IMG/VR virus record: IMGVR_UViG_3300028914_000074
Location: 6,088 to 70,087 of that record
DNA: 64,000 nucleotides
From: a virus
Taxonomy: Duplodnaviria > Caudoviricetes
Reading direction: 5' to 3' (one strand)
Shown: one piece after another, positions 1-64,000 of the stretch
Layout of the letters: every line of letters begins with the position of its first letter
How positions within the stretch are numbered: position 1 is the stretch's first letter
The notes under the pieces: model-generated
Database searches by the model: none
The model's input: only the letters and a program-made list of their open reading frames with translations
What the model was told of the DNA's origin: nothing
Position numbers and translations under genes: made by a program

Positions 1-495
1 AGTTATACCTCTTGCGCCATACCATTTATATTTATCATCGTTTTTATAATGGCATCTGCTTAACATTTTAGACCAAATTCCATGTAATCTAGTATGTGAC
101 ATTCCATGAACACGATTTACATGATCTCCTGCACAACCGCAACTTTTAACAGCACCGCTTTTCAGATTTGACGATTTAACCCATGTCTCCTTTCCACAAT
201 CGCATTTGCAAAGCCAATAAATTGCATTATTTTTTCGTTCCCATCTTATACAAGTAAGTTTATTGAATTTTTGTCCTGTCAAATCAATGAAGCATTTTTC
301 ATGTATTATCTTTTTAAGTTCACATCCGCAAGATTTTGTTAATCCTCTTTTTAGATTGTTTCCTAAAACAATCTTTTTTGTTCCACAATCACAAACACAA
401 TTATAATATTTATCATATTTCTTTTTGTGTGAGAATGATTCCACATACCATTTTCCAAATCTCATTCCTGTTAAATCATTCTTTATTTTCCCCAT
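1..495 (-). CDS. HNH-family homing endonuclease, 5' part (runs off left edge)
   Basis: Hand-translated from ATG at 495: MGKIKNDLTGMRFGKW...CVCDCG...KSCGC...DLTGQKFNKL...CKCDCG...KSCGC...HGMSHTRLHGIW...YGARGIT. Two CDCG/SCGC Cys repeats; same family as 2694..3350. Not in the ORF track because it is truncated. Confidence 0.8.
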   Translation of the reverse strand, partial: MGKIKNDLTGMRFGKWYVESFSHKKKYDKYYNCVCDCGTKKIVLGNNLKRGLTKSCGCELKKIIHEKCFIDLTGQKFNKLTCIRWERKNNAIYWLCKCDCGKETWVKSSNLKSGAVKSCGCAGDHVNRVHGMSHTRLHGIWSKMLSRCHYKNDDKYKWYGARGIT

Positions 496-1342
496 TTTCT
501 ACCTCACTAGGAATAATATCAGCATAAACATCAACAGCCTTTTCCGGCTCATCAGGAACATTGTCAATATATACAGGATTTCCATTTTCATCTTGAACAG
601 CCATATCGTTTTGATATGCAGTTTCCATATCCACGCTCATCATTCCCCACTTAGACACAATCTGCCTAATCATGGTCTTTAGAGCCATAGAATCAAAATC
701 AGTAGTCCAAATAGAAGTAGTCCATCCCTTCTTTTTATCCGTTCTGTATGAAGCAGAATATTTGCTTGCGTGCGCTTCCATCTGATCTTTAGACCAATAA
801 AGTTCCTTTCGGAATCCATTGTTCATTTCAAAATAAGCATAATAGCCAATAACAGGAAGTTGCTTTCTTTTTTCATAATCCGTAATTGCATTAAACACAT
901 ATTCTTCCGTAATTGGATTGATGGATATTAACTCTCCCTCTCTTATGTCACAGGCACTAATCTTCTTATACTGTCCAGATCTCATAGCAAGTTGCAAATA
1001 ACCGCGATAAGAAAGTTGAAACGCAGCTTCCTTTACTTCTACTTCAACAATTCTTCCGCTTTCATCTTTTACCTTTTTTTTGTTCTTAAAAGGTACGAGG
1101 TAAAACATCTGTAATTGTGGAGATTGTGGAAGTTTCAAACTGTGTCCGATAAGTGCTGATGATAAAATACTTGTGTTCGTACATTCTGCCAACTGCGGAT
1201 TAGTCTGTACCGCACTAACCACGGAAGAAATAAAACGCTGTGCTTCCTTTTCTCCGACAACGTTCATCACATTTGCTTTTACTTTCTCACTTGCCAAGAA
1301 TCCGGCAATGCCTTGTTTTTGTGTTGCTAATTCATTTGCCAT
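476..1342 (-). CDS. recT: RecT/Redbeta-family single-strand annealing protein
   Basis: NPQLAECTNTSILS, YLVPFKN, FQLSYRGYLQLAMRSGQY and W..DFDSMALKTMIRQ are RecT hallmarks. Confidence 0.9.
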   Translation of the reverse strand: MANELATQKQGIAGFLASEKVKANVMNVVGEKEAQRFISSVVSAVQTNPQLAECTNTSILSSALIGHSLKLPQSPQLQMFYLVPFKNKKKVKDESGRIVEVEVKEAAFQLSYRGYLQLAMRSGQYKKISACDIREGELISINPITEEYVFNAITDYEKRKQLPVIGYYAYFEMNNGFRKELYWSKDQMEAHASKYSASYRTDKKKGWTTSIWTTDFDSMALKTMIRQIVSKWGMMSVDMETAYQNDMAVQDENGNPVYIDNVPDEPEKAVDVYADIIPSEVENGENKE

Positions 1343-1610
1343 TTAACTTTTCCTCCATTCTTCTTTGTCTTTCTTCTTCAAGTTCCTTCCTGGTTTTCAA
1401 AATAAGCTGTCCTCTGTAGCACCCGTATACTTCACAAATCTTGTCGATATACTTTGAGTTAGGCAAATTTCTGCCTTGTTCCCATTGAATCATGGTTCCC
1501 GTACTAACTCCAATCAATTCAGCCGCCTGATATTGCTTTAAAGTGGTTAGTCTTTTACGTGCTTCACGCAAGGTATATCTGCGTATTTTCTTTGGCTGTT
1601 CCTGTTCCAT
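1332..1610 (-). CDS. XRE/Cro-type HTH regulator
   Basis: LREARKR..LKQYQAAELIGVSTGTMIQWEQGRNLP HTH_3 pattern; RBS GAAAGGAG. Confidence 0.85.
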   Translation of the reverse strand: MEQEQPKKIRRYTLREARKRLTTLKQYQAAELIGVSTGTMIQWEQGRNLPNSKYIDKICEVYGCYRGQLILKTRKELEEERQRRMEEKLNGK

Positions 1611-1644
1611 AAATAGCTCCTTTCCTACAAAATTTTACATTTTT

Positions 1645-1673
1645 ATTATACCAATTTATAGGTATATAGTCAA
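1645..1673 (-). promoter_or_regulatory. sigma-A promoter for XRE-recT operon
   Basis: TTGACT-17nt-TATAAT on minus strand. Confidence 0.8.
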
Positions 1674-1695
1674 CTAGAAAAATACAATTTTATAT

Positions 1696-1724
1696 AAAAA
1701 AGAGATGGGTTTTACCCCATCTCT
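1696..1724 (-). terminator. intrinsic terminator ending the low-complexity cassette
   Basis: 9-bp stem AGAGATGGG/CCCATCTCT followed by a U-run on the minus strand. Confidence 0.75.
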
Positions 1725-1734
1725 CTCTTAAAAC

Positions 1735-2217
1735 TTAGGCGTTCTGTAACTGGTTTTTCCAATTACGGATCATATTTCTCTGCTTCTCGTCAGTAGCGTT
1801 CTGTTCCATGCGTTCAAGTTCGCTTACCATGTGTTCTTTGGAATCCTCACGGCCATAACCGCGCCGACCACCTCTTTCATAGGAATCATAACTACCGCGA
1901 TAATCATAAGAACCGCCATCATACGAACCGCGCCCGGAATAGCCACCCTCGCTAGAGTATCTACCCATGGAATCGCGCTTTGCATAGCGTCCTCTGCCTC
2001 TTGCGTAAGAAGAACCATCATCGTACATATAGTACGGCATCATTTCTGAATAGCCTTCTTCTCCAGCTTCTCTCATGGCACAAATAGTCTCAATGTCTTT
2101 GATAATGTCAACCACTTTGTCCATGATTTCAAGGTTATTGGAAGTCAGTTCGCGCTTGTTTGCAATCTGCCCAAGTTCTTTTTCAAGCATATCCTTGATT
2201 TCATAATATACTTTCAT
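1735..2217 (-). CDS. hypothetical protein with RGG/SYD-rich low-complexity core
   Basis: 160 aa; helical N-terminus, then YARGRGRYAKRDSMGRYSSEGGYSGRGSYDGGSYD. Confidence 0.75.
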   Translation of the reverse strand: MKVYYEIKDMLEKELGQIANKRELTSNNLEIMDKVVDIIKDIETICAMREAGEEGYSEMMPYYMYDDGSSYARGRGRYAKRDSMGRYSSEGGYSGRGSYDGGSYDYRGSYDSYERGGRRGYGREDSKEHMVSELERMEQNATDEKQRNMIRNWKNQLQNA

Positions 2218-2233
2218 TGCGTTTTCCTCCTTT

Positions 2234-2713
2234 CTAGGCTATTCTTGCAACTGTTAAATTTGCATTTTGAACAAGTATCTGTGGTGCAGGAGTTGTTGCA
2301 GGAGTAGCACTTTCAGAAGTGTTCTCTACGCTTATATTAAAGCAACATCCTTTAGGCACAGATATAATTGCTGTTGAAGTGACATTAAAGAAGTTCTCCT
2401 GTGTTGGTGGGTCTGTTGCTGTTGCTGCAGGAGTAACGATTGCTCTACTTGTTAAAATAGGTTCACCGTCAATAGCCAATGCAACGCTAATAGCACCAAC
2501 AGTACCGCCATCTGGAATAGCAATATTTCCGTTAAATGCCACTTGATACCTAGCAAAACAACCACAGTTACAATTTACAATGCCACGGAGAGTTACAATA
2601 CCACTTCCAGGTCTGTGGTATACATATCCTTTGTTACACCCAATAGTTGTGTTGAGTGTAACAGGTTGGTTTGGACTTACTAATTGAACAGAATTATTTG
2701 TGTATTCCGCCAT
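2234..2713 (-). CDS. hypothetical beta-rich protein (BclA-C/TNF-like fold suspected)
   Basis: 159 aa; alternating hydrophobic beta pattern, Cys pairs (CNCGC, GCC); RBS AGGAGG. Fold call is inference. Confidence 0.6.
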   Translation of the reverse strand: MAEYTNNSVQLVSPNQPVTLNTTIGCNKGYVYHRPGSGIVTLRGIVNCNCGCFARYQVAFNGNIAIPDGGTVGAISVALAIDGEPILTSRAIVTPAATATDPPTQENFFNVTSTAIISVPKGCCFNISVENTSESATPATTPAPQILVQNANLTVARIA

Positions 2714-3350
2714 TATTTATGTTGCGTTTCTCGATATGTTTCGGTTCAGTTATTGCCTTTTCAAAAGACCAACCTAATTTGTAAATACGATTATGAATAA
2801 ACTTAAAAGGCAAATCAAGTCTTTTACACCAATCAGTAAGATTGTGGGTTTCTCCTTTGTATTCTATAATGTATGAACTTCTTCTGTTTGCAGATTGTCT
2901 GTTGAGTGGAATCCATGTGCAATTACTTGGCTCATAATTTCCATTAACATCATTTCTTTCAATAGATAATTCATCTGAATATCCATTTTTTAAAGCCCAA
3001 TTCATAAAAGAAACAAAAGAATTTTTCCAATCATCACACATTGTTATGCCTCTTCCACCATAATTTTTGTATGAATCTTCTTTATTGTTATAACATCTGC
3101 TTTTAATGGAATACCATTCACGATATAGTCTTGTATTTGACATATTGTGAATTAAGTGTTTCGGTTCTTTATTTTTACACCCACAACTTTTAACAGAGCC
3201 ATTTTTTAAATTTTTACCTCTTACTTTAGTTGTGTTACCACAATCGCAAATGCACTCCCAAACAGTAACTCCGCCTTTTGCGTTTTCTAATCTCTTTACA
3301 ACAACTAAGTTATTGTATCTGTTACCGATAATATCAATTAGTTTGCTCAT
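2694..3350 (-). CDS. free-standing HNH homing endonuclease
   Basis: WECICDCG..KSCGC, NYGGRGITMCDDW, LSIERNDVNGNYEPSNCTW; own promoter TTGACT-17-CATAAT at 3386-3414. Confidence 0.85.
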   Translation of the reverse strand: MSKLIDIIGNRYNNLVVVKRLENAKGGVTVWECICDCGNTTKVRGKNLKNGSVKSCGCKNKEPKHLIHNMSNTRLYREWYSIKSRCYNNKEDSYKNYGGRGITMCDDWKNSFVSFMNWALKNGYSDELSIERNDVNGNYEPSNCTWIPLNRQSANRRSSYIIEYKGETHNLTDWCKRLDLPFKFIHNRIYKLGWSFEKAITEPKHIEKRNINNGGIHK

Positions 3351-3466
3351 AGTTTAAACCTCCATACGGTTTGTACTTAATTTACATTATGCCATAAACT
3401 GTTATGAAAGTCAACTTGCAACAAACAAACGCTCTCCTTTCTTAATAAACTCTTTTTGTAGCAATC

Positions 3467-4369
3467 CTAGAAGTTATTTCCGCAACCACAACCGCATCCG
3501 TTGTTGTTACATTGGAAAATCGGTGTGCGTCCATATACAGGAGTGCTAGGAACAGGGCAATTAGAAAGACGGTTATATAACTGGTCTACCTCATTGCTGA
3601 ATCCCTGTGCGATAAACGCATTTTGTGCTGTCTGAGAAGCCGCCAAATCCTTCATTGCGATAGTCTGACGAAGGTTAGCAATTTCATCATTCTTAGCGTC
3701 AATCTTATCCTGGCAAAGCTGATCCTTAATGCTCTGAATGCCACCATTGATAACATTAAGAATGCTCTGAGTATTCTGCGTATCATTAGTGCGAGTAGCA
3801 CAAGCTTCTCTTGCAATGTCAGAACCAAGGTTAGCAATTCCAAGACGATTATCCGCGCTTGCCTGTGCAAGTTGACCCTGAATGCCGTTAAATCCTTGAA
3901 GTGTTGCAATCTGACCGCTATATGCCTGTTGCATATTAGCAATCTGGTTTCCGTAAAGCTGCTGAGCGATTGCGTTTTGAGCATTGTTCACGGACATATT
4001 CACGCCGTTAAAGCCATTGCAAAGCTGCGTAGAAATGTTTCCGCAACAATCGCAAAGCTGAGTGGAAAGATTTGCAATTCGATCATTCGTGGACGCAATC
4101 GTTGTCTGCAACATCTGATCCCTGAACCCGTCATTGGTATTGTTGGAAATCTGTTGCTGACCCGTCAGAAGCCAAGGAAACTCAAACATATTTCCAAAAC
4201 CTCCTCCGAAACCGCCCATGCCGCCCCAACCGCCAAGGCCGCCGCAAGCGAACAAAATGATAATGATAAGCCAAATATCACTACTCCAACCACCAAAACC
4301 ACCCATGCCACCGCCAAAACCGCCATACATGGGCTGAACGGGCATAGTTAAACTCGTAGAATCGTTCAT
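3467..4369 (-). CDS. Gly-rich/Gln-Asn-rich coiled-coil protein with Cys-rich C-terminus
   Basis: Start moved to MNDSTSL after RBS GAAAGG; GGFGGW repeats, QLCDCC, C-terminal CNNNGCGCGCG. Confidence 0.7.
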   Translation of the reverse strand: MNDSTSLTMPVQPMYGGFGGGMGGFGGWSSDIWLIIIILFACGGLGGWGGMGGFGGGFGNMFEFPWLLTGQQQISNNTNDGFRDQMLQTTIASTNDRIANLSTQLCDCCGNISTQLCNGFNGVNMSVNNAQNAIAQQLYGNQIANMQQAYSGQIATLQGFNGIQGQLAQASADNRLGIANLGSDIAREACATRTNDTQNTQSILNVINGGIQSIKDQLCQDKIDAKNDEIANLRQTIAMKDLAASQTAQNAFIAQGFSNEVDQLYNRLSNCPVPSTPVYGRTPIFQCNNNGCGCGCGNNF

Positions 4370-4448
4370 AATTTTTTCCTTTCTGCCTTTACAGGCTATT
4401 AAATTTATACTTCTTACCTTGCGCAATGGTATTAGTACCTTAGATGGA

Positions 4449-4474
4449 AAAACGCACCCGTAAAAAGTGCGTTT
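4449..4474 (-). terminator. hairpin between cassette genes
   Basis: AAACGCAC...GTGCGTTT inverted repeat. Confidence 0.45.
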
Positions 4475-4540
4475 CTTGTTTAACTCTTGTTTAACTCTTG
4501 TTTAACTCTTGTTTAACTCTTGTTTAACTCTTGTTTAATT
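4475..4540. repeat. 11-bp tandem repeat (CTTGTTTAACT) x6
   Basis: Five perfect copies from 4475 plus one variant (CTTGTTTAATT); overlaps the stop codon of 4524..4814. Confidence 0.95.
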
Positions 4541-4814
4541 CATTTTGCACTTGCGGAACCATTGTTTGATAAGCCTGTTGCACTTGCTGTTGTGGCATTG
4601 TTCCAGATTGCATAAGATATTGGCCTATCATCTGCGGATTTCCGTTAAATTTCTTGATTTCCTCATACTGTTGCTGATTGATTTTTCCGTTCTGAATGAG
4701 CATATCCGCAAGCATATTAGGATTTTGTTGTGCCTGTTTTATGGTTTGAATAATCCGCATCATTCCATTCATGCCACCATTCATGCCACCCATCATTCCA
4801 AATAAAGGATTCAT
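4524..4814 (-). CDS. Met/Gln/Gly-rich small protein
   Basis: MNPLFGMMGGMNGGMNGMM...QQQVQQ. Confidence 0.75.
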   Translation of the reverse strand: MNPLFGMMGGMNGGMNGMMRIIQTIKQAQQNPNMLADMLIQNGKINQQQYEEIKKFNGNPQMIGQYLMQSGTMPQQQVQQAYQTMVPQVQNELNKS

Positions 4815-4817
4815 AGT

Positions 4818-5312
4818 TTATTCCTCCGATTTCTTCCTGGTTGAAGGTTTCAAAGTAATTTCAGAAAGTTTCTTTTCAACCTCATTCTTGACAAGTTTTT
4901 CAACGATGGATTCTATTTCTTCTTGCCGGACAAAATCTTTCAAATCAACTTGTGGATTTGGAGTATCGTCAACCTTGACAAGTTGGTACTTTTCCATAGG
5001 CTCTAATTTCCCGTCAAGACCTCTTTTCTTTTTGTAGACAAACGGATTGTCCATATCCATAAGGATAACTTCTTGCCCGTTTTCTGTTTGATACATATTA
5101 GCCGCCAATTCACCTTGCACAACATCGAATTTTGGGCTAGAAACGGCTTGTTGCGTCTGCATTGGTAAATTGTTCGTCTGTTGCATTTGGGGCTGAATTT
5201 GGGGCGAATAAACGCTTTGTTGTGAATATTGCTGTTGATTGTATTGCTGTTGATATTGTGGATATTGTGGATAATATGGCTGATAAGAATTTTGAAAAGT
5301 GCTATATGGCAT
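4818..5312 (-). CDS. Gln/Tyr/Pro-rich N-terminal low-complexity protein
   Basis: YQPYYPQYPQYQQQYNQQQY followed by globular VVQGE...LMDMDNPFVYKK domain; RBS AGGAGG. Confidence 0.75.
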   Translation of the reverse strand: MPYSTFQNSYQPYYPQYPQYQQQYNQQQYSQQSVYSPQIQPQMQQTNNLPMQTQQAVSSPKFDVVQGELAANMYQTENGQEVILMDMDNPFVYKKKRGLDGKLEPMEKYQLVKVDDTPNPQVDLKDFVRQEEIESIVEKLVKNEVEKKLSEITLKPSTRKKSEE

Positions 5313-5322
5313 ATGCTACCTC

Positions 5323-5700
5323 CTAATCTCTTGAATAGTAAAAAATCGGGCATTCATTTGAAGAATCCCAAGCATCGAAAACGGTTCCTTGAATAACACT
5401 AACGGCATGGCTGCCCGTTCCAAGAACGTAAACACCTTCTGGATGGTCTGCCGCAAAATCACCTATTGTATAGCAATCAGGTTTTGAATTTTCTATTGTA
5501 TGGCGAATAAAACCATTGTTTTTAAGATATGCTCCCCATACGCTATCAGCATTCAAGATTTCACTCATAAGAAATCCTTGCAAAGCAAGTCCTATATAAG
5601 TTTTTTGCCAATTTTCATCAGTAGCTAATGAAACAGCCCTGACTACACAATCGCCAGTCATTTTCCCGGATGGATTATTATTAAAATATTGATACGCCAT
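5323..5700 (-). CDS. hypothetical protein, possible Cys-His peptidase-like fold
   Basis: GDCVVRA ... GSHAVSV ... DAWDS motif spacing; activity is inference. Confidence 0.6.
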   Translation of the reverse strand: MAYQYFNNNPSGKMTGDCVVRAVSLATDENWQKTYIGLALQGFLMSEILNADSVWGAYLKNNGFIRHTIENSKPDCYTIGDFAADHPEGVYVLGTGSHAVSVIQGTVFDAWDSSNECPIFYYSRD

Positions 5701-5807
5701 AGATAAATACCTCTCTTTGATTCAATTATCTAACAGATAAGAGGTATTCAAAATAAACATAAGATATGATTAAGATATGATTTTAGGCAATAAAAAAAGA
5801 CGGTGCA

Positions 5808-6005
5808 TTAAGCACCGCCATCTAATTCTTCCATGATCTTTTCACATAGCCATTCTTTCTTTGACTTAAATTGTCTGTCAAGTTTTCTCGATAGCCTGTC
5901 AAACAATTCTGCCGGAATGGTAGTGTTAAATTGTTTCATTCCTTTCTTTTTTCGATATTCCTTTTGGTAGTTTGACCTACTTTCTACATTGTTTTCATTT
6001 TCCAT
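5808..6005 (-). CDS. small putative DNA-binding (RHH-like) protein
   Basis: KQFNTTIPAELFDRLSRKL...SKKEWL. Confidence 0.55.
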   Translation of the reverse strand: MENENNVESRSNYQKEYRKKKGMKQFNTTIPAELFDRLSRKLDRQFKSKKEWLCEKIMEELDGGA

Positions 6006-6014
6006 GTTTACCTC

Positions 6015-6197
6015 CTACTTACTGGGCTTTGCTGCTGAAGCAATGCTTTTCAGAATACTAATTACGATCCATATGCCGATTGCCAATTTCCATGTAAAAG
6101 TAAACCCAAAACAGATGGAAAGAATCTTTACGGCAAAGGCTGTAATCAAAAAACTAAATGCTTCAAAAATAAGAAACGCTATAATAACATATTTCAT
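6015..6197 (-). CDS. small membrane protein
   Basis: Two hydrophobic segments; RBS AGAGG. Confidence 0.55.
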   Translation of the reverse strand: MKYVIIAFLIFEAFSFLITAFAVKILSICFGFTFTWKLAIGIWIVISILKSIASAAKPSK

Positions 6198-6209
6198 TTT
6201 GTTCCTCCT

Positions 6210-6416
6210 CTAGTCGATAAGATTTACGTTGTATATGTCTGAAATTGCATCTTCAATTTTGTTCGTATAGCCGACTATTCCTTCCCACGTTAAGAATCTG
6301 TCTAAAATCTCATGCCGTCCAAGAGCTTCTATGAATTTATCCTGACTTGTATCATCAGGTTCTAATCCCATGTTCTCTCTTACGTTTCGCATTACTCTTT
6401 CTGAATACTTTGCCAT
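6210..6416 (-). CDS. hypothetical protein
   Basis: Start MAKYSERV after AAGGAG. Confidence 0.6.
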   Translation of the reverse strand: MAKYSERVMRNVRENMGLEPDDTSQDKFIEALGRHEILDRFLTWEGIVGYTNKIEDAISDIYNVNLID

Positions 6417-6417
6417 T

Positions 6418-6744
6418 TTATTTCTCCTTATCTTCAAAAATTTCAATTATTTTAGTTGCCTGGTCAAAAGTAAGATTATTTAGGTTATAATTTTTCATGA
6501 GTTGATATGTTTTACTTATTGTTTGTCTTTGTTTAATTTTTTCAGCGTGTTCTTCTGTCACATAAGTAATATGTGACCTACTCCAAACATCACTACCAAT
6601 TTCCCAACCATATTTGTCGTAATATTGACCTTCAACACGGATTCTCCCAGTAGGAGTTATTCTCTCGACCTTCGCAATTTTTTCACTCAATCGGCCTGAA
6701 ACTATAACTTCATCACCTACACTTACATTTAATTCTTCTCGCAT
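6418..6744 (-). CDS. hypothetical protein (SH3/KOW-like beta N-terminus)
   Basis: VGDEVIV...AKVERITPTGRIRVEG; RBS AAGGAG. Confidence 0.6.
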   Translation of the reverse strand: MREELNVSVGDEVIVSGRLSEKIAKVERITPTGRIRVEGQYYDKYGWEIGSDVWSRSHITYVTEEHAEKIKQRQTISKTYQLMKNYNLNNLTFDQATKIIEIFEDKEK

Positions 6745-6967
6745 TACATTCTCCTTTCATTTCATTTACTTCCAACAACTCTAAACCAAACAATCCCATG
6801 TGTTTAGCTTCACATTCGGTGTCTACGATAGTAAACATTTTATTCTCCTTTCCCTAAAAACACATATCCGTTTTCGTTTGCGTATGCCAATGCTTCAATG
6901 ACCGAATCAAAATGTTTCTTGTGTATCTTCCCGTGTTTGTCTAAAAATTGGTACTCCATTATGCCTC

Positions 6968-7258
6968 CTAAAACTTATCCAGATTGAACCGATATAACGG
7001 ATAATCACAAAATCCGCTTCTTCTGATCGTTCCAGTAAATTCACCAAGTCCGTATTCCTTAATAAACCTTTCAGCATCAGGCATATTGTTTGTGTCAACA
7101 TATGCAGTATCAGGCAAAAGTCTTTCACTAAGGTTTACCGTCAGATTCCCATATGGGTCACCATTTCTGCAAGTCAAAAATATTGCCAAGTTACCGTCAT
7201 AATAGCATGACTTGTGGATTGTTACTTCGTATTCTTTTCCAAACTGTTTAATTTTCAT
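6968..7258 (-). CDS. DUF4313-like protein
   Basis: YGNLTVNL, AYVDTNN, SGFCDYPLYRFNL. Confidence 0.7.
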   Translation of the reverse strand: MKIKQFGKEYEVTIHKSCYYDGNLAIFLTCRNGDPYGNLTVNLSERLLPDTAYVDTNNMPDAERFIKEYGLGEFTGTIRRSGFCDYPLYRFNLDKF

Positions 7259-7431
7259 TTAATCTCTCCTTTCAAAAAATGTGTGACAATGACGCTTGCC
7301 ACACTTTGCGCTGCTGATTTGCCCTCAACAGTAAAAGCGTTTTTTAATTTGCTTCCGGCACTCCCTTTACTGTAACAAAAATAGGGGTTCCATCTTCATC
7401 ATATCCAACAAATTCTGTCCATTCGCTCATA

Positions 7432-7737
7432 TTATTTCTCCCTTCTCTTTTTTCTACAAGAAAAACATCTTGCATAAGGTTTCAAATTATTGTTTGCAAG
7501 CCAATCCTTTTCTGATCTTGTAAACATAAATAATTCTCCACAATCTTTGCAAGTTTTAACTTCTAACATATTCGAATTGAGTTGAATGTTATAACCATCG
7601 CAAGATGTTATTGCACTACGCAACTTATCAAACCAAAAAGAAGTACCATCTGGTAATGGATATTGCACTTCCGATACATTTGTATCATAATCAAACCTAT
7701 TTGTTTCCTTGTTAAAAAATACCTTATATCCAAACAT
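7432..7737 (-). CDS. zinc-ribbon domain protein
   Basis: C-terminal CKDCGELFMFT.SEKDW...RCFSCRKKRR; promoter TTGACA-17-TAGTAT at 7769-7797. Confidence 0.7.
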   Translation of the reverse strand: MFGYKVFFNKETNRFDYDTNVSEVQYPLPDGTSFWFDKLRSAITSCDGYNIQLNSNMLEVKTCKDCGELFMFTRSEKDWLANNNLKPYARCFSCRKKRREK

Positions 7738-7836
7738 TGCATTTCTCCTTTCATTTGTTTCTATTAGCATACTAACACATAGGTATATTATTGTCAATAG
7801 ATAACTTTATTTTAAAATAAAAAAAGAGGTCAGGCA

Positions 7837-8055
7837 CTAACCTAACCTCTTAAACAACTTTTCTTGCCGTTTCTTAACTATTGTTTTTACATGAACTGTC
7901 GATAAATCAAATTCTTCCGCAAGTCTTTCATATGTCAATCCGTCAATCAATCTGCGTTTCAGAATCCTTCTGTCTCTTTCCGCATTTCTTCCAACCACGT
8001 ATTCATCTATGAGATTTTCGATTTCAGTACGTGATAAATCTTCTGGATTGAGCAT
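7837..8055 (-). CDS. sigma-70 region-4-like HTH protein
   Basis: RDRRILKRRLIDGLTYERLAEEFDLSTVHVKTIV. Confidence 0.7.
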   Translation of the reverse strand: MLNPEDLSRTEIENLIDEYVVGRNAERDRRILKRRLIDGLTYERLAEEFDLSTVHVKTIVKKRQEKLFKRLG

Positions 8056-8058
8056 ATC

Positions 8059-8181
8059 TTACCTCTTTGGTTTCCGATGATATCCCTTGCCACCGCATAC
8101 ATTGCATTGTACGTTTCCTGACGGAATTTTCTTCTTGCGCTCCTTTGTGGTTGTTGTTTTAGTTACCGTCACTTTCGCCAT
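8059..8181 (-). CDS. 40-aa protein with CxxCxGxG motif
   Basis: Hand-translated MAKVTVTKTTTTKERKKKIPSGNVQCNVCGGKGYHRKPKR; RBS GAGG. Confidence 0.55.
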   Translation of the reverse strand: MAKVTVTKTTTTKERKKKIPSGNVQCNVCGGKGYHRKPKR

Positions 8182-8440
8182 AATTTACCTCGTTTTCATC
8201 ACCGATAAATCCAATGGCATCGCCACCGTCTCCGGCATCTACATCAACTTTTTGCGTGGTTTCCGTAACCACATCTTCAAATTGGCTCTCATAAATCGTC
8301 CATGCCAGGTTACTTCCAACAAGCGCAATGATCAAAACCAAAATCAGAATGAAACTTCTCTTGTTTGCCCGTTCAAGTCTTTCCATATCCGCTTCATGCG
8401 TAAAATACGGAATTTGAACCATTCCTTTTTCGTCTGCCAT
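8159..8440 (-). CDS. single-TM hypothetical protein beside the holin
   Basis: MADEKGMVQ after AAGGAG; TM segment FILILVLIIALVGSNLAW; acidic tail. Confidence 0.6.
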   Translation of the reverse strand: MADEKGMVQIPYFTHEADMERLERANKRSFILILVLIIALVGSNLAWTIYESQFEDVVTETTQKVDVDAGDGGDAIGFIGDENEVNYGESDGN

Positions 8441-8526
8441 AATTGTTTTCTCCTTTTCTTTTTTAATGAAAAGCCGATAAGAGTTTATGCTTATCATTCG
8501 TCTGCTTTTCAATTATGGCATTTCGC

Positions 8527-9027
8527 CTACTTCTCACAAATCTTTTCGATAATGTTTTCCGGCTCTTCTTTCTTTCCGATTCCGTCCTTAATATCTTCGC
8601 CTTTTTTCTCAACAGTTCCCCGGATTCTCTCAACCAATGGCATAAGAAAAGGCGGCATTGGTACTCCAATGTCATTCAAGTTTTCAAGGATGGAAATGAT
8701 CTCGTTCAGGACAAGCCAACACGCTACGATACATCCAACGATAAAAGGCAACTTAACTGGAATGCTTAGGCTGTTAAACATATACTGCAACATAAAGTCA
8801 ACAAATACACCAACTAAAATAAGCAGATACATGAAAACCTTTTTCGCAATTCCAATGATGCCCTTATAACTTGAAACTTGCTCTTTTCTGACGCAAGCTG
8901 CCGTGATTCCCGTGATATAATCAATGACGTTGCATCCGACAAGAATATACACGGGAACGGCTAAAGTTCCAAGCCAACTTGTTACAACGGCAAAGAACGA
9001 TATAAGCCCAATTTTTATTTTTTCCAT
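8527..9027 (-). CDS. phage holin (holin_4_1 / toxin-secretion holin family)
   Basis: DYITGITAA...SSYKGIIGIAKK...NEIISILENLNDIGVPMPPFL. Confidence 0.9.
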   Translation of the reverse strand: MEKIKIGLISFFAVVTSWLGTLAVPVYILVGCNVIDYITGITAACVRKEQVSSYKGIIGIAKKVFMYLLILVGVFVDFMLQYMFNSLSIPVKLPFIVGCIVACWLVLNEIISILENLNDIGVPMPPFLMPLVERIRGTVEKKGEDIKDGIGKKEEPENIIEKICEK

Positions 9028-9049
9028 CAGAAATACCTCTCTTTAACCA

Positions 9050-9078
9050 ATTATAACAAGTTATGCTCAATATTGCAA
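9050..9078 (-). promoter_or_regulatory. promoter upstream of holin
   Basis: TTGCAA-17-TATAAT. Confidence 0.65.
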
Positions 9079-9147
9079 GTCTTAATTTATGCCTTGTAAG
9101 TCAGTTCAATTTTGCAAGATATGCCTTGAACTCAGTTAAAGAACACT

Positions 9148-9351
9148 TTAACTAAGACCTAATGATTTCATAAAATCTTCATACTCTGCATAAGGTACTT
9201 GCAAGAATGTGAATTTACCACCACACTCACAAGTTTTATGTGGCTCATACTCGATTGCCCATGAAGAATCTGGATTGACTTTAGATGGTTTCTGCGGTGT
9301 TCCACATTTGTCACACTTTCTTAAAAGTGCGGTTTTAGGTTTTCTTCCCAT
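9148..9351 (-). CDS. small Cys-motif protein
   Basis: CDKCG ... CECGG. Confidence 0.55.
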   Translation of the reverse strand: MGRKPKTALLRKCDKCGTPQKPSKVNPDSSWAIEYEPHKTCECGGKFTFLQVPYAEYEDFMKSLGLS

Positions 9352-9475
9352 GCTTCTCCTTTAAAAGAAAGAAGCCGATGCGAGTAGCACCGACCCCCTT
9401 ACTTACTAATATTCATTCGACAAAGTATATATCGGCATTTTATTAAATTTGTTTAGTCGTTATGAATACTTTAAC

Positions 9476-10234
9476 TTATTCCTTATACGTCAGTTCAATC
9501 ACGCACCCCTCGTCCTCGACCCAGACGGTGTTCGCGCCCTTAAGGAGCTGAACTTGCTCTGGAGTGAGTTGGATGATGATGGGAGTGGCGAGAATGTAAG
9601 CTATTTCTATGTCTTCAGCAAAAGATTGTACTTGTTCAAGCGTTGTATTCTTAAAGCCAAAAATATAAGAGTTTCTTCCCATCCATCTTCCTCGGATATA
9701 AACTCCACCTCCTGAGATCCTTGCAACGCTACAAATCAAACCTTCTGCACTTGTATCATAAGTTTTCCTATCACTAAAATTTTGACTATATACTACGTCA
9801 CATGATGTAGTATCACTTGGCACAATCCATTTTTCTGGATCATTTAACATTCTTTTTACAGTATCCACCGTCAGCTCACCCGTCTCCACATTAAGTGTGC
9901 CGCCGTAGACGTCCTCACCAAATGAAATGGTGATTTCATCTTGTACCACACTTTCTCCGTCAGCGACCTTAATCACCGCGCCGCTTCTGCCTGTGATGGG
10001 TCTGATATTATCTGGCGATGGGTATCCGCTACCACTCTGAACGGGAGTAAAGGTGAGTTTGGTGGAGAGGGCGGTTTGGGCTTTCTTAGTGACAAAGGAT
10101 AGCGGATTGCCGAGAATGGTGACGATCTTCTCAGCAGCTCCCCTTAACTTCTGTGCGAACAAAATGTCAAACATGGACGCGCCGGGCTTTACTGTTCCAG
10201 GTTTTGCCGTAAATAAAACATCAAAGAGGTTCAT
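9476..10234 (-). CDS. tail-associated hypothetical protein
   Basis: End of tail operon; YGGTLNVETGELTV and YILATPIIIQLTP motifs typical of gut-phage tail accessory proteins. Confidence 0.55.
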   Translation of the reverse strand: MNLFDVLFTAKPGTVKPGASMFDILFAQKLRGAAEKIVTILGNPLSFVTKKAQTALSTKLTFTPVQSGSGYPSPDNIRPITGRSGAVIKVADGESVVQDEITISFGEDVYGGTLNVETGELTVDTVKRMLNDPEKWIVPSDTTSCDVVYSQNFSDRKTYDTSAEGLICSVARISGGGVYIRGRWMGRNSYIFGFKNTTLEQVQSFAEDIEIAYILATPIIIQLTPEQVQLLKGANTVWVEDEGCVIELTYKE

Positions 10235-10245
10235 AATATGCCTCC

Positions 10246-10566
10246 TTATCTCATATCATCGTCCGTGGAAATATCTTCATTAGTCTCCATTGGTTCAATT
10301 TCTTGCGTCTGTTGAACAGGACGTAATTGCAAATTATGGCGAGAAAGATTCAAAGTGCTTGCAGAAGGTTCATCTTCTTCGCCTTGCAATACCCATGATC
10401 CCGTACTTTGCAATACATAAAATTTCCCGGTTTCAATGCAAAGACAAATACTTCCTTGCGCAAGGCTCCAATCAATCGAAAATTGCTCCAAATTATCAAG
10501 ATCAGTTGCAAAATCAGCAAAAATATCATTTCTTACGCCTGTTTTAATGTTTGATCCACCAATCAT
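10246..10566 (-). CDS. hypothetical protein
   Basis: RBS GAGGAGG; GSICLCIETGKFYVL. Confidence 0.6.
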   Translation of the reverse strand: MIGGSNIKTGVRNDIFADFATDLDNLEQFSIDWSLAQGSICLCIETGKFYVLQSTGSWVLQGEEDEPSASTLNLSRHNLQLRPVQQTQEIEPMETNEDISTDDDMR

Positions 10567-10642
10567 TTTAATTACCTCCTCGTTTTTGAAAAATACTTTT
10601 CAGTTTCAGTATAACTTATGTTTCTTTGTATGTAAAGTAAGA

Positions 10643-11668
10643 TTAGTTAGTTGTTTTTGTGTATTTTATTGTAAAGTACCACACTCTGTCAACATCCGCC
10701 CCAAAGTGATTAGTACCATCCGTTGCATATATGTAAGTATCATTTACTCTAAATGCAACAAGTGGGGAAATGCCGGAATACAATACGTCTTTTGCAACCA
10801 CTCCTAGTTTTGGACAACATATGTCTAAATCGACACATTCTCCCATGGTTATAACGTTATGTGCAATTTGTGTATGCACGTCGTTATCATAGCCAATCAT
10901 AACGTTGCTCAATCTAATGGTCTTTTCATATAGCGTACTTCCGTCCGTCCATATTCCTATGATGTGTTCATCAGTTGAGTAATAGTGCTGACCGCCAAAT
11001 TTTATGCCGTAAACCTTATGAAGGGTTGGAGTAACTGAATTGCTTGTCCTAGTAGCAACGGTCTTAATTGTGACATTATCATCAAAACCAAAACACAAAC
11101 GCCTGTTATCATTAGCGACGGAAGCTGACATAACAAAAGCCCAACTTACCAAGTCTGTTCCAACCGTTGCACGAGTGTAGAAGTCCTGTCTTGGAATAAA
11201 CATATTTTGTGTTTGCTCTGCAATTCCGTTTTCTGATACGTACAGGTATGCGTTTACAATAACAGCATCATAATCATCTATGCTTTTGTCAAGAATGTAT
11301 GTTTCGTTTACGTTCGCATTACCGCTGACGTACGTAACGTTTGTATTCTCAAACAACAGATCACAAACATAATTACTTCCACCACCAGAAGTTGCATTTA
11401 CCCATTTGCTTGTTGCTCCGTCATATTTCAAAACTTCTCCGTCAGTCGGAGAAACTATATTTGTGTCGCTTAAATCAGATAATGCACTTGCCCCTCCGCC
11501 ACCACCAGATGCGGAAATGGTAATAGTTCCGTCTTGATTTTGCGTTAGCGTGATATTCGTGCCAGCCACAAGAACTGATGACTTGTTGTCGTTTAGCCAA
11601 TTCAGCAGTTCCGTTACCCTAAGTGTCCATTTATCCTGTTTATTTCCAACACTAATAATGTCAGCCAT
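10643..11668 (-). CDS. tail fibre / receptor-binding-like protein
   Basis: Start MADIISV; GGGGG linker, LSDLSDTNIVSPTDGEVLKYD fibre repeat, YSTDEHIIGIWTDG..LYEKT C-terminal module. Confidence 0.65.
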   Translation of the reverse strand: MADIISVGNKQDKWTLRVTELLNWLNDNKSSVLVAGTNITLTQNQDGTITISASGGGGGASALSDLSDTNIVSPTDGEVLKYDGATSKWVNATSGGGSNYVCDLLFENTNVTYVSGNANVNETYILDKSIDDYDAVIVNAYLYVSENGIAEQTQNMFIPRQDFYTRATVGTDLVSWAFVMSASVANDNRRLCFGFDDNVTIKTVATRTSNSVTPTLHKVYGIKFGGQHYYSTDEHIIGIWTDGSTLYEKTIRLSNVMIGYDNDVHTQIAHNVITMGECVDLDICCPKLGVVAKDVLYSGISPLVAFRVNDTYIYATDGTNHFGADVDRVWYFTIKYTKTTN

Positions 11669-13242
11669 TATTCTAATTCCTCGCCCGTGATGGTGTACGT
11701 AACCTTCATCGTCTTGTCGCTCGTCTTTACTACAGGCGTAGACAATACGTTTTTGGTTGCCAAATAATTGAACTGCGTAAACGTATTGATTGCACAATCC
11801 CCGGAAATCAGTTCAAGGGAAGTCGTACTTGTGGTGTTTAAAACGCTTCCACTCGTGACGGACAATCCAAATACTAACTGTTTATTGCTATAAGGCGGCA
11901 CGATAATACAGTTGTCCTCAGACGAAGAGCTTTGCGTACTAAGAGTTTGCGACCACGGACGGAATAAAATGCTATCGTCCAAAAGGTTGACCATAATTTC
12001 TCGTCTTGAGTTTGATGAACTTGTGAATTGCACGGCACCAGGCATATACAAAACATTATTGAGAATGTATGCACCGTCATTCTGACCTGACACACTATTT
12101 ACGCTTGATGCAATTTGTATTGTGGAGAATCCGCTTCCTCCACCCCTTGTGTGCTTATAAACAACGGAATAATTAGAAGAACCATAAGCATATATTCCAT
12201 TTGCCGTAATAGCAACGGAATTAAGATATATGGTAATGTTATTAGGCACGGTGACGGAATCATAATTCATCGTCAACGTCTTTGACTCCATGTCAAACCG
12301 ATGGACGGTCAGCGTAAAATTGCTCGCGGATAAGGTTTCTCTTGAATAGCCCCAGATATACAAAGCTTTTTCATCCGTGTTGTAAAAATGGTAATAATAC
12401 GCGCTTGAGAAGTTTCCTGCATATGTCTCCACGGTGGCTGGCTGAATGGCTCTTGCAGACCTAAAGAGGTCAAAGTTCTCAGGACTCATCTTGTGAGAAA
12501 GAATCCGAAGCTCTGCACCTTGAACGGAATACATATATTTTAAGTCATTTTCACTATCAATGCAGAAATCAAGATAAGAGCCATTAAGAGGTACGCAACC
12601 TCTGTAAATGGATGGCGTGTATCTTCCATATCGTGACCCGTCAATAATGTTACCAAGTCCAAGCCAACCATAGATGTAACCAAAGGGCATATCAGTTCCC
12701 ATTTGTCCAGAGTAACCATATCCAACCTTGCCACCAATCCTGTTTGTAAGGCAAGCCGTTGCAATAGTACCATTTGCTTGAGAAGTTTGGAAATCCCAAA
12801 CCCATGACCGCATAAGCGTGTCAGATTGGCTTTCTGCGCTATTGTAAGCACCCATGATAGGTACATTCGCGTCAATGTTTGTGTAGTCGGTAGCTCCGCA
12901 CCCCGTAAGCTTTGCAGACGCAGGAGCCCATATGTTATCTTCGTCCGCATCAAGTGCCGTGCTAAAAAGTAGCAAGCCAGATACCAAATTAAGATGGTTA
13001 TTCAAGATTCTTGTCAAACCATTGGATCGTAAATTTTGATTGCTTGAAGTATAATTATGCTTTAATGCAAAGTTTACCATTTGGTCAATGGCAGAGGTAA
13101 ACATATTACTCTCTTCAATGCGCTCTTTCAGTTTCCCGGTTAATCCGTCAAACAGTTCAATTTTTGTACGACCGTGGACTTTGCAAAGAATGCTGTTTTT
13201 CGGCCTGCTCAAGTCCATCAGTTTAATTTTTTCATTAATCAT
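11668..13242 (-). CDS. tail/baseplate-associated protein
   Basis: 524 aa in tail operon; WDFQTSQANGTIATACLT and KTSDKTMKVTYTI motifs. Confidence 0.6.
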   Translation of the reverse strand: MINEKIKLMDLSRPKNSILCKVHGRTKIELFDGLTGKLKERIEESNMFTSAIDQMVNFALKHNYTSSNQNLRSNGLTRILNNHLNLVSGLLLFSTALDADEDNIWAPASAKLTGCGATDYTNIDANVPIMGAYNSAESQSDTLMRSWVWDFQTSQANGTIATACLTNRIGGKVGYGYSGQMGTDMPFGYIYGWLGLGNIIDGSRYGRYTPSIYRGCVPLNGSYLDFCIDSENDLKYMYSVQGAELRILSHKMSPENFDLFRSARAIQPATVETYAGNFSSAYYYHFYNTDEKALYIWGYSRETLSASNFTLTVHRFDMESKTLTMNYDSVTVPNNITIYLNSVAITANGIYAYGSSNYSVVYKHTRGGGSGFSTIQIASSVNSVSGQNDGAYILNNVLYMPGAVQFTSSSNSRREIMVNLLDDSILFRPWSQTLSTQSSSSEDNCIIVPPYSNKQLVFGLSVTSGSVLNTTSTTSLELISGDCAINTFTQFNYLATKNVLSTPVVKTSDKTMKVTYTITGEELE

Positions 13243-15019
13243 TTGGCACCTCCGTTAATACAAAGCTTACTTCTTCCTCAATTCCAAATACGTTTACGCC
13301 ATTTACGACTGTCATTTCCATTAACTCAAATTCATCTTCTGCCATAATTGGAATGGGAGTTTGCAAATCAACCGTTATGGCTTCATCAATTCCAACAACA
13401 GAAAGTTCAGAAGCATCTGTTACGTCACCAATCGGAATTGCTTGCCTGATTTCCAGCCTTCCGTCCCAAGTGTCTTGAACAAGTCCTTGACCAGACAATA
13501 CAATCAAAGCGTTTCCTATTTCTACCGTTGCGCTTCCGCCGTCTGCAACAAGTCTGATTTCAAAAGAGTGAGAAAGAACGTCCTCAATATACAAAAGGTA
13601 AAACAATTTAAGAATGTGTTTCCCGTCCGTGTAAGTTTCTATTGGTTGCCGTGTGTCAATCAAAGACTCATCATAGTAATATCTTGCTTTAAGCACCAAA
13701 TCGTTATATTCTATGCCGTCTACTGTTGTTTCACAGTCAAGCAATATCTCAATATTTATCATGACTTGCGTTTCCTTAGTCACAAGAAACCTTGTCCTGG
13801 CTATTGAAACCTCGTCACCGTCTGAAACTACTACTTTCGCTGCGTTTGTTACTGATACGTAATTAAGTGAATAATCTTCCAGCTCTCCAACTATTTCACT
13901 TATTTTTTCTACGATAGTTTCAACTTTTGATTGTAAGTCAGTAATAAACACCCTCTGAAATTCGTCACCTTCTGCGGAATAACTGTCTCTTAGATTTTGC
14001 AATCCGCTCAAAGTTCTTGACAAAACAAAAAACACCAACGTTTTGTATACGGGATTTCCTTCAGTAGAATTGTCATAATCGTAAGCTTGATATGACACTA
14101 CGTCTTTTCCTACTTCAATCCATGGCAATCCGTTATTATCAGACTTAAAAGGAACGTAATAAAACCCCTCTACGTTTGGATATATGTTTTCCGCAATCTC
14201 TAAAACTGTTTCTTCGTCAAGATTTAACGTAAACATATTCCCTTGAATAATGTAGTTGTTGTCTCCTTCTCCATAAGAAACGCCCTCATCTTGATCTGTT
14301 TGTCTTATGGTTAATTTATCAACTGGGTTTACAACGTATTCCTGATAATCAAGGGTTTTTTGAAATTCAAATGCTTCCGTAACTTCTGCCGCTTCGCTTT
14401 TTGGCGCAAGACGATATTCAAATTTATTTTCCCGGTTTACAATTCCAAATACGCCATTTATCTGACATATTGACATTATTGCATCCAATGCTTTCATGGT
14501 ATTTGGACTGTATTGTTTTTCGATTGAAACACCATCGTTTGGCAAAGAAACTGGTTCTTGCTGAAATCCTAAATAATTAAATAATTGGTTTCTAAAACGT
14601 CCTATGGTAGTAGGAAATTCAATGGATTTATACCAATCAGCAATGTCAATGTTGCCGATTGTATATAATTCATCATAGCATTTCAAGGTTTTGTGTGACT
14701 TGTCAGCCGAAATGGAAACATCATCAACAATTCCGTGAAATAAAGGTATTTCTTCCGTGTTTCCGCTAGATATGTATACAAATATTCTTTCATTTTTAAG
14801 GCTTTCAGAAACTTTATGAACCGTAATCTTAAATGATGATGATATGCACCCAACAAATTCAATGCTTTCACTTTCGGACAGGCTTTCAACAAGCTCCATT
14901 GATTCATAATCAATTTGACCCGTTCCAATCGTTAAGTCTAGGTCAGGAAAATAAATTCTAACCTCTTTTTGTATGGAATTTTCTCTGTATGCGTTTTTGG
15001 TAGCTTCGCTTACGTTCAT
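13235..15019 (-). CDS. baseplate hub / Tal-like tail protein
   Basis: 594 aa directly after the Dit-position gene. Confidence 0.6.
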   Translation of the reverse strand: MNVSEATKNAYRENSIQKEVRIYFPDLDLTIGTGQIDYESMELVESLSESESIEFVGCISSSFKITVHKVSESLKNERIFVYISSGNTEEIPLFHGIVDDVSISADKSHKTLKCYDELYTIGNIDIADWYKSIEFPTTIGRFRNQLFNYLGFQQEPVSLPNDGVSIEKQYSPNTMKALDAIMSICQINGVFGIVNRENKFEYRLAPKSEAAEVTEAFEFQKTLDYQEYVVNPVDKLTIRQTDQDEGVSYGEGDNNYIIQGNMFTLNLDEETVLEIAENIYPNVEGFYYVPFKSDNNGLPWIEVGKDVVSYQAYDYDNSTEGNPVYKTLVFFVLSRTLSGLQNLRDSYSAEGDEFQRVFITDLQSKVETIVEKISEIVGELEDYSLNYVSVTNAAKVVVSDGDEVSIARTRFLVTKETQVMINIEILLDCETTVDGIEYNDLVLKARYYYDESLIDTRQPIETYTDGKHILKLFYLLYIEDVLSHSFEIRLVADGGSATVEIGNALIVLSGQGLVQDTWDGRLEIRQAIPIGDVTDASELSVVGIDEAITVDLQTPIPIMAEDEFELMEMTVVNGVNVFGIEEEVSFVLTEVPND

Positions 15020-15022
15020 GTT

Positions 15023-15457
15023 TTAATATCCTATAAATGCCAATCTAATTGAATTGTATTGTAACTTGTTGAGGTCTTTGTTGTATCTGTATATTGATGG
15101 TTGAATGTCCGGCATATACATATCTTGAGTCACGTAATCGTCAATTTCTGGAATGTAAAGAGTAACGCTTGCCTTTCTTTCGCTTGCTTTTGTGTAATTT
15201 GCTTGAATGTTTCCCATCAGCGTAGCAAATTCATCGTTTGTAAGCATTGCCGGAGTTTCAAATTCACATTTATTAGGTCTGTGTTCCAAGGCATTTCTTT
15301 GAAGTATTCCATATCCGTCTCTGTATGAATCCAAATCCGTTATGCTCATAAATACCTTATAACTGTTAAACTTAATGTATTTATACGGTATCGTGTAATC
15401 ACCGACTTTTACCAAATATCCCTGAAATGCCATCTCTACCTCCAATATATCATACAT
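15023..15457 (-). CDS. distal tail (Dit)-position protein
   Basis: Immediately downstream of tape measure; DSYRDGYGILQRN, TQDMYMPD. Confidence 0.55.
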   Translation of the reverse strand: MYDILEVEMAFQGYLVKVGDYTIPYKYIKFNSYKVFMSITDLDSYRDGYGILQRNALEHRPNKCEFETPAMLTNDEFATLMGNIQANYTKASERKASVTLYIPEIDDYVTQDMYMPDIQPSIYRYNKDLNKLQYNSIRLAFIGY

Positions 15458-15499
15458 AAAAGAAAATCACCACAAGTTTTTACGCCTGTGGTGATTTAA

Positions 15500-18400
15500 T
15501 TAAAATTGATATGCTTGTCTGCCGTGGTTTCTTATGGAATAATCTTGTGCGTATTCCCTTGCAGCCTTTCCTATCTGATTTGTTGATATTCCAAATTCCT
15601 TGTTGAGTATTCCAACAAGATAGTTGTTTTGTTGTCTTAAAAGTTCCATTTCCTCTGCGGAAGTTTGATAAATTGCGTCTGCTATTCCCGTAATCTCGTT
15701 TCCGCTTACAACGCCAGTTCTTCCATTTACGTTGCCTAACCATTCTGTTTGACCGTAAGTTTCTCCCGCAACAAACAAAGAGCCTTGATCGGGAAAACCA
15801 CCAGCTTCAAACCTAGGAAGTTCTACGTGACTAATAAGGGTCATTCCACGCCAATCTTTTCCTATGATGTCACCAGCCCATTCAACAATATTGCTGAATC
15901 CTTTTATAAACCAGTTTACGGCATCAATCATTCCGTTTATAACGCCCTCAAACAAGCCTACGATAAAATTACCTACGCCTTTGAATCCAATCTTTATTCC
16001 ATCCCAAAGCCATTCAAATACGCTGGAAATAGGTTGAATAACCCATTTGTCAAACCATCCTGATAATCCTACCCATAACTCTACTGCAAAATCATAAGCA
16101 TCCTTAAAGAATTGAGAAATATCACTCCACGCTTTTCCAAATGCATCCGAAACAGGTTGAATAACCCATTTGTTAAACCACTCCGAAACAATTTCCCAAA
16201 CCGCAACAATGCCATCCCAAGCCCATTTTGCGGCACCAGAAATGCCGTCCCACAACCAAGCAAAAAATTCTCCAAGTGGCTTAATTACCGTATTGTTAAA
16301 CCACGTGGAAGCAACTTTCCATATAGCCTGAATAATAATCCAACATCCTTCAAAGAAAGCGATTATGTTTGTAACTGCTGGTCTAAAGAAGTCCACTATA
16401 GGCTTTATTACGTTGTCATTAAACCATGTTGCGGCAAGCCCCCAAACTAATTTTATTCCTTCCCATAAATCAGAAAAATATCCGGCTACTGGCTGAATCA
16501 CGTTTTCATTTATGGCATTAAACAAATCAGAAAACATTTGACCAAAAGCTATCCAAATATCACCATTTTTAATGCCATTCCACAACTCTTGCGCAATTTC
16601 AAAACCAGTCATTTTAGGAGCTTTTTTACCCATGAGAAGTTTGCCTAGTTTTGTGCCAAGGCCAAAACCGCTGATTGCAGCCGCAATACCGCTAACAAGA
16701 GCAGTTCCAATCGTAAGACCAATTTCAGTTGCCGTTCCTGCGCCAAAAATTGTTTTAAGGCTTGTAGTAAAAAGTCCTTTTGCACCACCTAAAGACTTTA
16801 ACGCGCCGCCTAAGTTTAATCCTGATATGCCTTTAGACAACGCTAAACCTAAAGACTTTAACGCACCGCCACCTAAAATCCATCCTCCCACGTTTTTGAT
16901 TGTAATTGCGCCAATCCACAAAGCAATAGTGCTTAATTTAATATTGGATAGCCAATCTATCATATCCTGGAACACGTCGCCCCACTCAATGTTTTTTACG
17001 GCGTTTTTAATCGCTGTCCATATGCCATCTGCAATCTTGTTTTGCGCATTTGCTAATTTTCCACCATCTAGCTCATCAAAAAAGCTTGTAATGCTTTCTC
17101 CAATAGATACTCCCCATTTTTCCCAGTCAGCATCTTCAGCAAAAGAAGTAATCGAAGACGTCACGGTCATAATGGTTCCGGCTATTGTTTTTCCAAGTTT
17201 TGCAAACGTTTCCGGCTGAATAAGGCCATTAAGAAAATCTGCAAGCCCTCTTCCAAAATTACGAGCCTTTTCATAAATTTCGTCCCAACTATCAGGCAAC
17301 AATCTTTTAAGTGCGTCAGAAAATCTTTTGCCTAAATCGTACAAATTCTTAATGTCGCTTTCAAAAGGAACAAAGTCTATTCCACCGGGTTTAATAATGT
17401 TTGTTCCGCCAAAACCAACTCCTCCGGCGTCACTTGATCCGCTGCCATTATCCTTAGTTGTTAAATTGTTTAATTCGTCAATGCCAAGCAACTGTTGCTT
17501 AAATTTTTTAGCTGAATCAGTAGCATCATCGTAAGCATCTGCGATTCCTTCTACATCTTCTACTACGCCGCCGCTTGTATCTACAATCATTTGCCATCCA
17601 AATATTTGTCCAAGAGCATTTACAACTCTTTGTACGGCATAAATGATTGAATCCATGTACTTATTGATTGTCACAACTGCTGGTCTAAGCCATGCGATAA
17701 ATCCAGTACCAATGACTTGACCCAAACGCTCAAAATTTTGTCCAAGAATACGTATCTGGTTAGCCCAAGTAATGCTTGTTTTTGCAAAATCTCCTTGTGC
17801 CGCGCTTGTATTGGCAAGCACATATTGATAACGCAATAACGTTTTTTCTTGTTGCGACATTTTCTTGACATTAACATCAAGTCCATTATTTAACGCCCAG
17901 GTTTGCAAAGTTGCGTTCGTGATATCCAATCCATAGGTTCTTAATGGACGTGTTGACCCGGTAAATATGCTTTCAAGGTCTTTTGCTACGTCTTCTTGCG
18001 ATACATTGTAAAATGAAGCAATATCAGCAGTAAGTTTAGTTATATTCAGGGAAACGTCTGCCATGCTATTTGCAAGATCGTTATATCCCCTTGCCGCAAG
18101 TTCAGGATTGATTGCGTTAAGCTGTTTTTGCGCTTTATCTATGGAACTAGCCGTAATTCCCATGGCAGTTCCCATAGCCTGAAATCTTGAAGCATACTTT
18201 TTGGCAGACAATTCGCTAAGTCCAAAACTGGTAATGGAAGTTTTTGCGAAATCTTCCACTTTATCTGCCATTGTGCCGAATGTAGAGTCAACCACATTTT
18301 GTACTTCTTTAAGGTCTGACGAAATGTCAATGGATTTTCTGATCGCTCCAAACGCCCTAAAAAGTAAAAAGTATGTAGCATAAATTTTACCTATTGCGCT

Positions 18401-19285
18401 TGCAAGACTAAATACTTTTTTTTGCGTTCTTTTTGCAGTATTCCCAAGAAGTAGCATCCCTTTAGACGCGCTTCTGGCACTATTTCCAACTCTATTTGCG
18501 TTCGCTAAGAATTGTGCTAAAGCATTTGCAAGGTCAATTACATTTCTGCTTATTTTAGGTGCAGTCGATAAAGTGACAATTAAATTCCTAAATGCCGTAG
18601 CAAGTTGCGGAATAGAAGTAATTGCAGTTTGCGCAGTTTTTCTTCCAAATACGGATAGGCTTTGTGCAAGTTCAGAAAGACCCTTTACGTTTACGTTTAA
18701 TCCCTGAAATTGTTTTAATCCGCTTGCTAAATTGCCTATTGAATTAGAAGCCTGGACAATCGTTTTGCTTCCAAGACTTCTAAGAGAAGTAACAAACTGA
18801 TCTATTCCTTCAAGACTAGGTAAAGTGACTCCTTGAAATTGCTTAATTCCTTCCGCAATTTTTCCAAGAGATTCACCGGCTTTCACTACATTACCGCCGC
18901 CTAACTTTGCGACATTGGTAAGTAGCGAATTTATGTTTCCAAAATCCATTGTATTTCCGTTTAACGCCGCAATGCCTTGTTCCAGATTTCCAAAAAACTC
19001 CCTTATGGTTGCCCCATTTGTCAGATTTTTTGTTGCGCTTGCCAATGTTCTTATGCCACTTGCAATATTTTTCAAGTTTTCAGAATTGGTCTGATCGGCA
19101 ACGGTTTTAATTGCATTCATGGACTCAACCATGTTTTCTGCGTTTGCCACAAAACTTTCGCTGTTTACAAGTCCAATGGCTTCTCTTAAAGAACCTAATT
19201 TAGAAATCAATTTCTCTATGGATTGATTAGCCCCGGAAGTGTTTGCGGTAAAATTAAATTGCAACGCATCCAGTTCAGTTGCCAT
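15500..19285 (-). CDS. tail tape measure protein
   Basis: 1261 aa, helical Ala/Gly-rich, Trp-periodic repeats; C-terminal ELPRFEAGGFP..G.LFVAGE. Confidence 0.9.
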   Translation of the reverse strand: MATELDALQFNFTANTSGANQSIEKLISKLGSLREAIGLVNSESFVANAENMVESMNAIKTVADQTNSENLKNIASGIRTLASATKNLTNGATIREFFGNLEQGIAALNGNTMDFGNINSLLTNVAKLGGGNVVKAGESLGKIAEGIKQFQGVTLPSLEGIDQFVTSLRSLGSKTIVQASNSIGNLASGLKQFQGLNVNVKGLSELAQSLSVFGRKTAQTAITSIPQLATAFRNLIVTLSTAPKISRNVIDLANALAQFLANANRVGNSARSASKGMLLLGNTAKRTQKKVFSLASAIGKIYATYFLLFRAFGAIRKSIDISSDLKEVQNVVDSTFGTMADKVEDFAKTSITSFGLSELSAKKYASRFQAMGTAMGITASSIDKAQKQLNAINPELAARGYNDLANSMADVSLNITKLTADIASFYNVSQEDVAKDLESIFTGSTRPLRTYGLDITNATLQTWALNNGLDVNVKKMSQQEKTLLRYQYVLANTSAAQGDFAKTSITWANQIRILGQNFERLGQVIGTGFIAWLRPAVVTINKYMDSIIYAVQRVVNALGQIFGWQMIVDTSGGVVEDVEGIADAYDDATDSAKKFKQQLLGIDELNNLTTKDNGSGSSDAGGVGFGGTNIIKPGGIDFVPFESDIKNLYDLGKRFSDALKRLLPDSWDEIYEKARNFGRGLADFLNGLIQPETFAKLGKTIAGTIMTVTSSITSFAEDADWEKWGVSIGESITSFFDELDGGKLANAQNKIADGIWTAIKNAVKNIEWGDVFQDMIDWLSNIKLSTIALWIGAITIKNVGGWILGGGALKSLGLALSKGISGLNLGGALKSLGGAKGLFTTSLKTIFGAGTATEIGLTIGTALVSGIAAAISGFGLGTKLGKLLMGKKAPKMTGFEIAQELWNGIKNGDIWIAFGQMFSDLFNAINENVIQPVAGYFSDLWEGIKLVWGLAATWFNDNVIKPIVDFFRPAVTNIIAFFEGCWIIIQAIWKVASTWFNNTVIKPLGEFFAWLWDGISGAAKWAWDGIVAVWEIVSEWFNKWVIQPVSDAFGKAWSDISQFFKDAYDFAVELWVGLSGWFDKWVIQPISSVFEWLWDGIKIGFKGVGNFIVGLFEGVINGMIDAVNWFIKGFSNIVEWAGDIIGKDWRGMTLISHVELPRFEAGGFPDQGSLFVAGETYGQTEWLGNVNGRTGVVSGNEITGIADAIYQTSAEEMELLRQQNNYLVGILNKEFGISTNQIGKAAREYAQDYSIRNHGRQAYQF

Positions 19286-19342
19286 GTTCCCACCTACCTT
19301 TCATAAATTTATTCAAAATAAAAAAGGGCGATAGTTTTTATC

Positions 19343-19852
19343 CTACCGCCCACTAAATTTAGCAGATGGGAGTCCTTTTGCTTTTTCAGCTTTAATCCAC
19401 ATTTCTTCTGCCATAATTGCCTTTTGTATTTCTTTGTTTAGTTCTTCTTCTGTCATATCTTCAATGTCTTTTTTAAATTCTTTAGCCAAAAGTGGCTTAT
19501 CGAGATATTCCATTGGCTTGTGTTTGTGTTTCGTATCAAATCCCAACGAAAAATTGTGCAATGCTGTTGTCAACGCCTTAAAAGTGTAGCAACTTGCAAT
19601 ATACATTTGTTCGTCTTGCATTTTGACTTTTAATTTATATGCTTCATCGTAAAAATAAAGCTTATTAAGCGTCAAATGCATTATCTCATTGTAAGAAAGT
19701 CCAATCGCAATGTATCTCGGAAGTATTTCTATGTAAATCAGTTGTTTCCAACCTTTGATTTCCTTTTGTGGTCTTGTGGCTTCTTGATTTCCTTTTCCGC
19801 TGTTTCGCTGGCGTTTTTCACCATCTTGTCTACGCCAATCTTCTCGAAAAAA
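19343..19852 (-). CDS. tail assembly chaperone, -1 frameshifted (G-T) extension
   Basis: The -1 frame is open from the slippery heptamer TTTTTTC (19846-19852) through WKQLIYIEILPRY into ORF 19343..19681. Confidence 0.7.
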   Translation of the reverse strand, partial: FFREDWRRQDGEKRQRNSGKGNQEATRPQKEIKGWKQLIYIEILPRYIAIGLSYNEIMHLTLNKLYFYDEAYKLKVKMQDEQMYIASCYTFKALTTALHNFSLGFDTKHKHKPMEYLDKPLLAKEFKKDIEDMTEEELNKEIQKAIMAEEMWIKAEKAKGLPSAKFSGR

Positions 19853-20238
19853 TGATCTTTGCTCATCTCTCCAATCATCTCATTCATAATGTCGTAAAGA
19901 GTAAGACCTTCATTTTCCTTCATGTATGCAACAAGAAGTCTCTTTGCTTCGTGAATGGACAAAACAGTTCTGTCACCAAATTCTCCATGATGTTCCATAA
20001 GTCCGGCATAAAAAAGCGTTAATGCCTTTTGCGGAACGTCAGAAACATTCTTTGTAAAAGCATCAGCCATAATGGAGGTTTTTTCTTTTGCACTCAAATT
20101 TTCATCGTTTACTTCTGCTTCAGTAACTCCGGCAGAAACCATCAAATCCATTACTTTTTCGGTGCATTCATTGTAAAGCGTTGCTTCAATCGAAAACTCG
20201 ATTGTATACTCTTTTCTGTCAATCGTAATTCTCTTCAT
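19738..20238 (-). CDS. tail assembly chaperone (gpG-like)
   Basis: Between major tail and tape measure genes; DHFF codons form the slippery site. Confidence 0.75.
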   Translation of the reverse strand: MKRITIDRKEYTIEFSIEATLYNECTEKVMDLMVSAGVTEAEVNDENLSAKEKTSIMADAFTKNVSDVPQKALTLFYAGLMEHHGEFGDRTVLSIHEAKRLLVAYMKENEGLTLYDIMNEMIGEMSKDHFFEKIGVDKMVKNASETAEKEIKKPQDHKRKSKVGNN

Positions 20239-20306
20239 ATTATTTTTCCTTCCCCTGAATAGAATTTTAAGGGAAGGGCAGCCCGAAAGCCGCCCTCTCC
20301 GTTTTA

Positions 20307-20624
20307 CTACTGTTTTCTTAAAAATTCTTCAATGATGTCAGCCTTCAGCGTTTTGGTGATTTCGATTCCCATATCCTCTGCAAACTGCTCAATCTGTGCG
20401 ATTGTCATTGAATTTAATTGTTTGGCGGTATAAGGTTCAAAAGGAACCTCTTCGTCATATTCTTCGATAACAGGACGCTTTTGTTTGTTATTACCGCCAA
20501 GCAACTCTTGAATTCTTTCTTCTGACACGACAAGACCATCTCTGGGATATTCGCTACCAGTTTTATACAGATGGTTATTATCTTGCAAGTCGTTAAAGTT
20601 CATTATTGCCCTGTATCTTTTCAT
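20307..20624 (-). CDS. virion accessory protein with Rho-N/HeH-like C-terminus
   Basis: LNSMTIAQIEQFAEDMGIEITKTLKADII. Confidence 0.6.
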   Translation of the reverse strand: MKRYRAIMNFNDLQDNNHLYKTGSEYPRDGLVVSEERIQELLGGNNKQKRPVIEEYDEEVPFEPYTAKQLNSMTIAQIEQFAEDMGIEITKTLKADIIEEFLRKQ

Positions 20625-20627
20625 ACC

Positions 20628-21359
20628 TTACGCCCCCGCCGTTACAGTTACCGCGCAAGTATCGGTATAATCGTCACCATCAACGGTAATCGTTGCGGTA
20701 ATTGTTGCGTTTCCAGCCGCCTTTGCCGTAATAACGCCAGCAGATACAGTAGCAATAGAAGTATCGTCAGAAGTCCAAGTAACCTCCTCATCCGCCGGAG
20801 TAGTTTGTGCGATAATCGTTGCAATATCATTTACGTTAAGAGCCAAGTTAGACTTGTTCAAAACGATATCAGGCGTAATGGAACCAGCAGATACGGTAAA
20901 CGTACCATCTCCGTTGTCGATAACGTTAAGATCGTCCGTAACCTTAACAGCCGCCGTATTGGGAATAACAGTTGCGGTCATCTCAAGAATTTCGTCTACG
21001 CCGCCAACATCGTTAGGAGTAGCGGTAACTTGACCGACATACGCATACTTTGCAACCTCTCCAATTCCCTGAGTGCCATAAAGATGAATAATGTCAACCT
21101 TTGTTCCCGCAAGGCTATCAAGATTGTCAAGATACATCTTCTCAAGATTTCCAGTAATCTCGCGGCTATCTGCCGTCTTGATTCCTTGTTCAAACGTCTG
21201 CTGATCGTCCTCTAACGTTGTACTTTCTACGGTATTGGGCGCAGACACGGGAGAAGGGATTGACTTTGCCCTAACTAAAAGGCGATACGTTCCAACCCAG
21301 TTATTATCCGTAGTGTGCGGCTTAAAAATAACACGTGCCAAATAAGATGTAGATGCCAT
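20628..21359 (-). CDS. major tail protein with C-terminal Ig-like (Big_2) domain
   Basis: VESTTLEDDQQTFEQGIK; VTWTSDDTSIATVSAGVITAKAAGNATIT. Confidence 0.85.
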   Translation of the reverse strand: MASTSYLARVIFKPHTTDNNWVGTYRLLVRAKSIPSPVSAPNTVESTTLEDDQQTFEQGIKTADSREITGNLEKMYLDNLDSLAGTKVDIIHLYGTQGIGEVAKYAYVGQVTATPNDVGGVDEILEMTATVIPNTAAVKVTDDLNVIDNGDGTFTVSAGSITPDIVLNKSNLALNVNDIATIIAQTTPADEEVTWTSDDTSIATVSAGVITAKAAGNATITATITVDGDDYTDTCAVTVTAGA

Positions 21360-21361
21360 TT

Positions 21362-21784
21362 TTATTCGTTCCTTTCTATGTCATTTTTTGTTACTAATTT
21401 CCTAAACCGGGCAATGCAATAAGAAATCTTATCGTTTGTTTGCGGATCAGGAAACATGGTTACGTTCCAACGCAAACTCTTCATAAAAGAGATTGCCGTA
21501 GTCATAATTTTGTTTGCTTCATCTTCTGATTTATTGGAAAATACCTGGATTTCGATTGTAGCCAACACGGAATTGACTTCATCATTCTCTAGGTCTTGAC
21601 CTTGCTCAATAGGCGTTAGATTGTGCAAGTAAAGCGTAGGAAATTCTGACGGCGTTGTGCTTTCACTCTTTGTTGTGCAATTCAACTTAGGATATGGCGC
21701 ACTTAATTTATCTTTCATGACGTACTGTATGTATGTAAGTACCGTACTTTCAATTTGAGAAAACCAAGTGTTAGCCATTTCCAA
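21362..21784 (-). CDS. tail terminator/completion protein
   Basis: Position before major tail gene; TIEIQVFSNKS. Confidence 0.6.
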   Translation of the reverse strand: MEMANTWFSQIESTVLTYIQYVMKDKLSAPYPKLNCTTKSESTTPSEFPTLYLHNLTPIEQGQDLENDEVNSVLATIEIQVFSNKSEDEANKIMTTAISFMKSLRWNVTMFPDPQTNDKISYCIARFRKLVTKNDIERNE

Positions 21785-22322
21785 AAACCTCTCTTGCCAT
21801 CGCGTTTATTTCATAAATCATAGCCATAAGCGCGCTATACATCGGATGCGTAGGACGTTCGCCAATGCTATGGTGTGTTACGCCATTTTCGTCCGTCCAA
21901 CTCCATCCGTTAGGATCAAAAGCGTGTCTCTGCTCTGGGAAAGTGCCTTGTCCTACTTCTCCGTCAACAGACGGAAAATAGACTTTAGCTAACCATCCAG
22001 AACCAAATTCACTCATAAGCAATGGAGATACTTCCGCACTCACTAACTGACCGCCACGATACCATTGACTTATAATTTTCTTTGAATCGGCAGCAATCAA
22101 AAGACCTGTGCAACCAAATTCATTTGAATCTATTTCTTTATAAAAAAATATATATTGTCCATAAGCACCGCTATTGTCTTTTGCCGTGTTTATTCCAATA
22201 TCCAAAAGCTTAGATACAAACAACTCTGTTTTTGCAATAAGGTTTTTTTTGTACTGTTCAAGTTGCTCAATGGCTTTGTTTAGCGATCCTTTAGTTGTTA
22301 TGGATATGTTTATTCGCTTCAT
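21771..22322 (-). CDS. neck/tail completion protein (HK97 gp10-like position)
   Basis: Synteny; SEFGSG, HSIGERPTHPMY. Confidence 0.55.
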   Translation of the reverse strand: MKRINISITTKGSLNKAIEQLEQYKKNLIAKTELFVSKLLDIGINTAKDNSGAYGQYIFFYKEIDSNEFGCTGLLIAADSKKIISQWYRGGQLVSAEVSPLLMSEFGSGWLAKVYFPSVDGEVGQGTFPEQRHAFDPNGWSWTDENGVTHHSIGERPTHPMYSALMAMIYEINAMAREVFGNG

Positions 22323-22750
22323 TGAGTTTTAACGTTCTCCGTCAAAATACACTTCCAAAAATGCTTTCCTGCGTCCAAAACGCCAAGGACAACGTAATCT
22401 GCGCTTTCCACGTCAACAACACCTTCAACATAGTTAGGCTCCGTATTTTTCCATACCAAAGTTCCCGTCTTAAACGGAAATTCGTCTTTTCGATACGTCA
22501 TTTTTGCATTGCCTAATTTCTCACTTCCAAAAGCGCGCATTTCATCTTCTGTCAGTTCCCCAGAAATAGAATTAAAAAATTCCACGGGTTCACTATAAGT
22601 AATTATTGGTTCACCAGTTGTTCTGGGAACATATTCACCACCTATAATGTCATAAATGATATTTCCTTCATCGTCTCTGACATAGGTTTTTTGCTTGCCT
22701 TCATATAGTGAGTAAAACATACGTTGTCTAACTCTTCTTGCTGTTCTCAT
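22319..22750 (-). CDS. head closure protein
   Basis: Synteny in head-tail joining block. Confidence 0.55.
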   Translation of the reverse strand: MRTARRVRQRMFYSLYEGKQKTYVRDDEGNIIYDIIGGEYVPRTTGEPIITYSEPVEFFNSISGELTEDEMRAFGSEKLGNAKMTYRKDEFPFKTGTLVWKNTEPNYVEGVVDVESADYVVLGVLDAGKHFWKCILTENVKTQ

Positions 22751-23088
22751 GGTATCACCGCCAATGGAATAATCTGCGCAAACATTTTTTCTCTGTCAAC
22801 GTAATGAATGTTATTTCCGTCACCAGAATATGAAGTCTGTCCTTCTGCTCCTGATTGATTGTAGTCATACAAAGCAAGATTTCTGATGCTCGAATAATAT
22901 TTATTCAAATCATCTTCAATCATTTCATCCGTATAACTCTTAGGATATTTTCTTGCCGCCATAACTTCCATAACGGCATTGTTGACCTTAGAGGTTAAAA
23001 GCGGTAAATTAAACAAATCACCGTCAGTAACCATCAATTCAGTTGTTAAGTCGGTAATAATTTCCGCTTTTATCTCCGCAATCGTCAT
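22747..23088 (-). CDS. head-tail adaptor
   Basis: LALYDYNQSGAEGQTSYSGDG. Confidence 0.7.
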   Translation of the reverse strand: MTIAEIKAEIITDLTTELMVTDGDLFNLPLLTSKVNNAVMEVMAARKYPKSYTDEMIEDDLNKYYSSIRNLALYDYNQSGAEGQTSYSGDGNNIHYVDREKMFAQIIPLAVIP

Positions 23089-23089
23089 G

Positions 23090-23353
23090 TTATAACCCCA
23101 TCTTTTCAATCAAGATACTTTTTAACTCCGCGCCGGATATGTCATCGGCGTTTTCAATTCCTTGTTCAGTCGCAAGCTTTCTAATGTCTGCAACCTTCAT
23201 AGAGTTAATGTCCGTTTTTGTGTAAAACTTTTCGGGTTTCGACTCGATCTTAGGTTGATCCTTAGTTTTTTCACTCGCAATAGTTTTTTTGTTAGCAAGG
23301 ACGGTCTTTTGAACCGCCCTCACTCTGTTGTTGTGTCTTGTCATCATTCCCAT
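23090..23353 (-). CDS. small protein with Rho-N-like domain
   Basis: INSMKVADIRKLATEQGI...AELKSIL. Confidence 0.6.
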   Translation of the reverse strand: MGMMTRHNNRVRAVQKTVLANKKTIASEKTKDQPKIESKPEKFYTKTDINSMKVADIRKLATEQGIENADDISGAELKSILIEKMGL

Positions 23354-23356
23354 ATG

Positions 23357-23749
23357 CTACTCCGTTTCCAGCACAAGGTCTGCCAAGGAATACTCAGTTC
23401 TCTCTACTTGTTCAGGCGTTGTGATTTCAACGACAAACTTTTGCTCATTGTCTCTAATCTTAAATACGCCATTCTTGTCAGGATCGTTAATGATCTCAAC
23501 AAGACCAGTGCCAGCAGAAGGATCAAGACCAACCTTAACGCTTGTAGCTTTTGGATCAATATTGCTAAACTTCAATGCAAGAAAATTTCCATCTCCGGCT
23601 AAAGGCCCAGACTGTGCCAGACCACCTTCAATAAATTTCAAGGTTCCCGTAATGGCATTTTTAGTAACCACTACATCTTCTTGCATATCAGATACAGGCG
23701 TGCCGAATAGAACCGTGTCTCCGTCCTCGGCTTCTACGGTGACACTCAT
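23357..23749 (-). CDS. putative capsid-associated protein
   Basis: ATGA overlap with capsid stop codon; beta-rich and acidic. Confidence 0.5.
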   Translation of the reverse strand: MSVTVEAEDGDTVLFGTPVSDMQEDVVVTKNAITGTLKFIEGGLAQSGPLAGDGNFLALKFSNIDPKATSVKVGLDPSAGTGLVEIINDPDKNGVFKIRDNEQKFVVEITTPEQVERTEYSLADLVLETE

Positions 23750-24702
23750 GAGAAAGACAGTTTGATCAGCTTGCTTGTATCGTATACGTAAGGTGCAAAC
23801 AACTTACTACCGATAATGTAGTTAAGCTGTGCGATCTTGTCACGATCAAACTCTACAAGAGTATTTCTCTTCATGTAGATTGCAAGTGCATTAGGCTTTA
23901 CGATGAATGCCTGTGCGCCAACGGAAACCTTCTCATAGTAAGTTGCAATATCCTCTACGTCAGGATCTGCAACAACCGTATAAACGCCGTTTACAAGAAC
24001 ATAGTAGGTCTTTGCAACGTCGATAGAGGTATCTGTGGTCTTTTCATACTCATCATGAGCATTCAGACGATTTGCAGTAACTACCTGGCATCCATGAACC
24101 ATACCAATGGTTCCACGAATAATTGCCTGTGCGCCCATCTCGGTATTAGGAATCCAAGAGTTAGACTTGCGAAGTCTCGCGTAGAATGCAGGAGGAATAA
24201 CGATAACCTTTTCACCGTCAATATCCTCTCCAAACAGCGTAAGCGCATCTGCGATTTCGTCAGCAGGATCACCGCTTGCCGCAATGGTATCGGTAAGAGT
24301 TGCCTGATTTCTCATTGCTTGAAGAAGCTGATTCTCAACACCGCTGTTCATTGCGGTGAGAATCTGCGTTCCAGCTTCGCCGGAAACGTCACCAGCTGAG
24401 GAAAGAATTGCCTCATCTGTAATCTCTACGGCCTTACCAATCTTTGCAACCTTTACCTTCGTGGTGCTTGCGGAAAGTCTTGCAATGGGAATGTCCTGAC
24501 CCTCACCTACGAAAGTCGCGTCTCCAATATAGCTATAGGAAGGAAGCGTAATTTCGTCTCCGGGTCTGCCAACAAGGTCATTTCTAACCGTTGCCAGCGG
24601 AGAAAGCCTGATTGCGTTTACGAGTTTCTTGTCAATGAAATTTGCCAATACTTCGGGATCAACAAGATTGGCTAACATGGTGGTAACATCTGTAGCTGCC
24701 AT
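23746..24702 (-). CDS. major capsid protein (HK97 fold)
   Basis: LVDPEVLA, LVGRPGDEITLPSYSYIGDA, KIGKAVEITDEA; downstream of scaffold. Confidence 0.9.
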   Translation of the reverse strand: MAATDVTTMLANLVDPEVLANFIDKKLVNAIRLSPLATVRNDLVGRPGDEITLPSYSYIGDATFVGEGQDIPIARLSASTTKVKVAKIGKAVEITDEAILSSAGDVSGEAGTQILTAMNSGVENQLLQAMRNQATLTDTIAASGDPADEIADALTLFGEDIDGEKVIVIPPAFYARLRKSNSWIPNTEMGAQAIIRGTIGMVHGCQVVTANRLNAHDEYEKTTDTSIDVAKTYYVLVNGVYTVVADPDVEDIATYYEKVSVGAQAFIVKPNALAIYMKRNTLVEFDRDKIAQLNYIIGSKLFAPYVYDTSKLIKLSFS

Positions 24703-24733
24703 ATTTTTTCCTTTCTTCCTCTTTTTTGAGGAT

Positions 24734-25339
24734 TTACAATGCCATCAAGCGGTCATATTCCGCTGGATTTTCTCTTTTGAGTTTCGTCAATTCGACTGGA
24801 CTCATTGCATCAAACTGTTCTTTTGTGTAGGTCTTGCCAGAAGAACCTCCAATGTTTACGTTAGGAATTGTCTTGAAGATTTCTGCTTCATATTCCTTTT
24901 TCTTTCTTGCATCAACTTCCCGTTGGATTTTTACTTTCCCGTCAAAGTCATCGTCCACTTCTGCGATTGCCATTCTGGAAGCCTCATCTGCATTCCAACC
25001 CATAGCAAGATAGGTTTTTTCTACCTTGTTAATCTTGTTCTCGCGTACAATGGCATTCCATTCCTCTTGCCTTTTGGCTTCCGCTTCAGCTTTCTCCATT
25101 GAAGCTTTTTCTTGCTCGGAAAGGCTTGCTTGCCACTTCTTCTTATATTCAGCGGCTTCGCTGCTTGCCTTTTCCTGCGCCCTCTTTAGCTTTGCCATTT
25201 CAACCATAAGTTCCTGAACGGAAGGTTCCTTTTCTTTCTTCTCTTCCTTCTTTTCATCTTGTGGTTTTTCCACGGGCTTTTCGACGGGCTTTTCGACGGT
25301 TTGCTGTGTTCCATCTTTGATTTCTTCTGCCATATTCAA
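24734..25339 (-). CDS. capsid scaffolding protein
   Basis: Charged coiled-coil; C-terminal YTKEQFDAMSPVELTKLKRENPAEY. Confidence 0.75.
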   Translation of the reverse strand: MNMAEEIKDGTQQTVEKPVEKPVEKPQDEKKEEKKEKEPSVQELMVEMAKLKRAQEKASSEAAEYKKKWQASLSEQEKASMEKAEAEAKRQEEWNAIVRENKINKVEKTYLAMGWNADEASRMAIAEVDDDFDGKVKIQREVDARKKKEYEAEIFKTIPNVNIGGSSGKTYTKEQFDAMSPVELTKLKRENPAEYDRLMAL

Positions 25340-25437
25340 TTTCCTTTCTGCGTTTGATTATACTCACTTCCCTGTGAGTTATGTGCGTGTTTTAAGACTT
25401 TCCCTAGTCTATTTATGTAAAGCCTTTCGGCTAGTTA

Positions 25438-26076
25438 CTAAAGATATTCCAATGCACATCTGCATCCGGCAATTTCTTTTCCTTCACCTTCTGGATCGCC
25501 TGGATATAACAACGCGCTTCCACCAACAATGAAATAATCGTCTATTGGAATGGTTTTCCATTCCATTTCCCGGTGCGTTGCCCTAACTCTATTATCTTTT
25601 TGCGTTCTCCACCTTTTTAGCGTAAAACCATCCTCGATAGCTTCTTCTAATTCTTCATATCCAATAATCGAATTGCTTTCATTGGCACCGCCGATTGTTG
25701 CACGATCATCAGAAACAAAAAACGAAGCGTCATCTTTAGATAAATGTTCAATGGTTACGTCAAGATATTTTTGCGTAAATTCTTGTATGTAATTCTCCAT
25801 AAACAAATCAATCTTGACATAGTTTATAATGACGTTTCTAAATTCCATTCTAAAAGCACTTAAAGCAATGTCATAATTCCATGAATTGTTTTCTGCCATT
25901 GTATACATCAAAGCAAAAAGAAAAAGCATTGCCTCGCGTAATTGTTTAGCAATACTTTTCCTTTTTTCCTTTCTTTCATCTGAAATCGGCATTACTTCAT
26001 AAAATTCATCAAGCCATTTGTCCACGTCAGATATTTTGTTGTCATATGGAATCAGATTGTTTAATTCATCAATCAT
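25438..26076 (-). CDS. minor head protein (MuF family)
   Basis: KRWRTQKDNRVRATH, LLYPGDP, EIAGCRC. Confidence 0.85.
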   Translation of the reverse strand: MIDELNNLIPYDNKISDVDKWLDEFYEVMPISDERKEKRKSIAKQLREAMLFLFALMYTMAENNSWNYDIALSAFRMEFRNVIINYVKIDLFMENYIQEFTQKYLDVTIEHLSKDDASFFVSDDRATIGGANESNSIIGYEELEEAIEDGFTLKRWRTQKDNRVRATHREMEWKTIPIDDYFIVGGSALLYPGDPEGEGKEIAGCRCALEYL

Positions 26077-27619
26077 CTGTATTTGTTCCGTCTAAATTAG
26101 GAGAATTACCTACTTGATCGCTTTCATCTTGCATGGTTCTTTCAGAATTAGGTGCTTCTTCAGTTGTTTTGTTTGCAAACGCGCTTTCAAGATACTTTTC
26201 AATGTAAGGCATGGAATCAATAATCACTTGTTCGTCATCTTCAAACAAATTGATCGCCTTTATCATGTGACCAGGTTCTATTCCATGGCTTACGCCAGTA
26301 GCATAAGCGTTAATCTTAATGTTGAGTTCATAACTCTTTGTACGCTTAATGTTAGGCTTTACGTCAACGTATCTTAAATCAAGCAACGGACTATCGGATG
26401 GAACGTTTGTGTTCTTTTTGATTGCCATAAGCGCAACCTTGCACTCTTCCATCTTTGCGCTGCTTTGAAGTAATGCTTGTGAAGCCGCGACTTGTTCAGC
26501 CGCGCTCCATCCGCTTGCGTCTGCCATTGCAACACCCGTACTTCCGCCGGAATTGTCATTCCTTTGCGGAGTATAGCATCTTTGCAGAATAAGTAATCTT
26601 GCGGAAGTGTAGTTTTTCAAAAGTCCGTCATAATTATAGTTAGTTGCAAGCGGTTTGATAAACGGTGTTTTACCATCCCTTGATGTAAAGGTGCTTACCC
26701 AATCGTTAGAAACTGGTCTCTTAGGTACTTCTTTTTCCGTTCCGTCCTCTTGCTTTACAATTTCCGTGGGAAAATCAACGTCATTGGTATGCCAAATCAT
26801 CTGCGTTTCCTGGTCAATGTCATTGCCAATGTCTGAAAGCATAAGATTAAGTCTTTCCATTTCTGGAATTTCTCTTTCAAATACTCCCATTCTGTCCTCG
26901 GCTCTTTCCCACTCAATAATGGGAATCATGCCAAGTCGATTTACCACTCCATCTTTGTATGTGCTTCCCCATTCCGTTGTTAATTCGTTCCCGTTGATAA
27001 CCTTTTCAGCGGAAATCTCATATCTTCTGTACTTTGAAAATGCAGTAAAATACTGATTCCCTTTATTATCTTGACGGAATGTAACGCCAAGCATAACTCT
27101 GTGGTCTGAATATACGGACGATCTTACAACAAAAGCATATCTAGGGTCTAATGCTTCATATTGGAAATAACTGTCCCCATCTTCCCATTCCGTCTTAATG
27201 TCAATAAAAGTATAACCAATTCCGCAAATCTCAACAAAATGGCCTACTTTCTTTTGCTTTCTTCCAATGTTTTCTGCGGCATAACACTCATTAAAAAGTG
27301 CTATTGCCTTTGTCTCTTGTTCTAAATTTCCACCGTCAATAATTCCTCTTTGCACAAAATTTATTGGATTGCTCCAATGAAATCCTTCTTTGAACTCCGT
27401 AATCTCATGCGCAATGGGATCAACAGTTTTAACGTCAATATCGGTTCTTGTTTTCTTTTCTCTGCGTAATGGCATTATTCCAGCTTCGATTGCCAAAAGC
27501 TTATTACAATCTGAAGCATTGGCGGTGAAATCAGCCATTGCATTTCTGACAACCTCTATTATGTTTTCAGGCGTAATTTCCAACACGTCCGTCCAAATAA
27601 CTCTTCGTCCTGCTTGCAT
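26069..27619 (-). CDS. portal protein (SPP1 gp6-like)
   Basis: 516 aa; LDPRYAFVV, IPIIEWER, NSGGSTGVAM. Confidence 0.85.
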   Translation of the reverse strand: MQAGRRVIWTDVLEITPENIIEVVRNAMADFTANASDCNKLLAIEAGIMPLRREKKTRTDIDVKTVDPIAHEITEFKEGFHWSNPINFVQRGIIDGGNLEQETKAIALFNECYAAENIGRKQKKVGHFVEICGIGYTFIDIKTEWEDGDSYFQYEALDPRYAFVVRSSVYSDHRVMLGVTFRQDNKGNQYFTAFSKYRRYEISAEKVINGNELTTEWGSTYKDGVVNRLGMIPIIEWERAEDRMGVFEREIPEMERLNLMLSDIGNDIDQETQMIWHTNDVDFPTEIVKQEDGTEKEVPKRPVSNDWVSTFTSRDGKTPFIKPLATNYNYDGLLKNYTSARLLILQRCYTPQRNDNSGGSTGVAMADASGWSAAEQVAASQALLQSSAKMEECKVALMAIKKNTNVPSDSPLLDLRYVDVKPNIKRTKSYELNIKINAYATGVSHGIEPGHMIKAINLFEDDEQVIIDSMPYIEKYLESAFANKTTEEAPNSERTMQDESDQVGNSPNLDGTNTDD

Positions 27620-27750
27620 TTCACCGCTCCGTTTTTTTACATAGTAAAAGGGCGATACGCCTTGTACCGCCCCATATCAAGGAGAAAAACAACAAATAAC
27701 AATTTTACACTATCTCACAATACAATTATACATTCCCTATCGGTGAACTG

Positions 27751-28167
27751 TCAATACCTAATCTGCATTATTTTAGTAAATTCTTCCAACGCCCTTTTGT
27801 GTGCTTTCTTCACACCGCGATCAGTTATACCAACGTCTTGTGCTATGGCATGAATTGACTTTTTTTCAATATACCTTTTCCTTATTATGTCTTTGTGCTT
27901 TCCAGTAAGCATATTTGTTTTAGTTATAATTGTCCGACGTAAATCGGCGTACCTATCCTGTAAAGTGTCGCATTCTTCTTCCAACATGATAATTTTCGCC
28001 ACAATGTCTGCCATTTTATCTGCACTCATGGAAGTTTGAACGCGCTCTCCATCCATGCAACATGATGGATTGCTTGCCGTAATCCGCAACTGATATATTT
28101 GGTCTAATTTATCACTAAGCATTCTGTCAAGCGTTGATAATTGCTCAAGATATTGTTTAGCAGTCAT
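27751..28167 (-). CDS. RinA/ArpU-like late transcriptional activator
   Basis: MTAKQYLEQ...KRYIEKKSIHAIAQDVGITDRGVKKAHKRAL. Confidence 0.75.
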   Translation of the reverse strand: MTAKQYLEQLSTLDRMLSDKLDQIYQLRITASNPSCCMDGERVQTSMSADKMADIVAKIIMLEEECDTLQDRYADLRRTIITKTNMLTGKHKDIIRKRYIEKKSIHAIAQDVGITDRGVKKAHKRALEEFTKIMQIRY

Positions 28168-28180
28168 ATATTCTCCTTTC

Positions 28181-29926
28181 TTAAATAGGACTTGACATAA
28201 TCTTTGCTTTCGTCACTCCACTTCCATTTCTTTCAAATTCGACAAGCCCAGCTAATGAATCCGGCGCGCCATCTTGAAATCTTTTCCCATGCACCATTGT
28301 AAAAGAATAAAGATTTTGCATAAACATTCTGTATTGTTTGTCTTGCAATGAAGTATCTAGGAAATAAAGTTGTCTTATGTCTTGCGCATTATCCCAAATT
28401 CTCTGTTCCTTGCTTTTTGTTGTTCCAGCCCAACTTGAAGTTATGTTGCAAGGTTCCTTGTATTCTTTGTCTGATTTTATTTCGCTTTCAACTTCATCTT
28501 TATAGCCGTCTCCACCTTGATTGCTTTCAAAATGTGCGTTTCTTATTTTATGTTTTTTTATTTTTGATACTACTTGTGGCTTAGTTATATGCTTTTCGGA
28601 ATTATCATATACAACATCTACCACATATCCATCAATTTCACCTTCTTCATTCTCATAATAATATGCAATCGGCATTGATAAGCAATCTTCACCGCCAAGT
28701 GCTACGTCGCAATGTGAAATTACTTTTAACGGTTTTTTGTCTGGCAATTTTCTAAAATATTTCATTTGTTCTGGATTGAATACTGTTCCGTCACGATCAA
28801 TGGGTTTTTGTTGATATTGAGCGTTCCAACCAGCCATATCATTATTCATTTCAAATTTTGCCCTTGTCGTAATAAAATATTGGGACGAATATCCAACACC
28901 ATAATCGTATTGGAAATTGCTTTCATCATTTTCGTTAAGTGCCGGAACTCTTATAATATCATAACGCAATCCAGTATCATGTGTCTCTAAAAATTCAAGG
29001 TAATTTCCATACAAATCATTTGTAGCCCAAAGAGTTCCGAGACATATCAGTTTACAATTCTCTTTCTTTCTTGAAAGAACATTGTTATCAAAAATAGTCT
29101 GTTTCCTTTTCAAAACTTCTTTCGACAGTACGTCTTGCACACCTTCAAGCGGATCATCAATAACAAGCCATCCTGTCGCATCATATTCTCCATTAAGACC
29201 GCTTTCAAGACCTTTACCTGACAATGACTTGTATTTCTTTTTCCTGTTTAAGTCAAGTTTATTGTTTTTCGCATCCGTATCTACGATTTTAACCGATGGA
29301 AACACATTTGAAAATTTGTACGTTACTGAATCTTCGTATATTTCCTTAACGCCGTCAAGAAATGCACCACCCAACCCCTCTTTATACGTTACGTAAAGAT
29401 TGGATTTTTCCGTGTCTCTTGCGCAATGCCAAGAAACATCCATTGTAATGTCCCCGGATTTTCCCGTTCTGGGAGGTTGATGCAAAAATAATATGTCTAA
29501 TTCATCATCTTCAAGTCTTTGTATCGCATTTGAAATTTTAAGAAGCGTCCTTCGCCTAGGCTCATAGAATCTGTCTTGTCTGCGCCTGTCTTTTTCTATG
29601 TAAAGCTTATAACTGTCTACTTTAATAGGTGCCTCCAACAAAAGAAGTTCATAGAATTGGTTTATCATCTTCACTTCTTGCTTATTTTTCTGCGCCCATT
29701 CTTCAAGAAGCTTAAAATCACCGCCTTGTGTCGATTTATAAATTAGATCGTTTATAAGCTGCTTGCAACGCTCTGAAAGTATTAGTCCGTACTGAATATC
29801 TTTTTCATTCAAATAAGCCGTTTTTACGGCTTCTAAGTACGCATCAACGGCTTGTTCATCTATTCCATGTTGTCTTATGTAATTTTCGTAGCTTTCTACT
29901 GCCCTTTTAAGTTCCTGTGAAGCCAT
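28181..29926 (-). CDS. terL: terminase large subunit
   Basis: Walker A-like QPPRTGKS, Walker B LVIDDP, nuclease DVALGGED and QDGAPDSLAG. Confidence 0.9.
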   Translation of the reverse strand: MASQELKRAVESYENYIRQHGIDEQAVDAYLEAVKTAYLNEKDIQYGLILSERCKQLINDLIYKSTQGGDFKLLEEWAQKNKQEVKMINQFYELLLLEAPIKVDSYKLYIEKDRRRQDRFYEPRRRTLLKISNAIQRLEDDELDILFLHQPPRTGKSGDITMDVSWHCARDTEKSNLYVTYKEGLGGAFLDGVKEIYEDSVTYKFSNVFPSVKIVDTDAKNNKLDLNRKKKYKSLSGKGLESGLNGEYDATGWLVIDDPLEGVQDVLSKEVLKRKQTIFDNNVLSRKKENCKLICLGTLWATNDLYGNYLEFLETHDTGLRYDIIRVPALNENDESNFQYDYGVGYSSQYFITTRAKFEMNNDMAGWNAQYQQKPIDRDGTVFNPEQMKYFRKLPDKKPLKVISHCDVALGGEDCLSMPIAYYYENEEGEIDGYVVDVVYDNSEKHITKPQVVSKIKKHKIRNAHFESNQGGDGYKDEVESEIKSDKEYKEPCNITSSWAGTTKSKEQRIWDNAQDIRQLYFLDTSLQDKQYRMFMQNLYSFTMVHGKRFQDGAPDSLAGLVEFERNGSGVTKAKIMSSPI

Positions 29927-29930
29927 TTGT

Positions 29931-30335
29931 TCACCCCACGAAATAATCTAATGTCAAATTGTATTTTGCCATGATCAGCGATTTTGCCATCTGTTCCAAC
30001 AAAGAATGCTCCATTGTGTCCAAATATTTTCCTTCGTATGTTCCGCTATTCATAAGCCAATTATAACGGCAATGAAGCAACTCATGGACAAGAATTTTCT
30101 CCGCACAATACTTCATTACTCTTTCGCCATAAAACTCTTTTTTGAGTATTCGTATAATGCAACTTCTATTCACAAGATCAAATTCATTCTCTCCGCAACA
30201 ATTTTCTTCTAAAAATTCATCCGGAGAAACCATCTTTGCTTTAATGATCCAATCCGTCAAAAACAGTTTCTCTTGCCACCATTTCAAACATTCCTGTAGT
30301 TGTTCTTCGGTTTCAAATTCTTCAATCGGTTTCAT
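29931..30335 (-). CDS. HExxH metallopeptidase-like protein
   Basis: ILVHELLHC. Confidence 0.55.
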   Translation of the reverse strand: MKPIEEFETEEQLQECLKWWQEKLFLTDWIIKAKMVSPDEFLEENCCGENEFDLVNRSCIIRILKKEFYGERVMKYCAEKILVHELLHCRYNWLMNSGTYEGKYLDTMEHSLLEQMAKSLIMAKYNLTLDYFVG

Positions 30336-30422
30336 TTCCTATTATCCTATCCGCAATCTTTTTAGCTGTTTCTTCGTATTCCCAATTTTTCAATATAATC
30401 ATACTTTCACGCAATGCTGATT

Positions 30423-30722
30423 CTATGCTTGCAACAAGAGCATTATATATGAATAAATCTTTTTTATTGCGGTTTTCAAGACTTTACAAGCTTGGTGTAC
30501 AGTTGTTACGTCAAACCGAAAGTCACATCTGCCTTGCATTTCAATATCCGGCGCACCTATGGTTTCAATAGTAAAACAGGGTACTTCGTCTGTTGATACA
30601 TGGAAATAAAGAGAACGAACTCTAGGAATTGCTTTTCCATCTATTTCAACGATTGTTCCGTACGGTGTTATTTCTTCGTTTTTGTTTTTTACAGATACTT
30701 TAGCCATTTCATATTCCTCCAA
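30423..30722 (-). CDS. hypothetical protein
   Basis: ORF track; RBS GGAGG. Confidence 0.5.
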   Translation of the reverse strand: MEEYEMAKVSVKNKNEEITPYGTIVEIDGKAIPRVRSLYFHVSTDEVPCFTIETIGAPDIEMQGRCDFRFDVTTVHQACKVLKTAIKKIYSYIMLLLQA

Positions 30723-30750
30723 TGCGGTTAAACTTATAGCAAACTAGCTA

Positions 30751-30813
30751 TGCGGAGGATGCCGGAATTGAACCGACCAATTACTCACCGCCAACGCACC
30801 ACTTCGATCCCCC
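30751..30813 (-). ncRNA. tRNA-like minihelix (acceptor + T arm only)
   Basis: GGGGGAT/ATCCTCC 7-bp acceptor, GTCGG-TTCAATT-CCGGC T arm; only ~29 nt between them. Confidence 0.55.
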
Positions 30814-30838
30814 AACATAATACAGTTTGCAAAAGCAA

Positions 30839-30911
30839 AGCTACCAGACGGAATCGAACCGCCAACCCATAGTTTACAAAACTATTGCGCTGCCTGTTGC
30901 GCTATGGTAGC
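30839..30911 (-). tRNA. tRNA-Thr(UGU)
   Basis: GCTACCA/TGGTAGC acceptor, ATAGT-TTTGTAA-ACTAT anticodon arm, GGTTCGATTCC. Confidence 0.9.
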
Positions 30912-31062
30912 GTGGGCAGTTTGCAAAATTGGGAAGTTTTACTTTAATTTGCACTTCATTACGATTCAGCCAAACACCTAGCTGACAACCAATTTTACCA
31001 TTTTTTATTTTCGTAGGGGTTAATCTGCTCACGCCCTATTATTCGGGATCTACCCGACCTCT

Positions 31063-31151
31063 AGCGTATGATTGGAATTGCACCAATGCTTCTATCACTA
31101 CCTTTTGAAAACGCATTTTCTAAGGTGAATGGAATTACCATTGCATACACT
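31063..31151 (-). ncRNA. tRNA-like RNA with non-canonical core
   Basis: GTGTATG/CATACGC acceptor, ATTGG-TGCAATT-CCAAT T-like arm; core is two hairpins without a 7-nt anticodon loop. Confidence 0.5.
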
Positions 31152-31344
31152 ACGGAAGAATGACCTACTTGAAAACTTCCAAGACAGATAAACTTCGTCA
31201 GGTGAGGTATTGGCCTATAACTACAGTCTATCAATCTTCTTACCTTCTTATCGAAACTTATTAGGTCACTTTTTCCGATGCTTTATTGTTGCTCGTCAGC
31301 AAATCCCAAGATTAAGGGAAACCAATAAAGACTTACACGGGTAA

Positions 31345-31398
31345 CACCTAGCCGGGCATTTGAAGCCCGTTTAATCACAGCCGTTTGCCGTACTAGGT
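31345..31398 (-). ncRNA. tRNA-like minihelix
   Basis: ACCTAGT/GCTAGGT acceptor-like stem, CGGGC-TTCAAAT-GCCCG T arm; ~54 nt total. Confidence 0.55.
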
Positions 31399-31419
31399 TT
31401 TGCATGGAGGGCTTAAAAT

Positions 31420-31491
31420 AACAAAGATGGGATTTGAACCCATGACTACGAAATTAAAAGTTTCGTACTCTGCCAACTGAACTATGAGAGC
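31420..31491 (-). pseudogene. tRNA-Lys(UUU) with unpaired acceptor stem
   Basis: D arm, CGAAA-CTTTTAA-TTTCG and T arm intact; 5' GCTCTCA cannot pair with 3' CTTTGTT. Confidence 0.7.
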
Positions 31492-31501
31492 AAATGTTAA
31501 A

Positions 31502-31590
31502 TCACAGCAGTTGGAATCGAACCAACATCAAGGGCATTCATGCGCTCTATCCCTTTATGCGCCAAAGCTTTGCCATTAAGCTATGCTGTG
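31502..31590 (-). ncRNA. tRNA-like RNA lacking a canonical anticodon arm
   Basis: Perfect CACAGCA/TGCTGTG, GCTT/AAGC D arm, GTTGG-TTCGATT-CCAAC; ~40-nt atypical central region. Confidence 0.65.
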
Positions 31591-31704
31591 CGACGAGGTA
31601 TTATGTTCACCTCACTCAACATATCCATAAGAGCTTTTTTGATTGATTCATACCTAGGATTGAATCGTTGAGAAATCTATTATTTGTTCTAAAAACTCAA
31701 CTAG

Positions 31705-31775
31705 AGCCAACCATCGGACTTGAACCGATATACCATGATTACAGGTCATGAGTCCTACCATTGGACGAGGATGGC
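31705..31775 (-). tRNA. tRNA-Thr(UGU), second copy with C33 and one acceptor mismatch
   Basis: GCCATCC/GGTTGGC, CATGA-CCTGTAA-TCATG, ATCGG-TTCAAGT-CCGAT. Confidence 0.7.
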
Positions 31776-31963
31776 ATACAACCCTATCTGATCTAATTCC
31801 AAAGAATGATAGTTTAGTGGGCTGTGTGCTTCACCGCCTTTCGGGCAAGTTACAAGGTATCCCACCTGTACGACTAACTTATCATGGCGCGCTTTCCATG
31901 ATTGTTTAGTCTGTAACATAAAACATCGCGCAATGTCTTATGTTATCCGCCTAAACTATCAAA

Positions 31964-32068
31964 ATCCCAAGACAAGGATTTACACCTTGCATGATTGGCT
32001 ACTCCCTCACTTTTCGTGGAAAAATGTCACCAATCTCGGTCAGCGTCTACCTATTCCGCCACTTGAGA
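31964..32068 (-). ncRNA. Leu/Ser-type tRNA-like RNA with long central insert
   Basis: TCTCAAG/CTTGGGA acceptor, class-II D arm GTGGCGGAATAGGTAGACGC, CAAGG-TGTAAAT-CCTTG; central GATTGG...CCAATC hairpin, 105 nt total. Confidence 0.6.
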
Positions 32069-32420
32069 TTGCAGTCCTTCCAAAGATTGTCTATCCATCT
32101 CATACTTTTCTAGGTACGGGACTTCGACTGTGAACCGTTCTCTGCATCGTGTATTTCATTTCTTACTCAAACCCGACCCCAGGCACCAGGCACAAATAGC
32201 CAAGCCACAGGCACCGGGCAAGTGCGCGTATGTACGCCAAACACGCTTTGCGCTTCTGATTCTCTCTCAGAAGTAAGAGAAGTGTTTTTATCCATGTTAC
32301 GCTTCATGCACAGTCAAATGCCCTGACTGCCGGGCCTCGTTAGTCACTAACGATAATGCCAACCGCTCTGCTTCGATTGGTAAGAGTGTTTTTATGGTGT
32401 TATCGCCTCACCATGTTAAA

Positions 32421-32494
32421 TTGCGGAGACAAGATTTGAACTTGTGATCTCTTGGCCATGAACCAAGCGAGAAACCAGACTTCTCTACTCCGCC
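32421..32494 (-). tRNA. tRNA-Met(CAU), initiator-like
   Basis: 1:72 mismatch (G:A), CTTGG-TTCATGG-CCAAG, 3' CTCCGCAA as in fMet tRNAs. Confidence 0.8.
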
Positions 32495-32725
32495 GTAACC
32501 GGGGACTTCTCATAGGTAGAAATCCCCGCTGTTCCCAAGAAACGCCGTTCTGCGGGAACGCTTTAGGCAGCTAACCTCTGATATACTGTTCCCTATCAGA
32601 CGGGAATGTGCCATTGTGGACACAAACCCCATCGGTGCCATTGAAGCACCTTTAACCAGGACTTATTCCTAATGGGTGAAAGGAGAAATCCGCAAAAGAT
32701 TTCTCAAGGAGATTGCAATCTCCAA

Positions 32726-32797
32726 CAGGGGTAATTGGAATCGAACCAATGTTGTCAGGGTCAAAGCCTACTGTAATAACCATTATACGATACCCCT
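32726..32797 (-). tRNA. tRNA-Gln(UUG)
   Basis: AGGGGTA/TACCCCT, loop CTTTGAC, ATTGG-TTCGATT-CCAAT. Confidence 0.85.
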
Positions 32798-32803
32798 TAA
32801 TTG

Positions 32804-32977
32804 TCAACCATTTTCGTCATTAGGTTGATTATAATACATATCAGCAACCTCTTTAACAAGGTTATGCTTCAACGCTTCTTCTACTGGAATCGGTTTTGTG
32901 TCCATGTAGTGTTCAGCGTATTTGTCCACATATTGTCGAAATTCTTTGTTGTTTTGGTATAACAGCCCTAAATCCAT
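32804..32977 (-). CDS. 57-aa hypothetical protein
   Basis: Hand-translated MDLGLLYQNNKEFRQYVDKYAEHY...; RBS AAGGAG. Confidence 0.6.
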   Translation of the reverse strand: MDLGLLYQNNKEFRQYVDKYAEHYMDTKPIPVEEALKHNLVKEVADMYYNQPNDENG

Positions 32978-33025
32978 TTAATCATCTCCTTTGGAATTAA
33001 GGCTATTATACCATTTTATTAGTAG

Positions 33026-33196
33026 TTAGTCAATATTCTCAACCACAATTCCGTTCTCAAATTCCTTTGCTACCTTCTCGGCAGACTTTTTATCATCCCA
33101 ACTTCCCCAATACCATAATTTCCCATCAACAAATCTTGCAACCACATATTGCCTTGGTTCCTTTGAAATGTTTTCTACTTTGACCTTGCATAACAT
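33026..33196 (-). CDS. 56-aa hypothetical protein
   Basis: Hand-translated MLCKVKVENISKEPRQYVVARFVDGKLWYWGSW... Confidence 0.6.
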   Translation of the reverse strand: MLCKVKVENISKEPRQYVVARFVDGKLWYWGSWDDKKSAEKVAKEFENGIVVENID

Positions 33197-33636
33197 ACTC
33201 TTTCACCTCTCTTTATTTGTTTTCTGTATTCTTTTCCGTATTGGCATAGCTTTTCGCTGTTTTTTTGGTAATACTCTTTCATAAATCGCAATACTTTCTG
33301 TTTGTTTATCTTATAGTATTCCCTCATGTATTCAGCGTTTTTCCTTTTTCGTTCTGAATCTCTTTTTGTTTTTAATTCTTTGTATTTCAGTTTTCGCTCA
33401 TCATCAGACAATGGTTTGATAAGATTATTAGGTTCAAATTCTCCTAAATCTGATACTTCTCCTACTTCCACGGCCTTAAAGTTGCCTTTCCATTTTCCGT
33501 CTTTTATGTGCCTTGCAAAAGTAGTAAGTGGAATACCCAAATAATCAGCCGTAGCTTGTCTCCCGGAAATATCGCATACAACTGGAAATTCATATTCGTC
33601 ATTTGTTACGATGCTGTATAGTTTTGTTATTGGCAT
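33175..33636 (-). CDS. hypothetical protein with basic C-terminus
   Basis: YSIVTNDEYEFPV; REYYKINK repeats. Confidence 0.55.
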   Translation of the reverse strand: MPITKLYSIVTNDEYEFPVVCDISGRQATADYLGIPLTTFARHIKDGKWKGNFKAVEVGEVSDLGEFEPNNLIKPLSDDERKLKYKELKTKRDSERKRKNAEYMREYYKINKQKVLRFMKEYYQKNSEKLCQYGKEYRKQIKRGERVCYARSK

Positions 33637-34498
33637 TAGTCACCATCCTTTAGAAAATCTTTAATGTCCATCTGTCCTTGTATTTCTTCATCAACAGGTG
33701 GATTCATAAAGTCAAATAAGTTCATCTGTGCCGTTTCACGATCAAGCCGTTCCTTTGCAAGTCTGTAATACTCAGGATCAATCTCAAAACCAACATACTT
33801 GTGGTTTGTATTCCTACAAGCGATTAGGCTGCTTGCGCTTCCAACGTGGGTATCAAGAATTATGTCACCGGGCTTTGCGTATTTGTTCAACAGCCATTCA
33901 TACAGTTTTATGGGTTTCTGCGTTGGATGGAATCTGTTTCCACTAGGGTCTTGTGGTGCGCATTCAAACACCTTTGCATTCTCGTTAAAACTTGTCCAAG
34001 CATATTCTGCCATTGCCATTGAAAAGCTGTCTGAAATAGTCAGTTTTCGCCAAACAACAAAGCATCTTGTCGGTGGAAGTTCAAAGTAATTCCCCCCCCA
34101 GATAATCTGGTTCCGTGAGACGCGAAAGAGTTCTTCAAAGTATTCTCTTCCGGGGGCAACGTCCCACGTGATGATTTTTTTGAGTATTTCTCTGCCAATG
34201 TTCCGCCTGTTCTCGTAATTCTTGTTCTTCTTCCGAAGTCCGAATGTGTAGTGTCGTGTTCTTGTACTTGTCGAAATGGCCTCCGAATCTGTTCCAAGGT
34301 TTCCCACCCCCCCAGTACATCAAGGGTTTTCGCGTTCTGATGGTATTTACTGAACCAGCCCTTGCAACCGCCGCTTTCCGTAAATCCTGCTCCGTATGGA
34401 GGGTCAACTATGGCAAGATCAAAGTAATTGTCTGGAAATTCCTTCATTCCCTCAAGGCAATCCATCAAATAAAACCCAAAATCAAGCATTTTCTGCAT
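33636..34498 (-). CDS. N6A/N4C DNA methyltransferase (beta class), interrupted by a frameshift
   Basis: DLAIVDPPYG in ORF 34040..34498; HPTQKP, ILDTHVGSASS, GFEID in ORF 33636..34307; joined by a -1 shift at A7 or G7. Confidence 0.85.
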
Positions 34499-34715
34499 CC
34501 TCTCCTTCTTTCAAATACCGATTCTTTTTCTCTTCAAAATGATTGTAAATGTGTTGTCCGTGATTTGTAAGAATAATATTAAGGTCTGTCATCATTCCGT
34601 CAAGATTTTCTATTGTTTGTTGTAACCTAACTAATTCTTTTTGCCTTTTCTCTTTTTCTGCCTTATAATGCAAATATAGCTGTGCCACGTCAACATAAAG
34701 CGTATTATTGCTCAT
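34482..34715 (-). CDS. hypothetical coiled-coil protein
   Basis: ORF track; coupled overlaps. Confidence 0.5.
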   Translation of the reverse strand: MSNNTLYVDVAQLYLHYKAEKEKRQKELVRLQQTIENLDGMMTDLNIILTNHGQHIYNHFEEKKNRYLKEGEDAENA

Positions 34716-35216
34716 TCATCTTCTCCTATTCCAAACCAATCTTTTGTTGACAATCAAAATTTCTTCTGCGTCCAATGCTCTGTCAAATTCAATCAATAAG
34801 TCTCTTAATCTCATTTTTGAAACCAAAGCATAGGCAGATAAATCGTCAAGGTTATCTTCTGGAATCTGCTTTATTGCTTCCACAAATTCCCTTTGAAGCA
34901 GCGTTGCATATCCAGCTCTGCTTCTTCCCGTGTATTCCTCATGCAAAAGTCTCCTGATAAGTTCTGACACAGTAGCCCCTCTTGCATCTGCCAACTTAAT
35001 GTAAGCATCATATTCATGTTCGTCTACACGGGTCATTATGACTTTGTGTTTTGCATTCGGCTTCTTCGGTCTGCCAACACTATTCTGTCTCTTTTGTTTA
35101 TCAACAATTACATCGTTTTGTTTACCTATAAGACTTTCAATTTTAATACCGTCTTTTGGATAAAACTTTTCTCTTATTTTTTCTAATTCTTTTTGTTGAT
35201 AGTTACTCCTCGCCAT
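34716..35216 (-). CDS. RHH-containing protein
   Basis: GRPKKPNAKHKVIMTRVDEHEY...ATVSELIRRLL. Confidence 0.6.
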   Translation of the reverse strand: MARSNYQQKELEKIREKFYPKDGIKIESLIGKQNDVIVDKQKRQNSVGRPKKPNAKHKVIMTRVDEHEYDAYIKLADARGATVSELIRRLLHEEYTGRSRAGYATLLQREFVEAIKQIPEDNLDDLSAYALVSKMRLRDLLIEFDRALDAEEILIVNKRLVWNRRR

Positions 35217-38200
35217 TATCCGTTATTTCCTCCGCTTGACTTTTTATTCCCCATGATGATTTATAGCCAAGTTCCTTAATGGCTTTATTTGCCTTTTTAG
35301 CGGTATTTTCGTCCTCTGCCGTAATCATTATCACTCCGCTTATTAAAGTGGCATTAAAACCCATTTCTGACAGTTTCGTAGCACATTCTTCTTTACTCAA
35401 TTTCTACTTTATCCAACCTTTCCGACACGCAATCAGCGCATAATTGTTCGTATCCGTATTCGTAAAGATCGTCTACTTCTTCACCGCATTTGTCGCAAAT
35501 CAATACTGGAACCCTACGCAAGCTACATTCACTACCTCTACATGAATAACCTTCAGTAGCACAATCACAACACTGGTTCTCGTACCTAACCATTATATCC
35601 CTCCATTCTTAATGTATTGCATTTCCACGTACTTCCCGTAAGTCATTCCTGATTCTCTTGCAAGTCTCTGAATTTCTTCAATAGACTTTACGTCTTTCTT
35701 CTTTTTTCTCTTTCCTTTCTTGTAATTAGTGTTTTCTCTTAATTCTTTATTCCTTGCCATAGTACGCTCCATGCAACCATTTCTATTATTTATGATTGAA
35801 CATTCCTTGCTACAGCATATTTGATTACTTGTGTTTTGGGTAAATTCTCTACCGCATATTTTGCATATCTTAGTCATCCGCGATCAATCCCCCTTCTGAT
35901 ATAACTTGCAAGCCTTTTGGCTCGCCTGATGATAATTTACCCTGTTTGGATTCACGCACTTACCATCTTCTCGCGTGTCACCATTTCGGACATTAAACGC
36001 AAAAAACTTGCATGATCCACATTTATCATCATATTCGCTCTTAACGTTTCTTCTCATTCCTCACTAATCAATCCCCCTTCGCTGTCCTCGTCATCATTCA
36101 AATTTTTAAACTTGTCCTTAAAATGTTCGCAGCTCGCTTAACAAGGAACCACGGTCAATACTGATTCTTTGTTTGTGCAAATTCCAGTAGGAACAAGAGA
36201 CATAGGTCGCATACTATAATACTTACAATTTCCGCATTCACTCATTTTGTTTCCTCCTTTTGTTCATCCAGCTTAATTATTTTGGTATCAAGATATTCTA
36301 ATAATGACATTCCATTTTCTTTTGCTTCTTTTTCCCATTGGTTCTTCTTTTGCTCTAACAATTCTGTGTTGAAGAGAGCCATATACCAAGGATTATCCAT
36401 TATTTATCCTCCATTCCACAGTATTCTTTAATAATTTCAATCAAATCGTCCAAGCGAACAATCTTGCTTGCATCAAACTCTTCTATCCCGTACTCCGTTT
36501 CAGAGTAGGCCAGTTTATTTATTTTCTCAATTAACCCGTCAACACTTTTTAATGGGCAATACGGGTGCCGACCACAATTTGCGCAGCCACTAAATATCAG
36601 TTTGCAACCAAGAATTTCTCGTATACCAATATCATTACAGCATACGCAATTCTTCGGCATTTTCATTTCAGATATGATTACGCCCATTCACTCACCTTCT
36701 TTCATCTTTTTGGGAAGAGCATTTGATACCCCTTCGTCAATGCCTGCTCCGTAGCCTGTACGAAACACACAGTTTTTGCAATTTAACTCCGGCTGAACTG
36801 ATGGCAAGTTGTTAATAATGCTCGGAATAATCTTCGTTACAAACTCATCGAATGCACCTGTGGCGGTTGGATACTCATATTCATATACGCGCAAAATTTC
36901 ATTGATCGCTCCCTGTCTGTTGATTAAATTATCCTGCATAAAAAGGACACTCTCCTTTCTCTCTTTCCTCACACGGTGCTTGCTGTGGTGTGACAGATGA
37001 TGCTGAATTGATACATTTAACTGCATCGTCATAGCGGATATAGTGAATATAAGGAACAAGTTTAATTCCATCCTCTGAAACCAAAGGAGTAAGTTCAGGA
37101 CCAAAATATCCAAAGTCATCATATTTATTTATCGTCTTTAGTAAATCGCTTCTGCTGACGCAATCTTTGCATGGTTCCGCTTTCATGGATTTGATAGCTT
37201 CCTCCAAATTTGGTTCACTTTCTTCTAGCTTTGCTCTACAATTACCGCTGATAGCGTCCTCACATTCAATTCCCATAACCTCTAGTTCCGTCTGCCAATG
37301 CTTTTTCAGCCATTCTACATTGTATACAACATAGTCTTTGCCGCGCTTTTTAAGTGTACCTTTAGGAAAACGGATGCAATCCTCGCAGGTCTCCGTCTTT
37401 ATGGCCTTCATAGCTTCTTCCAAAATAGGAATATCGCGTTCATCTACCCAATCTTTGCCATTTTGCTTAATAAGCAAAATAGTATTCTCAAGCTGTTCAA
37501 TCATTTCTTCTCGTGTCATTTACTCGTCCTCCTGCATCTTCTTAATCTTTTCGGTAACTCTTTCTGCAATCATATCTAATAGATTGTCCATCACTTCTGC
37601 ACCATCTATTTTTTGTGTAAAATATTCACAATCATCGATTAAATTGCATTCACTTGGTTTTCCTATTCGACAGAATGGACACCTAATTCCGGAACATTCT
37701 TTCATTTCTCTCCCTCCTTCATCTTCTTCAAGACTTCCGAAATCTGAGGAAAATGCCTACCTGTCTTTTTAAAGTCAGATATATTCTTCCTTTTACCAAC
37801 ACTTCCATCTCTCCATAATATACTAAATCCTTCTATTTCAGATATGTGTGTGACGATGCCAATTATCTCTGCATACATATTATATACTTCATCTCCAACA
37901 TGGATTTCTGCATCTTCTTCCTGCTTCTTTTGCTCATACGCACGGATTTTCTCGATGGCTTCGGATGCAGTACATTGGACAAATATCTCGTCATTCGTTA
38001 CTATCGTAAATACGCCATCATTAAGGACTTTATTGCATTCCTTGTATCCCATTGACACCAATTTACTCGCCGCTTCCCATGCCTCGTTGCGACCTTGTTC
38101 AACCAATGCCGCCGCTCGTTCGATGGGTAACTTGCCTTGTTCCTTCCCTGCTTCAACTCCATCTTGATATGTTTCTTCGATCAGTTCTTCTATTTGTGTT

Positions 38201-41200
38201 GCGATTTGCTCTATTACCTGTTTCTTCATACCGACTGTACGCTGTTCCGTAGTTCCTAAACTCATTCTGCGTCACCTTCCTTCACAAACTTCACCAAGCT
38301 GTTGCATCTCATACATCTTGGTTTTCCAGAAAAATCGCAATGCAGTTCCGTTGCCCCATTAGGCTCACCGTCTGCACTAAAGATCAGCGTCTGGTGACAC
38401 TTCTCCAATATTCCATATTTTTTTACCTGACCACATTTCGGGCAAATAATCTTGTTCAATGTTCTTCACCTTCTTTCCACGGCTCTGGCAACGGCATCCA
38501 GGAAAGAATATAATACTCGTCTTGACCTTCATACCAATCATTCCATGTTTCAAAATCAAATGGACTAAACTTATTTGGCGTTCCATGTAATGCTCCAACA
38601 AATGCACAATCGACAAAATACTCATATTCCGTTTCCCATGAATATTTCATTTTTCCGGTTACCAAAACAGTTTCATTGTCTATCGGCAATCTGTCCTTGC
38701 ATGGAATCCACTTTCCAACCTTCTGCTGTTCTCCATTCATTACCCAACCACAAATATCATAAAGTGTGTATTTTGCTCCAAAACTTCCGTTCTCTATTGA
38801 TTTTTTAGCATCTTCCGGAATATCGATAATAAGTCTCATTCACTCACCTTCTTCCTTTGAATTATATTTTATACAACCGTTTTTGATGATACTATCTACC
38901 ATCCAGTTGTAACCGCAAAATCCTCTTGATTTCTTTATGATGGTATTTCCAGTTTTGCAATCCACTTTTTCCACAGATACACAAGCCGACCATCCATCAT
39001 TCCAGTTATACCAAAATGACTTTACAACAACATCTTTTGGAACACTTCTTTCTGCTCTGACAATCGCGTATAAATTATCTTCACCAGACCATTTTCCATT
39101 CCATGAACCTATACTTGGCATGGTTAATATAAATGCTATCATTCACTCACCTTCTTCCATATTTGTTTTACAGGAAGGACAGTACCTCCATTTATGTTTA
39201 TCCTTGTAATAAAAATGAAAAACTTCTCCACAGTTAGAACACTTATGATACCAATCATCTGTTCCTAGCCACTTTCCCACCTTCTGCTCTGGCTGAACGG
39301 GTGGTAACATATCATAATTGGACAATGCAGCATACGGCACATAACCACTAAATCTTTTACAAAGATTAAATGCCGCCTGTCTGCTGATAGCGTCATCGCA
39401 AGGCTTCGTCTGCAAGGCTTTGATCGCCATGTCTAACGATTCCATATACTTTGGATTGAATTGATACATTGAATCGTCTAGCACCTTGACTTCTTCAAGA
39501 ATTTCGATTGCTTCTTCCCTGGTCATACGTTCTCCTTTCCGTCATCCTCGAAAACACAAGTCCACTTTTTGCAGCCGTCAGCATCACGGATCTTGCATAC
39601 GTCACAAGGCCTGTCCTTAATGTATGACATCTTCCGCATATCAGCGATTGCCATCTGCTTTGCATCATCTGCTAGGCCATGTGCCTCAACCATTTCTAAT
39701 ACTTTAATCGCTTCCTGTCTGTCCATCGTCCTTCCCCTTCCGTTTTTCTTCCAGGTCATGCTGGATTACAACCCATACCATATACATTGTTACGGCAATA
39801 AAACCAATCACCATAGATACGATGATACAAAGGAAAATCATAAAATACATTTCAATCATTCTTCTTCCTCCGCTTTCTTCCGCATCCACTTTTTCAGTCC
39901 ATTCGCCCGTCCATCATACATCTTGCACAGCACATTTCCAGGACAGCCGTTGCAATCGTTCGGATGTCGCACTTCGCAGATAAACTGCGCCAACTCGTCA
40001 TCGTCCATCTGCCGAATCATCTCTCCGTTTGTCATGTTCATCCCCCTTTTTTTCTTCAATAATCCAACACCAGATAGCCCAAAGAAAACACATGATTGCA
40101 ATAATTCCAAATGCTGAAAAACATAAAAGTAAATACATCGCTGCCATTATTTGTCCTTTCCGATTACTGGAATATTTTCTTGCGTCCTGTATTCAAGCAT
40201 TCTATGTCCACACCTAACACATTCGCATCCCGTAAGATACGCCATGTATACAAATTTCTCATCAACTGTATGCGCGTACGTATCTGCAATCCTAAATTTT
40301 CCGTCTTGCCTAACAAAAATGCTTTCCCTAAACTCTTGTACTTCCCTATACAAATGAGGGCAAAAATAATCTGGATTAAAACCTTTCCTGATCCACAAAG
40401 GAATCGCCCTAATGTAACACATCAGCTTTTTAATCATTGTTTTTCTCCTCTTCTTTAATGATTTCCTTAATCCGATCATACGCAATTCCGACGGCAACCA
40501 TCTTTTTAATTTTATTTTCCTCTTTTTCTTGAACTTTTTCGCATCCATAAATCACGCCACGTATCTTTGCAAGAACAACTTTTTCATTCATCTTCTACCT
40601 CCATGTTCGCCCATTCTACAAATATTTCTCCACAAGTTTTTTCATCACTCTCCAACAAAGAATAGCAAAATTCACTTGCCGGACAAGCGTAACACATTAT
40701 AGGAGCGTCTATTTTTTTGTTCTTCATTTCTTCAAGCAGCTTGTCAATGTTTCTCATTATTCCTCCTAAAAATCAGTTTCATCCACTAAAACATACTTTG
40801 CAAATTGTACTACGTTTCCTTCCGCATTCCTCTTGACGCAACGGATCGTCTTAATGTCATGACCTTCCTCTTTCAAGTCATAAATCCTGGCAGACAAACG
40901 ATAGCATCCAAATTTTTCAACAGCCTGTGCTTGCGTAATGCTTCCTTCCGTCATAAGATGGTTCAAAATCTTGTTACATTGTGTTCTTGTGTGTTCCGTT
41001 TTTTCTCTCATAGCTATTTTTCTCCTTTCACGTGCTTTTGCACAATTCAATCATACTACTTTATTAGTATTATTGCAATACAAAAATGATATTTTTCAAA
41101 AGAAAACCCACGGGATTTCTCCCATGGTTCTTCATGTTATGATTTCGGCATTTCCGGCATATACATCCAAGCCGTTACATATTCGTCCATAATGCCTGGG

Positions 41201-42433
41201 CCGTTCCAAAAATGCGCTTTTTCATGCCCTATCTGTTTTCCGTATTTATAAGGTCTTACGTCCCCAAAAGTTGTCGCGCATAAAACATACTCAAAATCTT
41301 GCGTGTTTTTATTTATTTGTTCATCCGGCAGTTTGTCATCTACCGAAATCCATCTGTCAGCATTAAATCCGTCTTGATAGCCTTTATCATATTGGTTTCG
41401 GTCATAATTAAGTGCTTTTACAAGTTCTTCTTTGTTAACGTCAATGCCTAATTGTTTCTTGACTTCAACAATAATATTCCCGTCTATTTTTTTCTCTATC
41501 ATATCAGAAATTGTTTCGTATATGCTTACTGGACTTTCCCACATATCATTCTCCTTTCGCTTTCACAATTCCAGGGTTTACTGTAACCGCAGCTCTTAAA
41601 ACTTCTTCAGGCGGCGTATCTGGAATAGCCACTTTTATTTTTCCGTAAAGAATATATTCCATTTTCATGGGATCACAACTTGCTTCCAAGGACATTAAAG
41701 GAACCAACTTATCAGCCATGTTTCTCGCCATTTCATGAAGTGATAATTCCAAAATTCTTTCAGGATTTTTAAACAGATATTCCCTAGGTATTTCTACCCT
41801 ACTTCCTATCGTATGACATTTACATGGTATACTTTCTATCCTCAAAGGCGTAATTACATCATTTTCAGCTTTATATTCACTTCCACAACATTCGCAGCGC
41901 AAAATTCCTTCCTTTGCTTCAGATATTGACAGCATATTTCCGCAATTCGCACATCTGTAACCTTTTGGATTCATGTTTTTCTCCTTTCTATTCTCTGTAA
42001 TCATCGTAAATTTCGATTGTTGGTTCTCCATAAATGCTGTTTTCCGAGGAAAGAATAATTTCTCCGTATTTTGCGGACAGTTTTGTTAAATCTTCCAAAT
42101 CTTTCAAAGTAATGTAAAGATTGTCTCCAACGGTTTCAATGGAAAATTCTTTAAGCGTTGGGTATTTTTTCAGTATTTCTTTTGATTCCCTTAGCCATAC
42201 TGTATGTAATCTGAATTTCATGCTTTCTCCTCCATTTCTTTTATCGCCTTTAATAAAATCAATTTTGCAACAGCTTTTGTAAGTTGTTCCTTGCTAACGT
42301 TATTATTTTGCACATATTCTAACAACACTTGTTTTCCAGATTTACCGTCTTGTTTGAATTTCTCAACTTTTTTGTTAAATTCCTCCGTTGAAATCCCCGT
42401 AAATTGTCTGAAGTAGGTTTCGTAAAGCGTCAT
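35203..42433 (-). other. array of ~25 short, translationally coupled accessory genes (includes DUF551-like 38456..38839 and 41137..41544, wHTH 40766..41050, several Cys-motif proteins)
   Basis: Tiled minus-strand ORFs with AGGAG/GGTGAG RBSs and ATGA overlaps; W..C.DRLP / WISVDDKLP...W.PLPE motifs. Confidence 0.7.
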
Positions 42434-42443
42434 AAATCTCCTT

Positions 42444-43472
42444 TCAATACTTTATGTCTAGGTTGCCATGTTCGTTAAGCCAGCCAATCACAAATTTAAG
42501 ACCAAGTCCTTCTTTGTTCGGAACCCATAATCCATCTTGCCACTCTCCACCTCCCATAACAAATTGATATTTCTTTGGTTCTAGTTGTTTTAATTTCAAA
42601 AATCTCTGTGTATCTCTCTGCGCCCCAAAAAGACAGAAGCAGCAACCACTACGATCAATTCCCGTTGTGGATAAATTTCCTGTTCCAGTTAAGTCAGTAT
42701 AGTAAACATACCCGTTCTGTTCATAAACAACGTCTCCGTAAACGTCTGCTATTTCTACGTTTTTCTCTTTGATATAACGGAGTATGTCACTTTCAAGCCA
42801 AAAGGAAATTGGTGCGGAAATAGGTCTGTCACTTTCAAAAGCATTGCAACCATGACGAATCCAACTTGTTTTCCTAAGTCTGCTCTCTTCTGCCATGGTT
42901 CCAACAAAAGGTTTTCTCCCCGTCAGCTTTTCATAATCCTTTGAAGGAGACTTTTTCATGACCTGACAACATCTATGAGAAATCTTGAATGGTGCATTAA
43001 GTAACCAAGCATATCGTTCCATGGAAAACTGTGGGTATCTCCTGTTGTGTTCACAATCTGTAAACCGCCTTGCGCATTCTCCGTCCGGCTTTCTTCTTGC
43101 TTCTTCTACTTTCTGTGCAACCTCTTTGCTGATTACTGGATAACCATATCTCTTTACTACTTCCATAAAGTTCATTTTCGGGTAAAGGACTTCATCGGAT
43201 ATATCTAATCCGTGTTTCCTGACGGAATCCCATTCTAGCCCCGTGTTGATAAAAACTTGTGGTACGTCCGGGTACATTTTCTTAACTATGTCACCAAGAA
43301 CATCAGAATCCTTTCCACCGCTACGCGAAACATATACATTTCCACCGTATTCATTATACCAACCTCTTATTCTATCTTGCGTCAACATCAGTTTGATTTC
43401 CAGAGGATAACTCTGCATTTCTTTTAGTTCCTCTGGCGTATGTCTGTTTTCTTTCACACCGACCACTAACAC
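42444..43472 (-). CDS. PAPS-reductase-family (PP-loop) protein
   Basis: VYVSRSGGKDSDVL, SHRCCQVMKKSP, RSGCCFCLFG. Confidence 0.85.
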   Translation of the reverse strand: MLVVGVKENRHTPEELKEMQSYPLEIKLMLTQDRIRGWYNEYGGNVYVSRSGGKDSDVLGDIVKKMYPDVPQVFINTGLEWDSVRKHGLDISDEVLYPKMNFMEVVKRYGYPVISKEVAQKVEEARRKPDGECARRFTDCEHNRRYPQFSMERYAWLLNAPFKISHRCCQVMKKSPSKDYEKLTGRKPFVGTMAEESRLRKTSWIRHGCNAFESDRPISAPISFWLESDILRYIKEKNVEIADVYGDVVYEQNGYVYYTDLTGTGNLSTTGIDRSGCCFCLFGAQRDTQRFLKLKQLEPKKYQFVMGGGEWQDGLWVPNKEGLGLKFVIGWLNEHGNLDIKY

Positions 43473-43614
43473 ATAGCTGTGTCGCGGTCAAAACAACTGC
43501 CGAGGTGGACATTTTTTTAAGGTCTGCAATGCTTATGGCAGACACCCTCACTCCGATTATCTTTTACTCCATGCTTCACCATACTAGCAACATGGAAACC
43601 TAGTTATCACTAGG

Positions 43615-43986
43615 CTAGGTGTTATCTTTCGACTCCTTTCCTTGTAATTTGTCTATCGTTTTCCTAAGTGATTCCCGGTCATGATTTATCTGCTCTTCCA
43701 CGGTTCTTTTTGCCATATCACCACAACACTCATTGCAAGTAGTCTTGTTTTCAAAATTTGGTTTAAGTGGTTCAGGAGGCTCTATAAACTCAAATATGGT
43801 TCTTTGGACGAATAGCACTCTTCCTAATTCTACTGCTACAGTCTCCACCACTTTCTTCACATAACCCGTTTCCATGATCTTATCCCGTACTTCTTGCGGT
43901 TCCTTCGGATTCACGTAGGCAATAAGTGGGTACTTCGCCAGGTCTGCCATCTTCATTGCGTGTTCAATCTCTTCTCTGTATGTCAT
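43615..43986 (-). CDS. hypothetical protein
   Basis: ORF track; RBS AAGGAG. Confidence 0.5.
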   Translation of the reverse strand: MTYREEIEHAMKMADLAKYPLIAYVNPKEPQEVRDKIMETGYVKKVVETVAVELGRVLFVQRTIFEFIEPPEPLKPNFENKTTCNECCGDMAKRTVEEQINHDRESLRKTIDKLQGKESKDNT

Positions 43987-43997
43987 TTTTCTCCTTT

Positions 43998-44930
43998 CTA
44001 TGCTTTGTAATCTTCAAATCTTTCACAGGTTCTAAAAATCACCCTGTTGTTTACCCATCTCTGCATTCTACGTAACGTATGTTTTGGCGATAAATCGTAT
44101 TTGTTGTAAATCATGACGTACGGCGTATATCCTAAATCACGAAGTGTGTAAATTCTTTCAAGGTCTTGCTCAATCGTTGTGTTAAAGTTTGTTAGCATGA
44201 ATACAGTAAGTTTTCTCTTATCCCATTGCGTAATATCCTTAAATAACTTGAATTTCGGTATGATTAAATCCTTGTCCTCATACCTATCCCACGCAAAATG
44301 AACGTTCTTTATTTTTAGTTACTTTATCATCTCTGCCTTTTCTTCCGTCATCATGCGTATGTCTATTCCTTGATTTATGTCTATCCACGCTTTGCTGTCG
44401 ATAAGCTGTTGCAATAACTCTTTCCAATCCTTACAGGCGATTAAATTAGGATCACAAAGCACTATGTTCTTTTGCCCTCTCCAAAATTCTGACAAATCAG
44501 CTACTTTGTGAGAACACCTACCCTCTTTCGCTTCCACGTGGCAGAATGCGCATCCTCTCGGACAACCCCTTGTAAGAAATCCGTATGCCGTGTCCTTCGT
44601 CAGATCACCATAGATGGAATAATCAGGATAAATATGTTCGATTTCTGGTTGAAGGTCTTTATCTTTGGATTTGTCATATACCTCTTTCCCGTCAACCAAT
44701 GATATGCAATATCCGCTACCACCCTTAACAACCTCGTCTGCATCAATAAAGTATTCATAATCCGGCGTAAAACTAAATACCTTACTCATGTATACTTTGT
44801 CCATGTGACCGCTAAACATTGGTTGATACCACTCAACGTGATCCCCTTGCGCTTTATGCCAAGCTGATATTTTCATGAGCGGCAAATTAGGATAATTATG
44901 GGTATCTACCGCTATCAATCCGATTCTCAA
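43998..44930 (-). pseudogene. radical-SAM-like Fe-S protein with one in-frame TAA
   Basis: TRGCPRGCAFCHV (CxxxCxxC); ATA AAG TAA CTA AAA at 44319-44321, with the same frame continuing LKIKNVHFAWD into ORF 43998..44198. Confidence 0.8.
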
Positions 44931-45331
44931 GTGCTTCTATTTCCTTTCCTTAAACTGTCTGTAAATCCGTCAAGGCACTTTTGAGCGTCTTTTCCTATGT
45001 CTTTGCATACCGCCAGGTACTCACCGACATTAAGACCTTGTTCGTGGACAACCATGGAACCTCTTTCTTCCATCAGTTCGCCGGAATCCGTCAATTTTAT
45101 TATTTCGGAACAAAACGTCTCATAAGGTACGTGCAATTCCTCTGAAAGTAGCAATAACTGATTATCGGTTTTTACAATCCCAGGATTTTTTATGCCATTG
45201 ATAAGTCCTCTGACATATTCTGCAATCGTAATTCCATTGTTTTCAGACAAATTTCTAAGCATTTTGTCTGTTTCTTCGTTTACCCGTAAATTGATACGGT
45301 AATACTTTGGATCATTAGTAGGTCTGCTCAT
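44927..45331 (-). CDS. RHH-containing regulator
   Basis: [25 protein letters not shown]...[11 protein letters not shown]. Confidence 0.7.
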
Positions 45332-46067
45332 TAAATTCCTCCTTTGGAAGCGAAATTGCTAATGCTACCAGTATGTTTTCACCAGATTGTAAAGCTTTTT
45401 TGAATCTGGATTTGTTTACCAATGGAAATTCATCGTATAATTGATTTAGCGTCAAGTCTTTTCCGTTCCATCTATATTTTTTGACGCATTCTCTGTTTCT
45501 GGCCTGTTCTGCCAATGAAGCCCATCTACAGTTTTCAGGACAGTAATTTCCATTGTTATCAATTCTGTCTATTGTTTGATTGTTTGTATATCCGTTTTCT
45601 AAAGACCATTCCATGAAACTGTTAAAATCGCACAACCAATCATCACAAATCTCTACTCCCTTAGCACCGTAGTATTTGTATGATGGAGAACCTTGGCTAT
45701 AACACCTTTCTCTCATTCCCCTCCAAATTCTTTTAAGTCTTTCTTTTTCCGTAGATTCAGCTACTATTCGTTTTGGCTTAATTTTCTTTGTTCTGCATGA
45801 ACAATAATGTTTAAGTTGTTTAATGCTTGTGCCTTGTGGAAAAATCATTCTAGTTTCTTTTCCGCACATAACGCAAGTTGCTTTTACCACCCTTTCCCTT
45901 ATGGACGCTCCAATATAACTTACATCGTTAATTATAAAATCTCCATGCAATTTCCCGATATAGCTTATCATTTTGTTTTGACTTTTTATTGCGCTATACT
46001 CCGGCATTCCATATTCTTCCATTAGTTGCTTTAGCCCGTTCATATTATCTCCTTTCTGTTTTGACAT
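45315..46067 (-). CDS. HNH homing endonuclease
   Basis: [31 protein letters not shown]. Confidence 0.85.
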
Positions 46068-46121
46068 ACTTTATAAACCGTTGAAAATTAAGGATTTTCG
46101 AGTTATGTATGCCTTAAAAAC

Positions 46122-46150
46122 AGTATAAACCATTGCGTTAAGTATGTCAA
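46122..46150 (-). promoter_or_regulatory. sigma-A promoter with flanking operator-like repeats
   Basis: TTGACA-17-TATACT; 16-bp direct repeat GTATGCCATAACTATT at 46174 and 46195. Confidence 0.7.
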
Positions 46151-46410
46151 TACCTCATTTTTGGGGCTTTATTGTATGCCATAACTATTATTAAGTATGC
46201 CATAACTATTCTATAATGATTTTTTTCATAAGAAAAACCACCCCTTTCAGAGTGGTTACTTTTTGATTTTTTGGGGGGATTCGGGGGTAAGCCGCCGCCG
46301 CCGAACATACGTTCGAAACCCCCACGCCCCCAAAAACAGCCGCCGCAAAAGTATGCGCATAATTACGATTTTACGCATACATATTTACAGTTTCCTTGTA
46401 TACCCTTTTA

Positions 46411-47109
46411 TTATTGGGTTTCTTGCGTTGTTTCTTGTGGTACAGTTTCCAATATCGGCACACTTTGCGCAGCCGTAACACCCAAAACTGGCAGAGAAAC
46501 AGCAGACAAGGCCGGGCGCGCATCCGTCTGAATCGTGATCTTGTTAGAGTCCCACCCGTGCCAATGGTTTAGGATGGCAATAGCCCCCGTGGGATTTCTT
46601 GATCCGTCCGCAATCAAAGACGCAAGACCGCCTTCTTGTATCTCTTTCAGCTTTTTAGTTAACTCTTGACGTTCAGGGGTTAACAATTCATTGTCTTTTG
46701 CATAAATCCATTGAAAAGACGCTCCTATAAAATACCCAAAATCCATAATAAAAGGGGCCTTGTTGTATCTAACGCAATAATACGCCCACAACGGGACCGC
46801 CGCCCATACTGCGCGCATATCGTACCCGATCCATCGCCCGTTATTTTCTCTATCTGAATTCCTTAAAAGTTTATACTTCTTAAACACATTCCACCCAATG
46901 TACATACAACACGCGCTCCATCGTGTTTGTTTTTCTTTGCTTAGATCCTCGATAGGCGGCGTACACTCATATAAGCAGAAGTCACTAATTGCATTATCTA
47001 TTAAGTCTTTTATGTCAACGGGCAGACCCTCAAACGGCACGCCGTCCACGATCTCAGCGCCCTCCGGCGTTATGCGCTCCCTAGCTTGTGACCTGGCGTT
47101 TTTATTCAT
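46411..47109 (-). CDS. putative terminase small subunit
   Basis: C-terminal KKLKEIQEGGL...RNPTGAIAILNHWHGW resembles P22 gp3-type TerS; no other TerS candidate in the window. Confidence 0.5.
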   Translation of the reverse strand: MNKNARSQARERITPEGAEIVDGVPFEGLPVDIKDLIDNAISDFCLYECTPPIEDLSKEKQTRWSACCMYIGWNVFKKYKLLRNSDRENNGRWIGYDMRAVWAAVPLWAYYCVRYNKAPFIMDFGYFIGASFQWIYAKDNELLTPERQELTKKLKEIQEGGLASLIADGSRNPTGAIAILNHWHGWDSNKITIQTDARPALSAVSLPVLGVTAAQSVPILETVPQETTQETQ

Positions 47110-47138
47110 GTTTGCACCTTCTTTCTCAAATCTGGGAA

Positions 47139-47345
47139 TCAAAAAATTTCTCCCGTTTCACGATCCAAAAATACAACGTCACACCCTAAAGCATCCGCGA
47201 CTTTTTCCGCATAATCAAAAGACATCTTGTCACGCGCTAGGCGGTTTGCATAGCTTTGTAAGGGCATTTTTAGCTTTTTCGCGATGCTTTCATATGTTTC
47301 TTTTTTTCTACGCGCTGCGCGCCTTATTTTTTCTTTTGCTCCCAT
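47139..47345 (-). CDS. XRE-like HTH protein
   Basis: YESIAKKLKMPLQSYANRLARDKMSFDYAEKVADALGCDV. Confidence 0.7.
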   Translation of the reverse strand: MGAKEKIRRAARRKKETYESIAKKLKMPLQSYANRLARDKMSFDYAEKVADALGCDVVFLDRETGEIF

Positions 47346-47457
47346 GATTCTATTTTTTCCTTTTCCGTATTTCAATAATTGTAAATTTTCCCTTTTCCCT
47401 AATAATAAAGTAGTATTTATTTTTTTTCAAATTTATAAAGTTTTTTGCAATTATCTA

Positions 47458-47486
47458 TTGACATTTATATATTATTTTGGTAGTAT
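47458..47486 (+). promoter_or_regulatory. divergent promoter for the plus-strand island
   Basis: TTGACA-17-TAGTAT. Confidence 0.7.
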
Positions 47487-47760
47487 ATAAACAAGAAAAG
47501 TAAATAAGCACCGCCCCAACAGCCGCAACTTTTGCCACACTTGCGAAAGGCAGCAGACGGGAAGAGAGGACACGCACGATAAAACCTCTTAAAAAAATCG
47601 TAGGGGAGACGGCAACCCACCGCAAAACAAAAGACCGTTGAAAAAACTACAATAAACGCTAATTTTTCCGAAAAACAGCCCTGAAAGCTAGAGAGCAAGA
47701 CAGAAAAGCGGATCACCACCGCGCCAGGGCTTTACCGAAAAAAACAAGGAGGACAAAAAA

Positions 47761-50700
47761 ATGACATTTTACGAAATCCAATATATCAGAACCGGGAGCG
47801 GAGAAAGAAAACTTTATGACAGAGTAATGCTCAGCGATAGAGACGAGATAACAAACGGAAAGAAAACAATAAAAATTCATAGCATCATTGACGCAATCGA
47901 AGCTTTCGAAATCCTAGCAGAAAATTGGGGAACCTACGAAAGCAAAAACGCAATCGTTAATATAAAAGTAACTGAAAGATAACATTTTTTCGGCGGCGGT
48001 AAAGCCGTAGCATCAAAGCAACCGCCGGAATACCGCAACGCAAGCGAAGAACCGCCGTAAATGGTTGATTTAATCGGACACGGTGAGAGAAGCCGGACAG
48101 CGGAAAAGAAAAAAGGAAGGGAGAAAAAAATAAAAATGGAGGGAAAAAACATGAAAAAATATCAGGTTATCGGCGGACAGTATGAGCAAAGTTGGAAAGG
48201 AGAAAGCGACAGCTTGCACGGGGCAAAGATCATCGCCGGAAAGAATAAGGAATATTGGGATAATTGGCAAGGATGGCACACGCCGCACATTTACCGCGCG
48301 GAGGATTGCGAAAGGCGCGAGGCACACGGGTTTATAACTCTTTATGAGGGCGCAACGTATACTTTCCACAAGCCCGACGCAGAGCCGATTTGTTAAACCG
48401 TCAGCCCGTCACCGCATCAGGCGCAAGGCATAAGAGCGGAGCAAAACCGCAAACGGGCTTTTATCAAATATAAGGAGGTTTATATTATATGTTTCGGATT
48501 AAAAACGGACGCAACGCCGCAATCAAACTGCTACGTACGGGAGACGCTAAAGCATCAGACCGCATAAGTGGACGAAATGCCGCCATTATGGGAGAGCTTT
48601 TCAGACGGACGCAAGCCGGACAAATCAAAGGATTTTTTCTTTTGTCTGATACTGACTTCAAAGCATACCACCGCAGCCCCAAAAAAGCAGGATTTATACA
48701 GCTTTCAAGCGGATTTTATAAAAATGGCGAATTGATCCCATGCTATGACGTGCAATTATTGACCGCCGAAGATATGGAGCGTGAAGGCTACCCATCCGGC
48801 GTTTATGCCATCATTTTATAAAAAGCGGACTAGCCGAGGACGGGAAAAGGCGTTATAATAAAGATAGATATAATCACATATCATTCTAACGCTTTTCACG
48901 CCCTTTTAATGGCTTTCAGATAAAACCCACGCAAGGCACACCATAAACCGCAGTAAAGGCAAATACGCGCACACACAATGACCGCGCCATACTGGATTTC
49001 CAGAAATTTGTAAAACAGAGAGCAAAATTCCAGGACTCACGGAAAATTCAAGTTTTTTGCATACAATTCCAACAAAACTTAATCAAGAATTTTTACTTGG
49101 AATTTGATCCCCTGGGGGCTATAAAAAAATTTTGCAATATTTGAAGGGAAAAATCAATGAAAACTACTAAAATCAATGGAATTGACAAAAATATCTGTAC
49201 TTGTGAGCAGAAAATTGCATACAACATGGCATTTACTGATTATGACGTTATAAAGCGCACTACGAAAGAATACGGACGCGCCGCCGGACTTGAAAAAGCA
49301 TACAAATTAAGAGATTTACATATTAAGACAATGACGGAAAACGGCACGCGCTACAATATGGATGCAGTTTTTTGCGCATACAACGCCGGAATTGAGGACT
49401 ATTGCAACAGAAATTTTGAAATTTTGGGAAGATATGAAGAAATAGGGAAAGCTTTCCCTATACTTTACAAGTAGAAAAGGAGAAACGCATGACAAGAGAA
49501 GAATTGAAAGCAACGCAAAGAACCAACGCTATTTTGAGCGAATACGGCAACAAAGAATATGATTTAAGTTTAGTGTTTGTAAAGCCATTATACGAAGCCC
49601 TGAAAGCCTTTTATACGGCAAATAAAACGGCAGTAGGCCATACTATCACCCACAACGCCGGAACGCTTTACATTGACGGAAATCGCATTGTGAATTTTGC
49701 AACGCCGCGCGACACGCTAAACAAAAGGCTTTCCAGATGCACGGATGAATCATACCGCGCGGAGGGAAGAATCTTGAGAAGGCAAGAAGAATTTATTTAT
49801 GATTGAATTACAGGCCGCCAATACATAAGTTAAGGCATAAGCCCGTCAAAAGGCAGCGGCTTTTATGATTAAAGCAATTTTTAATCAAAAAATATCAGTT
49901 TACTTGAAAATTTAAGTTTTCTGCCAGGTTTTTTGTAAAAGATCAATGCAAAATTTTCCAACTGAAATTGATACATGGGGGGCTATCAAATAATTTCACG
50001 ATTTTTGAAAGGAGAACAACATGAAAGTTAAAAACTTAATCGAAACTTGCCAAGATTTTAGCAGAATCAATATCTGGGAATCAAATAATGATGATCCCAT
50101 AAGCTACGATCCCACTGACACGACAGAGATTTACAGCGTGGAAATCCTGAAGGCAATCCCGGACAATATTTTGAATGAATCCGTTCAGGCATGGTATATG
50201 ACAAATAACATTCTCACGATTTACATTTAGGAGGAAAAACAATGAATTGGATAGATGCCGGATTATGGAAAATCAAATTGTTTATGATGAAAAAATACGG
50301 AACAGATTGTGCATACAGAGATTTTGCGCCGCTTGAATGGTATGTAAGCACGGGAAGGGCAAGTACATTTTTTTTGAGAAAGCTTTTTGAATATAAGCCG
50401 TATATGATTGCAAGAAAACTACATGAAGGCGGCAGCTATGACGAAGTATTGCAAAGGATCAAAAAATACATTGTATGGAATCAGAAGGGAGAATAAACTA
50501 TGTTTATTAAAAACGAGCATTATGAAACCATGTTAGCAATCAGGAAGTATCTGCCACAAGGAGAAGCTTTTAATATCCTACCAAAAGAAGAACAAGACGA
50601 GATCATTAAGTTTGAAATGATGCTCATGGATTTTCATAAGGAGCATAAGGCGCGCAACAAGAAGATTGCCGGATATCTTGCAGAAAAGCGCAAGGACGAT

Positions 50701-51721
50701 AAAAACTATGGCAGAACGCCATACGTAAAGAAAACAACGGATATGATTATTTGTGTTGGTAAACATAACGGAATTGATTTATACAGGAAGGTTTGTTTTG
50801 ACGGTCAGCATTATTACATAAAGTACAAAGGAAAAAACATCAATGTTGACACGGATATAAGGCTAGGAAACTTTTCAAGGAAAAACTGATATGGGAGGAA
50901 TAAAAAATGGCTAAATACCCTTGCAGGAATTGCGTATATTTTAAGGTTTGCGGCGATAACATGAGGACACAAGAATGCAAAGGCAGAACCACAAAGAAGG
51001 AAAAGAAACAGGAGGAAAAGAAAAAATGAAATTGTTTGAAAGTGAGATCACCACGAAGAAGAAATACACCTTGACCGCATACGCAAAGAAGCTGCTTATG
51101 GGATTGATCCTTGTTGCAATCGGCGTGTTATATCTGCTATTTTTGGGAACCGAGGACGCAACGCCAGGATTTTTCCTGATCCTTATGGGAATCATTGTTA
51201 TTTGCGTTAAAGAGCTTAATTAAATCGTAGCCAATAAATAACCTAGGAATGAATTAAAATCGTTCCTAGGGGCAAATTTGAAAGGATAAAGGGCATATTA
51301 TGAATACTGATTTGTTTCTTGCAATCAACAGATGCCATGAAATTGACGCAATGATTATTTGTTATATTCTGAATCATGGAGCTGCCGGACAAAGTGAAAT
51401 AGCAAGGTTTTACGGAAAAGACCGCCAGAACGTTTACCATAGGGGAAAAGTCCTTGTATCTGCCGGAATAGTAGAGTATAATAATCAAAAATATACCCTT
51501 GTGGATAATTGGGAGGGGGCTCTTATAAAATGGAAAACTACTATCACTATGGAATGAGACTAAGAGGCTTTTCTATCGGCTGCCAGCCTAAAGACGGATT
51601 TATTCAAAGGGAGGATGACGCAACCGGGAAATACCACGACATTCTCACGTATAACCGTCACTTGACGGAAAAGGAATGCAGAGACTATGAGATTGACTAT
51701 CTGGGAGAAGTGATTTTTTAG
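47761..51721 (+). other. plus-strand island of ~12 small hypothetical genes (47761, 48151, 48489, 49157, 49489, 50021, 50242, 50500, 51026, 51300, 51530)
   Basis: Each ORF has a strong AGGAG(G) RBS; this is the only plus-strand coding block in the window. Confidence 0.7.
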
Positions 51722-51881
51722 AAAATTGCATTTTCAGATTCAAAAATCCGCTTTTCTGCTGAATTTCACGTTTTCTGTATGCAATTTGTAAACAATTCCA
51801 TTGAAAATTTACACGGGATTTTCAGCCACGCCGGGGATTCAAAAAATTTTGCAATATTTGAAAAATTGAAAGGAGAAAAAT

Positions 51882-52184
51882 ATGGTTTCAAAAAACGAGT
51901 ACAAAATCTTATCTTTGCTTTGGGAAAGCAACAAACCTTTGACTAGAGCTGAAATACTTGAGGGAACGGAAGGAAGAAACTGGAATCCGTCATCAATTCA
52001 CCTGATCCTAAACTCCATGATTTCAAAAGGAGTTATTAAGATCACTGATATGGAAGTAAAATACGGCAGAACGTATGAGCCATGTATCACTTATTACGAG
52101 TATCTTGCAAGGTCATTGCAGAAAATCGTACCAAACAAAAGCTTGAGTGAGATTTGCGCTGACATAAAAATAGCCACGGATTAA
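51882..52184 (+). CDS. BlaI/MecI/CopY-family winged-helix protein
   Basis: SKNEYKILSLLWESNKPLTRAEIL..W.PSSIHLILNSMISKGVI. Confidence 0.75.
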   Translation: MVSKNEYKILSLLWESNKPLTRAEILEGTEGRNWNPSSIHLILNSMISKGVIKITDMEVKYGRTYEPCITYYEYLARSLQKIVPNKSLSEICADIKIATD

Positions 52185-52200
52185 ACCGTGGCTTTCTTTT
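52166..52200. terminator. bidirectional terminator at convergent operons
   Basis: AGCCACGG/CCGTGGCT stem flanked by A- and T-runs. Confidence 0.8.
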
Positions 52201-52580
52201 TACATGATTCTTGCTACCCGTTTTCTCTTATCATCTTCCCAATTCTTGATTGCGTAGTCTGGAATAATGTTGGAAGTGTCGATGTAGTGATCTACGTATA
52301 TTTTCCTCTTGTCTCCCCATTTTTCAATCAATTCCGGCAGATTCTCATTCACGGCATCAAACTCCAATCCATATCCCTTGCACCATTCCACGGCATCCTC
52401 TAATGGCTTTCCTTCCCTCATAGTCCACAGAATCAGTTTGCATCCGTTTTTCTGACATTCCTTCAGCCATTCAATCAGCTTTGTGTTCGGTTTTCCGCAT
52501 TCAGGAAATTCGCCGCCAAGCGATAACGTTTGGTCAAAGTCTACTCCCAAAATCTTATTTTTCAGCATATTCCACCTCAA
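52200..52580 (-). CDS. HAD-superfamily phosphatase-like protein
   Basis: LGVDFDQTL, LILWTMR, YVDHYID. Confidence 0.7.
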   Translation of the reverse strand: MRWNMLKNKILGVDFDQTLSLGGEFPECGKPNTKLIEWLKECQKNGCKLILWTMREGKPLEDAVEWCKGYGLEFDAVNENLPELIEKWGDKRKIYVDHYIDTSNIIPDYAIKNWEDDKRKRVARIM

Positions 52581-52866
52581 TCGTAATCTTTTACCATGAC
52601 TTCTCTTGCGTCTGCAATTCTTGCTCCGCTAGGTTCAAGCCCAAGTTTCACAAGTTCACCGATGCAAAAACTTCTGATTTCCCCATCTTCTGCAATTCCA
52701 GTAACGTGATAAGGATATACGCCAAACACTCTGTATTTCTTCTTTTCTTTCACGTTGCTAAATTCAATTCCTTTTGGCAATGCCTCGATAAAATCTCCAA
52801 CGTTAATAAACTTAATCGTTCTGTCTTTCGGCGCGTAAATGTCTCTTTCATTCTTGAAATTCATGT

Positions 52867-53703
52867 TCATGCCCTCACGGTATACTTCAAACTGATATAT
52901 CCTGCACCGCTTTTCAGTTTTCCCCATCTAGTTTTTCCGTTCATTTTTTCGTCAATGATGGTGTAAATTTCTCCACGGTGTACCGTTGTAACAACTGGAT
53001 AATTCGTTCCAGCACCCTTGCGAACATTTAATTCGTCACAATTTATTTTAACTTTGTATGGAAATTTGTTTGTAGGATCGTCAGGCTTTACGGAACCATT
53101 AAAAAATTCATTTATGCACTCCGCTTCTGCCTTTGCAAGTCTTTCAAGGTTTGCGTCCTGAAGCAACCATCTGACCGTGTTTGAATTGGTATGGAATCCG
53201 TGTTCAAGTATGAGTCCCGGCGTTCCAACAAGTCTTGCTCCATGTAAAACGCCATAATAATTATCATTTTGGAACCCGTCTCCGTTTCTGTCCGATTGTG
53301 CCATTCTTACGTTAATTCTGTATGCAATTCCCATTACGTTTGCTATTACTGGGGCAATCTTTTGCGCAAATTCCTTTGAAACGTCATCACATTTTGTTGT
53401 AAGATCGTTTACAAGATGATATATGGCAGCATAGCTTACGTTTTCGTTCATTCCGTTTCCAACCGCATTTGAATGATTTGATATAAACAAATTGCAACCT
53501 TTTGAAGCTTTTCCTCTGCTTACCAATGCAAGGTCTTTGTTTGGATCATTTCTTGTTAAAATTACGGTATGCCCCATTTGTTCAAGATACTTTTTCTGCA
53601 TTTGAGAAAGCTTCCATACCATTTCGCTTTCATAATACTGCGGAATTGCCGGACAACGATTATATTTTCCATAGTGTCCAGGGTCTATGCAGATTATAGC
53701 CAT
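52867..53703 (-). CDS. endolysin: N-acetylmuramoyl-L-alanine amidase (Amidase_3) + SH3
   Basis: CIDPGHYG..E, FISNHSNA, LILEHGFHTN; C-terminal LNVRKGAGTNY...WGKLKSGAGYI. Confidence 0.9.
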   Translation of the reverse strand: MAIICIDPGHYGKYNRCPAIPQYYESEMVWKLSQMQKKYLEQMGHTVILTRNDPNKDLALVSRGKASKGCNLFISNHSNAVGNGMNENVSYAAIYHLVNDLTTKCDDVSKEFAQKIAPVIANVMGIAYRINVRMAQSDRNGDGFQNDNYYGVLHGARLVGTPGLILEHGFHTNSNTVRWLLQDANLERLAKAEAECINEFFNGSVKPDDPTNKFPYKVKINCDELNVRKGAGTNYPVVTTVHRGEIYTIIDEKMNGKTRWGKLKSGAGYISLKYTVRA

Positions 53704-53704
53704 C

Positions 53705-54097
53705 CTATAAGTCTCCTTCCTTTCTGTTGTTTGCCATTTCCACGGAAAATCCTTCCGGGTATCTTGCTTTTAGCTTGTCAATGTTCATTTCCATTATTTC
53801 GTCCATGTTCCATCCAAAGGAATCACAAATCATTGCTAAATACCAGAATATATCACCGCACTCTTTCTTAGCGTGTTCAACGTCAAGTGGCTTTTCGTGG
53901 AATATCCACTTTTTAATCATATCATTAAATTCACCGACTTCTCCTGACAATCCAAGGCATCCATTCAATAATCCACCGATGTCTGATATCGGTACATAAC
54001 ATTCAGGAGAATTTACTCCTAATGACTTTTTTAGTCTTTCAGTACCTTTCCCATCATTCGTCCTCATTGCCATTTTTTGATATTCGTTTCCTAACAT
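53705..54097 (-). CDS. MazG-like nucleotide pyrophosphohydrolase
   Basis: LGLSGEVGEFNDMIKK...KECGDIFWY (ExxE...ExxD). Confidence 0.85.
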   Translation of the reverse strand: MLGNEYQKMAMRTNDGKGTERLKKSLGVNSPECYVPISDIGGLLNGCLGLSGEVGEFNDMIKKWIFHEKPLDVEHAKKECGDIFWYLAMICDSFGWNMDEIMEMNIDKLKARYPEGFSVEMANNRKEGDL

Positions 54098-57000
54098 CTC
54101 TTTCCTCCTTATATTTTCTTTCTATTTCGTCCATAACAACGCCCATGTACTTCAAAGCATACTGATAATACTTTGTTCCCTTGTATTTCATAATACGCTT
54201 GTCAGCCAAAGAAATCAATCCTTCCCACCATTCTTCTTTTTCTGGATTCCATGATGCAAGCGCGCCCTTAAAAAAGTTCCATACTTCACCGCTTATTGTC
54301 TTTATTTGGTTAAGATATTCTTCCATTATCTCACCACCAATTCTATGCCCGTCTTTTCCAAAAGTTCCCTTGCTACGTCATCAGGTGTTCTGCCGTTCGC
54401 CCATTCTCCATCTAGTCTGCGTGATACTTCCGAAAATACGCATTCAACAAAATCATCTCCATAACCCATATCATGTAGAACAATACCTACCATTGACATA
54501 ATATAGCCAAAAGATTCATTGGATCGTCTTTCAAGTTCTTTGTTTGCGTCTTTCGTAATTCTTTCATTTGCCTTTGTTACAATGTTTTGCGTTTTGTTTA
54601 GTGCCTTAATGATTTTTCTTCTTTCAGACCGATTCCCGGCTCTAGCAATCATTTCAGCGACTTCATCCGCTGCGCTTGGTTTATTAAAATACTTTCCGTA
54701 GTCCATAGCGTACCCCTGTGGCTTTCGTTTTTGCCCCTAAAATCAATTTGAATTTGTATTTCGATACTTTTATTATCTATTTGTATAAAACGGCTTATTT
54801 TGGCTTATTTTTGAATTTGTCTTGATTTCAATTCTTCGTATTCTTCTTTTGTAATTTCTTTTGTTTTGTCCCTTAAATCGAAAAATCTGTTTATTTCCAC
54901 CCTTTCACCGTCCTTAATCAGATAAAGTATACCCATTGTATCAAAATCTCCATTTTTATCATCAACGAGAAATTCTTCGCAGTATACCTTAATCGGAGTT
55001 GTTGGAGGCATATAAGGCATGGTTATTGGGTATATTTCCTCAATTATTTTTCTGACAAGTCCATTTGTAAAACTAATTTCTGGTCTATTTATTTCAATGC
55101 AACAAAAACTACCTTGATCGCTATACTTTACCGTTCCGTCTTTGTTTACTTCCTTAAAAAGGCTATACATTCTCTTACATTGATATGTATTGTCATAAAC
55201 TAAATTCCAAACGTCATCCATATCTTCAATAGGAGTAAGCGGTTTTCCGTCAATCAGCCTGTTAAGTATTGACTTTGTTATCATGATTGACATTCCGCTG
55301 TGTTCATCTTCGCACAATGATTTGAAAGCCTTTAATGCAGAACCATAGCATCCGCATCCATAATCAAAAGTTTTCGGCATACCATTTTCGTCAAGTTCAA
55401 TGCTTTCGTTTTCTTTTTTGCAAGCAATTCTAACTTCGTCCATCGCCCATTCCATCATACTCATTTTTGTTTTCCCCTTTCAAAACAATGTCATTTGTCC
55501 GTCAATCTGTTCTTCCGTTTTCTTTTCAGCACCGATTCTTAACTCTATTATGTCTCTTCCGTATGGATTTTCTTTGTTTGGAAACAGACCGCAAGCTTCA
55601 TATCCAGCTTTCCAATCCGATGCTTCACTCGCTGTTATGCCGTAAACTTCGCATTTCCTCAAAGCACTTGCGCATACCTGATTCTTTCCCCAATGTTTGT
55701 AGTGTTCGCAATTCTTGCATTTTCCGTCTGCTGTTCCAAACAATTTGTGCATAAGTTTAATTTTTCGCAACATTTTTTATCTCCAATAACTCAACTTCAT
55801 CTGCCATAAATCTATTTACTTTATCCCTGCTATTACAATTTGGGAAATCATCAACGCTTATTCTATACCTTCCGAACCGATCAATACCTTCGATTATTGT
55901 AACCACTTTCCCGTAATGAGGATGTTCTTTTTCCACCATCCTTAATGCAAAATTTACAGGAATCCATATAGCCTTATCTCCGATTTTCATTGATTATCCT
56001 TTCTATTCATTATCCCCCATTTTCTTAACCATGTTTTCAATTATCGGTTTCATGTGTACTTCAAAATGTAGCCTGTCATATACCTCTAACGCTCTTCCGA
56101 TATATGCCATATTATCTGCTGTCAAGTCCACATGATAAACTGTGTCTTTGTCCGGCAAATCGTGTCCCTTAATCTTTCCTGCATATCTCCAATCATAAGT
56201 TTGTTGCATGAGATCATGTGAAGTGTTATTCTCTTCGTTCGTTCCATTTGGTATCAAATCCATGTTTACCATTGTTACATGAAAATTGCTTTTGTGCGTC
56301 TGCTTATTCAGTGCCGCTATTGCTTCGCCTACCGTACTCATTTTTTATCCCCTTTCATTCATTCTTTCCCATTTCCCATCAATAGGACGCCATAAGTGCA
56401 ACGCTTCTGTCATGTTTATATATTCGCTCTTTTTCGGATGTATCTGCACAACTTCTTCTTCGTCATTCCAAAAAATATCTTTGACTTCGCACATTTCTTC
56501 CCAATTCGGAAGTCTCCTTGCTTGCAATTCTACAGATACATGTTCCCATTCTCTTTCATTCCATCCGGCTACAAAACTACACTCAATTCCTGACGATAAT
56601 TTCAATTTCCCAAAAAGCATATCATATGCACCTAAAGGCTTGCTATAAAGGTATTGTTTCGATTTCTTGACTTCTTCAATCGTTTTCATCGGATTCTCCT
56701 TTCAAAATTTCTTTTATTCTTTTCATCATTTCATCTGCGCCTTCTTGTGTGAAATCAAATCTTTCTGCATCTTTTCCGTCATAAATTTCCCAGTATGGAA
56801 TAGGTGTTTTTCCTTCATACATATATGCCATAGTTGAATATGCATCAAAGTAAACTGAAACGTGCTTCCCGTTATGACCAACATAAAATCTTGCCAACGC
56901 TCCCATGAATGGCGCAATAATTTTTACATCCCATTCCTTATCAAAGTGCAAAATTGGCATCCTTTTGTTCCATTCTTTCCATTTTTCCATTTTCTCAATT

Positions 57001-57886
57001 TTCAATCTTTCTTCATAATCAAACATCATTTTCTCCTTTCAACGCTTGATTCCATTTTGTTGCATACTCACCGATATAACCTTCTTCTGGCCTTGCATCT
57101 CCTGCTGCTATAATAAACGGCATACAAATTTCATCCAATAAGCAATTAGGCTCTTTGTAAATGTCATATTCCTCATGCAAAAAATAATATCCCAATAGTT
57201 CTCTATCGCTATCTTTGTTTTTATGGTACTCCCTGATAAACCGAAAACCTCTGCCACAAAGCGGACACTTTGCAAGTTTCGCACCAAATTCCAAATCTTC
57301 CTCTGTCCGATACCGTATCTCTTTATCATATTTCCAATGCCTATATGGTACATATTGTGAACGATTAAGCACATATCCGTCTTTTACAGCGTTAATAATC
57401 GTTTCTTTTGCTTCTTCAACCTCATTTGTAGGAACATTATACCGATATGGAATAATTTTTCTTAATACCTCTTCTGCTTCTGAAATCCTCATGTAAACTT
57501 TTCTCCCATTCATGCCATCTTGCCGTATTCGTCGCGTAATATTCTGACGGTACTATCTGCCAGATTTCCCACATGATCTTGCTTTCGTGCCAATTCGCCC
57601 ACTTGTAAATGTCCATGTATCTGACTTTCGGCGTTATCACCCAACCTTTGATGCACCATACCCTTAGTTCATCATCACCGAAACCGCCTTCACATACCCT
57701 TTCTACAAGTCCTTCCCGTTCATACTCTTTCAGGTACTTTCTTACCTTATACTTCGATATGCCAAGTTGCCATGCCAAACTTCCCGTTGTTGAAATGTAG
57801 TCATATCCGCTCATATCAATCATACAACTCCGGCAACAAAGTTCATAAAGCAGCCTTTCTTTTTCCGTTAATCTCTCTTCCCTCAT
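54054..57886 (-). other. block of ~10 small replication-region hypothetical genes (e.g. 54805..55464, 56345..56689, Lar-like CPLCG gene 57019..57513)
   Basis: Tiled coupled ORFs with RBSs. Confidence 0.6.
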
Positions 57887-57895
57887 GCGTTCTCC

Positions 57896-59722
57896 CTACG
57901 TAAACGGCGTGTCATCATCTTCGGATAACTGGATAAAGCCTTCTTCGTCAAATTTTTCCCAACTATATTTTCTGTTTACATCATCATGAAATCCATAAAG
58001 TCTCTTTGACTTATCGTCATAATTTATCTGCCATCCTGTTTCGTTTATTTTTCCAAACAATCTGTTTTTCCAACACTTCAAAACTCTGCTTCCGCTATCT
58101 TCGTCTTTGTCGATCATAAGAGTTATAGCAGCAAGATTTGTTATGTCTGACGATCCTCCTACTTCGTCATTTCCGTTTTTACCATAAGTGTTTTTTCTCA
58201 TATGAGCAACAAGCATTATCAAAACATTGTAGGTCATTGCCAATCTTGCCAATGCTTTTACAAACTTACTTTGCCGTTCATATTTATCAGATTCACCATT
58301 ATGGAAAATGTCAATAGCCGTCATAAGGTTATCAATCAAAATAACATTACACCCAAGTCTGCAAATAACGTCCTCAATGATTTTTAGCAAATCAACCATT
58401 TCATCTTCTTCAATAATTCCATCATCAAATAGCAACAATTTACCTCTGAGCCATTCTGAAATTAAAGACTTGTTTTTGCTTGAAACATTATATCCTTTGT
58501 CTCCCCATTTTGTATCATAGGTTATAACATGGCTTGACCCAGCTGCCTGATAAGTGATCCATGCCTTAAAATTGTGATTAGGCAATTCTCCGCTATAAGC
58601 AAATACCTTGTGATTTGTTTCAATGGCATTCAAAAGAATCTGACTAGCCATAGTGGATTTTCCTAATCCGCTTTTCCCTGTTATGATTGTTACGCCACAA
58701 AAAGGAAGCCCACCATACAGAAGTTGATCTAAGTCCTTAAATCCTGTTTTTAATTTTTCAAGGTCAAAAGGATTCAAGTCCTCTACGTCTGCTATATCGA
58801 CAACATGACTTATCGGAACGTCTACAGCATTTTCAATACAAACCTTTATTTGATTCTTGCCATACTTCCGTAAAATGTCATTTGCGTCTTTGCAATCCTT
58901 GTAATCTTCTTCTCTTACGTGTTTCACCCTCTTCCGGCGAAACCGTGTTTTGATTTCGTCCAGTAGTGAAATTTTGCCTTTTTCGTAATCCCCAAAAACA
59001 ATAATTGAATCAAACTTGTTTACAAAATCCCAACAGTTAGGAACCCACGTAAATCCCTTTGCTCCTGTCGGAACGGATAACGCATTTTCAAATCCACAAT
59101 CAGCAACGGAAAGTGAATCCATCTGACCTTCCGTGATTATGAGCGTTTTGTTCTCAAAGTTGCAATGATTCATTCCAAACAATATAGGCGTTCCACCAGA
59201 TTGACACCACTCTTTGTTTTTGTCCTTCTCTTTGTCAAAGTCTGTTTTTCGATACTTGATAAACATTAAGTCTCCGTTATCTGCATAAAACGGAAAAACC
59301 AAAAGGTTATCTTTATCCGTTTGAGTGGTTATCTCATACTTCTTTGCCGTTTCCTCTGAAATCCCCCTACTAGCCAAATACTGAATTGCCGGTGGCTTCG
59401 GCTCTATTGGCTTATCAGGCTTCTTAAACTTTTTCTTTGTCGGTTGCGGTTTGAAATAGTTGTCAACCTCATTGCCAAGCGAAAATCCAAAGTCCTGACT
59501 AAGCTTTATCATGTTTCCAGAAACGCCACATGACGATCTCAAACACTTAAATACGCCATTTGTAAGACTTATTGCAAAAGTATACTTGTCTTTCGTATTC
59601 ATTCCGCAGTATGGGCATTTGACAAAATGCAATTCGTCTCCCTTTTCTTTCGCTTGAATGTGAACGTATCTTGCAAAGTCATAAGCGTCTTGTCTTTTGA
59701 ACTCATAAGGGCTATATCTCAT
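57896..59722 (-). CDS. primase-helicase (T7 gp4/Twinkle-like)
   Basis: N-terminal CPYC...C..C zinc motif; TOPRIM ITEGQMD and DANDIL; SF4 helicase TGKSGLGKST, ILIDNL, LVAH. Confidence 0.9.
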   Translation of the reverse strand: MRYSPYEFKRQDAYDFARYVHIQAKEKGDELHFVKCPYCGMNTKDKYTFAISLTNGVFKCLRSSCGVSGNMIKLSQDFGFSLGNEVDNYFKPQPTKKKFKKPDKPIEPKPPAIQYLASRGISEETAKKYEITTQTDKDNLLVFPFYADNGDLMFIKYRKTDFDKEKDKNKEWCQSGGTPILFGMNHCNFENKTLIITEGQMDSLSVADCGFENALSVPTGAKGFTWVPNCWDFVNKFDSIIVFGDYEKGKISLLDEIKTRFRRKRVKHVREEDYKDCKDANDILRKYGKNQIKVCIENAVDVPISHVVDIADVEDLNPFDLEKLKTGFKDLDQLLYGGLPFCGVTIITGKSGLGKSTMASQILLNAIETNHKVFAYSGELPNHNFKAWITYQAAGSSHVITYDTKWGDKGYNVSSKNKSLISEWLRGKLLLFDDGIIEEDEMVDLLKIIEDVICRLGCNVILIDNLMTAIDIFHNGESDKYERQSKFVKALARLAMTYNVLIMLVAHMRKNTYGKNGNDEVGGSSDITNLAAITLMIDKDEDSGSRVLKCWKNRLFGKINETGWQINYDDKSKRLYGFHDDVNRKYSWEKFDEEGFIQLSEDDDTPFT

Positions 59723-60588
59723 TAAAAATTCCCCCAATCAAAAGGTTTATCATATTCTTCGTTCATGCTTATCCATTCTCCGTCATCAAGAGAATATCCA
59801 TCTGATTCCAATTCTTCTTCAACTTTTTCTTGTGCATCTTTCTTTTGCTCTTTTTCAACAAGCTTTTCAAGATAATCTTTGTACTTTGTGTTGAAAAAGG
59901 TGCTGCCTTGTGGGTAATATTGCTTATCTCTATTTTGAGCAACCATATCAGCAACAAACATTTCAATACAAGCAATCATCTTTTCTTGACCGACTTTGTA
60001 AATCTCTTTTTTTGTTTTTTTTGAGACAGAATGCTTCCCATCTTTTTTGGGGTACATTTTCCATAGCATTTCAAAATTCTGTTCAACTAAATCGTCAAGA
60101 GATTCTTTATCTTTTTTATTATCATTATTTTCATTATTCTCATTATTATCATTATTGTTTAAATTTTTCTGCGTGATTTCTGCGTCATTTTCGTGTATTT
60201 TTTGCGTATTTTCTGTGTCATTTCTGTGTGTTTTCTGTGTGTTTTCTGCGTGTTTCGTATTCTGATAAAACTCATAGTTTACAACGGTTAGAAGTGTTTT
60301 TTTATTATCACTTTCTACCTTTATCATGTTTTCTGATTCCAACATTTCCAAAAACTTTCTAACCTTTGTTGTACTCCAATGCCATCTTTCAGCTAAAGTC
60401 CTTATGCTTGTGATCTTCTGCCCTGTCAAAATCTCCACTTTATTTCCGGCAAATATTATTTCTTTTGCTTCATGATTAACCAATAAAAGCAAATCAATCC
60501 ATGCGCTTCTTCTGTCGAAAGGTTCATCTGAATACCACAAAAAGCAATCCTGAATTTTTCTATGTAAACTAATGTAGCCAACATTCAT
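59722..60588 (-). CDS. phage replication initiator / replisome organizer
   Basis: GYISLHRKI...WIDLLLLVNH, ITSIRTLAERWHW, FEMLWKMYPKK. Confidence 0.8.
   Translation of the reverse strand: MNVGYISLHRKIQDCFLWYSDEPFDRRSAWIDLLLLVNHEAKEIIFAGNKVEILTGQKITSIRTLAERWHWSTTKVRKFLEMLESENMIKVESDNKKTLLTVVNYEFYQNTKHAENTQKTHRNDTENTQKIHENDAEITQKNLNNNDNNENNENNDNKKDKESLDDLVEQNFEMLWKMYPKKDGKHSVSKKTKKEIYKVGQEKMIACIEMFVADMVAQNRDKQYYPQGSTFFNTKYKDYLEKLVEKEQKKDAQEKVEEELESDGYSLDDGEWISMNEEYDKPFDWGNF
60110..60258. repeat. iteron-like 11-bp repeats plus AT-rich 9-bp repeats inside the initiator gene (candidate origin)
   Basis: ~9 degenerate copies of (a/g)TTTTCTGYGT at 60164-60258; CATTATT repeats at 60110-60157. Confidence 0.65.
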
Positions 60589-60590
60589 AT

Positions 60591-61118
60591 TTAACACCTT
60601 CCTACTTTTCTTTTTATGTAATTCAGAACATCTTTCGCACATTGCTCTGGATTGTCTTTTAGTTTTGATCCGCTAAAATGCAAAATGTCATATCCGCGCA
60701 GCTTCAAATCATAATCCCTTTTATTGTCATAATCCACCTGGTATTTACTTATCTTATGATAATTATGTCCGTCACATTCTACTATAAGTTTGTAATCCGG
60801 GTTTCTCCTATCAAATATCAGAAAATCAGCAACATACCTTTTATCAGAAATAAAAATATCGTGTTGTGGGATAACCTGAATAAATTGGTTCCCATTATCA
60901 AGCAAAAGTAATCTGAATGACAGCAGGAACAATTTTTCTATCTCACTATCGCAATTATTTGTGTCTATGACAATATCATTCAGTTTTCCATCTAATTTAT
61001 TTGGCATGGAAGAATTTTTCTGAATAAAATCCCATACAATATTGCAACATTGTTCGGATAGTTCCAATAATACTGACAAAGCTATGCTACCGTTTTCAAA
61101 GTGCATATTATACCTCAA
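60591..61118 (-). CDS. DUF559/Vsr-like PD-(D/E)XK nuclease
   Basis: YVADFLI..LIVECDGHNYH..DNKRD..L..RGYDILHFSG. Confidence 0.75.
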   Translation of the reverse strand: MRYNMHFENGSIALSVLLELSEQCCNIVWDFIQKNSSMPNKLDGKLNDIVIDTNNCDSEIEKLFLLSFRLLLLDNGNQFIQVIPQHDIFISDKRYVADFLIFDRRNPDYKLIVECDGHNYHKISKYQVDYDNKRDYDLKLRGYDILHFSGSKLKDNPEQCAKDVLNYIKRKVGRC

Positions 61119-61240
61119 AAAAATCGCTCAATAGAGTGTCTGCACCACTCCATGAGCGATCTATAGTAAAAGAGACTAATCCCTTTATACCCATGTTCAT
61201 TTTGTAAGTGTGCAGAACTTACTACAGATAGTATAGCACG

Positions 61241-61732
61241 TCATTCAGCAGATTTCAATAGCTTTTCTCCATTTTCAATCAGTAGTTTTCCCAATTCCTT
61301 GAAATGTCTGTTTCTCTCAATAAAGGCGTTCAGTTCTGCCTTAATCCTGTTGAATACTATGGCACTTGTTTCTTTGTCGGACAACACAACATCAATGCTC
61401 TGGTACTGTGCATTCACTTTTTTAGGACTGATATTGACTACGGCAGATACTTTTCTTTCCTTTTCCTCATCGTCAAGATAAACAACCCTTAAATGAACGA
61501 TTGCGTGTCTTGATTGTTCTAGCCTATACTGTTCCGCAGCTATGCCATCATTCCACTCAAAAAGTTCATGCGTAGGTGAATCGGAAGGTCTTGATCGTTC
61601 CAAAAACTCTTCCTTTGTCACGGTTCCACATTCCTCTTGAATTTCCTCCAACACGCCACCAACAACATCTGCATTTACCTTTGGCGTATATCCTTCTCCC
61701 CATTCATACTTTCTTTTTGGCTGATATACCAT
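61241..61732 (-). CDS. hypothetical protein downstream of the pentamer array
   Basis: 163 aa; SPTHELFEWNDGIAAEQYRLEQSRHAI; RBS AAAGGGG directly after the last GGCAGGC. Confidence 0.75.
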   Translation of the reverse strand: MVYQPKRKYEWGEGYTPKVNADVVGGVLEEIQEECGTVTKEEFLERSRPSDSPTHELFEWNDGIAAEQYRLEQSRHAIVHLRVVYLDDEEKERKVSAVVNISPKKVNAQYQSIDVVLSDKETSAIVFNRIKAELNAFIERNRHFKELGKLLIENGEKLLKSAE

Positions 61733-61757
61733 TGATTGTTTCCCCTTTCTTTTTATT

Positions 61758-62120
61758 GCCTGCCAAAACCTACCACAACTCGACTTACCTTGCCAAACCG
61801 AGCCGTGCCAAGCCTGCCATAACGCACCAAAACGTACCGCGACCTACCAATCCGCAACTGACCATAACGTGCCTGCCATAACACAACTCACACCACAACA
61901 AACCTTGCCGTGCCTTAACCCAACGAACGCCACCTTGCCTGCCAAAACTTAACCTACCTTACCTTACCTTACACTACCCGACCCAAACTTGCCTCGCCTG
62001 CCAGACCTTAACTTAACCCACATTTCCTTGACACACCATGACTCAACTTGCCAAGCCTGCCAAGCCTTAACTCACCTGAACAAACCCTTCCTGAACTTAC
62101 CCCTCCCTACCATGCCTGCC
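61758..62120 (-). ncRNA. pentamer-periodic guide-like RNA array (6 units, GGY/NN alternation)
   Basis: GGCAGGC at 61758, 61812, 61871, 61937, 61996, 62055, 62114 (spacing 54, 59, 66, 59, 59, 59); between them NN alternates with GGT/GGC/GTT/GGA/GTC triplets. Confidence 0.85.
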
Positions 62121-62123
62121 AAA

Positions 62124-62160
62124 AAGTCAAGGCAAAGCCAAATAGACAATGCCTTGACTT
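62124..62160 (-). other. 11-bp perfect hairpin leader of the array
   Basis: AAGTCAAGGCA / TGCCTTGACTT with 15-nt loop. Confidence 0.8.
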
Positions 62161-62168
62161 CCATTTTA

Positions 62169-62828
62169 CTACTCGATTACGATGTGATAGGTTCCAAACG
62201 AACCATCTTTCTCAGGACGCCATTCGCCAATTCCTACTGAATATCCTCCGGCATTGATAATGTTTACAATCTGTTCAAGCGTCATATCTCCGCTTGCGTT
62301 GTATTCCAGAATCATTTCCATAGACCAATTCCGAAACTCTGCACGATAACGCAAATCTGCGCTTCCACTGCCGATTCTGACCATATCCTCACGCATGATA
62401 GGAGTTGAACCTTTAATCTCTGCCATTTCTCCGTATTCAGTTTTAAGGAAATACGAACCACGCAAGGACATCTGATTTTTTACCCACCCGTTGCGATATG
62501 CAGCCGAATTTCCTGCCATCTTGATTGCACCAACCGGGAATCCCCACTTTGCACCATTCTTTACTGCATCCTCAAACGCCTCAACGGTACTTTCTTCCGG
62601 CTTTCCTTCAAGCCAATACATACTCTGAATGAAATCGTCATAAGGATCACGGACGGACTTGCTCTTTGTCTTAGTTGCCTTTGTCTGCGCCTCAAGCATC
62701 ATACGCTTTGCCTTTTCAGACCACGCATGAACGATCAGCGGCGTATCTCCAACAATCTTAATCTTGACACGCTTAATATCAAGCGGTCTAATCTCAACTA
62801 CAGTTTCCTCTTTCTTTGTTGCTCCCAT
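62169..62828 (-). CDS. RAMP/Cas7-like protein (Vipr-like)
   Basis: N-terminal strand IKIVGDTPLIVH, GFPVGAIK, and C-terminal Gly-rich loop GGYSVGIGEWRPEKDGSFGTY are typical of the RAMP architecture; adjacent to the array. Confidence 0.7.
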   Translation of the reverse strand: MGATKKEETVVEIRPLDIKRVKIKIVGDTPLIVHAWSEKAKRMMLEAQTKATKTKSKSVRDPYDDFIQSMYWLEGKPEESTVEAFEDAVKNGAKWGFPVGAIKMAGNSAAYRNGWVKNQMSLRGSYFLKTEYGEMAEIKGSTPIMREDMVRIGSGSADLRYRAEFRNWSMEMILEYNASGDMTLEQIVNIINAGGYSVGIGEWRPEKDGSFGTYHIVIE

Positions 62829-62876
62829 TTTTTGTTTCTCCTTTCAATTTGAAATTTGTTGTTTGGTTCTAATGTC

Positions 62877-62905
62877 ACTATACTACATTATAGGTATACT
62901 GTCAA
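62877..62905 (-). promoter_or_regulatory. sigma-A promoter of the RAMP-array operon
   Basis: TTGACA-17-TATAGT. Confidence 0.8.
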
Positions 62906-62917
62906 TAGATAATTACA

Positions 62918-64000
62918 TTATTTTGTGGTTTTTATCACTTTCACAGCGTTCTGCATTATCCCCAAAATTGACGGCAAAGCTATCCCATTCCCCCATAGCT
63001 TATATTCCGCACTATCTGAATGAGGCACGTCATCACACCAATCCTTTGGAAATCCCTGCAATGCGGCACACTCGCAAGGAAGTAATCTCCGCACCGCATA
63101 TTCTCCGTCATTTTCTGGTGGATTCATAAATTCATCTACCATCTGTCTTTTCTCCTTTCGTATGATATATGCTTGACCCCCCATATGACTTTTCGCCTGA
63201 ATATATTGCATTGGCAATTCCGTCCTCTGTGTATATTGCTTTGCTTTGTACGTCTCCGTTATTTAGGTTCATGTTTTCTCACCATTACTATCTGCTGATC
63301 GTGCATACAGTTCAGCGCACCCATCTTGTCCTGAAGGTAAAATTGGTGTGCCTGTCCGTTTCCGATGCACCAACACGTATTGCTGCCCCCCCCTCATGCC
63401 ACATCCGGCATAAAGGCTTTCAGCGTGTCCATCTTCCGTCATTATGTGTCTACTCTGCACGTCAAAAGGATTTAGGCAACTCATTGTTTCTCCTTGTTAC
63501 TACTCCGTGTACTTCCGTTGTGTTCAGCGTATACATCTTGCTCCCGTCATCGTTAATTCCAGGACCTTTGTGCGATGGACGGTTCCCGTTTCCTTCAATC
63601 ACGGCCAGAACCATCACCCCCCCTGATTACAAGCAGGACAACCGCCATTAAGGTCTAGCGTCCTTGCCGTGGTCACTTCCTGTATTCCGCTGTTCGGATT
63701 GCTTGATTTCATGGAATTGCTTGCATACGCAGATATGTTAAAGCATCTCATTTTCTTACCATCACCGCCTGTGGCTGTTTGTAATCTCTGCTTGCAAGCG
63801 TGTTCGCCTGTTCTTCCCATATGTAAGTGTTCCCCATCTTCTCGTCTACCGAATAGCATTCAGGTCTGCTCCCCCCCCCTAATGGGGATGAACAATGTTT
63901 GGTCGTTGCTTGTGCCTAGAGTAGCTGACTTGTCATTCTGTATCAATGCTCCCTTGCCTCCTCCTTCGCACCCCCCCCGAACTTTTAAGGTGTAAACAAT
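62918..64000 (-). CDS. C5-cytosine DNA methyltransferase, 3' part, fragmented (runs off right edge)
   Basis: Motifs IX/X VRRLLPCECAALQGFP...YKLWGNGIALP; upstream TRD-like modules are out of frame at poly-G tracts. Confidence 0.75.

What the first reader, a model, noticed from the sequence alone, without database searches (positions are those of the whole stretch)
30723..32800. 2-kb non-coding island where non-canonical tRNA-like RNAs outnumber intact tRNAs
There are only four plausible tRNAs (Thr x2, Met, Gln). Alongside them are one broken Lys, five elements that keep an acceptor stem and T arm but have lost or replaced the anticodon arm, and several hairpin-dense segments, all on one strand with no credible ORFs. 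Stems retain pairing, including G-U pairs, which argues for selection on structure. Possible roles: RNase P/Z processing punctuation for small RNAs, decoys for anticodon nucleases or T-box/RelA sensing, or synthetase mimics.
Basis: partly seen in the sequence, partly recalled or inferred. Interest (0 to 1): 0.74.

Follow-up and report, generated by a model that had tools for sequence, protein, structure and literature searches.

The report
Phage island of anticodon-less tRNA look-alikes
A phage from ruminant gut carries a 2-kb gene-free cluster in which four ordinary-looking tRNA genes are outnumbered by six small RNA genes that keep only the upper half of a tRNA and cannot read codons. At least four of them are preserved by compensating mutations in other phages, so they are working RNAs whose job is unknown, not dead genes.

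Summary
ARAGORN and Rfam find Gln, Met, two Thr, one tRNA body with 35 nt in place of the anticodon arm, and a Lys with no acceptor stem.

A scan for a 7-bp acceptor stem next to a T arm finds six hits in the island, against 0.04 in shuffles. It finds one other hit per strand in all 64 kb.

Six elements lack a decodable anticodon arm:
- Two belong to a 53-nt "mini" family found in at least 113 viral contigs. Its stems are 97% paired and 10 of 12 pairs covary. It has no true copy in 185,579 prokaryote genomes.
- One belongs to a large "leucine-tRNA shell with variable insert" family, with 108 distinct copies, some unannotated in Lactobacillus phages.
- One (F) is conserved with covariation in close relatives.
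- One (C) has two distant shell-mates, and one (H) has only an identical copy.

The broken Lys is a recombination chimera.

The islands of relatives are mosaics of these cassettes. The mini persists where all tRNAs are gone.

These are most likely non-decoding RNAs matured like tRNAs. Their function is unknown. The closest precedents are the tRNA-like stable RNAs of phages T5 and T4. This scan has already reported such RNAs on other DNA.

The parts
33005..33033 (-). Sigma-70-type promoter-like site (11/12, TG-extended -10) upstream of the small ORF and the island
   Evidence: the same arrangement (small ORF, then island) is seen in relatives L004, L148 and L150-L155
32804..32977 (-). 57-aa ORF of unknown function that always precedes the island in relatives
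   Evidence: no family; homologous ORF in L004 9464-9637
32726..32797 (-). tRNA-Gln(UUG)
   Evidence: ARAGORN; Rfam 56.7 bits
32626..32677 (-). Element B': 52-nt 'mini' tRNA look-alike. It has a 7-bp acceptor stem (first pair mismatched here), A8, a 4-bp hairpin, a 7-nt A-rich linker and a T arm, but no anticodon arm
   Evidence: orthologues in L147, L148, L150, L151, L153, L154, L155 with compensatory changes
32421..32494 (-). tRNA-Met(CAU) with a G1.A72 mismatch and G37
31964..32068 (-). Leu-like shell RNA. It has a class II tRNA-Leu D arm, a 7-bp acceptor stem, a 6-bp T stem with a TGNAAAT-type T loop, and a ~53-nt extended hairpin in place of the anticodon and variable arms
   Evidence: (z -2.4); orthologue in L150/L151 with compensatory changes; metagenome contigs keep the shell with other inserts (table 5)
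31704..31775 (-). tRNA-Thr(UGU)-like, with C33 and one acceptor mismatch; no homologue in close relatives
31502..31590 (-). Element C: perfect acceptor, D and T arms, with a 40-nt centre that has no 5-bp stem and 7-nt loop
   Evidence: (44.4 bits, 35 nt in place of 17); two shell-mates with other acceptors and other centres, L304 and L305
31420..31484 (-). Broken tRNA-Lys(UUU): D, anticodon and T arms are intact, but the 5' strand does not pair with the 3' strand. It is a recombination chimera
   Evidence: the 3' 28 nt are identical to an L148 element whose own 5' strand pairs perfectly
31345..31398 (-). Element E: 54-nt 'mini' tRNA look-alike, the type member in this window
   Evidence: z -3.6; orthologues in L004, L031, L147, L148, L150, L151
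31063..31150 (-). Element F: acceptor stem, D-like hairpin, long hairpin with a 4-nt loop in place of the anticodon arm, and a T arm with loop TGCAATT
   Evidence: orthologues in L147, L148, L150-L153, where the distal hairpin differs but still pairs
30839..30911 (-). tRNA-Thr(UGU), the best-scoring tRNA (66 bits)
   Evidence: conserved in L147, L148, L150, L151
30753..30813 (-). Element H: 61 nt, with a 7-bp acceptor stem holding a G3.U70 pair, a 29-nt middle and a T arm. It ends about 30 nt before the ribosome-binding site of the next gene
   Evidence: the only homologue is an identical copy in L148; a pattern scan found no others
30423..30707 (-). First gene downstream of the island (94 aa from the ATG at 30707), followed by a 134-aa ORF and the terminase large subunit at 29926-28181

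Best explanation
The island is one transcription unit that mixes a few tRNA genes with a larger number of genes for non-decoding, tRNA-shaped RNAs.

Each of these RNAs keeps the acceptor stem stacked on the T arm, and usually a small D-like hairpin that can form the tRNA 'elbow'. That is the part of a tRNA measured by RNase P, RNase Z and the CCA-adding enzyme. The anticodon arm is either deleted (mini types B' and E, and H) or replaced by a hairpin (F, the Leu-like shell, C).

I infer that the host's tRNA-maturation enzymes cut them out of the precursor, that they receive a CCA end, and that they accumulate as stable small RNAs that cannot enter decoding.

Their job most likely depends on proteins that recognise the upper half of a tRNA. 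The mini type would act as a bare decoy or ligand. The shell types would act as processing and stability frames that display a variable hairpin.

Shown: the shapes, their excess over chance, their conservation with covariation, their family membership, and a tRNA-like 3' flank.
Inferred: processing, stability and CCA addition.
Speculative: the decoy or display function.
For: 1. Geometry far beyond chance: 6 strict acceptor+T hits in 2 kb against 0.04 in shuffles.

2. Mini family:
113 of them have the whole architecture.
- On 26 distinct sequences, 97.1% of cells pair and 10 of 12 pairs show double changes. The covariation score is 0.711, against 0.19 for shuffles and at most 0.125 for slid controls. 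The U7.G66 wobble is kept in 24 of 25.
- The same pattern in 596 Gb of prokaryote genomes gave 30 hits, and none has the pairings.

3. Leu-shell family: at least 118 loci and 108 distinct copies. The acceptor stem is 7/7 in 94 and the T stem 6/6 in 95. There are 64 different acceptor hexamers, and slid controls give 2.2-3.1 of 7 pairs. Nearly every insert is different.

4. Cassette conservation: in relatives whose terminase is 78-95% identical, B', E, F and the Leu-like element are 76-97% identical, while the spacers do not align.

5. The mini outlives the tRNAs. It stands alone upstream of the terminase genes in L004, L031, L036, L055 and L118, where ARAGORN finds no tRNA. Their terminases are only 28-56% identical to one another.

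6. Same 3' context as real tRNAs: no encoded CCA, and T at position 74 in 94% of minis against 89% of ARAGORN tRNAs in the same loci. CCA is the known anti-determinant of RNase Z, and RNase P and the CCA enzymes measure from the elbow (PMC4919913).

7. Precedent: the T5 and T4 tRNA clusters carry annotated stable RNAs of unknown function. T5 RNA1 and RNA2 are labelled tRNA-like, and RNA1 has a Leu-type D arm plus a large insert.
Against: - There is no direct evidence of transcription, processing or stability. The one RNA-library contig (32341-32005) could be precursor RNA or DNA carry-over.
- H has no informative homologue, and C has only two shell-mates, so either could be recent debris.
- The shell T loops replace the near-universal T54-Psi55-C56. 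F has G at position 55, and the Leu-like element has G55 with T at position 56. This may weaken the elbow that the processing enzymes read.
- The Leu-like shell has a 13-bp acceptor/T stack rather than 12 bp.
- The phage encodes no partner protein of its own: no CCA-adding enzyme and no Ro60.
- The inserts have no antisense target in the phage.
Confidence: 0.65

Rival explanations
1. The odd elements are decaying tRNA pseudogenes and recombination debris of a shrinking tRNA island, with no function of their own.
For: - The broken Lys is exactly that: a chimera joined inside the T arm.
- L147 keeps only the 3' half of the Met gene next to an HNH endonuclease gene.
- The islands are clearly mosaic.
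- H and C lack informative close homologues.
Against: - B', E, F and the Leu-like element show compensatory changes and are better conserved than their flanks.
- The mini and shell families span hundreds of contigs with dozens of different but always paired acceptor stems.
- The mini survives in phages that have lost every tRNA.
Confidence: 0.1
2. They act only in cis, as cutting sites. RNase P and RNase Z cleave at them to separate the upstream small-ORF message, spacer RNAs and the downstream packaging-gene message, and the excised RNA has no role of its own.
For: - H ends about 30 nt before the ribosome-binding site of the next gene. In L150 the last tRNA ends 16 nt before that gene.
- Solitary minis sit between an upstream gene and the terminase operon.
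- A single promoter lies upstream.
Against: - One tRNA would do the job, yet the window keeps two mini paralogues and four other designs.
- E and F abut in L148 and L150, so nothing is released between them.
- In the Gln-mini-Met arrays, real tRNAs already flank the mini.
- Conserved features beyond the minimal substrate need another explanation: the U7.G66 wobble, the A-rich linker, and the C-rich leader motif.
Confidence: 0.12
3. They are charged with amino acids and serve outside normal decoding: alanine for H through its G3.U70 pair (as in the tRNA-like domain of tmRNA), and leucine for the shell.
For: - H has a G3.U70 pair.
- The shell keeps a tRNA-Leu D arm, and 62% of copies have A at the discriminator position.
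- From general knowledge, AlaRS and bacterial LeuRS do not read the anticodon.
Against: - The mini's discriminator varies among close orthologues (A, C, G, T).
- The shell's discriminator is not A in 38% of copies, including this window's.
- ARAGORN finds no tmRNA, and there is no tag reading frame.
- H's discriminator is G and it has no informative homologue.
Confidence: 0.05
4. They are DNA-level sites, such as phage attachment sites copying a host tRNA 3' end, or packaging signals next to the terminase genes.
For: - They lie next to the terminase genes.
- Phages often integrate into tRNA genes (PMC9897764).
Against: - Both strands of each stem are present and covary.
- G.U wobbles, including the conserved U7.G66, pair only on this strand as RNA.
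- No true copy of the mini exists in 185,579 prokaryote genomes, so it is not a copy of a host tRNA end.
Confidence: 0.02

Closest known systems
Phage T5 RNA1 and RNA2 (NC_005859 30501-30644 and 32959-33083, annotated 'tRNA-like stable RNA with unknown functions')
   Same: They are encoded among the tRNA genes on the same strand. RNA1 has a class II Leu-type D arm, a T arm, paired ends, and a large insert where the anticodon arm should be. This is the same design as the window's Leu-like shell.
   Different: The T5 RNAs have canonical T loops and are 125-144 nt long. There is no sequence similarity to the window's elements. Nothing like the 53-nt mini is annotated in the 3-kb stretch of the T5 tRNA region that I inspected.
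Phage T4 species 1 and species 2 RNAs (rnaC 139 nt, rnaD 119 nt)
   Same: They are small stable RNAs of unknown function at the end of the T4 tRNA cluster. rnaC ends in a canonical T arm.
   Different: They are much larger and have no clean 7-bp acceptor stem in the predicted fold. They are not homologous to these elements.
Canonical tRNA (Rfam RF00005)
   Same: Shared features are the 7-bp acceptor stem stacked on a 5-bp T stem with a 7-nt T loop, a CCA-less 3' flank starting with T, and co-location with tRNA genes.
   Different: There is no 5-bp anticodon stem with a 7-nt loop. Five of the six elements give no Rfam tRNA match even at E<=10.
tRNA-like domain of tmRNA (RF00023)
   Same: It has an acceptor stem plus a T arm without an anticodon arm. 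H also carries the G3.U70 pair.
   Different: There is no tag-coding part and no pseudoknots, and ARAGORN reports no tmRNA. The minis lack G3.U70.
Bacterial Y RNA-like YrlA RNAs (PMC4201824)
   Same: They are non-coding RNAs that mimic tRNA, and they are also found in phages.
   Different: In YrlA the RNA ends form a stem bound by Ro60, and the genes lie next to a Ro60 gene. Here the ends form the acceptor stem, the phage has no TROVE-domain gene, and there is no Rfam hit.
mascRNA from MALAT1 and the tRNA-like RNAs of murine gammaherpesvirus 68 (from general knowledge, not tested here)
   Same: They are tRNA-shaped RNAs that are cut out by RNase P and/or RNase Z, receive CCA and are not aminoacylated. 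The herpesvirus RNAs serve as frames linked to hairpins.
   Different: They come from eukaryotic systems and keep an anticodon-like arm. They share no common ancestry with these elements.

Membership tests
Canonical tRNA (RF00005) | Covariance-model score at or above the 29-bit gathering threshold over the full model | tested here: not met
   B', E, F, H and the Leu-like element give no match at E<=10. C scores 44.4 bits, but only by skipping 35 nt. The broken Lys matches only model positions 8-63.
Canonical tRNA (RF00005) | 5-bp anticodon stem with a 7-nt loop and U33 | tested here: not met
   Sequence inspection and folds of all six elements.
Canonical tRNA (RF00005) | 7-bp acceptor stem stacked on a 5-bp T stem with a T loop | tested here: met
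   The Leu-like element has 7+6 bp.
Mini tRNA look-alike family (defined here) | 7-bp acceptor stem ending in U7.G66, then A8, a 4-bp hairpin with a 4-7-nt loop, an A-rich 7-8-nt linker, and a 5-bp T stem with a TTCAAAT- or TTCAATG-type loop; 49-54 nt in all | tested here: met
   E and B' align with 24 other distinct members. 97.1% of cells pair.
Leu-tRNA shell with variable insert (defined here and in earlier reports of this scan) | tRNA-Leu-type D arm, T loop TGNAAAT, 6-bp T stem, 7-bp acceptor stem, and a 41-65-nt insert that differs between phages | tested here: met
   The element at 32068-31964 fits the pattern that retrieved at least 118 loci. Pairing statistics are, and the insert swap is seen, table 5, and.
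tmRNA | tRNA-like domain joined to a tag reading frame and pseudoknots | tested here: not met
   ARAGORN tmRNA search found none. No Rfam tmRNA hit.
YrlA / Y RNA | Ro60-binding stem and a neighbouring Ro60 (TROVE) gene | tested here: not met
   No TROVE domain in the 70-kb phage record. No Rfam hit.
tRNA pseudogene or integration remnant | Only part of a tRNA, no pairing partner for the retained strand, and no compensatory evolution | tested here: not met
   Not met for B', E, F and the Leu-like element. Met for the broken Lys. Inconclusive for H and C.
T5 RNA1/RNA2-type stable RNAs | Experimentally detected stable RNA released from the tRNA-cluster transcript | not testable with these tools
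   Only one RNA-library contig overlaps the island. End mapping needs raw small-RNA reads from an infection.

The most novel reading that the evidence does not exclude
The 53-nt mini, together with the C-rich CCUCC-like motif just upstream of it, is a phage-specific minimal 'tRNA top half' unit. It has been kept at the head of the packaging operon while the terminase diverged to about 30% identity. It would act in trans in one of two ways. It could be a decoy that soaks up a host immune protein or enzyme that grips the acceptor end or elbow of tRNAs. Or RNase P cleavage could release a C-rich leader able to pair with Shine-Dalgarno sequences. The shell types would be natural 'tRNA scaffolds' that display fast-evolving hairpins in the same arms race.
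Probability: 0.25. Interest if true: 0.85.

Novelty: new variant of a known kind. Interest (0 to 1): 0.66.

Why it matters
Phage tRNA clusters are usually read as codon-usage helpers or as spare parts against tRNA-cutting defences. In this island and its relatives, the best-conserved members cannot decode at all.

Stable tRNA-like RNAs of unknown function have sat in the T4 and T5 annotations for decades. These data show that such RNAs form large, structured, phage-restricted families that standard tRNA finders and Rfam miss. One family is pared down to about 53 nt. Another carries a different insert in almost every phage.

Because the shell family occurs in cultured Lactobacillus plantarum phages, the old question of what these RNAs do becomes directly testable. 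The elements also inflate 'non-coding' space and cause false or missing tRNA calls in phage annotation.

Tried and rejected
- Rfam at E<=10 over 30300-33400: only weak chance-level hits besides tRNA, and no GOLLD, ROOL, tmRNA or Y RNA.
- GenBank phage search with the whole island: only tRNA-Met-like hits.
- Pattern scans of viral contigs for F and for H: zero hits.
- Search for a phage-encoded CCA-adding enzyme or Ro60: none.
- PHROG and Pfam searches of the flanking small ORFs: nothing above threshold.
- Antisense complementarity of the inserts and minis to the rest of the phage: no better than shuffles.
- RNA evidence: of the four runs laid, the single RNA library gave one exact 337-nt contig over 32341-32005 and nothing elsewhere in the island. 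That proves neither expression nor silence.
- Spacer folding: only two of six spacers beat shuffles, and not in a strand-specific way. The 350-nt spacer 32420-32071 did not stand out (z -0.8).
- Supplementary tables of the viral structured-RNA catalogue (PMC10690425) are not held, so I could not check whether these families are listed there under anonymous numbers.
- Literature searches for anticodon-less tRNA-like RNAs in phages found no description.
- I did not build a covariance model or use the complex or structure predictors, because no protein partner is known.
Full report
**What is there**

The window is part of a 70-kb IMG/VR virus record. The flagged stretch lies between a 57-aa ORF (32977-32804) and the genes leading to the terminase large subunit (29926-28181, PHROG terminase). 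Everything is on the minus strand. A strong promoter-like site (11 of 12 positions, TG-extended) sits at 33033-33005, and no convincing terminator lies inside the island.

ARAGORN and Rfam agree on the following:
- tRNA-Gln, tRNA-Met and two tRNA-Thr
- an 89-nt tRNA body in which 35 nt replace the 17-nt anticodon arm
- a Lys(UUU) core that matches only model positions 8-63, because its 5' strand cannot pair with its 3' strand

Two of the 'good' tRNAs are themselves odd. Thr 31775-31704 has C33 and an acceptor mismatch. Met has G1.A72 and G37.

**Is it more than chance**

I scanned for a 5-bp T stem with a T-loop motif, followed directly by a 7-nt strand that pairs 7/7 with a strand 15-120 nt upstream. 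The island gives six hits on the minus strand, against 0.04 per shuffle. The rest of the 64 kb gives one hit per strand, and the plus-strand hit is the antisense of a tRNA.

With one mismatch or one offset allowed, two more elements join. That makes six non-decoding acceptor+T elements:
- B' (32677-32626)
- the Leu-like element (32068-31964)
- C (31590-31502)
- E (31398-31345)
- F (31150-31063)
- H (30813-30753)

Rfam does not report B', E, F, H or the Leu-like element as anything, even at E<=10.

**Relatives**

Terminase homologues led to 28 viral loci. Through the large protein collection they also led to nine contigs whose terminase is 83-95% identical.

BLAST of the island against these loci shows a mosaic:
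- B', E, F, the Leu-like element and Thr 30911-30839 recur as discrete 50-100-nt cassettes at 76-97% identity.
- They appear in different combinations and orders, and the spacers mostly do not align.
- Met, Thr 31775-31704 and C have no counterpart in these relatives.

Metagenome contigs from cattle and goat gut runs match the island in the same cassette-wise way.

The alignments show compensatory changes:
- In E, the first acceptor pair is A-U, G-C or U-A, and the fourth T-stem pair is G-C or A-U.
- In B', acceptor pairs 4 and 6 and T-stem pairs 3 and 5 switch between different Watson-Crick pairs.
- In F, acceptor pair 2 is U.G, C-G or U-A. One D-like pair is G-C, A-U or G.U. The distal half of the long hairpin is replaced by different sequences that still pair.
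- In the Leu-like element, two acceptor pairs, two T-stem pairs and one pair of the insert stem change on both sides.

The broken Lys is different. Its last 28 nt are identical to an L148 element whose own 5' strand pairs perfectly, so the window's copy is a chimera joined in the T arm.

**The mini family**

E and B' share one architecture:
- a 7-bp acceptor stem
- a single A
- a 4-bp hairpin
- a 7-8-nt A-rich linker
- a T arm, then the acceptor 3' strand

113 of them have the complete architecture, with many unrelated acceptor sequences.

On 26 distinct sequences:
- 97.1% of cells pair.
- 10 of 12 pairs show changes on both sides.
- The covariation score is 0.711, against 0.19 for shuffles and at most 0.125 for slid partners.
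- The closing U7.G66 wobble is kept in 24 of 25.

As a negative control, the same pattern gave 30 hits in 596 Gb of prokaryote genomes. None has a paired T stem together with a paired acceptor stem, so those are chance matches. The family was therefore not seen in cellular genomes.

The mini occurs in two settings:
- It follows tRNA-Gln and precedes tRNA-Met in several unrelated arrays, as it does in this window.
- It stands alone upstream of the terminase genes in L004, L031, L036, L055 and L118, where ARAGORN finds no tRNA. The terminases of those phages are only 28-56% identical to one another and to the window's.

The mini is thus the most persistent member of the island.

**The Leu-shell family**

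The element at 32068-31964 combines a tRNA-Leu-type D arm with a T loop of the form TGNAAAT. A pattern joining the two with a 35-65-nt gap hit at least 118 viral loci. Among 108 distinct copies:
- The acceptor stem is 7/7 in 94 and the 6-bp T stem is 6/6 in 95.
- There are 64 different acceptor hexamers.
- Slid controls pair only 2.2-3.1 of 7 positions.
- Almost every insert is different.

Metagenome contigs that match only the two shell halves of the window's element, with other letters between them, show the same insert swapping in ruminant gut samples (table 5). Copies lie unannotated in cultured Lactobacillus plantarum phages.

C has two shell-mates with the same D and T arms but other, perfectly paired acceptor stems and other centres. 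F was not found outside the close lineage, and H was found only as an identical copy.

Relatives' islands hold further uncalled acceptor+T elements, including 58-60-nt tRNAs with the whole anticodon arm deleted. That scan also picks up AT-rich noise outside the islands.

**How it probably works**

The retained part is exactly what RNase P, RNase Z and the CCA-adding enzymes measure: the acceptor/T stack and the elbow. An encoded CCA is the anti-determinant of RNase Z (PMC4919913).

None of the minis encodes CCA. T follows the discriminator in 94% of minis, against 89% of ARAGORN tRNAs in the same loci and 63% of shells.

I therefore infer that they are excised and finished like tRNAs from one precursor and accumulate as non-decoding RNAs.

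Aminoacylation as a conserved property is unlikely for the mini, because its discriminator base varies among close orthologues. It remains possible for H (G3.U70) and for some shells (A73 in 62%).

Pure punctuation does not explain abutting elements, paralogue retention or the conserved non-stem features. A trans-acting role through proteins that grip the tRNA upper half is my best guess but is untested. The shells would serve as frames for variable hairpins. I found no partner gene in the phage and no antisense target.

**Unexplained**

A CCUCC-like, anti-Shine-Dalgarno-like motif lies within 16 nt upstream of the mini in 24 of 39 distinct loci. The comparison rates are 8.7% of tRNA leaders, 2.7% of shell leaders and 8.2% of background. 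In L036 the leader matches the 3' end of Firmicute 16S rRNA, as I recall that sequence, at 12 of 13 positions. I have no tested mechanism for this.

**Comparison with what is known**

The annotated T5 genome lists RNA1 and RNA2 as 'tRNA-like stable RNA with unknown functions' inside its tRNA region. RNA1 folds with a Leu-type D arm, a T arm and a large insert. T4 lists rnaC and rnaD, stable RNAs at the end of its tRNA cluster, and rnaC ends in a T arm. So the kind is known: stable tRNA-like RNAs in phage tRNA clusters, with function unknown.

The new points are the 53-nt mini design, the size and covariation of the two families, and their persistence relative to tRNAs.

I found no paper describing them. 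A catalogue of viral structured RNAs mentions tRNA-like candidates and 14 motifs upstream of terminase genes without details, and I could not check it.

Earlier reports of this scan describe the same Leu-shell family and other anticodon-less look-alikes on other DNA. This is therefore a further, well-supported instance rather than a first sighting.

**Verdict**

Four of the six elements are demonstrably selected RNAs, one flagged element is debris, and the function is open.

Noticed in passing
window 32678-32691 and 31399-31411; L036, L031, L145, L125-type loci: A CCUCC-like (anti-Shine-Dalgarno-like) motif sits 0-13 nt upstream of the mini element in 24 of 39 distinct loci. The rate is 8.7% for tRNA leaders and 2.7% for Leu-shell leaders. 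In L036 the leader resembles the 3' end of 16S rRNA.
   Followed up: partly
L122, L125, L131, L139, L071 (between the mini and tRNA-Met): In several ~50-85-kb viral contigs, the spacer after the mini holds a conserved 7-bp hairpin with compensatory changes. It may be another small structured RNA.
   Followed up: no
L148 1124-1204: A tRNA-shaped element with a perfect acceptor stem but a 6-nt 'anticodon' loop, which ARAGORN calls tRNA-??? with a 2-nt anticodon. It is the intact counterpart of the window's broken Lys 3' half.
   Followed up: partly
L147 367-943: An HNH endonuclease gene lies directly next to a remnant holding only the T arm and 3' acceptor strand of the tRNA-Met gene. This suggests endonuclease-linked turnover of island cassettes.
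   Followed up: no
proteins P0008, P0009, P0021, P0023, P0028 (terminase homologues of 916-924 aa); L155 2711-5461: Some close relatives carry a terminase large subunit about 340 aa longer, with a LAGLIDADG domain hit. This suggests an intein or an inserted homing endonuclease.
   Followed up: no
window 33636-34498 (minus strand): Two overlapping ORFs in different frames both hit DNA methyltransferase families. The gene may be frameshifted or phase-variable, as another first-stage note also proposed.
   Followed up: no
window 32005-32341: A bovine-gut metatranscriptome run holds one 337-nt contig identical to this stretch, which covers a spacer plus the 5' two-thirds of the Leu-like element. 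It is the only part of the 3 kb laid that this RNA run covers.
   Followed up: partly
L013 8640-8699, L014 9218-9277, L154 9517-9574, L155 2222-2279: 58-60-nt elements in which the entire anticodon arm is deleted. Those in L013 and L014 keep an ordinary tRNA D arm, and those in L154 and L155 have a D-like hairpin. All lie in the tRNA islands of related phages and ARAGORN does not call them.
   Followed up: partly
GenBank Lactobacillus plantarum phages (e.g. NC_006936 36482-36672, NC_019489 3849-4192): Leu-shell RNAs are present, but no feature is annotated under the match.
   Followed up: partly
window 32420-32250: Two direct repeats of a ~20-nt motif (AACATGG ... ATAAAAACACT) lie in the spacer after tRNA-Met. 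Their meaning is unknown.
   Followed up: no

What the first reader, a model, noticed from the sequence alone, without database searches (positions are those of the whole stretch)
61241..62905. Compact phage operon: promoter - RAMP/Cas7-like gene - pentamer RNA array - accessory gene (candidate non-CRISPR RNA-guided system)
Seen: a perfect sigma-A promoter, a 219-aa gene, an 11-bp hairpin, a 363-nt non-coding array with strict 5-nt periodicity, and a coupled 163-aa gene. Established: RAMP proteins such as Cas7/Csm3 have an N-terminal beta strand and a C-terminal Gly-rich loop and polymerise on RNA at a fixed nucleotide step. The protein shows both sequence features (IVGDTPLIVH; GIGEWRPEKDGSFG). 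Inference: one protomer binds each conserved triplet and displays the variable dinucleotides as a gapped guide. There are no cas1/cas2, CRISPR repeats or nuclease, so repression of competing phage or host genes is more plausible than cleavage. This matches my recollection of the reported VIPR systems (Vipr + GGY/NN vrRNA), which I cannot verify here.
Basis: partly seen in the sequence, partly recalled or inferred. Interest (0 to 1): 0.96.

Follow-up and report, generated by a model that had tools for sequence, protein, structure and literature searches.

The report
Phage VIPR RNA-guided silencing locus
This rumen phage carries a VIPR system, a CRISPR-like RNA-guided DNA-silencing kit first described in 2026 preprints, and one of its six guide RNAs appears aimed at the integrase gene of mobile elements living in rumen bacteria.

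Summary
Window 61116-62905 (minus strand) is one operon: promoter, vipr gene, hairpin, six-unit pentamer RNA array, accessory gene, terminator.

- **Protein:** the 219-aa protein matches the solved SUSP1 Vipr protein (PDB 36pp; profile E 8.5e-14, hhalign 98.6%). It folds like Csm3/Cas7 and keeps the residues that grip the GGY bases.
- **Array:** each unit is G-[G/T]-Y-N-N. Each guide is about 12 pentamers and shares one base with the next, giving the 59-nt period. This fits the 'staggered' arrays mentioned in the VIPR discovery preprint.
- **Co-occurrence:** in 159 of 166 related loci the same kind of array lies on the same strand downstream of vipr, with different NN content.
- **Accessory gene:** it is a conserved partner with a weak winged-helix likeness, and is not detectably related to SUSP1 vap1.
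- **Target lead (new here):** under the published one-base-skip rule, guide 5 matches 23 of 24 read bases in 12 of 14 distinct footprints (22 and 21 in the other two) of the catalytic H-x-x-R box. The gene is a tyrosine recombinase family found in metagenome contigs, some from sheep rumen. The skipped base is always the wobble position. One such integrase sits at the edge of a conjugative-element-like island. I rate this target about 60-65% likely.

VIPR is already published, so this is a new member of a known kind. The scan also noted this array and accessory gene in separate first-reader entries.

The parts
62877..62905 (-). Sigma-70/sigma-A type promoter: TTGACA, 17-nt spacer, TATAGT
   Evidence: Best promoter-like site in the region, 11 of 12. 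It lies 49 nt upstream of the vipr start codon. Function is inferred.
62169..62828 (-). vipr gene, 219 aa: a single-RRM RAMP protein that would bind one pentamer of the guide RNA per protomer
   Evidence: phmmer hit to PDB 36pp_D 'SUSP1 Vipr protein', E 2.4e-6. Family profile hit E 8.5e-14. hhalign 98.6% against the SUSP1 CDS. AlphaFold2 pLDDT 95.6. Foldseek top hits are all Csm3/Cas7 with prob 1.00. phrog_4652.
62121..62160 (-). Stem-loop plus T5 between vipr and the array: a terminator-like hairpin, possibly a leaky attenuator
   Evidence: RNA fold -23.7 kcal/mol, z -4.8, and 0 of 200 shuffles fold as well. It is not conserved in most relatives, where the array starts at or just after the vipr stop codon.
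61760..62116 (-). vrRNA array: six head-to-tail guides of G-K-Y-N-N pentamers, each ending in the constant pentamer GGCAG and sharing its last G with the next guide
   Evidence: Guide coordinates are 62057-62116, 61998-62057, 61939-61998, 61873-61939 (irregular), 61814-61873 and 61760-61814. Sources. No Rfam family matches.
61814..61873 (-). Guide 5, with a predicted natural target in tyrosine-recombinase genes of integrated mobile elements
   Evidence: The 10-NN exact pattern gave 18 metagenome hits, 17 in one integrase family. All 17 are in codon phase 0. The match is 21-23 of 24 when the 11th and 12th NN are included.
61241..61732 (-). vap-like accessory gene, 163 aa: weak winged-helix-like N-terminal domain plus a C-terminal helical hairpin
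   Evidence: phrog_15946, no Pfam family. A homologue sits next to vipr in 145 of 166 related loci. AlphaFold2 pLDDT 93.7. Winged-helix proteins dominate weak fold matches, Z 5-6.7. No detectable homology to SUSP1 vap1.
61116..61162 (-). Intrinsic terminator closing the operon: long hairpin plus T7
   Evidence: RNA fold -23.7 kcal/mol, z -6.0, and 0 of 200 shuffles fold as well.

Best explanation
The locus is a complete VIPR (Viral Interference Programmable Repeat) system carried by a roughly 70-kb phage of rumen bacteria.

Shown here:
- The 219-aa protein is a homologue of the structurally solved SUSP1 Vipr, with a Cas7/Csm3-like fold.
- The array is built of G-K-Y-N-N pentamers with variable NN.
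- Protein, array and accessory gene travel together in relatives.

Inferred from the published mechanism:
- The operon is transcribed from the promoter at 62905. The hairpin after vipr may let only part of the transcripts run into the array.
- The array yields six guides of about 12 pentamers each.
- Vipr protomers bind one pentamer each, bury the G-K-Y bases and display the NN pairs.
- The filament reads double-stranded DNA as NN-skip-NN-skip and blocks transcription without cutting.
- The winged-helix-like accessory protein assists on DNA.

Inferred from searches here, about 60-65% likely:
- Guide 5 reads codon positions 1 and 2 across the catalytic H-x-x-R box of a family of tyrosine recombinases. 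These belong to integrated mobile elements, at least one of them conjugative-element-like, in bacteria of the same habitat.
- The phage would therefore silence the element's integrase or excision gene during infection. Published work shows SUSP1 does this to its satellite.

Targets of the other five guides were not found.
For: **Protein.**
- PDB 36pp_D SUSP1 Vipr matches at E 2.4e-6 with the single sequence and 8.5e-14 with the family profile. hhalign gives 98.6%.
- The published GGY-contact residues H17, R138, D177, W178 and R179 align to H34, R162, E202, W203 and R204. The H17-H34 pair comes from a weak N-terminal alignment stretch. R162 and R204 are invariant in 81 diverse relatives.
- The fold is Csm3/Cas7-like.

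**Array.**
- Scaffold statistics are, and the array is unique in the genome.
- The same caller recovers the published SUSP1 vrRNA positions.

**Co-occurrence.**
- Of 166 related loci, 159 have a same-strand array downstream of vipr: 112 as vipr-array-vap, 33 as vipr-vap-array, 14 with an array but no vap seen.
- In the first 86 loci only one opposite-strand run was found, and the 3 array-less loci end at or just after vipr or vap.
- Guides are hypervariable between arrays, at most 72% alike.

**Staggering.**
- The register shift between successive runs is -1 in 298 of 313 cases.
- Delimiter spacing is 5n-1 in 472 of 624 cases across 135 loci. This fits the one-base-overlap arrays described for fig. 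S18 of the discovery preprint.

**Target.**
- 17 of 18 exact hits fall in one PF00589 integrase family, all with the skipped base at wobble.
- There are 14 distinct footprints. Identity is 98.8% and 99.4% at codon positions 1 and 2, and 58.9% at wobble.
- The integrases are only 45-66% identical to each other in most pairs.
- Two hits come from AUXO01, the sheep rumen metagenome.
- There is no match of 80% or more in the phage's own genome, which also lacks any PF00589 gene.
- Published precedent: SUSP1 vrRNA4 reads an excision recombinase at codon-determining positions.
Against: No expression, processing or binding data exist for this locus.

The scaffold is looser than the published GGY. Position 2 is T in 35% of pentamers, and the guides lack the 3' tail and pseudoknot of the studied type II systems. 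Processing and filament capping are therefore unknown.

The accessory protein is not related to the one VIPR accessory protein that has been tested.

The target lead is one independent coincidence in a very large database:
- The same scan gave one unrelated hit (L131, wrong phase).
- The 17 integrases were selected by the pattern itself, so their conserved footprint is partly circular.
- A second guide, from a related array (L001), hits the same gene in phase at 24 of 28. However, shuffled guides give 1-6 hits at that threshold, so this adds little.
- The integrase was not found in 399 sampled genomes of the class of G006, a goat-omasum Clostridia MAG.

Guides 1 and 6 found nothing. The hits of guides 2 and 3 are not clearly above reversed-order controls.
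Confidence: 0.87

Rival explanations
1. It is a genuine VIPR system, but the guide-5 match to integrases is a chance hit. The real targets are other phages, satellites or host genes not represented in the collections searched.
For: Twenty specified bases against hundreds of millions of metagenome records give roughly one chance hit; one unrelated hit was seen in the same scan. A family with a conserved peptide multiplies one coincidence into many hits. Overall guide-versus-target counts do not exceed shuffled guides. Five of six guides have no convincing target.
Against: The match is in codon phase 0 in all 17 loci. It extends to 23 of 24 read bases in 12 of 14 distinct footprints once the next two NN are added. 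It covers a known catalytic box and falls in the same class of gene as the experimentally proven SUSP1 target. My rough joint chance estimate is below 0.03 even before the gene class is counted.
Confidence: 0.33
2. The system regulates the phage's own genes, as a developmental switch, rather than attacking other elements.
For: The locus sits among early replication-type genes such as primase-helicase and a methyltransferase. An RNA-guided repressor could in principle time gene expression.
Against: No guide matches the phage's own 70-kb genome at 80% or more of read positions; the best are 16 of 22 and 11 of 14. The discovery preprint likewise found no self-targeting. Guides differ completely between closely related phages, which fits an arms race better than a fixed regulatory circuit.
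Confidence: 0.05
3. The pentamer tract is not a guide RNA. It could be a DNA-level element (iterons, a recombination or packaging site) or decayed coding sequence, and the RAMP-like protein acts alone.
For: There are no transcript data. A terminator-like hairpin with T5 lies between the gene and the tract.
Against: Strand-specific co-occurrence with vipr in 159 of 166 loci. A conserved scaffold with hypervariable NN. Conserved -1 staggering. Conservation of the residues that bind GGY in the solved complex. No long open frame, since period 5 breaks every reading frame.
Confidence: 0.03
4. It is a degenerate or minimal CRISPR-Cas remnant: a solo Cas7 with a decayed array.
For: The closest solved folds in the structure library are Csm3/Cas7 subunits.
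Against: Sequence identity to those subunits is 9-16%, whereas the SUSP1 Vipr is found by sequence alone. No Cas1 and no repeat-spacer array are present in the complete phage genome. The repeat unit is 5 nt, not 25-40 nt.
Confidence: 0.02

Closest known systems
SUSP1 VIPR system (type II VIPR; Escherichia phage phiSUSP1, KT454805; PDB 36pp/36PK)
   Same: Homologous Vipr protein with the same GGY-contact residues. Tandem 5-nt repeat guides of about 12 units. A small accessory gene in the operon. Phage-borne, with no cas genes. The likely target is a recombinase of an integrated mobile element, read at codon positions 1-2.
   Different: Only distant sequence similarity, mostly in the C-terminal half. 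Gene order here is vipr-array-vap, whereas SUSP1 has vrRNA1-vipr-vap1-vrRNA2-4. The guides here abut with a one-base overlap and have no 3' tail or pseudoknot. The scaffold is G-K-Y. The accessory protein is unrelated by hhalign.
Staggered-array VIPR systems mentioned in the discovery preprint (fig. S18 legend)
   Same: Guides derived from positions overlapping by one nucleotide, so that the end of one guide marks the start of the next. This is exactly what the 5n-1 spacing shows here and in 135 relatives.
   Different: The figure and type tables are not held, so I could not confirm that this clade is the one shown there, nor which of types I-VII it belongs to.
Uncharacterised homologues in cultured actinophages (Gordonia phage Pipp gp42; Mycobacterium phage Donkeykong gp49 and relatives)
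   Same: 31-40% identical full-length homologues, with same-strand pentamer arrays beside the gene, also staggered.
   Different: Different hosts. In Donkeykong the array lies upstream of the gene. The arrays are annotated as protein-coding genes in the public records.
Csm3/Cas7 backbone subunits of type III and type VII CRISPR effectors
   Same: RRM core, thumb and glycine-rich loop. Polymerise along a guide RNA with periodic base flipping (preprint text).
   Different: A 6-nt step and contiguous pairing in CRISPR, against a 5-nt step with two read bases here. No CRISPR array, Cas1/2 or nuclease partners.

Membership tests
VIPR system | Protein homologous to a reference Vipr | tested here: met
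   PDB 36pp_D SUSP1 Vipr: E 2.4e-6 (single sequence), E 8.5e-14 (profile), hhalign 98.6%.
VIPR system | Minimal RAMP fold: single RRM core, thumb, glycine-rich loop | tested here: met
   AlphaFold2 pLDDT 95.6. All top Foldseek matches are Csm3/Cas7 with prob 1.00. The G-loop GIGEWRPEKDG lies at 199-209.
VIPR system | Residues that bind G1, G2 and Y3 in the solved complex (H17, R138, D177, W178, R179) | tested here: met
   They align to H34, R162, E202 (conservative change), W203 and R204 (alignment; residue list). The H17-H34 pair rests on a weak alignment stretch. R162 and R204 are invariant in 81 relatives.
VIPR system | Adjacent same-strand array of GGYNN-type pentamers (at least 4 units) with variable NN | tested here: met
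   About 69 pentamers in six guides. G 96%, K 100%, Y 93% in register. The scaffold is G-K-Y, a 'related consensus' in the preprint's wording.
VIPR system | Gene and array co-occur across relatives while NN content differs | tested here: met
   159 of 166 loci. Guides are at most 72% alike.
VIPR system | Accessory vap gene in the operon | tested here: met
   The 163-aa partner is conserved in 145 of 166 loci, with a weak winged-helix-like fold. Which of vap1-6 it is could not be determined; it is not vap1.
VIPR system | Guides transcribed, processed and bound by Vipr | not testable with these tools
   Needs small-RNA sequencing and pull-down.
VIPR system | Natural targets obey the one-base-skip rule, typically in other mobile elements, with no self-targets | tested here: inconclusive
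   Guide 5 matches the integrase family at 21-23 of 24 read bases in wobble phase. No self-target. The other guides are unresolved, and the controls are mixed.
Type II VIPR (SUSP1 / P. fulva clade) | Invariant 3' tail with pseudoknot after each repeat tract; vap1 accessory | tested here: not met
   Guides abut directly with a shared base and no tail. The accessory protein is not homologous to vap1.
CRISPR-Cas (type III/I Cas7) | Repeat-spacer array and cas1/cas2 or effector partners | tested here: not met
   No Cas1. No CRISPR-like direct repeats in the window.

The most novel reading that the evidence does not exclude
This clade is a distinct VIPR variant, and in this phage it is aimed at the integrase of a conjugative or other non-phage integrated element.

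The variant features are tail-less guides overlapping by one base, a relaxed G-K-Y scaffold, and its own winged-helix accessory protein.

If so, VIPR would mediate phage-versus-ICE conflict in rumen bacteria, using a guide that reads the near-invariant catalytic box of a whole recombinase family.
Probability: 0.3. Interest if true: 0.6.

Novelty: new member of a known kind. Interest (0 to 1): 0.45.

Why it matters
VIPR was described only in 2026 and studied in Escherichia and Pseudomonas systems.

This locus shows the same machinery in a rumen phage. It belongs to a very large family: 2881 clusters at 50% identity.

It gives a clean example of the staggered, tail-less array form. It also gives a concrete, testable target prediction that repeats the published logic: silence a rival element's recombinase by reading only codon positions 1 and 2.

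Cultured mycobacteriophages and Gordonia phages carry the same family. These offer tractable systems, and their arrays are currently annotated as protein genes.

Tried and rejected
- **Pfam:** nothing for either protein.
- **blastn against phage records:** the locus found nothing.
- **tblastn of phage records:** did not reach SUSP1, so I fetched it by accession.
- **The search for related loci with the 81-sequence alignment:** A 13-sequence alignment worked.
- **Exact 10-NN scans of viral contigs:** guides 1, 5 and 6 gave 0 hits.
- **Guide 2:** 1 hit, in wobble phase, in a multi-HTH gene of a 62-kb phage. Its reversed-order control gave 4 hits, so I treat the hit as chance.
- **Guide 3:** 9 hits in 3 families against 0 for its control, but none in wobble phase and the guide is A-rich. 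Left unresolved.
- **Scanning the five whole candidate phage genomes with all guides:** no convergence.
- **Guide 5 with all 11 NN exact in metagenomes:** 0 hits. Ten NN gave the integrase family.
- **Testing 591 guides from 167 loci against the integrase loci:** no enrichment over shuffles.
- **Searching the integrase in 399 sampled genomes of the class of G006 (a goat-omasum Clostridia MAG):** nothing at E 1e-50.
- **The look-up of encoding contigs:** closed after two look-ups, so arrays of the closest relatives (97-99% identity) could not be fetched.
- **VIPR type:** could not be assigned, because the preprint's figures and tables are not held.
Full report
**What is there.**
On the minus strand the region reads as follows:
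- A promoter-like site at 62905-62877: TTGACA, 17 nt, TATAGT, 11 of 12.
- A ribosome-binding site and a 219-aa gene at 62828-62169.
- A strong hairpin at 62160-62124 followed by T5 (-23.7 kcal/mol, z -4.8).
- A 357-nt G/T-rich non-coding tract at 62116-61760.
- A 163-aa gene at 61732-61241, starting 32 nt after the tract.
- A hairpin plus T7 terminator at 61162-61116 (-23.7 kcal/mol, z -6.0).

So the finding's anatomy is correct. The promoter is near-perfect rather than perfect.

**The array.**
- GGCAGGC occurs seven times, at spacings of 59, 59, 59, 66, 59 and 54 nt.
- Inside each unit the sequence is a run of pentamers. Position 1 is G in 52 of 54. Position 2 is G in 35 and T in 19. Position 3 is a pyrimidine in 50 of 54. 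Positions 4-5 are variable.
- Because 59 = 12 x 5 - 1, the register slips by one base at each boundary.
- The simplest reading is that each guide is 12 pentamers, the last being the constant GGCAG, whose final G is also the first G of the next guide.
- Unit 4 is irregular, with 67 nt and two local register breaks.
- Period-5 power of G beats all 2000 shuffles.
- A simple G-K-Y-N-N run caller finds nothing else on either strand of the whole 70,087-base phage genome.
- No Rfam family matches.

**The protein.**
- Pfam has nothing. PHROGs gives phrog_4652, of unknown function.
- A plain phmmer search of PDB sequences finds 'SUSP1 Vipr protein' (36pp_D) at E 2.4e-6.
- A profile of 81 diverse relatives finds it at E 8.5e-14.
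- hhalign against the SUSP1 coding sequence, which I fetched from KT454805, gives 98.6%.
- The structure preprint names H17, R138, D177, W178 and R179 as the residues holding G1, G2 and Y3. In the alignment they correspond to H34, R162, E202, W203 and R204. The H17-H34 pair comes from a weak N-terminal stretch of that alignment. R162 and R204 are invariant across the 81 relatives.
- AlphaFold2 gives a confident model, pLDDT 95.6. Its best matches among solved structures released up to April 2026 are all Csm3/Cas7 backbone subunits.
- The family is very large: 2881 clusters at 50% identity with E up to 0.001.

- I collected 86 loci from genomes and metagenomes and 80 from viral contigs.
- Of the 166, 159 have a same-strand G-K-Y-N-N array downstream of vipr. 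There are 112 as vipr-array-vap (Clostridia-type, like the window), 33 as vipr-vap-array (mostly Alphaproteobacteria, like SUSP1), and 14 with an array but no accessory gene seen.
- In the first 86 loci only one opposite-strand run was seen, and the 3 loci without an array end at or just after vipr or vap.
- NN content is unrelated between arrays, at most 72% over 8 or more units.
- Across 135 loci the delimiter spacing is 5n-1 in 472 of 624 cases. The register shift between successive runs is -1 in 298 of 313. The one-base stagger is therefore a conserved property of the clade.
- The same caller recovers the published SUSP1 vrRNA positions, which validates it.

**The accessory gene.**
- It matches phrog_15946 and has no Pfam family.
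- tblastn finds a homologue beside vipr in 145 of the 166 loci.
- The model is confident, pLDDT 93.7.
- Residues 12-118 resemble winged-helix domains at modest scores: Z 5-6.7, with many MarR, Fur, SelB, Z-alpha and ScpA-type hits. Residues 120-163 form a helical hairpin.
- This agrees with the preprint's statement that several VIPR types have winged-helix-like or HTH-like accessory proteins.
- The protein is not detectably related to SUSP1 vap1.
- The absence of a 3' tail and of vap1 means the locus is not type II. I could not assign the type, because the figures and tables are not held.

**Targets.**
Method and negative results:
- I applied the published rule: NN, one skipped base, NN.
- No guide matches the phage's own genome at 80% or more.
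- In viral contigs, exact 10-NN patterns for guides 1, 5 and 6 found nothing.
- Guide 2 found one site and guide 3 found nine sites in three families. Reversed-order controls gave 4 and 0 hits respectively, and the guide-3 sites are not in wobble phase. I do not claim them.

Guide 5 in metagenome contigs:
- The 10-NN pattern gave 18 hits, and 17 lie in one gene family.
- The family is a tyrosine recombinase of roughly 360-400 aa, with PF00589 plus SAM-like N-terminal domains.
- The footprint encodes T-M-H-A-F/L-R-A-T-F-A-T-R, which is the H-x-x-R catalytic box.
- In all 17 loci the read bases are codon positions 1-2 and the skipped base is the wobble position.
- Adding the 11th NN and the constant 12th NN gives 23 of 24 in 12 of the 14 distinct footprints, and 22 and 21 in the other two.
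- The 14 distinct footprints are 98.8% and 99.4% identical at positions 1 and 2, but 58.9% at wobble.
- The proteins are mostly only 45-66% identical to each other.

Context of the targeted genes:
- In L119 the integrase sits at the edge of an island with PrgI, TrbL/VirB6-like and VirD4/TraG-type genes, next to a chemotaxis gene. That is a conjugative-element-like context.
- In L121 it neighbours an AAA_25 ATPase.
- Other flanks are chromosomal genes, including a dockerin protein.
- Two hits are from AUXO01, the sheep rumen metagenome.
- The phage itself has no PF00589 gene.
- The pattern closely parallels the published SUSP1 vrRNA4 footprint on a satellite excision recombinase.

**Caveats on the target.**
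- It is one independent coincidence in a very large collection.
- The same scan gave one unrelated, out-of-phase hit (L131).
- The integrase set was selected by the pattern itself.
- A guide from a related phage array (L001:5087-5156) hits the same gene in phase at 24 of 28, but shuffled guides give 1-6 hits at that threshold.
- The integrase was not found in 399 sampled genomes of the class of G006, a goat-omasum Clostridia MAG.
- I put the target at roughly 60-65%.

**Mechanism.**
- Shown: homology, fold, scaffold, co-occurrence and operon structure.
- Inferred from the preprints: one protomer per pentamer, burial of the scaffold bases, display of NN, triplex-type binding to double-stranded DNA, and transcriptional silencing without cleavage.
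- My own inference: the terminator-like hairpin between vipr and the array may be leaky. It would keep vipr mRNA in excess over array RNA, which makes sense because about 70 protomers are needed per array transcript. The hairpin is not conserved in most relatives, so this is a local feature at best.

**Verdict.**
The kind is already published, so the novelty is limited to three things: a new member from a distinct, very abundant clade; the documentation of the staggered G-K-Y array form across many loci; and a testable integrase target. No cas1 and no CRISPR-type repeats are present.

Noticed in passing
window 60591-61118 (-): A 175-aa DUF559 / MTES_1575 PD-(D/E)xK-type endonuclease-like gene lies directly downstream of the VIPR terminator. 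It is not next to vipr in relatives; RecT and DUF3799 follow in L001.
   Followed up: partly
window 62918-63217 (-) and upstream to 64000: The ORF just upstream of the VIPR promoter is only the C-terminal piece of a C-5 cytosine DNA methylase (PF00145, profile positions 244-321). The rest is split over several short ORFs.
   Followed up: no
window 4463-4550 (+): Six tandem copies of an 11-nt unit (TCTTGTTTAAC), iteron-like.
   Followed up: no
L217 (Gordonia phage Pipp MN234179) 2144-2359; L218 (Mycobacterium phage Donkeykong NC_051648) 1008-1353: Cultured actinophages with a homologous vipr gene carry staggered pentamer arrays. In the public records these are annotated as protein-coding genes (Pipp gene 43; Donkeykong gene 48 and the start of gene 49).
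   Followed up: partly
L140, L147, L151 (viral contigs), about 10-50 nt after the vipr stop: Some relatives have a 13-bp hairpin between vipr and the array (-22 to -30 kcal/mol). In at least L147 and L151 its 3' arm contains the GGCAGG delimiter. This may be a processing or folding signal distinct from the window's hairpin.
   Followed up: no
L097 4489-4523 (and L092, L094, L096, L098): Guide 3 matches 22 of 24 read bases at the start of a small ORF immediately downstream of a Cro-like HTH gene, in a group of 28%-GC phages. It is not in wobble phase. The reversed-order control gave 0 hits, so it remains an open lead.
   Followed up: partly
L122 13011-13045 and 13664-13695: One metagenome contig carries two convergent copies of the targeted recombinase family, one of them only a 108-codon open frame. 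Guide 5 matches them at 21 and 19 of 22 read bases (22 of 24 for the first with the 12th NN).
   Followed up: no
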